In this document: positions 1 to 10,130 of the stretch, one piece after another
Layout: each line of letters opens with the position of its first letter
How positions within the stretch are numbered: position 1 is the stretch's first letter
Source: a virus
UHGV virus genome: UHGV-0074229
DNA length: 10,130 nucleotides
Strand: one strand, 5' to 3'
The notes under the pieces: generated by a model
What the model saw: only the letters and a program-made list of their open reading frames with translations
What the model was told of the DNA's origin: nothing
Database searches by the model: none
Program-made: the position numbers and the translations under genes

Positions 1-83
1 CATTTGAAGAGAAGTATGGCTCCCAGCTGGAGCTGATATTTCGTTTTATCGATCGTGCGCTGGCAATTGGCGTGCTGGCCTGA
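1..83 (+). CDS. 3' end of an upstream gene (C-terminal ~26 aa, ...FEEKYGSQLELIFRFIDRALAIGVLA*), function unknown
   Basis: Frame open from the window edge to TGA at 81-83, ending just before the Q gene RBS. No recognisable motif. Confidence 0.3.
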   Translation, partial: FEEKYGSQLELIFRFIDRALAIGVLA

Positions 84-100
84 TTTTGTGGAGAAAGTTG

Positions 101-445
101 ATGCGTGATATGTATGAAGTATTGGACCGCTGGGGAGCATGGGCTGCAGCAGATAACAGTGGTGTGGATTGGCAACCGGTAGCCGCTGGCTTCAAGGGGC
201 TTTTACCTCATGGCAAAAAGTCCCGGATTCAGTGTGATGATGACGAAGGCATTATGATAGATAGTTGTGTGGCTCGGTTGCGCAAGTATAAACCAGAGGA
301 ATATGAGCTAATTATAGCTCATTTTGTTATTGGTATTTCGCTTAGAACTATTGCGAAGAAGCGAAAATGTTCGGACGGTACGATTAGAAAGGAATTGCAA
401 ACTGCTTTAGGTTTTATTGAAGGGTGTTTTTATTTCATAAAATAG
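101..445 (+). CDS. Q: Late-gene antitermination protein Q (phage 82 / QuuD-like family)
   Basis: Translation MRDMYEVLDRWGAWAA...AAGFKGL...SRIQCDDDEG...CSDGTIRKELQTALGFIEG matches the conserved blocks I recall for 82-type Q antiterminators (QuuD of DLP12). ATG at 101 is preceded by GGAGAAAG; the ORF track's position 86 is a TTG and probably not the start. It lies directly upstream of the lysis region as expected. Confidence 0.8.
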   Translation: MRDMYEVLDRWGAWAAADNSGVDWQPVAAGFKGLLPHGKKSRIQCDDDEGIMIDSCVARLRKYKPEEYELIIAHFVIGISLRTIAKKRKCSDGTIRKELQTALGFIEGCFYFIK

Positions 446-553
446 AAGTGCGAGTTTTTGTGGCTGGATTTTATATTGTGTGTTGTTTTTATATGTTTGA
501 AAATATATATGCGTGGCTAATGATTTTGGTATTGGTTGAGTAATAAACAAGAG

Positions 554-582
554 TTGTTAATAATATAATTTTTTGATAATAT
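554..582 (+). promoter_or_regulatory. Candidate sigma70 promoter (TTGTTA - 17 nt - TAATAT) downstream of Q; possible late promoter (PR'-like) or promoter of the small ORF
   Basis: -35-like hexamer at 554-559 and -10-like hexamer at 577-582 with 17-nt spacing. The AT-rich context makes chance matches likely. Confidence 0.25.
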
Positions 583-676
583 AAAATCACTCATCAATAA
601 TCATGATGAGAATTTTTTTAACATGACATTTATAAGTGATTTGTCTTTTATTTCTATATTTTACTAAGGAGTGTGC

Positions 677-856
677 ATGAATAAGAAACAAAGAATTAAT
701 TATTTTTATGATAAAACTACTTCTTGGAATTATTTAAATACCATTTTTCTTACCCAATATTTTATGGCATGTAGTATGAAAGCTAATTTGAAAATGACAA
801 AACCTAAAAAGACTAATGGGGTTTTAAATTCGAATTCCGGTAGTCAAGTTTTTTGA
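677..856 (+). CDS. Hypothetical small basic protein (59 aa)
   Basis: ATG at 677 is preceded by a strong Shine-Dalgarno AAGGAG (666-671) at 5-nt spacing. AT-rich, no recognisable domain, ends ~55 nt upstream of the hairpin at 912-938. Confidence 0.35.
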   Translation: MNKKQRINYFYDKTTSWNYLNTIFLTQYFMACSMKANLKMTKPKKTNGVLNSNSGSQVF

Positions 857-911
857 TAGGTAAATTCCTGCTCGTTTTAATTATTTGAGATATATTGCAG
901 CAGAGGTAGAG

Positions 912-938
912 AACCACCCTGTTACGGGTGGTTTTTAA
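912..938 (+). terminator. Intrinsic terminator hairpin (AACCACCC-tgttac-GGGTGGTT followed by TTTTTAATT), between convergent genes
   Basis: Perfect 8-bp GC-rich stem (912-919 / 926-933), 6-nt loop, then a T-run on the + strand. On the minus strand the hairpin follows the big gene's stop (960) but has no U-tract, so it is mainly a + strand terminator. Confidence 0.6.
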
Positions 939-959
939 TTATATCAAAAAAGTGGCATT

Positions 960-3900
960 TTAATGTCCTATGCGGTTTAACGTATTAAAGGCATCACTAA
1001 TCTTGGGTGTGAGAATTAATTTTCTTTTAATGCCAATGTTTTTTGCTAACTCTTTCAATGCTTCTTCTTCAGTTCTTTTTAAATCATAGTTACTTGTTAT
1101 AATTTGATTAATCTTGAAGAAAAGAGATTCTTGAACAACTTTGTTTTGTATCTTTGCTAAATCGTTAGCTAATTGTATAACCATTTCATCTTTAATATCC
1201 ATTAAGGTGAAAGTTAAAATAGCCTTTTCTACAGGATTGCTATTTGAGTCTTTTGATTCAGTAATAATGTTTGCAATACGTGGTTTTTTCGAGCTTAAGT
1301 CATTGCTCATAATAAACTGTATGTTATTTGGGATCATTGAGCGAACTAAAGACAATACTAGTTTAAACATTTCAAAAACTCGTTGTCTTTCGTTATCGGT
1401 TAATTTATCCTCTTGCATTTTCTTTTCTAATGCAGGGAGTATTACTGGAAGAACAAATGAATCATCCATTAGTACTAGTGACGCTTTCATGTAAAAAACA
1501 TAACCCTTTACAAGGTCATTAAATATATTTAATATATTTTCTCTTTCCATAGATAATTCAGTACTACGGAATACCCTTGCATAAAGAGATAAAGTGTTAA
1601 TAAGATCATGTAACAGATTATTATTACCTTCCGCTCTAACATTTGATATATTAGCTTTTTTATCTTTATCAGATAAAGGTGATAATTCATCTAGTCGCGC
1701 GTCATCTTTTTCTCTATCTGCACGGAGTGATTCTATCTTTTTTTCGAAATCATCTTGGGTTGATACCATATCTAAAATAGAGAAAGTATTAGAGTCTTCA
1801 ATCTTTATATCTTCAATATTTATTCCCTTATCTTCGAGCATTCGTTCAGATAAAGAAGATTTGATTGCATTAGTCTTCTTTTTAAGTAAGTATAATAAAT
1901 CAAGACTAGATGAGTTCTGCGATGAATAGTATTCAATAACTTTATGTAGATGTAGATAATTATTATCGGATAAAATTTCTTTCTTTAGCTCTTCGTTATG
2001 CTTCATGAAATAAGCGATGGAATAGTATAAAAAGCAAGGCTGCGAGAAAATCACATTACATAGCTCTTCTTTCAATATTCCACATTCTTTTAATGGTTTT
2101 ATATAGTCTTCTACTTGATAATCATGCATGGTATCTCTATTGAAAATTATTGCAGTCTGCAGAAGATCATTATTTGAAATAAAATTACATTTGTTTTTGA
2201 ATAATGTAAATCCTAAATATCCAAGAAAATGCCGAAGTTCTTTAAATTGTGGCTTATTAGGCGGAGTATCCATAAAATGTTTACGAAGCAAAATTTCTAT
2301 GAAGTTTTCTATAATATCAGACTCACTTAATATTCCTTTAACGTCATGATCAACTTCATAAATAGCTAAAAGCATTGAGTATGTAAAATAATTATGAGGA
2401 AGTTGCGAATTGTTGATTGTTCGCGTGATTTCTTTGTATATTATATTTTGTGATGTTGTGTCGTGCCATCTTGATACAATATCGCGAACATTAGATCTGC
2501 GTAATGAACCTATAGCAATTGCATGAAATTTAGCTTTGCTTTCATCTGATAATATTTTAACTACCAGATCTGAATTATTATAGCCAGCAGTTACGATAAA
2601 TCTACATTCTTTGAATTTTATAAAAAAATCAGAAATTACACATTGTTCTTTTGTATTTATATTGTCCAGATTATCAATATATATAACACATCTTCCCTCA
2701 TGTAACATTTTTTTAATTTTTTCTTCAAAAGATGTGGTCGAATCTGCATTGAAATATTGTGTACATAATGCGCTTACAATTGTATTTAAGCTATTTAATT
2801 CAATTGCATTTAAATCTAAGAAAAATGCAAAGTTACTGAAGTCTTTGCAGGCCTGTTTTTCTAGACTCTTAATGAATAGGTATTTTAAAAGAGATGTTTT
2901 ACCTGAGCTATGGTTTCCTACAATCACAAGGTTGTTTCGTCCTTCTAGTAATTCTTGTGTGGACTTAATCTCCATAGAAGGCATGGCTCCAAGAGCAAAT
3001 TCAAGGAAATTTGGTTCAGTAAATAGAGTTCTTAGACTTTTTTTCTTTTCATCAGAGATTCCAATGTTAATTAATAAATCCTTATCAGTTTTCTCTAGAA
3101 TCTCATTAGATAATGTTGCAAATTTTTCAGAGTCAAAAGTTAGAGTTTTCTCAGTGGTGAAATCAAAAACACCACCATTTCCTCTTTCTTCCCATGGTTC
3201 ATAGTATGTTTTTTCTTTATTATATTTTCTATAAAAAATTCTTCCGTCTGATATGACATTTGAACTATTAAAATTTATTAATGAATAGCCTGATACATTT
3301 TCACTAGTATCCAAAGTTCCTGCTTGCAAAAAGAGGGTGATGTTTTCACAAAAACTAGATTCTAGTTTTTGTTTAAAATCATGCATATGACCAAAAAAGA
3401 ACATTGAAACTTTTTTTTCAATAAATGTTGAAAAAATGTCACGATCATTCTTATTCAACCAATCTAAAGGATGATGGCATAATAATATTATTTTTGCATC
3501 AGAAGGTATTTTGGCACGATTGATAAAATCAATTTGCTTTTGGGTAATTCGTAAGTTACCAATATCATTATCATCCATAGCTAACCATGCGCTATTTACG
3601 CTAACGACGTATAATTTGTTTGTTACTTTAAAGCATGTAATCATGCGTCCAGATTGTTCAACATCAGAATGATGATCTAATATTGTTTTATTATATTCAC
3701 AGTACTCGTAGAGACGTTCCCATGAATACTCTCCATTATTTATCATATCAAAGTATGATGATATGAAATTTTCGTCCGAACCAGTTCGCAGTTGTTTTTC
3801 AAGTGGATGAACTTTACTTCTGTCCACATCATGATTGCCTGGGGTTATAAAAATGTTTTTTTTACTGATGTTCAGCTTTTGAATAAGTGGAGAGAGGAAA

Positions 3901-4112
3901 TGTTCATCAAATAGTTGAAATTGCTCTTTGGTTCCAGAAAACGTTAAATCCCCAGTAAAAAAAATGGCATCTATCTGGAGGTTGTTTTCTTTACTTAATG
4001 AATGTATATCATTAACTAATACTGTGACCAGTTCTTTGGCTTTCTTCCAGTGAAAACCATATTTTTTTGAGTCTGATAAGTGTAAGTCGGATAAGTGTAC
4101 AATTGATTTCAT
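960..4112 (-). CDS. Large multidomain protein (~1050 aa): N-terminal calcineurin-like metallophosphoesterase + central P-loop NTPase (STAND/AAA+-like) + C-terminal helical domain; candidate single-gene anti-phage defence protein
   Basis: Uninterrupted 3.18 kb ORF. Metallophosphoesterase motifs all present: D-x-H (VHLSDLH), GD (FFTGDLTF), GNHD (PGNHDV, + coords 3828-3839), H (LLCHHPL), GH-x-H (FFFGHMHD). Walker A GNHSSGKTS (+ coords 2892-2918), Walker B CVIYIDNLD (D at 2673-2675), sensor-1-like FIVTAG ~25 aa later. The track start at 4142 is a TTG; the ATG at 4112-4110 (MKSIVHLSDLH) with upstream AAAGGGAA is the likely start. Strongly AT-rich versus flanking phage genes. Confidence 0.85.
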   Translation of the reverse strand: MKSIVHLSDLHLSDSKKYGFHWKKAKELVTVLVNDIHSLSKENNLQIDAIFFTGDLTFSGTKEQFQLFDEHFLSPLIQKLNISKKNIFITPGNHDVDRSKVHPLEKQLRTGSDENFISSYFDMINNGEYSWERLYEYCEYNKTILDHHSDVEQSGRMITCFKVTNKLYVVSVNSAWLAMDDNDIGNLRITQKQIDFINRAKIPSDAKIILLCHHPLDWLNKNDRDIFSTFIEKKVSMFFFGHMHDFKQKLESSFCENITLFLQAGTLDTSENVSGYSLINFNSSNVISDGRIFYRKYNKEKTYYEPWEERGNGGVFDFTTEKTLTFDSEKFATLSNEILEKTDKDLLINIGISDEKKKSLRTLFTEPNFLEFALGAMPSMEIKSTQELLEGRNNLVIVGNHSSGKTSLLKYLFIKSLEKQACKDFSNFAFFLDLNAIELNSLNTIVSALCTQYFNADSTTSFEEKIKKMLHEGRCVIYIDNLDNINTKEQCVISDFFIKFKECRFIVTAGYNNSDLVVKILSDESKAKFHAIAIGSLRRSNVRDIVSRWHDTTSQNIIYKEITRTINNSQLPHNYFTYSMLLAIYEVDHDVKGILSESDIIENFIEILLRKHFMDTPPNKPQFKELRHFLGYLGFTLFKNKCNFISNNDLLQTAIIFNRDTMHDYQVEDYIKPLKECGILKEELCNVIFSQPCFLYYSIAYFMKHNEELKKEILSDNNYLHLHKVIEYYSSQNSSSLDLLYLLKKKTNAIKSSLSERMLEDKGINIEDIKIEDSNTFSILDMVSTQDDFEKKIESLRADREKDDARLDELSPLSDKDKKANISNVRAEGNNNLLHDLINTLSLYARVFRSTELSMERENILNIFNDLVKGYVFYMKASLVLMDDSFVLPVILPALEKKMQEDKLTDNERQRVFEMFKLVLSLVRSMIPNNIQFIMSNDLSSKKPRIANIITESKDSNSNPVEKAILTFTLMDIKDEMVIQLANDLAKIQNKVVQESLFFKINQIITSNYDLKRTEEEALKELAKNIGIKRKLILTPKISDAFNTLNRIGH

Positions 4113-4181
4113 GCTATTCCCTTTAAACAACAGGATTATCAAAAAATATTGCTTTTACATTTGGTGTGAGAAAGGTAAGTA

Positions 4182-4210
4182 ATTATAAAAAAATCTTAAC
4201 GCGTACGCAA
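4182..4210 (-). promoter_or_regulatory. Candidate sigma70 promoter for the large minus-strand gene (minus-strand TTGCGT - 17 nt - TATAAT)
   Basis: Consensus -10 TATAAT (+ coords 4182-4187 read as ATTATA) about 70 nt upstream of the ATG at 4112, with a weak -35 (+ coords 4205-4210). Confidence 0.3.
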
Positions 4211-4255
4211 AAAGTATTGTATCGTGTTAAGAGTGGTTACTTCGCCACACAGCTT

Positions 4256-4282
4256 AAACCCGCGTCGAGCGGGTTTTGTCGT
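4256..4282 (+). terminator. Intrinsic terminator hairpin (AAACCCGC-gtcga-GCGGGTTT followed by TGTCGTTTCT) upstream of the holin; possible late-leader (tR'-like) terminator
   Basis: 8-bp stem (4256-4263 / 4269-4276), 5-nt loop, U-rich tail on the + strand, ~150 nt upstream of the holin start. Confidence 0.5.
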
Positions 4283-4428
4283 TTCTGGGGCTGGGGATTC
4301 GTTGGTTCTGGCCTATTCCGCAGTTATCCATTGGTTCGGCTTCTTTGACGTTTCCGCTTCTGATTTGCGGTACATGATGTTCCCTCAATTTGCACCTGCT
4401 GTATCAGCGAGGTGAGAGATAACTACAA

Positions 4429-4755
4429 ATGCCTCATAACCCAAATACCTGGTTGGAGTTGGTCCAGAGCTGGTGGCGTGGAGACACACCGCTGGGCGCA
4501 GTGATTATGTCGATCGTTATGGCTGGTTTGCGCATTGCCTATTTTGGCGGTGGTGGTGGCTGGAAGCGAAAAACACTCGAAATTCTACTCTGTGGCGCTC
4601 TGACGCTGACTTTTGCATCCGCTCTTGAGTATGTCGGATGGCCTAAATCGCTTTCTGTTGCCATTGGTGGTGGCGTTGGGTTGATCGGTGTCGATGCTAT
4701 TCGTGGGGCTGCAATGAGAGTAATCGGTAATAAGTTTGGTGGCTCTAAGGAGTAA
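4429..4755 (+). CDS. Holin (class I-like, three predicted transmembrane segments)
   Basis: 107-aa protein immediately upstream of the endolysin. Three hydrophobic segments (GAVIMSIVMAGLRIAYF, LEILLCGALTLTFASALEYVGW, LSVAIGGGVGLIGVDAI) and a charged C-terminus. SD GAGGTGAGAG upstream of the ATG. Confidence 0.7.
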   Translation: MPHNPNTWLELVQSWWRGDTPLGAVIMSIVMAGLRIAYFGGGGGWKRKTLEILLCGALTLTFASALEYVGWPKSLSVAIGGGVGLIGVDAIRGAAMRVIGNKFGGSKE

Positions 4756-4758
4756 TTT

Positions 4759-5235
4759 ATGCAGGTACTAAATTCCCAGCGTAAAGCTTTCCTCGATATG
4801 GTGGCATGGTCAGAAGGAACGGATAACGGACGGCAGAAAACCAGAAATCATGGTTATGACGTCATTGTAGGCGGAGAGCTATTTACTGATTACTCCGATC
4901 ACCCTCGCAAACTTGTCACGCTAAACCCCAAACTCAAATCAACAGCAGCCGGGCGCTACCAGCTTCTTTCCCGTTGGTGGGATTCCTATCGTAAGCAGCT
5001 TGGCCTGAAAGACTTCTCTCCGAAAAGCCAGGACGCTGTGGCACTGCAACAGATTAAAGAGCGTGGCGCTTTACCGATGATTGATCGCGGTGATATTCGT
5101 CAGGCTATCGACCGTTGCAGCAATATCTGGGCTTCACTGCCGGGCGCTGGTTACGGTCAGTATGAACATAGAATCGGTGACCTGATTGCCCGATTTAAAG
5201 AGGCTGGTGGGGTGGTAAATGAAGTTGAGTTATAA
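4759..5235 (+). CDS. R: Endolysin, lambda R-type lytic transglycosylase
   Basis: 158-aa translation is near-identical over most of its length to lambda R as I recall it (NSQRKAFLDMVAWSEGTDNGRQKTRNHGYDVIVGGELFTDYSDHPRKLVTLNPKLKST...), including the catalytic Glu in WSEGT. RBS AAGGAG 7 nt upstream. Confidence 0.92.
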   Translation: MQVLNSQRKAFLDMVAWSEGTDNGRQKTRNHGYDVIVGGELFTDYSDHPRKLVTLNPKLKSTAAGRYQLLSRWWDSYRKQLGLKDFSPKSQDAVALQQIKERGALPMIDRGDIRQAIDRCSNIWASLPGAGYGQYEHRIGDLIARFKEAGGVVNEVEL

Positions 5236-5611
5236 GTTGGCTATCTCTGCTTTCTTCTTTACTGTCATTGGCTCTTTCATCTGGTCAGCGAATTACTACT
5301 ACAGCAAATATCAGCATGAAAAGAAACGTGCTGATGAGGCTGTACAAAATGCTGAATCGGCAACTGCCATTACCAATAACGTCCTGCAATCAATACAAAT
5401 CGTAAATACAGTTCTGGAGGCTAACCAGCATGCAAAACAGCAGATCGCACTGGAGTCACAGAGAACCCAGGAAGATATCAAAGTGGCTGTTGAGAATGAT
5501 GATTGCGCTTCCCGTCTTGTTCCTGCTCGTGCAACTGAGCGGCTGCGCCGGTACGCGGACAATTTACGTGCCAGTTCCGGCGGTACCACTACCGGCGAAC
5601 CTGACCGCTGA
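5219..5611 (+). CDS. Rz: Rz-like inner-membrane spanin (i-spanin)
   Basis: Start overlaps the end of R. N-terminal TM segment (LAISAFFFTVIGSFIW) followed by a charged, Gln/Ala-rich helical region. Position after the endolysin and an embedded lipoprotein ORF in another frame are typical of Rz. Confidence 0.65.
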   Translation: MKLSYKLAISAFFFTVIGSFIWSANYYYSKYQHEKKRADEAVQNAESATAITNNVLQSIQIVNTVLEANQHAKQQIALESQRTQEDIKVAVENDDCASRLVPARATERLRRYADNLRASSGGTTTGEPDR

Positions 5612-5753
5612 AACCCCACAGCCAGCTATTCCTGATCCGCTGACTTACAAAGATAGTCTGGATTTAAACGTGAGCCTGCTGTCAGTGCTGGCTGCCTGTA
5701 ATAGGGATAAGGCTGATATTCGTAAAATTGAAGCAGAGAAGAGTGAGCCATGA
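5496..5753 (+). CDS. Rz1: Rz1-like outer-membrane lipoprotein spanin (o-spanin), overlapping Rz in a different frame
   Basis: Signal peptide with lipobox (MMIALPVLFLLVQLSGC) and a proline-rich mature region (YVPVPAVPLPANLTAETPQPAIPDP). It starts inside Rz but runs ~140 nt beyond the Rz stop. Confidence 0.65.
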   Translation: MMIALPVLFLLVQLSGCAGTRTIYVPVPAVPLPANLTAETPQPAIPDPLTYKDSLDLNVSLLSVLAACNRDKADIRKIEAEKSEP

Positions 5754-5947
5754 AGCAGTAAAGTGGAAAGACCGCAGCAAGAAGTGCCTGTTCAGCATTA
5801 ATGAAGATGTCCAAAATACCTAAAATAGCGAGTAGCCACATGCACGTCAACTACGAGCGTGTGGCCAGCATAACGTTGTATAAACTAAGTGATAGCAGAG
5901 CTCAATATACGTATACTGAGAGAACTATTTCTATTTGAGAACTGAAA

Positions 5948-6541
5948 ATGACGGACTATACTTTTTTTTACTGGATAGAGATGCTTCTTAAAGAAGGCAA
6001 TGTTTTATTTATTGTTCTTGCTTGTTTGATTGTCTTTTTTACTTTAAAAAAAGAAATAATAATGGTTTTAGGTCGTCTTAATACAGTTAAGCTAGGTGAC
6101 TATGAGATTAAATTTAAAAAAGAAATGTTTGAAATAGAATCTAAAAGTATAGAGGTTATTAAAAATTTACCTGGAACAAATCCTGTCCTGCCGACACAAC
6201 TCATTGAGAATTTCAATATTTTTGAGAGTCTTGCTAGTACTCAGCCTAATGTTGCTGTACTTTCAGCTTGGCGCGAATTGGAGTTAACCGCTATAACGCT
6301 TGCATCTAAAAAGGGGATTGAGATCAACGGGACATCTTTAGGGCGGGCTTCAGGTATCGCTGCCTTGAAAAATGTCCAATCTGCAAACAAAATTTCTAGT
6401 GACATTGTTAAGCTCTATGAAAAAACAGGAGAGTCTATTAAGCCTATATCCCAAGGAAAGCTCTTATGTACTCAGGAAGATGCTTTGGCATTCTGTAAGA
6501 ATGCAAAAAGACTTAGCAATTATTTAACATCCATATTTTAG
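5948..6541 (+). CDS. Hypothetical membrane-anchored protein (197 aa), AT-rich cargo gene
   Basis: Long ORF with N-terminal hydrophobic segment (VLFIVLACLIVFFTL) and a ~150-aa soluble domain. AT-rich codon usage unlike the flanking phage genes. No recognised motif. Confidence 0.5.
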   Translation: MTDYTFFYWIEMLLKEGNVLFIVLACLIVFFTLKKEIIMVLGRLNTVKLGDYEIKFKKEMFEIESKSIEVIKNLPGTNPVLPTQLIENFNIFESLASTQPNVAVLSAWRELELTAITLASKKGIEINGTSLGRASGIAALKNVQSANKISSDIVKLYEKTGESIKPISQGKLLCTQEDALAFCKNAKRLSNYLTSIF

Positions 6542-6583
6542 TATGTATCCATAGAGCATCCATTATTATTGGAGTAGTCGTTA

Positions 6584-6610
6584 CAGCAGGCATTCACTGA
6601 GTGCCTGCTG
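6584..6610. other. Inverted repeat / hairpin (CAGCAGGCA-ttcactgag-TGCCTGCTG) between convergent ORFs; possible factor-independent terminator lacking a U-tract
   Basis: Perfect 9-bp stem between the stop of the 197-aa ORF (6541) and the stop of the minus-strand 70-aa ORF (6618). Confidence 0.3.
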
Positions 6611-6617
6611 CTGAACT

Positions 6618-6830
6618 CTAATAGCAAGATGGAGAATCTGCATTAAATTTTTGAGAGAGATTACTTATTTCATTCACTCCCTTATGATTAAGTAATCGCC
6701 TAATATTTTCTGGAGCCTTGAATATAAATGGGCCTTTTAGATCCTCGATGATTCCTCCTGCGACGCAGATCAAATGCTTGAAATCAACATCTTCAATTGT
6801 GGGCTTGGAGTCCAGATTATCGCTTGTCAT
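6618..6830 (-). CDS. Hypothetical small protein (70 aa)
   Basis: Minus-strand ORF with a good RBS (AAAGGA ~9 nt upstream of ATG at 6830). AT-rich, no recognised motif. Confidence 0.35.
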   Translation of the reverse strand: MTSDNLDSKPTIEDVDFKHLICVAGGIIEDLKGPFIFKAPENIRRLLNHKGVNEISNLSQKFNADSPSCY

Positions 6831-6958
6831 TTAAAAACATCCTTTCTTGCCATTAGCAGCATTGAGCATGTTATGGAATCTGTAATTTAGGATGCTGGTA
6901 CTACCAGTATTTTTTTGTTTCATTTTGTGTATCACCTCATTTACGAGGGGAGCCTATC

Positions 6959-7309
6959 ATGCCACCACGAACACCAAAAGCCTGCCGTGTTCGCGGCTGC
7001 CGCTCTATAACCACAGACCCGTCAGGCTACTGCGAAAGCCACAAAAGCGAAGGCTGGAAGCAGTACAAACCTAGACAATCCCGTCACCAGCGCGGCTACG
7101 GTTCGAAGTGGGATGTTATCCGCGCGTGCGTGCTGAAGCGTGATAAAGGACTGTGTCAGTTATGTCTGCGTGCTGGTGTGGTGCGTGAGGCGAAAACCGT
7201 TGACCACATCATCCCTAAAGCGCATGGCGGCACTGATGCCGACTGTAATCTGCAGAGTCTGTGCTGGCCTTGTCATAAGGCGAAGACGGCCCGTGAACGG
7301 CTGAAGTGA
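6959..7309 (+). CDS. HNH endonuclease (terminase-associated, HK97 gp74-like)
   Basis: HNH motif DHIIPKAHGG...NLQSLCWPCH with Cys-rich zinc-binding pairs (CRVRGC, CQLC, CWPCH). Strong RBS GAGGGGAG. Position immediately upstream of TerS/TerL is the known HK97-type arrangement. Confidence 0.9.
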   Translation: MPPRTPKACRVRGCRSITTDPSGYCESHKSEGWKQYKPRQSRHQRGYGSKWDVIRACVLKRDKGLCQLCLRAGVVREAKTVDHIIPKAHGGTDADCNLQSLCWPCHKAKTARERLK

Positions 7310-7335
7310 TAATAATTCTCAACTGTCTGATGGGA

Positions 7336-7384
7336 GGGGCGGGTCAAATCTCTGTGACCTGACGTCTTCCGGACTGCCCGCCCC
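7336..7384. repeat. GC-rich inverted repeat (GGGGCGGG ... CCCGCCCC, 33-nt spacer) followed by a T7 run, between HNH and TerS; candidate cos/packaging-site region or terminator
   Basis: Perfect 8-bp G/C arms at 7336-7343 and 7377-7384. In HK97-like phages cos lies between the HNH gene and the small terminase gene. Confidence 0.35.
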
Positions 7385-7434
7385 ATCGTTTTTTTATACC
7401 CGCGAAAAATGAAATTTAACCAGGAGTGCCGCAT

Positions 7435-7929
7435 ATGGCTGGAACGGCGGGGCGTTCCGGGCGTCGCCCCAAGCCAACGGCGCGCAAGGCGCTGGCCGGA
7501 AACCCCGGCAAGCGAGCCCTGAACAAAGATGAACCTGTTTTTACGCCCATCAAAGGTGTTGAGCCACCGGAGTGGTTCGCAGAAGAAAATCTCCCTCTCG
7601 CCACGATCATGTGGCAGCTGACAACCAAAGAACTCTGTGGTCAGGGGCTGCTGTGCGTGACTGACCTCGCGGTGCTTGAGCGTTGGTGCGTGGCCTATGA
7701 GTTCTGGCGACGTGCCGTGAAAAATATTGCCAGCCAGGGCAACACCATTACCGGTGCAATGGGTGGCAGGGTCAAAAACCCGGAGCTGACCGCCAAGAAA
7801 GAACAGGAGTCCGAGATGAGCAGCACGGGGGCAATGCTCGGACTCGACCCCAGCAGCCGCCAGCGTCTGATTGGCCTGGCGGGGCAGAAGAAAGCCACTA
7901 ACCCGTTTCTGAAAATCATCGAGTCATGA
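7435..7929 (+). CDS. Terminase small subunit (P27 family)
   Basis: N-terminal [30 protein letters not shown] is the basic GNPGKR-type N-terminus of P27-family TerS. ATG at 7435 with AGGAG at 7422-7426; the track start at 7426 is a GTG inside the RBS. Stop overlaps the TerL start (ATGA). Confidence 0.8.
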
Positions 7930-9659
7930 GCCGGAAATCTTACCCCAACGTAAATGCAGCCAATCAGTATGCCCGTGATGTCGTGCGCGGAAAGATTGTG
8001 GCCTGCCAGTTTGTGATTCAGGCCTGCCAGCGCCATCTTGATGACCTGATGGCGGAAAAAAGTAAGTCGTTTCGTTACCGCTTCGACAAGGACCTGGCTG
8101 AACGGGCCGCGAAATTTATTCAGCTGTTGCCGCACACCAAGGGTGAGTGGGCATTCAAACGGATGCCCATCACGCTGGAGCCGTGGCAGCTATTTGTGAT
8201 CTGCTGTGCGTTTGGCTGGGTCAATAAAGGCACCCGGTTGCGCCGCTTCCGGGAGGTGTATACCGAAATCCCCCGTAAGAACGGCAAATCAGCAATCTCT
8301 GCCGGTGTTGCCCTGTATTGTTTTGCCTGTGATAACGAGTTTGGCGCGGAAGTGTATTCCGGTGCCACGACAGAGAAACAGGCGTGGGAAGTCTTTCGCC
8401 CGGCGCGACTGATGTGTAAACGCACACCCATGCTGACGGAAGCGTTCGGGATTGAGGTTAACGCCTCAAACATGAACCGTCCGGAGGATGGCGCGCGGTT
8501 TGAACCGCTGATCGGTAACCCTGGTGATGGTTCATCACCCCACTGTGCGGTGGTGGATGAATATCACGAGCACGCCACCGATGCGCTTTATACCACGATG
8601 CTTACCGGGATGGGGGCGCGACGTCAGCCACTGATGTGGGCCATCACCACCGCCGGGTACAACATTGAGGGGCCGTGCTACGACAAGCGGCGGGAAGTTA
8701 TCGAGATGCTCAACGGTTCGGTACCCAACGATGAACTGTTTGGGATCATCTATACCGTTGATGAAGGTGACGACTGGACCGACCCGCAGGTGCTGGAAAA
8801 AGCCAATCCAAATATTGGCGTGTCGGTTTATCGCGAATTTTTGTTAAGTCAGCAGCAGCGTGCGAAAAATAACGCCCGTCTGGCAAACGTCTTTAAAACA
8901 AAACACCTCAATATCTGGGTGTCGGCGCGTTCGGCGTATTTCAACCTGGTGAGCTGGCAGAGCTGCGAGGATAAATCACTGACCCTTGAGCAGTTCGAGG
9001 GGCAGCCGTGCATTCTGGCCTTTGACCTGGCGCGTAAGCTGGATATGAACAGCATGGCGCGACTTTATACCCGCGAGATTGACGGTAAAACGCATTACTA
9101 CAGTGTGGCCCCGCGTTTCTGGGTACCGTATGACACGGTGTACAGCGTCGAGAAAAATGAAGATCGCCGGACAGCCGAACGCTTTCAGAAATGGGTGGAA
9201 ATGGGCGTTCTGACTGTTACCGCTGGTGCGGAGGTGGATTATCGCTACATCCTCGAGGAGGCCAAAGCGGCGAACAAAATCAGCCCGGTCAGTGAGTCAC
9301 CCATCGACCCCTTCGGGGCGACCGGGCTGTCGCATGACCTTGCTGATGAAGACCTGAACCCCATCACCATCATTCAGAACTACACCAACATGTCCGATCC
9401 GATGAAAGAGCTGGAAGCGGCGATTGAATCGGGGCGCTTTCATCATGACGGCAATCCCATCATGACCTGGTGTATCGGCAACGTGGTCGGCAAAACCATT
9501 CCGGGTAACGATGATGTGGTGAAGCCTGTCAAGGAGCAGGCGGAAAACAAAATCGATGGTGCGGTTGCACTGATTATGGCGATCGGTCGGGCAATGCTCA
9601 AAGAACCCGACGATTTCCTCTCATCTCTTGATCCGGACGATGCTCTCTTAATTCTATGA
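7926..9659 (+). CDS. Terminase large subunit (HK97-like)
   Basis: 577-aa ORF with ATPase Walker A ([10 protein letters not shown]) and Walker B (CAVVDEYHE), plus a C-terminal nuclease-domain-sized region. Translationally coupled to TerS. Confidence 0.9.
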
Positions 9660-9817
9660 AATCACTAATTGCTGATGTTATCGGGCTGGCTGGTTTTGGC
9701 CTGCTTACGTGCGGGTTTTACCTGCAGTTTGGTATGGCTCCGGCTCTGATGCTGTCCGGCGGTTTACTGCTGGTGGGCGCACTGGCTATGGCCAGAAGGG
9801 GGACGCGTGCTGCTTGA
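9656..9817 (+). CDS. Hypothetical small membrane protein (53 aa, two predicted TM helices)
   Basis: ATG overlaps the TerL stop (ATGA). Translation [53 protein letters not shown] is almost entirely hydrophobic. Below the ORF-track length cut-off. Confidence 0.35.
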
Positions 9818-9835
9818 TGCTCTGTTCAGAAGTAA

Positions 9836-10130
9836 ATCACTGGAGAATCCTTCCACCCCGATAACCAGGCGGCGAATACTGCACAGGACAGCGGAGCATC
9901 GCTGCTGATTGGTCATGCCAATAACGGTGCAGAGATTGTTGCCAACAGTCTGGTGCTGATGCCGTCGGCAGACTATGCACGCCAGATTTGTGGTGCGGGA
10001 AGTCAGCTGGCGCGTATGGTCGAGGCTTATCGCCAGACCGACCCGTTTGGCGAGCTGTATGTGATTGCCGTTCCGGAAGCCACAGGCGCGGCGGCAACGG
10101 TTACGCTGACGGTGACCGGGGCGGCAACCG
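9836..10130 (+). CDS. Partial CDS running off the window; unidentified phage protein, start uncertain
   Basis: Frame open from the TAA at 9833-9835 to the window end, GC-rich and Ala/Thr/Val-rich (...VIAVPEATGAAATVTLTVTGAAT). First canonical starts in frame are GTG 9953 and ATG 9959, neither with a convincing SD. Identity not determined. Confidence 0.4.
   Translation, partial: MTGESFHPDNQAANTAQDSGASLLIGHANNGAEIVANSLVLMPSADYARQICGAGSQLARMVEAYRQTDPFGELYVIAVPEATGAAATVTLTVTGAAT

Follow-up and report, generated by a model that had tools for sequence, protein, structure and literature searches.

The late genes of 933W-like Stx phages and of the Q21 paradigm are controlled by a common logic: a constitutive promoter, an early terminator, and Q-dependent read-through. 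In the 933W-like phages, the Q stop codon and PR' overlap, and the late strand carries Q-dependent accessory genes (tRNAs and stx) downstream of tR'. A different arrangement is found in the K-12 prophage DLP12 (qsr'), where quuD is followed by the opposite-strand gene nmpC, a conserved module, and then essD-rrrD-rzpD. The phage record 434B carries this entire arrangement, IS5 insertion included, so a distance of 2.9 kb is evidently no obstacle to Q.

The window described here, a stretch of 10,130 nucleotides (UHGV-0074229), reads as E. coli prophage DNA with a swappable, antisense candidate anti-phage cassette between Q and the putative promoter on which Q acts. Homology to the 933W-like phages covers its promoter hexamers, leader, and first terminator, and its Q is distantly related to Q21, but the accessory genes precede PR', are encoded on the opposite strand, and appear independent of Q. 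With DLP12 it shares the Q family (PF06530) and an antisense cargo that separates Q from the module GTTAAGAGTGGTTACTTCG...AAACCCGCC..GCGGGTTT, which lies directly upstream of the holin. The DLP12 cargo, however, is a porin with a long upstream region (IS5-interrupted in K-12) rather than a defence gene, and the Q subtype, promoter spacer sequence, and lysis cassette are all different. We consider it probable that this is a lambdoid late-control region in which an exchangeable cargo slot separates Q from its own target.

The interval between Q and the holin contains an AT-rich block (446-4190) with a GC content of 0.296, compared with 0.438 to its left (1-445) and 0.486 to its right (4191-5850). 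Comparison with related prophages puts the actual right edge of the variable block at ~4176-4197. The block, its antisense main gene, and two + strand hairpins had all been named in the original prediction and were found approximately where it placed them (Table 1). Besides its Pfam family, Q matches phrog_79 (E 3.6e-47) and, distantly, the Q21 structure 6p18 (E 0.0017); PGAP names it "antiterminator Q family protein." Its C-terminal ~10 residues vary between cassettes. Prophages with the same Q (89-93% amino acid identity) match the window over 1-~430 and again from ~4180 with other cargo in between, bearing out the view of the block as an exchangeable insert.

Table 1. Coordinates of features in the late-control region, numbered from the first letter of the window
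Feature	Position	Strand	Details
Late-gene antiterminator Q, 114 aa, Q21/QuuD-type family	101..445	+	PF06530, E 1.2e-45
Left recombination junction within last Q codons	428..445	+	Homology to other prophages stops at 428-438
Promoter-like site	573..610	+	TTGATA-17-AATAAT; score 10/12, highest in window
59-aa ORF, Q strand, companion of defence gene	677..856	+	RBS AAGGAG 5 nt upstream; PGAP-annotated
Predicted intrinsic terminator of Q-strand transcript	909..940	+	Between convergent 59-aa ORF and defence gene
1050-aa candidate anti-phage protein	960..4112	-	Metallophosphoesterase + NACHT/STAND NTPase + C-terminal region
Predicted defence-gene promoter	4182..4210	-	-35 TTGCGT (4210..4205), 17 nt, -10 TATAAT (4187..4182)
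Putative late promoter PR'	4196..4225	+	-35 TTAACG (4196-4201), 18-nt spacer, -10 TATCGT (4220-4225)
Near-invariant leader	4226..4255	+	GTTAAGAGTGGTTACTTCGCCACACAGCTT; one exact match in window, 0 expected by chance
Putative tR', terminator overridden by Q	4256..4282	+	Top terminator-like match of scan
Lysis cassette, first late genes	4429..5753	+	Profile matches, PGAP
Holin, lambda family	4429-4755	+	PF05106
GH24 endolysin	4759-5235	+
Rz	5219-5611	+
Rz1/LysC	5430-5753	+

Where, then, is the target of Q? By homology, the 85-bp stretch 4196-4280 would be the Q-cognate late promoter and terminator, PR'-tR'. Its homologues are the PR'/terminator annotated in Stx phages of the 933W type and, in DLP12, the DNA preceding essD. 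The proposed PR' aligns with TTTACG-16-TATCAT, labeled "putative late promoter PR'" in KR781488 and "Promoter" in PV189402 (the PR' annotations that serve as anchors are marked "putative" in GenBank), and tR' aligns with the "Terminator" of PV189402. The TAnnnT hexamer is retained in most of 61 module variants and in other genera. The spacer, whose sequence changes with the Q subtype, is a candidate element for Q binding. The first 13 bases of the leader are near-invariant, and the remainder is conserved in most of the 61 variants, including those of 933W-like phages and DLP12. It holds a small 5' hairpin (GUGGU..GCCAC), and 4230-4285 folds at -20.6 kcal/mol (z -3.1). The right hairpin, AAACCCGC-GTCGA-GCGGGTTT at 4256-4276 followed by TGTCGTTTCT, is kept in more than 100 related loci, with a conserved stem and variation mostly in the loop. 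In EC71 and Stx phages, homology to the window stops exactly at 4277 and other genes follow; that these phages keep Q and the module ahead of different genes indicates that the module travels with Q. The right terminator sits in conserved phage sequence, outside the insert. Late transcription would start at ~4231-4233, and the alignment implies a PR'-tR' RNA of ~50 nt. For the Sakai Stx phages, Sy et al. predicted a PR'-tR' RNA of 258 nt and detected a 74-nt species; they may have read the start site or the first terminator differently. The Q21 paradigm requires a pause element plus a Q-binding repeat; neither a sigma-dependent pause element nor a Q-binding repeat was identified in the module sequence.

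PR' has a weak -35. Its sequence here is TTAACG, followed by a spacer of 18 nt; most relatives have CTAACG, and GGTCCGC-type modules have a spacer of 19 nt. Might the module be leader and terminator only, with the late promoter borne by the cassette or located farther upstream and TAnnnT at 4220-4225 serving as a pause element instead of a -10? Apart from the poor -35, a conserved -10-like hexamer within a conserved leader does resemble a pause element, and a weak Rfam isrK alignment at 4203-4279 would suit a start near 4203, but with an E value of 0.46 that match is far under the gathering score. Conservation begins exactly at the proposed -35, and the sequence upstream of ~4196 is unconserved between cassettes and is Q coding sequence in phages with an empty site. 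Furthermore, DLP12-type modules have a respectable promoter (TTTACA/TTTACG-16-TATGCT), and the 933W-type annotation employs the same hexamers. We regard a module lacking its promoter as improbable and favor a complete PR'-tR' unit.

The original prediction had left two positions open for the late promoter, one near Q and one at 4143-4255. The proposed PR' falls within the latter interval, leaving Q ~3.75 kb from its target. If the promoter were instead just 3' of Q (for example, at 497-601, with a hairpin at 590-617 as mini-terminator), Q-modified polymerase would have to pass the hairpin at 912, the defence gene in antisense (a read of ~3.3 kb), and the hairpin at 4256 to reach the holin, and the defence gene would be silenced during lysis. 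Three promoter-like sites and a hairpin with a T run do occur in 497-617, PR' directly follows Q in textbook cassettes, and both hairpins face the + strand. However, promoter-like matches are at chance level (25 in the window versus 22.6 expected), and the 590-610 hairpin is weak (-7.8 kcal/mol, z -1.6). Moreover, 446-965 is found solely with this cassette (16 of 5426 genomes), yet a near-identical Q serves at least 12 other cassettes, so the region cannot be the qut of that Q. Many of these cassettes also end (3' end of the cargo) just 3-30 nt from the Q stop, which leaves no room for a promoter, and it is the conserved module beside the lysis genes that matches annotated PR'/tR' sequences. 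A promoter next to Q is thus highly unlikely, and the comparison of the insert to the stx position does not hold either. The cargo sits between Q and PR', and the stx position is downstream of tR'; in Stx2a_1447, a similar antisense cargo lies between Q and the module, with a methylase, tRNAs, and stx2AB downstream of the module.

The left 0.5 kb of the block also contains a + strand ORF of 59 aa that the original prediction overlooked, making the cargo a cassette of two genes. It has counterparts at the same position in cassettes of Citrobacter, Enterobacter, and Rahnella (four cassettes in all), and is 39% identical to that of Rahnella (pairwise E 3e-8). In a database of 5.8 billion proteins it matches just one cluster, which is 95% identical and presumably consists of copies of this ORF. 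The promoter-like site at 573..610, overlapped by the palindrome CTCATCA-N7-TGATGAG that forms the weak 590-610 hairpin, is possibly the ORF's own promoter/operator, though such matches are frequent in AT-rich DNA. Downstream, the hairpin GAGAACCACCC-TGTTAC-GGGTGGTTTTT at 909-936, followed by AATT, folds at -17.2 kcal/mol (z -3.6; 2 of 200 shuffles were as stable) and has a U tract on the + strand only. A consensus terminator scan overlooked it solely because greedy stem extension swallows the T run. Equivalent hairpins are present in the homologous cassettes of the three other genera, each of which has a Q-strand small ORF and then a terminator, and a hairpin adjoins the Q stop in ~20 of 28 cassettes of the slot. 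The left terminator would end the 59-aa ORF and separate convergent transcription, so that the Q transcript would not enter the defence gene in antisense. The bracketing hairpin/U-tract terminators are real and both face the + strand, as proposed, but they are not a matched insulator pair, the right one being the putative tR'.

What does the cargo encode? Its start is ATG 4112 according to PGAP, while the ORF listing extends to TTG 4142. The protein has Metallophos (13-255, E 1.3e-11) and NACHT (405-561, 27.7 bits against a cut-off of 26.7) domains and an nSTAND_NTPase4 match (654-707) that at 24.9 bits is under its 27-bit cut-off. The phosphoesterase motifs DLH, GD, GNHD, HH, and GHMH and a Walker A sequence, GNHSSGKT, are legible in the translation. 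The protein matches PADLOC PDC-S60, which we take to be a family of candidate status, over its full length (E 1.4e-97), and NCBIfam DS8_antiphage with 171 bits against a cut-off of 790, making it a distant relative of DS-8, not an equivalog. Judged on its domains, the cargo is a metallophosphoesterase-NACHT/STAND protein and a candidate defence protein. Could it confer some other lysogenic-conversion function, like the porin NmpC in the same slot, with the small ORF being a chance ORF? The porin is the most frequent cargo of the slot (45 loci), the protein is under the DS-8 cut-off, and the ORF has that single database match. Against this stand the full-length PDC-S60 match, the combination of a phosphoesterase effector with a NACHT/STAND NTPase (the architecture of known anti-phage NLR-like proteins), the named anti-phage proteins among other alleles of the slot, and the kept position and Rahnella homology of the ORF. 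This alternative is rather unlikely, and a defence role is preferred.

The slot is a hotspot: among 105 loci in which Q lies upstream of the module, 28 clusters of cargo can be distinguished, with a GC content of 0.30-0.46; in 27 of these the cargo is entirely on the minus strand. Other annotated or HMM-matched defence candidates in the slot are DS-1, PDC-M53A, PDC-S20, an OLD-like ATPase with Dcm, a KwaB-like protein, and a Clp-fold protease. At seven loci the site is empty, with the Q stop 38-44 bp from GTTAAGAG, and in 1720a-02 and PhiR49_2 the module directly abuts the Q stop. For the Q subtype of the window no empty site was found; phages in which the module abuts Q carry a Q that is ~70% identical at the nucleotide level. 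Is the cassette a recent insertion? The original prediction had set an insert against an ancestral block, and the answer lies halfway: in Citrobacter, Enterobacter, and Rahnella, this slot holds cargo homologues with 57-64% amino acid identity, indicating that the cassette is an old resident of the slot family rather than a one-off insertion. Exchange between phages would occur by recombination in the conserved flanks, with the Q 3' end serving as the left arm and the PR' module as the right arm.

The cargo also has a predicted leftward promoter, which diverges from PR' and overlaps it; cargo start codons are just 72-127 nt from the module. Among 13 cassettes of the same Q subtype, 12 have TAnnnT 17-18 nt from a conserved TTGCGT (background, 10%). 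The pattern, which may in part reflect shared ancestry of that stretch, was seen with this one Q subtype and not with other Q subtypes or genera; a TAACGCGTACGC...TAnnnT element adjoins the start of the big gene in the three other genera as well. The proposed order is therefore Q, a terminator, the opposite-strand cargo, the cargo promoter and PR' back to back, the leader and tR' (4226-4282), the holin, and the remaining late operon. In the lysogen, the cargo protein would be made from its own promoter. Q, being diffusible, would still load onto polymerase started at PR' and take it past tR' to the lysis genes and the structural genes. The late transcript would not include the 3.75 kb that separates Q from PR', and Q-modified polymerase would never cross the cargo.

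No description of a Q-PR' slot was found in the literature searched, though a prior description is possible. As for the cargo, it resembles PDC-S60/DS-8, bacterial NACHT (NLR-like), and Avs-type STAND proteins in being one large protein, with an effector (here a metallophosphoesterase) at the N terminus, a NACHT/STAND NTPase in the middle, and a presumed sensor region at the C terminus. By analogy with STAND defence proteins, it probably senses some component of an infecting phage; its domains suggest that the response is probably a phosphoesterase/nuclease activity. The combination of a prophage defence gene with a small opposite-strand gene recalls the Tha/Ith noncontiguous operon of S. aureus prophages, a layout that could turn immunity off upon the prophage's own induction (PMC11087260). 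However, ith overlaps tha and is a demonstrated inhibitor (PMC11087260), whereas the small ORF here is convergent, nonoverlapping, and separated by a terminator. Finally, the slot resembles the P2/P4 hotspots (Rousset et al. 2022, PMC9122126) and lambdoid accessory sites, in which many alternative AT-rich anti-phage cassettes occupy one fixed position between conserved genes. It differs from them in its near-absolute strand rule and in its position, flanked by a trans-acting regulator and the cis site that the regulator targets.

In E. coli strain 300033, a prophage matches the window with 100% identity; its genes run in the order torI, yfdPQR, repressor/cro, RusA, KilA-N, DUF968, Q, cargo, holin, endolysin, Rz/Rz1, a second small moron, HNH, terminase, and a Mu/P2-like tail. 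As the original prediction held, an AT-rich block with a minus-strand main gene lies between Q and the holin, its GC content being 0.296 in 446-4190 against 0.44-0.49 on both flanks, and both of the hairpin-plus-U-tract terminators that had been named are real. This block, referred to here as the cargo or cassette, comprises a candidate defense gene and a small open reading frame (ORF) on the opposite strand, the latter not listed in the original prediction. Q itself has a distant match to the Q21 structure.

Features of the Q-to-lysis region and domains of the cargo protein (window positions unless residues are named)
Feature	Position	Strand	Details
Q (PF06530)	101-445	+	E 1.2e-45, 111/118 profile positions
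59-aa ORF	677-856	+	Strong RBS; PGAP annotated; just upstream of the left terminator
Left hairpin and U tract	909-936		Fold -17.2 kcal/mol, z -3.6
Main cargo ORF, 1050 aa	960-4112	-
Metallophos (PF00149)	Residues 13-255		E 1.3e-11
NACHT (PF05729)	Residues 405-561		27.7 bits, cut-off 26.7
nSTAND_NTPase4	Residues 654-707		24.9 bits, below the 27-bit cut-off
Late promoter PR' (putative)	4196-4225		By alignment to the 933W-like annotation: -35 TTAACG (4196-4201), 18-nt spacer, -10 TATCGT (4220-4225)
Leader, near-invariant	4226-4255		After the -10
Terminator tR' (putative)	4256-4282		After the leader
Right hairpin and T-rich tail	4256-4276		Best terminator-like site of the scan
Holin (PF05106)	4429-4755		Followed by endolysin, Rz/Rz1, HNH, terminase

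Several further features of the prophage deserve mention. In the source genome (NZ_CM128588.1, positions 11095-12083 and 21836-28655), the DUF968, tail sheath, DNA circularization, and baseplate genes are annotated as frameshifted or with internal stops, reflecting either a defective prophage in that strain or assembly indel errors. A palindrome at 573-610 (CTCATCA-N7-TGATGAG) overlaps the -10 of the window's best promoter-like site (TTGATA-17-AATAAT), ~70 nt 5' of the small ORF; it may represent an operator or simply a chance occurrence in AT-rich DNA. The second moron is also AT-rich (5851-6900, GC content of 0.36) and lies between Rz/Rz1 and HNH-terminase. Its plus-strand ORF (5948-6541) encodes a 197-aa protein that matches phrog_30030, of unknown function, and nothing in Pfam, PADLOC, or NCBIfam. 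Tai tail-assembly-inhibition systems have been reported at a comparable site, "upstream of the packaging module" (PMC11364771).

What kind of protein does the cargo encode? Five phosphoesterase motifs (DxH, GD, GNHD, H, and GHxH) are present in the translation, and the Walker A (GNHSSGKT) and Walker B (VIYIDNLD) motifs are intact. From its domains, the protein is presumably a STAND sensor coupled to a phosphoesterase effector. It matches PADLOC PDC-S60 from end to end (E 1.4e-97, residues 14-1039 versus profile positions 3-1001 of 1027). Entries of the PDC series are computational candidates, and no paper on the PDC-S60 family was found. The NCBIfam equivalog DS8_antiphage (NF053861) also aligns from end to end, at 171 bits (E 2.3e-50) against a curated cut-off of 790, which marks the cargo protein, by profile comparison, as a relative of DS-8 with the same architecture rather than a member. 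This family of ~1050-aa proteins is widespread. In Citrobacter, Enterobacter, and Rahnella, homologs with 57-64% identity all lie on the opposite strand, flanked by a PF06530 Q and a holin, and those with 37-48% identity in Proteus, Pectobacterium, Aeromonas, and Oleiphilus occupy other sites, either the end of a prophage or the chromosome. By tblastn, isolated phages gave no match to the protein and plasmids only relatives of 22-30% identity. A Citrobacter prophage contig with a homologous defense cassette (L133) also carries Colicin (PF01024) and Microcin (PF03526) genes in its early region, at 11303-12936.

Central to the interpretation of the cargo is the 85-bp stretch that follows it, at 4196-4280, which we read as the late promoter PR' with its terminator tR' (together, the module). 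Promoter and terminator sit upstream of the lysis genes, with the holin ATG 149 nt downstream. The same module precedes essD in the K-12 prophage DLP12, past the antisense porin gene nmpC, and it aligns with the Q stop-codon region of 933W-like Stx phages. In the aligned region, GenBank record KR781488 annotates a "putative late promoter PR'" (TTTACG-16-TATCAT) and PV189402 a "Promoter" and a "Terminator"; these anchors for PR' are thus annotations labeled putative. We infer a transcription start near 4232. In most of 61 distinct variants of the module, the hexamer before GTTAAGAG retains TAnnnT with varying inner bases, and the variation in tR' is mainly in the loop, the stems being almost invariant. 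The stretch from -35 to -10 covaries with Q subtype, and the spacer, which in the window carries ACGCGTACGC, is a candidate Q-binding element. A TAACGCGTACGC...TAnnnT element also adjoins the homologous cassettes in Citrobacter, Enterobacter, and Rahnella. The window's PR' has a weak -35, and the window yielded neither a convincing direct repeat nor a pause hexamer. The alignment implies a PR'-tR' RNA of ~50 nt in the window, as opposed to the 258-nt transcript predicted and the 74-nt RNA detected by Sy et al. for the Stx phages of Sakai.

Variants of the module elsewhere offer some side observations. The Q subtype of phage 1720a-02 (L005, 3479-3520) has a promoter spacer with a clean 8-bp direct repeat (AGTATGTC AGTATGTT), the form of Q-binding element described for Q21; it was seen in the 1720a-02 type only, and the window's subtype is without one. 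In 20 DLP12-type loci from IMG/VR (L096 and 19 others), GCTGG replaces GCGGG in the tR' stem (the equivalent of 4270-4274), a mismatch that may make tR' leaky in these nmpC-type prophages. An Rfam scan of 4100-4450 gave subthreshold matches only, among them a weak full-length alignment of isrK to 4203-4279 (15.4 bits, E 0.46, gathering score of 50). IsrK is a short terminated RNA made just downstream of the Q-like antQ in Gifsy-1 and may be the Salmonella counterpart of the PR'-tR' RNA; the position by antQ is suggestive, but at that E value the match was set aside as evidence for the module. Two other candidates were discarded: the Pas/STnc100 small RNA concerns the PF03589-type Q, a different module, and the DLP12 "+1" of Rueggeberg 2015 (a sigma-E promoter) is placed by the primers in PMC7918800 ~350 nt upstream of the module, beside nmpC.

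Where, then, does the cargo sit? The position had been proposed to be equivalent to that of stx, with the insert bracketed by two terminators. In phages and prophages that share the Q subtype, homology to the window is confined to 1 to ~430 and ~4180 onward, with unrelated genes between (examples of such shared flanks with different cargo are the O103 strains, H22, SfII, SfV, and Stx2a_1447), and the junctions of the variable DNA fall at 428-438 and 4176-4197. Empty sites, in which the Q stop codon abuts a stretch homologous to 4186-4277, are found in 1720a-02 and PhiR49_2, whose Q is of another subtype, with ~70% nucleotide identity. Strain EC71, whose prophage is apparently intact, matches the window through Q and the cargo to exactly 4277, beyond which it has tRNAs and a different lysis cassette. 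Stx2a_1447 has an antisense two-gene cargo between Q and the module and, past the module, a methylase, ileZ-argN-argO, and stx2AB. From EC71, Stx2a_1447, and the other prophage comparisons, it follows that the module belongs with Q, not with the holin, and that stx lies downstream of it. The cargo ends at ~4190, upstream of PR', and the slot between Q and PR' coexists with the stx site in Stx2a_1447; the proposed equivalence with stx therefore fails. Unlike an stx-type late-operon moron, the main cargo gene is not co-oriented with the late operon. Nor does the right terminator insulate the insert, being tR', which is overridden by Q.

Could PR' instead adjoin Q, on the far side of the cargo? 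This is very unlikely, as the region 446-965 is confined to this cassette (present in 16 of 5426 complete E. coli genomes) and many other cassettes, several with just 3-30 nt between the Q stop codon and the cargo, are served by near-identical Q proteins. With PR' in the module, what stands of the original prediction is its second option, a late promoter within 4143-4255 that the insert has parted from Q, the distance being 3750 bp. Q and PR' are likewise separated in DLP12 and 434B. Phage growth is compatible with a gap of kilobases between the two, given that the DLP12 Q-nmpC::IS5-module-lysis segment is present in the 434B phage record. Direct adjacency of the two is a descriptive feature, not a mechanistic one.

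In the lysogen, PR' would fire constitutively and stop at tR', a constitutive promoter with an early stop being the general behavior of Q-dependent cassettes, and the defense gene would be transcribed leftward from its own promoter. Upon induction, Q made from the early transcript would act in trans at PR' to drive the late operon, and the terminator at 909-940 would end the Q/small-ORF transcript ahead of antisense entry into the defense gene. Q-modified polymerase would start downstream of the cargo and never cross it. The predicted antisense late transcription through the defense gene is thus contradicted by module homology and prophage comparison, which place PR' downstream of the cargo.

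How general is this arrangement? IMG/VR was scanned for GTTAAGAGTGGTTACTTCG, yielding 120 loci, 105 of which have a Q of the PF06530-type family upstream of the module. Seven loci have just 38-44 bp between the Q stop codon and GTTAAGAG, and the others have 0.6-3.8 kb, although these occupancy frequencies are not population estimates, the loci having been picked for carrying the module. The filled gaps form 28 sequence clusters with GC contents of 0.30-0.46, and in 27 of them every sizeable ORF is opposite to the Q strand (binomial probability of ~1e-7 by our own arithmetic). The remaining cluster (L017, five loci) has a 214-aa ORF on the Q strand and an atypical promoter region, TGTTATAACAAAAATGCTATTAGTGT. 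nmpC is the commonest cargo, and DLP12 nmpC shares the window's layout of opposite-strand genes in variable DNA between the Q 3' end and the module. Other cargos match PDC-M53A, PDC-S20 (KAP NTPase), an OLD-like ATPase with a Dcm methylase, and NCBIfam DS-1 proteins; KwaB-like, Clp-fold protease, and nuclease cargos are known in addition from E. coli genome annotations, and several cassettes have no match at all in PADLOC or NCBIfam. The last ~10 residues of Q differ between cassettes, so the left junction lies inside the Q 3' end. In ~20 of the 28 cassettes, the Q stop codon and the cargo 3' end are separated by a strong hairpin, often flanked on both sides by A and T runs; a Q-side terminator and tR' are therefore general features of the slot, with different jobs. 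In the literature searched, we found no source for the "DS-n" names and no published description of the slot, for which an earlier description is possible; the Tai paper concerns a different hotspot.

From where is the cargo transcribed? On the minus strand, a perfect TATAAT (4187..4182) lies 17 nt from TTGCGT (4210..4205), the latter inside the conserved module. TAnnnT occurs at this position in 12 of 13 cassettes of this Q subtype, which are partly homologous in the promoter stretch, versus a 10% background in neighboring AT-rich DNA. Other Q subtypes and other genera show this pattern weakly or not at all. Only 72-127 nt separate the first start codon of the cargo from GTTAAGAG, leaving little room for another promoter. 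A plus-strand -10 in the semiconserved AT-rich stretch at 4180-4195 was also considered; its hexamers lack the final T and are inconsistently spaced, so the minus-strand reading is preferred. On balance, TATAAT/TTGCGT has about an even chance of being the cargo's own leftward promoter. If it is, this promoter and PR' would be divergent, each with its -35 in the other's spacer and with start sites ~57 bp apart.

Antisense cargo between Q and PR' is already known from DLP12, the PR'-tR' module is that of the well-studied Stx phages, and the cargo belongs to a catalogued candidate family. New are this cassette in this slot, the regularities of strand and terminator, and the companion ORF. In this region, as in hundreds of related ones from prophages, the 85 conserved bp ahead of the lysis genes can be read as PR'-tR', genes between Q and the module as lysogen expressed and Q independent, and genes downstream, such as stx, as Q dependent. 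An accessory gene's position relative to the module would then determine whether healthy lysogens express it or whether it needs induction. The two conserved flanks, the Q 3' end and GTTAAGAGTGGTTAC (also GTTAAGAGTGGTYAC), provide a handle for harvesting candidate defense cassettes from enterobacterial genomes.

How might such a prophage avoid its own immunity? Two ideas arise, the overlapping divergent promoters and the small companion ORF. All four distinct Q-slot cassettes examined (window, Citrobacter, Enterobacter, and Rahnella) have on the Q strand an ORF of 55-64 aa with a good RBS; behind it comes an intrinsic terminator, immediately ahead of the large gene's 3' end. The Citrobacter ORF lies only 35 nt past Q. 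The window and Rahnella ORFs are 39% identical (pairwise E 3e-8), and the rest have in common only position and a short N-terminal motif. BLASTP gave no alignment for Citrobacter versus Enterobacter or window versus Enterobacter, so homology rests on the window-Rahnella pair and conserved position. Four distant homologs outside the slot have no comparable small ORF. The only hit of the window ORF in a large protein database is a cluster of 95% identity, presumably made up of copies of itself. Being on the Q transcript, the small ORF is placed for synthesis on induction. We consider it unlikely that the ORF is an induction-coupled off-switch for the defense protein and that mutually exclusive occupancy of the interdigitated promoters links defense expression to the late-promoter state. 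If true, the small ORF would shield the prophage against its own sensor, the role that Ith plays toward Tha. In S. aureus phages, the Tha/Ith pair (PMC11087260) shows that protection of a prophage against its own defense can come from a small gene on the opposite strand; for the cassette of the window, what is seen is positional conservation and one homologous pair.

What the first reader, a model, noticed from the sequence alone, without database searches (positions are those of the whole stretch)
960..4112. Metallophosphoesterase + P-loop NTPase + helical C-terminal domain fusion: candidate undescribed single-gene anti-phage defence protein
One ~1050-aa protein carries a complete calcineurin-like phosphoesterase motif set (D-x-H, GD, GNHD, H, GH-x-H), so the N-terminal domain is probably catalytically competent. 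The N-terminus (MKSIVHLSDLH) resembles SbcD/Mre11 nucleases. It is followed by a P-loop NTPase with Walker A, Walker B ~75 aa later and a sensor-1-like motif, the spacing of STAND/AAA+ NTPases, then ~500 aa of helical sequence with a highly charged low-complexity stretch (DDFEKKIESLRADREKDDARLDELSPLSDKDKK). This effector-NTPase-sensor layout is that of Avs/bNACHT-type antiviral proteins, but I do not recall a metallophosphoesterase effector in a named system of this architecture. The gene is AT-rich cargo inside a prophage, a typical home for defence genes.
Basis: partly seen in the sequence, partly recalled or inferred. Interest (0 to 1): 0.9.

Follow-up and report, generated by a model that had tools for sequence, protein, structure and literature searches.

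The report
Prophage-borne metallophosphatase–NACHT anti-phage protein (DS-8-like)
This E. coli prophage gene encodes a real 1050-residue protein that joins a phosphatase-type enzyme to an NLR-like ATPase switch, but this design was already predicted (PADLOC PDC-S60) and a distant relative (DS-8) has been shown to protect against phage, so it is a divergent new member of a known kind.

Summary
Window 960-4112 (- strand) is one intact 1050-aa gene (RefSeq WP_033866696.1) at about 30% G+C, sitting between the Q antiterminator and the holin of an E. coli prophage. All metallophosphatase metal ligands and the Walker A/B motifs are present and conserved across 111 homologues. The AlphaFold model (pLDDT 87.9) matches NLRP3, NOD2 and NLRC4 NACHT modules.

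The "undescribed" claim fails. The protein matches PADLOC candidate PDC-S60 over its full length (E 1e-97). It also matches NCBIfam DS8_antiphage over its full length (E 2e-50), but at 171 bits against a 790-bit cut-off. DS-8 (DefensePredictor, bioRxiv 2025 / Science 2026) is a validated single-protein metallophosphatase+NACHT system. The residues mutated there (D52, N84, K375) correspond to D55, N93 and K405 here. Identity to DS-8 is only about 23%, so this is a separate enterobacterial clade.

Most likely mechanism (inferred): the helical C-terminal domain senses a phage cue, the NACHT module oligomerises, nucleotide or NAD+ pools are depleted, and infection aborts.

Verdict: new member of a known kind; modest interest.

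The parts
960..4112 (-). Complete CDS, 1050 aa plus stop (WP_033866696.1): metallophosphatase-NACHT-helical C-terminal protein, PDC-S60 / DS-8-like
3138..4112 (-). Residues 1-325: metallophosphatase (calcineurin-like) effector domain with metal ligands D9, H11, D55, N93, H213/H214, H242, H244
2433..2972 (-). Residues 381-560: NACHT-type P-loop nucleotide-binding domain (Walker A G399-T406, Walker B D480)
1968..2432 (-). Residues 561-715: helical and winged-helix part of the STAND module. It includes a sub-threshold nSTAND_NTPase4 match at 644-697 and is the most conserved segment within the close clade.
963..1967 (-). Residues 716-1050: all-helical C-terminal domain, the presumed sensor, with a charged flexible linker around 787-830
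4118..4123 (-). Shine-Dalgarno-like AAGGGA, 5 nt upstream of the ATG at 4112
   Evidence: read from the sequence
4182..4210 (-). Candidate own promoter: TTGCGT (4210-4205), 17-nt spacer, TATAAT (4187-4182). The -35 element lies in the conserved phage backbone and the -10 element at the edge of the cargo.
   Evidence: Read from the sequence. Cargo boundary. Not picked up by the consensus scan because the -35 matches only 3 of 6. Unverified.
912..933 (.). Hairpin AACCACCC-TGTTAC-GGGTGGTT between the converging small ORF and the main gene; a T-run follows on the + strand
   Evidence: Read from the sequence. Function inferred.
448..4187 (.). The AT-rich variable cargo segment that replaces other cargo in related prophages between Q (101-445) and the holin (4429-4755)
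   Evidence: blastn boundaries against L002 and L003; composition

Best explanation
The gene encodes a single-protein, NLR-like anti-phage system. It belongs to the same superfamily as PADLOC PDC-S60 and the validated system DS-8, and it is carried as a moron in the Q-holin slot of an E. coli prophage.

Proposed mechanism:
1. The all-helical C-terminal domain (716-1050) detects a phage-derived cue. This is inferred and the cue is unknown.
2. The NACHT NTPase (381-715, Walker A K405, Walker B D480) binds ATP and drives oligomerisation. This is inferred from NLR/Avs biology and from the loss of defence in DS-8 K375A.
3. Oligomerisation activates the N-terminal metallophosphatase domain (1-325). 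This domain is a 'Calcineurin-CE'-type nucleotide-targeting effector. Its most likely reaction is hydrolysis of phosphoanhydride bonds in nucleotides. Because there is no HAD partner here, NAD+ to NMN + AMP is the most likely activity, possibly with (d)NDP/(d)NTP hydrolysis as well. This is inferred from homology to DS-9A/MisA/PUA-Cal.
4. The metabolite collapse aborts the infection.

What is shown: domain composition, catalytic-residue conservation, fold, full-length homology, and mobile-element context. What is inferred: phage protection by this particular protein, the trigger, and the substrate.
For: Family assignment. The protein matches PDC-S60 over its full length (326 bits, E 1.4e-97). 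It matches the DS8_antiphage HMM over its full length and in the same order (residues 6-992 against model 1-962 of 994, E 2.3e-50). BLASTP against the first 399 aa of DS-8 gives 23% identity, E 9e-15, running in order through motifs I-V and Walker A. The DS-8 N-terminal fragment also hits both PDC-S60 models.

DS-8 precedent. DS-8 was validated, and its D52A, N84A and K375A mutants were made and lost defence. These residues correspond to D55, N93 and K405 here, which are invariant or conserved in the family.

Effector chemistry. NCBIfam DS9_1 scores 72.5 bits (E 3e-20), against 19 bits for CpdA and 16 bits for SbcD. hhalign of the N-domain family profile against DS-9A gives probability 98.4%, E 4.9e-15. 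MisA and PUA-Cal metallophosphatases cleave NAD+ to NMN + AMP in vitro, and PUA-Cal also converts dNDP to dNMP.

Context. The gene lies in an AT-rich cargo segment, 448-4187. The same slot in sister prophages holds a DS-1-like YejK pair or another cassette. Homologues in Rahnella, Citrobacter and Enterobacter sit in the Q-holin slot of different prophages. Cronobacter, Proteus and Pantoea copies are in other prophage or integrase-linked sites. No partner gene is conserved. The gene is patchily distributed: 18 of 5426 complete E. coli genomes.
Against: No experiment exists on this protein or on its clade. The DS-8 model score (171 bits) is far below the equivalog cut-off (790 bits), and identity to DS-8 is about 23%. 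Trigger, phage range and even substrate may therefore differ.

The substrate of DS-8 itself is unknown, and its authors suggested a cyclic nucleotide.

The two studies of the DS-9-type effector disagree on the physiological substrate: NAD+ in one, dNTP pools via a HAD cascade in the other.

The comparison with DS-9A covers only about 185 columns of a truncated sequence.

Distant family members are lone genes among housekeeping genes rather than in defence islands.

The host prophage is decaying, and several E. coli alleles are frameshifted or truncated. Selection for function in E. coli is therefore not guaranteed.
Confidence: 0.65

Rival explanations
1. Same NLR-like switch, but the metallophosphatase is a cyclic-(di)nucleotide phosphodiesterase. 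It would degrade a signalling molecule (as human SMPDL3A degrades cGAMP, or class III cNMP phosphodiesterases degrade cAMP) rather than deplete NAD+ or nucleotides.
Against: No cyclase or other signal-producing partner is encoded beside the gene in any context examined. Removing a messenger is an unusual output for an N-terminal effector of a stand-alone NLR-like protein. The nearest characterised defence homologue (MisA/PUA-Cal) cleaves phosphoanhydride bonds. The E. coli CpdA model scores only 19 bits, against 72.5 for DS9_1.
Confidence: 0.15
2. The metallophosphatase is an Mre11/SbcD-like nuclease that degrades phage or host DNA once the NACHT module is activated. This is the first reader's suggestion, and it parallels the nuclease effectors of Avs2-4.
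Confidence: 0.1
3. The gene has no anti-phage function in this host. It would be an inert or decaying passenger of a defective prophage, or it would serve another prophage or host purpose.
For: The prophage in strain 300033 carries many pseudogenes and lacks portal and capsid genes. Seven of 16 full-length E. coli copies show a 1-bp length change consistent with a frameshift, and two are truncated. Distant relatives are not in recognisable defence islands. The DS-8 equivalog threshold is not met.
Against: A 3.15-kb ORF in 30% G+C DNA is intact, with every catalytic residue preserved. The exact protein occurs on 29 contigs. Orthologues at 42-64% identity are kept full-length in at least eight other genera, seven of the eight loci examined lying in prophages or beside an integrase. 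A homologue with the same architecture is experimentally defensive.
Confidence: 0.1

Closest known systems
DS-8 (WP_032203427.1; DefensePredictor, DeWeirdt, Mahoney & Laub, bioRxiv 2025 / Science 2026; NCBIfam NF053861 DS8_antiphage)
   Same: A single protein of about 1000-1050 aa with an N-terminal metallophosphatase, a central NACHT module and a helical C-terminal region. The HMM match is full-length and in the same order. The residues whose mutation abolished DS-8 defence are conserved here. The closest solved structures for the enzyme domain are the same family (SMPDL3B, 5KAR).
   Different: Identity is only about 23% over the first 400 aa, and the score is 171 bits against a 790-bit equivalog cut-off. 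This protein belongs to a separate enterobacterial clade (members 34-64% identical to it). It is untested, and its trigger and phage range are unknown.
PADLOC phage defence candidate PDC-S60 (models PDLC05051 and PDLC05050, PADLOC-DB v2.0.0)
   Same: Full-length match to PDLC05051 (residues 4-1029; 326 bits). Same single-gene architecture. The DS-8 N-terminal fragment also falls under these models.
   Different: Core PDC-S60 members (for example Bacteroidota P0066 and P0068) score about 1195 bits and share only 20-23% identity with this protein. PDC-S60 is a computational candidate with no literature of its own in the searched library.
Calcineurin-CE effector of DS-9 / Metis MisA / PUA-Cal-HAD
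   Same: The metallophosphatase domains are homologous (NCBIfam DS9_1 E 3e-20; hhalign probability 98.4%). Both act as the effector module of an anti-phage system.
   Different: Those systems use an N-terminal PUA-like sensor of m6dAMP plus a HAD phosphatase partner, and they form hexamers and filaments. Here the regulator is a NACHT NTPase with a helical C-terminal domain, and there is no HAD gene.
Avs/AVAST and bNACHT bacterial NLR-like proteins
   Same: The same logic: an N-terminal effector, a central STAND/NACHT NTPase and a C-terminal sensor in one polypeptide, often carried on mobile elements.
   Different: None of the four PADLOC families reported at E <= 1 is an Avs or bNACHT model. 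The effector is a metallophosphatase rather than a nuclease, SIR2, TIR or protease. The C-terminal domain has no detectable TPR or other known sensor signature.
Animal NLRs (NLRP3, NOD2, NLRC4/NAIP)
   Different: No LRR sensor, no death-fold adaptor, and an enzymatic effector fused directly to the switch.

Membership tests
DS-8 (NCBIfam NF053861, equivalog) | Full-length match to the DS8_antiphage HMM in the same order | tested here: met
   Residues 6-992 against model positions 1-962 of 994, E 2.3e-50
DS-8 (NCBIfam NF053861, equivalog) | Score at or above the curated equivalog cut-off (790 bits) | tested here: not met
   171.3 bits. By comparison, P0135, a 635-aa protein 81% identical to DS-8 over DS-8's first 399 aa, scores 575 bits.
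DS-8 (NCBIfam NF053861, equivalog) | Catalytic metallophosphatase residues (DS-8 D52, N84) and NACHT Walker A lysine (K375), all required for defence | tested here: met
   They align with D55, N93 and K405, which are conserved in 111 homologues.
DS-8 (NCBIfam NF053861, equivalog) | Protection against phage when expressed in E. coli | not testable with these tools
   Needs plaque assays
PADLOC PDC-S60 | Match to the family HMM over the whole protein; single-gene system | tested here: met
   PDLC05051, residues 4-1029 against positions 3-1001 of 1027, 326 bits, E 1.4e-97. No conserved neighbour gene. PADLOC's own system thresholds were not run.
Calcineurin-CE nucleotide-targeting effector (DS-9A / MisA / PUA-Cal type) | Sequence homology of the metallophosphatase domain to DS-9A | tested here: met
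   NCBIfam DS9_1, 72.5 bits, E 3e-20, over residues 2-216 (below that model's 420-bit whole-protein cut-off, as expected for a single domain). hhalign probability 98.4%, E 4.9e-15. The original Calcineurin-CE profile (Nicastro et al. 2023) was not available.
Calcineurin-CE nucleotide-targeting effector (DS-9A / MisA / PUA-Cal type) | Hydrolysis of NAD+ to NMN + AMP and/or of (d)NDP to (d)NMP | not testable with these tools
   The activity is known only for MisA and PUA-Cal
Metis / PUA-Cal-HAD system | PUA-like m6dAMP sensor fused to the metallophosphatase, plus an adjacent HAD phosphatase gene | tested here: not met
   No PUA or HAD match in the protein or in the cargo segment
NACHT clade of STAND NTPases | Pfam NACHT above the gathering score; Walker A/B present; NBD-helical-winged-helix fold like NLRs | tested here: met
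Avs (AVAST) types 1-5 / named bNACHT systems | Match to the family HMMs used by PADLOC | tested here: not met
   Only PDC-S60, a CBASS 'Endonuclease' effector model, PDC-S10 and mad8 appear at E <= 1
Avs (AVAST) types 1-5 / named bNACHT systems | C-terminal repeat sensor (TPR-like) that binds a conserved phage protein | tested here: inconclusive
Mre11/SbcD nucleases | Nuclease plus capping domain architecture, a Rad50/SbcC partner, and closest fold relationship | tested here: not met

The most novel reading that the evidence does not exclude
This enterobacterial clade is about 23% identical to DS-8. It could be a functionally distinct NLR-like system in two respects. First, its family-specific helical C-terminal domain could recognise a new phage cue. 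Second, its expression could be wired into prophage biology. In every example seen, the cargo in the Q-holin slot lies antisense to the Q-dependent late transcript. Induction of the resident prophage could therefore silence the defence gene by transcriptional interference, sparing the prophage's own lytic growth while the lysogen stays protected against other phages. The effector could also turn out to be the first NACHT-controlled NAD+ diphosphatase, producing NMN + AMP rather than ADP-ribose + nicotinamide.
Probability: 0.2. Interest if true: 0.5.

Novelty: new member of a known kind. Interest (0 to 1): 0.3.

Why it matters
If functional, this protein adds a divergent, prophage-borne branch to the metallophosphatase-NACHT (DS-8 / PDC-S60) family, whose substrate and trigger are still unknown. 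The branch is easy to test because it is native to E. coli.

It links two recent lines of work. One is NLR-like switches. The other is the Calcineurin-CE effectors, shown in 2025-26 to cleave NAD+ or deplete dNTPs. That link yields a concrete prediction: NAD+ to NMN + AMP without a HAD partner.

The finding also documents the Q-holin slot of P27-terminase-type and other lambdoid prophages as an exchangeable site. That site carries DS-8-like, DS-1-like and uncharacterised cassettes, which could be mined further.

None of this is a new principle.

Tried and rejected
1. Full-length DS-8 sequence. The paper's supplement stores only about 400 aa. A database search with that fragment returned only fragments and partial relatives. 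The full-length relation therefore rests on the NCBIfam HMM.
2. Literature on PDC-S60: none in the library. Only the general meaning of 'PDC' could be confirmed.
3. Nicastro et al. 2023 (NAR), which defines Calcineurin-CE, is not held. Membership of that family could only be tested indirectly, through DS-9A.
4. tblastn against 50,697 sequenced phage genomes: no match. The gene is known only from prophages and chromosomes.
5. PDB by sequence with the whole protein: nothing useful.
7. The small upstream ORF (677-856) as an obligatory partner: rejected. Rahnella has a 39%-identical copy in the same position, but Citrobacter and Enterobacter have an unrelated small ORF there, and other contexts have none.
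8. PADLOC on the alternative cargo genes of the slot: no hits. NCBIfam gave sub-threshold DS-1-like matches for one pair.
9. Rfam and tRNA scans of the window: nothing.
10. The consensus promoter scan found fewer sites than shuffled controls and missed the candidate promoter. That promoter is read by eye and is unverified.
11. The Foldseek top hit, YydB (B. subtilis YydD-YydB model 9a6c_B), was not pursued. A literature search was uninformative.
12. Faster divergence of the C-terminal domain (an arms-race signature): only a weak trend. Not claimed.
Full report
**1. What is there.**

The window is an E. coli prophage segment. It is 100% identical to strain 300033, NZ_CM128588.1 1541701-1551829. 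Gene order on the + strand is: Q-family antiterminator (101-445), holin (4429-4755), GH24 endolysin (4759-5235), Rz/Rz1-like genes, HNH endonuclease, P27-family small terminase, and large terminase.

Between Q and the holin lies a 3.7-kb block at 28-33% G+C. The backbone is at 49-57%. This block carries one long - strand ORF, 960..4142.

The probable start is the ATG at 4112. An AAGGGA lies five bases upstream, and RefSeq uses this start (WP_033866696.1, 1050 aa, 'metallophosphoesterase'). The exact protein occurs on 29 public contigs.

An uninterrupted 3.15-kb reading frame in DNA this AT-rich is not a chance event, and the profile matches below settle the point.

**2. Domains.**

*Sequence profiles.* Pfam finds Metallophos (residues 3-245, E 1.2e-11) and NACHT (395-551; 27.7 bits against a gathering score of 26.7). 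It also gives a sub-threshold nSTAND_NTPase4 match at 644-697.

*Family conservation.* I collected 447 relatives and aligned 110 full-length ones with the query.
- The seven metal-binding positions of the calcineurin-like fold are invariant or nearly so: D9, H11, D55, N93, H213/H214, H242 and H244.
- An extra invariant N173 is also present.
- Walker A G404-K405-T/S406 is conserved (K in 93 sequences, R in 17). Walker B D480 is present in 110 of 111.

*Structure.* An AlphaFold2 model built on this alignment is confident (mean pLDDT 87.9, pTM 0.68).

**3. It is not undescribed.**

- PADLOC-DB v2 contains a full-length model of exactly this architecture, candidate PDC-S60. It matches at 326 bits, E 1.4e-97, residues 4-1029.
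- NCBIfam contains 'DS8_antiphage' (NF053861). It aligns from residue 6 to 992 at E 2.3e-50, but at 171 bits, far below its 790-bit equivalog cut-off.
- DS-8 comes from DefensePredictor (PMC13092281). It is an E. coli single-protein system, WP_032203427.1, 1014 aa, with a metallophosphatase and a NACHT domain. It was validated by plaque assays, and the D52A, N84A and K375A mutants lost defence.
- The first 399 aa of DS-8 (all that the stored supplement gives) align with this protein in the same order at 23% identity (E 9e-15). D52, N84 and K375 fall on D55, N93 and K405.
- That DS-8 fragment and its 81% relative P0135 also hit the two PDC-S60 models. Homologues of this protein in Rahnella, Pectobacterium, Lysinibacillus and Bacteroidota all hit both PDC-S60 and the DS-8 model.
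- Earlier comparative-genomic papers had already listed calcineurin-like phosphoesterases among effectors fused to STAND/NACHT modules (PMC8195603; bioRxiv 10.1101/2022.07.19.500537).

The superfamily is large and uniform. Among 1.84 billion 50%-identity representatives, 190 score E <= 1e-30 and 2324 score E <= 1e-10. Most of the best 150 are 1020-1140 aa and aligned over most of their length; about a fifth are shorter fragments.

Within the superfamily this protein belongs to an enterobacterial clade (P0002-P0030, 34-64% identity). That clade is about equally distant (20-25%) from DS-8 and from the Bacteroidota-rich PDC-S60 core.

**4. What the enzyme domain probably does.**

*Sequence.* The family profile of residues 1-325 finds Lmo2642, Mre11/SbcD, Rv0805 and GpdQ. 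Most of these matches cover only motifs I-III, so sequence does not discriminate between activities.

*Structure.* Structure does discriminate.
- Lower-scoring group: SbcD 15.6 and Mre11 12-14.3, mostly with large rmsd.

The domain therefore belongs with small-molecule phosphodiesterases and pyrophosphatases rather than the DNA-end nucleases. This agrees with the DS-8 authors' top HHpred hit, 5KAR.

*Defence homologues.* Among NCBIfam models, the best match after DS-8 is DS9_1 (72.5 bits, E 3e-20). E. coli CpdA scores 19 bits and SbcD 16. hhalign of the N-domain family profile against DS-9A gives 98.4% probability, E 4.9e-15, over 185 columns.

*Biochemistry of that effector type.* Two 2025-26 preprints studied the two-gene module of DS-9's composition, a PUA-like domain fused to a calcineurin-like phosphoesterase plus a HAD phosphatase.
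- In Metis, the MisA metallophosphatase cleaves NAD+ into NMN + AMP after sensing m6dAMP. The authors predict that this cleavage is common in defence (10.1101/2025.11.05.686725).
- In PUA-Cal-HAD, the 'Calcineurin-CE' domain cleaves NAD+ in vitro without HAD. Together with HAD it converts dNTP to dNDP to dNMP, and those authors regard dNTP depletion as the physiological output (10.64898/2026.01.15.699771).

*Inference.* No HAD gene accompanies this protein. The most economical inference is that the NACHT switch controls a phosphoanhydride hydrolase acting on NAD+ and/or nucleotides. This is inference from homology only; no substrate has been shown for DS-8 or for this clade.

**5. Context.**

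*Cargo boundaries.* blastn against sister prophages places the edges of the cargo at 448 and 4187.

*What else occupies the slot.* In other E. coli prophages with the same backbone, the slot carries one of the following:
- a pair that resembles DS-1 at sub-threshold level, made of a YejK-like nucleoid-associated protein and a partner (L003);
- an uncharacterised three-gene cassette that includes a STAS-like protein (L002).

All of these lie antisense to the late operon.

*Where the homologues sit.*
- Rahnella (64% identity), Citrobacter (58%) and Enterobacter (57%): between Q and the holin of different prophages.
- Cronobacter: between replication gene P and the RusA/Q region.
- Proteus: between tail-fibre genes and the integrase.
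- Pantoea: beside an integrase.
- Pectobacterium: next to a PIN/PhD toxin-antitoxin pair.
- Distant members: lone genes among housekeeping genes, twice near transposases.

No partner gene is conserved.

*Distribution in E. coli.* The gene occurs in 18 of 5426 complete genomes, always chromosomal and at least 99.7% identical. Seven copies show a 1-bp length change and two are truncated. It is absent from 50,697 sequenced phage genomes. This is the pattern of a mobile accessory immunity gene.

**6. Expression signals (read by eye, unverified).**

- A TTGCGT-17 nt-TATAAT promoter candidate lies at 4210-4182 on the - strand. Its -35 element is in the conserved backbone and its -10 element is at the cargo edge.
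- A hairpin at 912-933 lies between the gene's 3' end and a converging 59-aa ORF (677-856) that has a strong AAGGAG ribosome-binding site.
- A + strand terminator-like hairpin at 4256-4276 lies in the conserved spacer before the holin.

**7. Verdict.**

The protein is best filed as a divergent, untested member of the PDC-S60 / DS-8 superfamily of metallophosphatase-NACHT anti-phage proteins. It is not a DS-8 equivalog, because the score cut-off is not met.

The best mechanistic hypothesis is that the C-terminal domain senses a phage cue, the NACHT module oligomerises, a Calcineurin-CE-type domain depletes NAD+ or nucleotides, and infection aborts.

My confidence is:
- about 0.9 for the family assignment;
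- about 0.75 for a defence function;
- about 0.45 for the specific chemistry.

Interest is modest. The gene is a good test case for the unknown substrate and trigger of this family, and a marker of an exchangeable prophage slot, but it is not a new kind of system.

Noticed in passing
window 448-4187; L002 1948-3887; L003 1921-4223: The Q-holin interval is an exchangeable cargo slot. Sister E. coli prophages carry instead a YejK-like pair with sub-threshold matches to DS-1 (NCBIfam DS1_1/DS1_2) or an uncharacterised three-gene cassette with a STAS-like protein. Every cargo seen, including the metallophosphatase-NACHT gene in five genera, is antisense to the late operon.
   Followed up: partly
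window 677-856 (+): A 59-aa ORF with a strong AAGGAG ribosome-binding site converges on the main gene. Rahnella has an uncalled 39%-identical copy in the same relative position (L005 13509-13372, shared motif LTxYFxACSMK). Citrobacter and Enterobacter have a different small ORF there (M[K/N]RIxRDYFG). It has no family match and is not a universal partner.
   Followed up: partly
window 5303-6960 (ORF 5948-6541 +): A second variable, AT-rich slot lies between the Rz-like genes and the HNH endonuclease. Here it holds a 197-aa protein (phrog_30030, unknown function). JNEC-KY203 has a DUF6236 protein there and a Citrobacter prophage has a DUF4145 protein.
   Followed up: partly
window 4188-4428: The spacer between the cargo and the holin is conserved. 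It contains a + strand terminator-like hairpin (4256-4276, AAACCCGCG..CGCGGGTTT followed by a T-rich tail) and the -35 element of the candidate - strand promoter. The phage backbone may therefore supply promoter elements for whichever cargo is inserted.
   Followed up: no
L001 (NZ_CM128588.1 1522701-1570829): The host prophage, integrated next to tRNA-Arg with intS, is decaying. The large terminase and a small 53-aa ORF are followed by a tail-sheath pseudogene, with no portal or capsid genes, and several tail and baseplate genes carry internal stops or frameshifts.
   Followed up: no
E. coli genomes H22-H28, H32-H33: Seven copies of the gene differ in length by 1 bp and are annotated as split or 'family protein'; six of them come from one pig-isolate lineage. 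Strain CB209 keeps only about the first 409 codons. This suggests recurrent inactivation.
   Followed up: no
protein residue 405 (window 2898-2900): In 17 of 111 family members the Walker A lysine is replaced by arginine, which is unusual for an active P-loop NTPase.
   Followed up: no
model m3367f6409f51, residues ~1-400: The best Foldseek PDB hit is chain B of 9a6c, an integrative model of the Bacillus subtilis YydD-YydB complex (E 2e-13, target-normalised TM-score (TMt) 0.53). This hints that YydB, a metallophosphatase paired with another protein, may be a split relative of this effector type.
   Followed up: no

Follow-up and report, generated by a model that had tools for sequence, protein, structure and literature searches.

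A membrane-anchored protein of HEPN fold, with the canonical catalytic motif replaced, in a variable late-region cargo slot of an E. coli prophage

Which genes does a prophage carry between its lysis cassette and its packaging genes, and what might they do? The question is raised by positions 5754-6958 of the window, that is, the whole 10,130-nt stretch of viral DNA analysed here (UHGV virus genome UHGV-0074229). This segment encodes a 197-aa protein (orf197) and a convergent 70-aa ORF (orf70). Lambda bor and other late-region morons are cargo genes that lie after Rz/Rz1 and before the packaging genes, with an atypical composition and a promoter and terminator of their own. The moron concept is said to go back to Juhala, Hendrix et al. 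An earlier note, made from the letters of the window, had compared the segment to the bor position and had pointed to superinfection exclusion, abortive infection or virulence as common roles of membrane-anchored cargo. The features of the segment are collected in Table 1.

Table 1. Features of the cargo island and its borders (positions of the window)
Feature	Position	Strand	Remarks
Left recombination junction	5715..5753	+	inside Rz1 3' end (Rz1 stop 5753)
Sigma-70 promoter-like site GTGATA-17-TATACT	5889..5917	+	9/12 matches; -10 end 30 nt before orf197 ATG
orf197	5948..6541	+	197 aa; phrog_30030; PGAP 'hypothetical protein' WP_001560812
T8 homopolymer, orf197 codons 5-8	5962..5969	+	frameshift hot spot; read from sequence
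Predicted single TM helix, codons 17-33 (GNVLFIVLACLIVFFTL)	5996..6046	+	hydropathy, positive-inside rule
HEPN-fold helical bundle, codons 83-196	6194..6535	+	AF2 model and alignments
Site of HEPN Rx4-6H, codons 157-170 (YEKTGESIKPISQG)	6416..6457	+	A2 alignment, hhalign columns
GC-rich hairpin, 3' side of orf70	6584..6610	.	part of module 2
orf70	6618..6830	-	70-aa orphan; phrog_22590; not annotated by PGAP
Shine-Dalgarno AAGGA of orf70	6840..6844	-	9 nt upstream of ATG; AGGAG at the same spacing in L027
Terminator-like hairpin and T7, before the HNH ribosome-binding site	6889..6919	+	hairpin 6889-6913, T7 6910-6916

The element that hosts the island is the right end of an E. coli lambdoid/HK97-like prophage, with the gene order Q, cargo, holin, lysozyme, Rz/Rz1, island, HNH, TerS, TerL. 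Rz1 borders the island on the left and the HNH/terminase genes on the right. Its GC content is 34-38% (orf197 34.2%, 6542-6958 38.4%) compared to the lysis genes with 49.2% and HNH-TerL with 55.3%, so that the AT-rich cargo island described in the earlier note is borne out by both the GC values and the coordinates. The low GC content of orf197 is retained in every background, with 34-36% against 47-53% in the flanks (window, L003, L004, L006 and L046). The slot after Rz/Rz1 also proved to be variable, as was expected of a moron slot: in sister prophages it holds other cargo, namely DUF6979 with a 67-aa gene in L021, and in L027 a minus-strand gene of 113 aa. The presence/absence survey that had been proposed found the island in only 20 E. 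coli genomes, while 438 have the same spanin genes. The island thus combines the atypical base composition of a moron with presence or absence among related phages.

The similarity of the backbone to other phages ends at 5714 (L027), 5722 (L041) or 5733 (L004). To the right of it the island can be subdivided into two separable modules: module 1 (about 5735-6579) contains orf197 and module 2 (6580-6948) contains orf70, with boundaries between the two genes at 6541 and 6580. The segment 5754-6958 is a variable cargo slot holding two independent modules. Scanning the window for Rfam families and tRNAs gave no match. A 45-aa ORF upstream of orf197 (5801-5938) is not counted as a gene; it lies where the island varies most (5.2% variable sites), its amino acid identity in L002 is 89% compared to 99.5% for orf197, and it has no family match.

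In module 2, the convergent 70-aa ORF with a good ribosome-binding site was found as announced, with AAGGA 9 nt before the ATG on the minus strand. The homolog in L027 is 61% identical and gives a dN/dS of 0.16. This diverged copy was used for the selection test, as one variable site in 213 nt within E. coli is too few. By these signs orf70 is a real orphan gene. The perfect 9-bp hairpin reported at its 3' side was confirmed; it has 13-nt arms, a folding energy of -26.7 kcal/mol and a z-score of -5.2, and none of 200 shuffled sequences was as stable. Since neither strand carries a U-tract, it does not qualify as a canonical intrinsic terminator. The counterpart in L027 (GGCAGGCACTTA / TAAGTGCCTGCC) folds with -23.7 kcal/mol, and sequence changes close to the loop leave the pairing intact. 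The hairpin travels with orf70. The second hairpin, with its T7 run ahead of the HNH ribosome-binding site, could also be verified and is the sole terminator-like site in a scan of 5600-7100, in which 1.0 such site is expected by chance (z = -3.2). Among the E. coli copies this site is polymorphic, with an insertion, a deletion and a substitution at 6909-6910, and its conservation in L027 is poor.

In module 1, the first ATG of orf197 is supported by the residues ahead of Met12 (F7, W9 and E11), which are conserved in relatives at 47-69% identity. For the same reason the start of the PHROG model (residue 39) and the Met12 start given by PGAP in two genomes are too short. In strain AR_0061 (L022) the T8 run is a T7 run, and the PGAP start then falls at Met12. 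Upstream of the gene, both hexamers of the promoter-like site are invariant in 13 E. coli copies. In L006, L003 (TATAAT), L004 and L041 a GTGnnn-17-TAnAnT pattern stops 29-31 nt short of the ATG, with a frequency of 0.3-0.9% each in shuffled sequences for a pattern that was defined post hoc. In the Yersinia phage L046, ATTACA-17-TATGAT ends 32 nt upstream of the ATG of the homolog. By this post hoc pattern, a promoter-like element at a fixed distance is present in five or six lineages. Promoter-like sites as such are not enriched in 5600-7100 (6 vs 4.0 +/- 1.9 in shuffles). The element at 5889..5917 may work as the promoter of orf197. Directly after the stop codon of the homologs in L046 and L004 a canonical intrinsic terminator is found. 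The window has none right after orf197, and the first one with a U-tract lies about 350 nt downstream, beyond orf70. No terminator separates Rz1 from the start of orf197, which lies on the strand of the late operon.

The single N-terminal TM helix proposed for the 197-aa protein was recovered at residues 17-33 (Kyte-Doolittle 2.6) and is present in all full-length relatives. In 97% of 191 family members more Lys and Arg residues follow the TM helix than precede it (mean 3.6 vs 0.46). By the positive-inside rule, an N-out/C-in topology with a cytoplasmic C-terminal domain is predicted. Its architecture runs from a short N-terminal tail through the TM helix and a long helical stalk to the HEPN-fold domain, with residues 19-72 forming one unbroken helix in the AF2 model. 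The helices of the bundle span residues 83-95, 100-121, 136-145, 151-168 and 176-196, and AWRELELTA and RASG are its conserved motifs.

The C-terminal soluble domain itself had been recognized before, though no assignment could be given at the time. One can now be given: the domain has a HEPN fold, with DUF4145-like RNases as its origin, and belongs to a type often seen in effectors of abortive infection and defence. Its four-helix up-down core is superimposable on solved HEPN domains, and the profile of the clade aligns with DUF4145-like relatives over 186 columns (hhalign, 99.8%). The link to DUF4145 (PF13643) is transitive only: orf197 itself has no Pfam match even at E <= 1 and stays below the gathering threshold of PF13643, and 35 of the 62 aligned relatives match, the best at E 6e-8. 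When the family profile was searched against the sequences of the PDB, all matches had E >= 0.12, and the BFVD viral structure library contained nothing at E <= 0.001.

The canonical Rx4-6H motif, with which the third core helix ends, is absent from orf197. The Arg has been replaced by I164, the Asn by K165 and the His by S168 or Q169, and the window protein contains no histidine at all. The motif is kept in 122 of 148 relatives and in no member of the phage clade; R151 and H156 are invariant among 30 motif-bearing relatives. It has likewise been lost in the Yersinia sister group, which is 35% identical. The alignments indicate that orf197 descends from a family of TM-anchored DUF4145-like HEPN proteins of about 190 aa, mostly with RNxxxH, and that the prophage clade (the E. 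coli type and its Yersinia sister) swapped the Arg and His for hydrophobic or polar residues. Within the clade the former catalytic loop is conserved (Y157, G161, K165, S168 and G170), and R109, E110, E112, R133, S135, K141, K165, D178, N185 and K187 are invariant polar residues. Of the abortive-infection idea, the simple version of an Abi RNase fails because the canonical HEPN motif is missing.

The clade of orf197 is known only from prophages and metagenomes. Neither orf197 nor orf70 had a copy among 50,697 GenBank phage records by megablast and tblastn, and the GTDB species-representative genomes gave no match to either family; a metagenome scan added one further identical locus and a partial one. 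Homology to a core phage function, named in the earlier note as evidence that would count against cargo, was not found for the 197-aa protein in Pfam, PHROGs (families of unknown function only), PADLOC or NCBIfam. The suggested check with PADLOC (2.0) assigned orf197 and orf70 to 0 families, and neither these two nor the 45-aa ORF had a significant match in Pfam, PADLOC or NCBIfam. The nearest motif-bearing relatives are only about 20-29% identical and derive mostly from environmental metagenomes, not from Enterobacteriaceae. They occur in mixed contexts, both chromosomal and defence-related, with a clear defence island in one of four examined, and phage-borne examples exist (phrog_18019). Against defence models the relatives gave weak matches only (PDC-M16A, 8e-6; Csx1-type and CARF-HEPN-type), and one of them weakly matches the PD-T7-4 model.

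Between the E. coli and the Yersinia phages, at 35% identity, the ORF has stayed full-length. The dN/dS values of orf197 are 0.15 and 0.27, and elsewhere pN is far below pS, which denotes purifying selection. The gene directly follows Rz/Rz1 in at least five lineages (window, L003, L004, L041 and L046), a position that holds down to 35% identity and across differing holins and endolysins. Such a strictly conserved post-spanin position could mean a lysis-linked role and speaks against the function proposed below.

The reading preferred here, held tentatively and at somewhat less than even chances, is that orf197 would be a moron-borne, non-catalytic, membrane-tethered conflict factor expressed in lysogens. 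A moron layout is suggested by the AT-rich composition, the promoter-like site at a fixed distance, the terminators in L046 and L004 and the variable slot. As a classical moron, orf197 would be transcribed in the lysogen from its own sigma-70 promoter and be insulated by a terminator, and Q-antiterminated late transcription would additionally read through it. In the inner membrane, the product would form a dimer or oligomer of the HEPN type, with canonical RNA cleavage gone. At the cytoplasmic face of the membrane it may bind RNA or a nucleotide, or else a phage protein that is incoming or assembling. Such binding would make it a superinfection-exclusion or abortive-infection-type factor to the benefit of the lysogen, in a mode akin to the membrane-anchored RNA-binding AbiP and unlike the catalytic HepS, Tha and RAZR. 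A more specific proposal, for which the odds are low, holds that the clade is a neofunctionalised, non-enzymatic HEPN that acts purely by binding, either as an inner-membrane superinfection-exclusion/Abi sensor or as a dominant-negative decoy against HEPN/DUF4145 RNases.

Other readings of the protein have to be weighed against this. The many invariant polar residues kept in the clade leave room for an alternative catalytic site, and orf197 could still be a toxic RNase or Abi effector with a non-canonical site built from residues such as R109, E110, E112, R133 and K165. The conserved former catalytic loop, the strong purifying selection and the bona fide motif-bearing HEPNs among the relatives agree with this, and HEPN families with alternative active-site residues have been noted (Anantharaman et al., PMC3710099). 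However, both Arg and His are gone, the R/H motif is needed for defence in HepS, RAZR and Tha (PMC13043305, PMC13017515, PMC11087260), and no conserved immunity partner adjoins orf197, which makes a toxic RNase distinctly unlikely. It is improbable, too, that orf197 serves as an anti-defence decoy, in which a dead, late-expressed membrane HEPN would form inactive hetero-oligomers with TM-HEPN/DUF4145 RNases of the host or a rival prophage, or sequester their trigger. HEPN active sites are composite and formed at dimer interfaces (PMC13043305, PMC13017515), and the TM anchor, stalk and AWRExE helix are kept as in the motif-bearing relatives, with only the catalytic residues lost. The terminator-free passage from Rz1 into the gene on the late strand and the phage-borne motif-bearing phrog_18019 would also suit a decoy. 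Yet the low identity and the mostly environmental origin of those relatives make hetero-oligomers with a host paralog unlikely, and the putative private promoter/terminator layout argues for expression in the lysogen.

An accessory lysis-cassette protein, perhaps a membrane regulator of holin or spanin timing co-transcribed with Rz/Rz1, would be in keeping with the predicted inner-membrane location and with the same-strand post-spanin position in five lineages. Still, there is little to recommend it: most genomes with these spanins lack the island, sister phages have unrelated cargo in the slot, the gene is AT-rich relative to the lysis genes in every background, with a promoter-like site of its own and a terminator in relatives, and the HEPN fold has no known function in lysis. 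The earlier note had also considered orf197 and orf70 together, and a two-gene system around a bidirectional terminator, whether of toxin and antitoxin or of effector and regulator, could be imagined from two adjacent, convergent genes with a strong hairpin between them, which occur together in all 20 E. coli genomes and five IMG/VR contigs with the island. In related phages, nevertheless, either gene is found on its own. Beside the diverged orf197 homologs of L003, L004, L006-8 and L041, orf70 is absent by tblastn or gene calls; in the Yersinia phage L046 only a terminator and a ParB-like gene follow downstream; a diverged orf70 homolog in L027/L028 stands without orf197; and the module boundaries part the two genes. 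As co-occurrence does not extend to diverged relatives, the pair was rejected on its distribution and has hardly any credit left. The same low credit is given to functionless hitch-hiking DNA, a decaying remnant of a HEPN toxin gene. The loss of the catalytic motif, the rarity of the family and occasional frameshifted copies (at the T8 run of L022 and at a T7/A7 run of P0007/L042) would fit decay, but the reading was rejected on the dN/dS values of orf197 and orf70, and the ORF stays full-length as far as the Yersinia phages, with an invariant former active-site loop.

With this analysis, phrog_30030, previously of unknown function, becomes a member of the HEPN superfamily with a defined architecture and a predicted topology, and phrog_22590, to which the PGAP-unannotated orf70 belongs, is shown to be a real gene. 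Few abortive-infection effectors are as common as HEPN RNases, and the solo-HEPNs of prophages (HepS, PMC13043305; Tha, PMC11087260; RAZR-type, PMC13017515) are a current research focus. A membrane-tethered HEPN that has been kept under selection after the loss of its catalytic dyad offers a tractable test of non-catalytic HEPN roles in phage-host and phage-phage conflict. As a single 0.6-kb cassette, likely with its native promoter, orf197 can be cloned directly for challenge with a phage panel. The sensor or decoy version, if true, would be the first described phage-carried 'dead-HEPN' conflict factor, long kept in Enterobacterales prophages.

Among known systems, Bor shares the slot and the atypical composition. 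It is a lipoprotein of the outer membrane and its gene lies on the opposite strand, whereas orf197 lies on the late strand, has no Pfam match of any kind, and combines a TM helix with the lack of a lipobox or its cysteine context. The 'HEPN-TM' system of PICIs is a two-gene system in which the HEPN protein and the TM protein are separate. It is mentioned in PMC11087260 and PMC12948488. HepS, a solo-HEPN abortive-infection protein of the Gifsy-1 prophage (PDB 9oik, PMC13043305), is soluble and tetrameric and requires R100-H105 for defence, in contrast to the TM anchor and stalk of orf197, which is without the R and H. The same catalytic Rx4-6H sets orf197 apart from Tha, another solo-HEPN Abi protein of a prophage (PMC11087260). 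In the HepS/Tha type, defence is triggered by a structural protein of the phage. RAZR/PD-T7-4 joins a zinc finger to a DUF4145 domain that acts as RNase (PMC13017515), and this DUF4145-type effector class also holds the relatives of orf197. RAZR is cytosolic, with an N-terminal zinc ribbon, and needs R146 and H154, whereas orf197 has a TM helix and stalk at its N-terminus and no catalytic dyad. The same end-to-end build ('AWP' TM, stalk, 'EAWRExE' HEPN) is seen in the TM-anchored DUF4145-like family of about 190 aa that includes phrog_18019; its members keep the invariant R and H (RNxxxH), unlike the clade of orf197, and no experimentally characterised member was found in the searched literature. 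TM fusions of DUF4145/Swt1-like HEPN domains have been noted, and motif-less HEPN domains were proposed to be binding domains (PMC3710099). Catalytically inactive HEPN-fold regulators are represented by MtlR/YggD (PDB 3brj, 6kcr, 3c8g); these are soluble housekeeping regulators of mannitol metabolism, with no TM helix and not phage-borne, and in this they differ from orf197. AbiP of Lactococcus (Domingues 2008 as cited in PMC13064643) is plasmid-borne, comes from a Gram-positive host and has no fold assignment in the review PMC13064643; the likeness is one of described architecture. There it is presented as a membrane-anchored, RNA-binding abortive-infection protein, in which a single N-terminal TM helix is followed by a cytoplasmic nucleic-acid-binding domain with no known catalysis, the very mode proposed for orf197.

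The window is the late region of a lambdoid/HK97-like prophage of E. coli and shares 99.9% identity with strain 300033; tRNA and Rfam scans of it found no family. The island between the lysis and HNH genes, described in the earlier note as AT-rich, has a GC content of 34% in the 197-aa ORF (orf197) and 38% in 6542-6958, whereas the lysis genes reach 49% and the stretch from HNH to TerL 55%. Both of its ORFs are present, including the convergent 70-aa ORF (orf70) with a good ribosome-binding site (AAGGA, 9 nt before the ATG). The hairpin between them indeed has a perfect 9-bp core, within 13-nt arms (-26.7 kcal/mol, z = -5.2), and a U-tract is absent on both strands. With imperfect pairing it can be extended to a much longer stem spread across 105 nt (-40.7 kcal/mol, z = -5.2), which takes in the 3' end of the orf70 reading frame with its stop codon. 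The hairpin with T7 run reported before the HNH gene was likewise recovered, as the sole terminator-like site in the scan of 5600-7100.

Features of the window and its island
Feature	Position	Strand	Remarks
Q antiterminator	86-445		
AT-rich cargo gene	960-4142	-	
Lambda-family holin	4429-4755		
GH24 lysozyme	4759-5235		
Rz	5219-5611		130 aa, phrog_214, E 4e-47
Rz1/LysC	5430-5753		embedded in Rz
Promoter-like site	5889-5917		-10 is TATAAT in L003, a locus with a diverged orf197 homolog
orf197	5948-6541	+	
T8 run	5962-5969		right after the orf197 start codon
T6/A7 runs	6035-6056		after the TM segment
Extended stem	6552-6640		
Hairpin	6584-6610		
orf70	6618-6830	-	
Hairpin, then T7	6889-6913		
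HNH endonuclease	6959-7309		
TerS, P27-family	7426-7929		
TerL	7926-9659		

The suggested cargo slot, likened to bor of lambda, is supported as a variable slot by the survey of related prophages. Sister prophages carry the same HNH/TerS/TerL genes with different cargo: a DUF6979 protein and a 67-aa ORF in L021, and a 113-aa minus-strand gene (phrog_12178) in L027/L028. Backbone similarity to other phages ends on the left at 5714-5733, within the last Rz1 codons, and resumes, depending on the phage, at 6580 (L027) or at 6949-6959 (L021 and the orf197-homolog loci L004 and L006). Among 5,426 complete E. coli genomes, the window's spanin genes are found at a coverage of at least 80% in 438 and the island in 20. 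Judged from these sequence comparisons, the island is made up of two independent modules within a variable slot. The similarity to the orf197 homolog of L006 stops exactly at the stop codon (6541), orf70 is absent beside all diverged orf197 homologs, and L027/L028 possess a diverged orf70 homolog and lack orf197. Each gene thus occurs without the other, which contradicts a two-gene system. The hairpin at 6584-6610 accompanies orf70. L006, a metagenomic relative, retains only a truncated remnant of HNH (2297-2443) behind its orf197 homolog, and then has an ORF of 149 aa (2680-3129) that is again N-terminally TM-anchored and without significant Pfam match.

The host prophages of strains 300033 (L001) and LHM10-1 (L002) are degraded in the flanks of the window-equivalent region. 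L001 has frameshifts or internal stops in the DUF968, tail sheath and DNA circularization genes, and myovirus-type tail genes directly follow TerL, with portal and capsid missing. In L002, an IS3 element truncates Q, and ISEcp1 and host bet genes take the place of TerL. The lysis genes, orf197, orf70 and HNH are intact in both. PGAP annotates the embedded Rz1/LysC with 107 aa and leaves Rz unannotated in most of the related loci L001, L002, L022, L023, L025 and L026; with the lipobox LSGC at residues 36-39, the true Rz1 start probably lies further downstream. Between Q and the holin, the first AT-rich island harbours the gene for a 1060-aa protein that combines metallophosphoesterase and NACHT/STAND NTPase (PGAP: 'metallophosphoesterase' only). 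Its full length is matched by PDC-S60, a candidate defence model of PADLOC (E 1.4e-97), and NCBIfam DS8_antiphage hits it below the model cut-off (171 bits vs 790). Minus-strand cargo in this slot elsewhere comprises two hypothetical genes (L027), DUF3800 (L004) and a 280-aa ORF (the Yersinia prophage L046).

PGAP annotation lacks orf70, and the large protein search with it yielded near-identical copies only. Its E. coli copies differ at 1 site in 213 nt, too little variation to judge. The 'distant' DNA search revealed a segment of about 70% identity in five genomes, where an intact 69-aa ORF (61% identity to orf70) displays conservative replacements, in-frame indels, the shared C-terminus PSCY-stop and AGGAG at equal spacing. 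The hairpin is kept beside this homolog, and its differences near the loop retain pairing. By this comparison, orf70 is a real gene.

The close family of orf197 is tiny, with seven clusters down to 47% identity, all of about 197 aa. Since the N-terminal hydrophobic segment is conserved along with F7, W9 and E11 before Met12, the annotated start is real, as is the single TM helix claimed previously. The PHROG match is phrog_30030 (unknown function), whose model starts at residue 39. The soluble domain, which could not be assigned before, received a HEPN fold in the structure and profile checks, whereas no Pfam, NCBIfam or PADLOC model (the latter a check proposed in the earlier note) matched orf197. 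The AlphaFold2 model (pLDDT 79, pTM 0.66; from a shallow 8-sequence alignment) contains a short N-terminal helix, a long helix 19-72 (TM and stalk) and a helical bundle 83-196. When 1.84 billion representatives were searched exhaustively with the profile, 264 proteins came up at E <= 1e-3, almost all of 180-200 aa and co-linear with orf197. Of 62 aligned members, 35 match Pfam DUF4145, 14 HEPN_RiboL-PSP and 10 HEPN_Swt1. The predicted fold is therewith independently backed by sequence profiles, besides the AlphaFold2 model. In 97% of 191 members, K+R residues are in excess right after the TM segment (mean 3.6 vs 0.46 in the short N-tail), and by this positive-inside bias the HEPN domain should face the cytoplasm. 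The homopolymers of orf197 coincide with natural frameshift variants: T7 replaces T8 in L022 (strain AR_0061), and P0007, a relative encoded at L042, is frameshifted in a T7/A7 run on a contig common to 16 samples. This may reflect slippage-based on/off switching, or merely decay or sequencing error.

The HEPN catalytic motif Rx4-6H is found at the aligned position in 122 of 148 relatives; in the motif-bearing relatives, R and H are invariant (LRxLRNxAxH). The window clade (orf197 and its close homologs) reads 'YEKTGESIKPISQG' instead, with I164 for R, K165 for N and S168 or Q169 for H; the window protein contains no histidine. The window clade matches 30 motif-bearing relatives over 186 columns (99.8% profile-profile probability, E 6e-30), so that the whole architecture is homologous, beyond the HEPN domain alone. 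The motif is also absent from the nearest outgroup, a Yersinia protein family (35% identity, >150 contigs), and present in the next relative, P0013, which points to an old loss that probably happened once. Within the clade, the loop that took the place of the motif is invariant in turn (Y157, G161, K165, S168, G170), like AWRELELTA and RASG, and the replacement accordingly looks like a change of function rather than decay. The contexts of motif-bearing relatives are mixed: a defence island with AAA_15/DUF4276, Fic, RhuM and MmeI in L020, a housekeeping-gene neighbourhood in L014. In L016/L017 (5109-5819 and 6001-6597), the motif-bearing TM-HEPN protein P0184 lies directly downstream of a second DUF4145-type protein (236 aa), a hint that some environmental genomes carry HEPN paralogs in tandem.

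In the window, L003, L004, L041 and the Yersinia prophage, the orf197 gene directly follows Rz/Rz1 on the late strand. These carriers differ in holins, endolysins and packaging modules, and the homologs keep 34-36% GC in every background (flanks: 47-53%). Their upstream regions do not align between lineages; five lineages share a promoter-like GTGnnn-17-TAnAnT, whose -10 has its end 29-31 nt ahead of the ATG. In the Yersinia copy the site reads ATTACA-17-TATGAT, and its end is 32 nt upstream. The pattern occurs in 0.3-0.9% of shuffles, generous frequencies because it was defined after viewing the sequences, and across the whole region promoter-like sites show no enrichment relative to shuffles. 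At L042 (1150-1180), a tandem repeat (ttggta, four copies) between the promoter-like -10 and the start codon makes the leader about 12 nt longer than in L004 and L041. Canonical intrinsic terminators immediately follow the Yersinia and L004 homologs. A private terminator inside a Q-antiterminated operon would make sense only if a private promoter fired without Q, as in the lysogen. Mainly from this terminator and the promoter-like site, we infer lysogenic expression of orf197.

It is tentatively proposed, with slightly less than even confidence, that orf197 is a lysogen-expressed, membrane-tethered, non-cutting HEPN conflict factor that acts by binding. It would be a moron (an autonomous cargo unit in the late operon) expressed in the lysogen and also read through by late transcripts. 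Its product would form an oligomer of HEPN fold, tethered to the inner membrane and facing the cytoplasm, that has lost canonical RNA cutting. It would serve as an exclusion or abortive-infection-type conflict factor by binding at the membrane, whether to RNA, to a nucleotide or to a phage protein.

Alternatively, orf197 could be a cryptic RNase relying on different conserved polar residues. Another rival reading is an anti-defence protein, expressed late, that acts as a decoy or in a dominant-negative way. The strict post-spanin position suggests an accessory lysis regulator, against which dispensability and base composition speak. Functionless DNA is contradicted by dN/dS values of 0.15-0.27 for orf197 against its diverged homologs and 0.16 for orf70 against its own.

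The HEPN superfamily, DUF4145 domains, prophage HEPN defences and morons are already known. What appears to be new is the family assignment of orf197, the conserved TM-stalk-HEPN layout and an old clade, specific to prophages, that has lost the catalytic dyad, is still under selection and occupies a fixed post-spanin slot. The proposed binding factor is reasonable in light of several precedents. Solo-HEPN Abi proteins of prophages include HepS and Tha (PMC13043305, PMC11087260), and the RNase of RAZR/PD-T7-4 is a DUF4145 domain (PMC13017515). HEPN domains without the motif have been proposed as binding modules, with MtlR/YggD as working examples (PMC3710099). AbiP is an Abi protein that PMC13064643 describes as membrane-anchored, RNA-binding and non-catalytic; orf197 would work in a similar way, by binding at the membrane.
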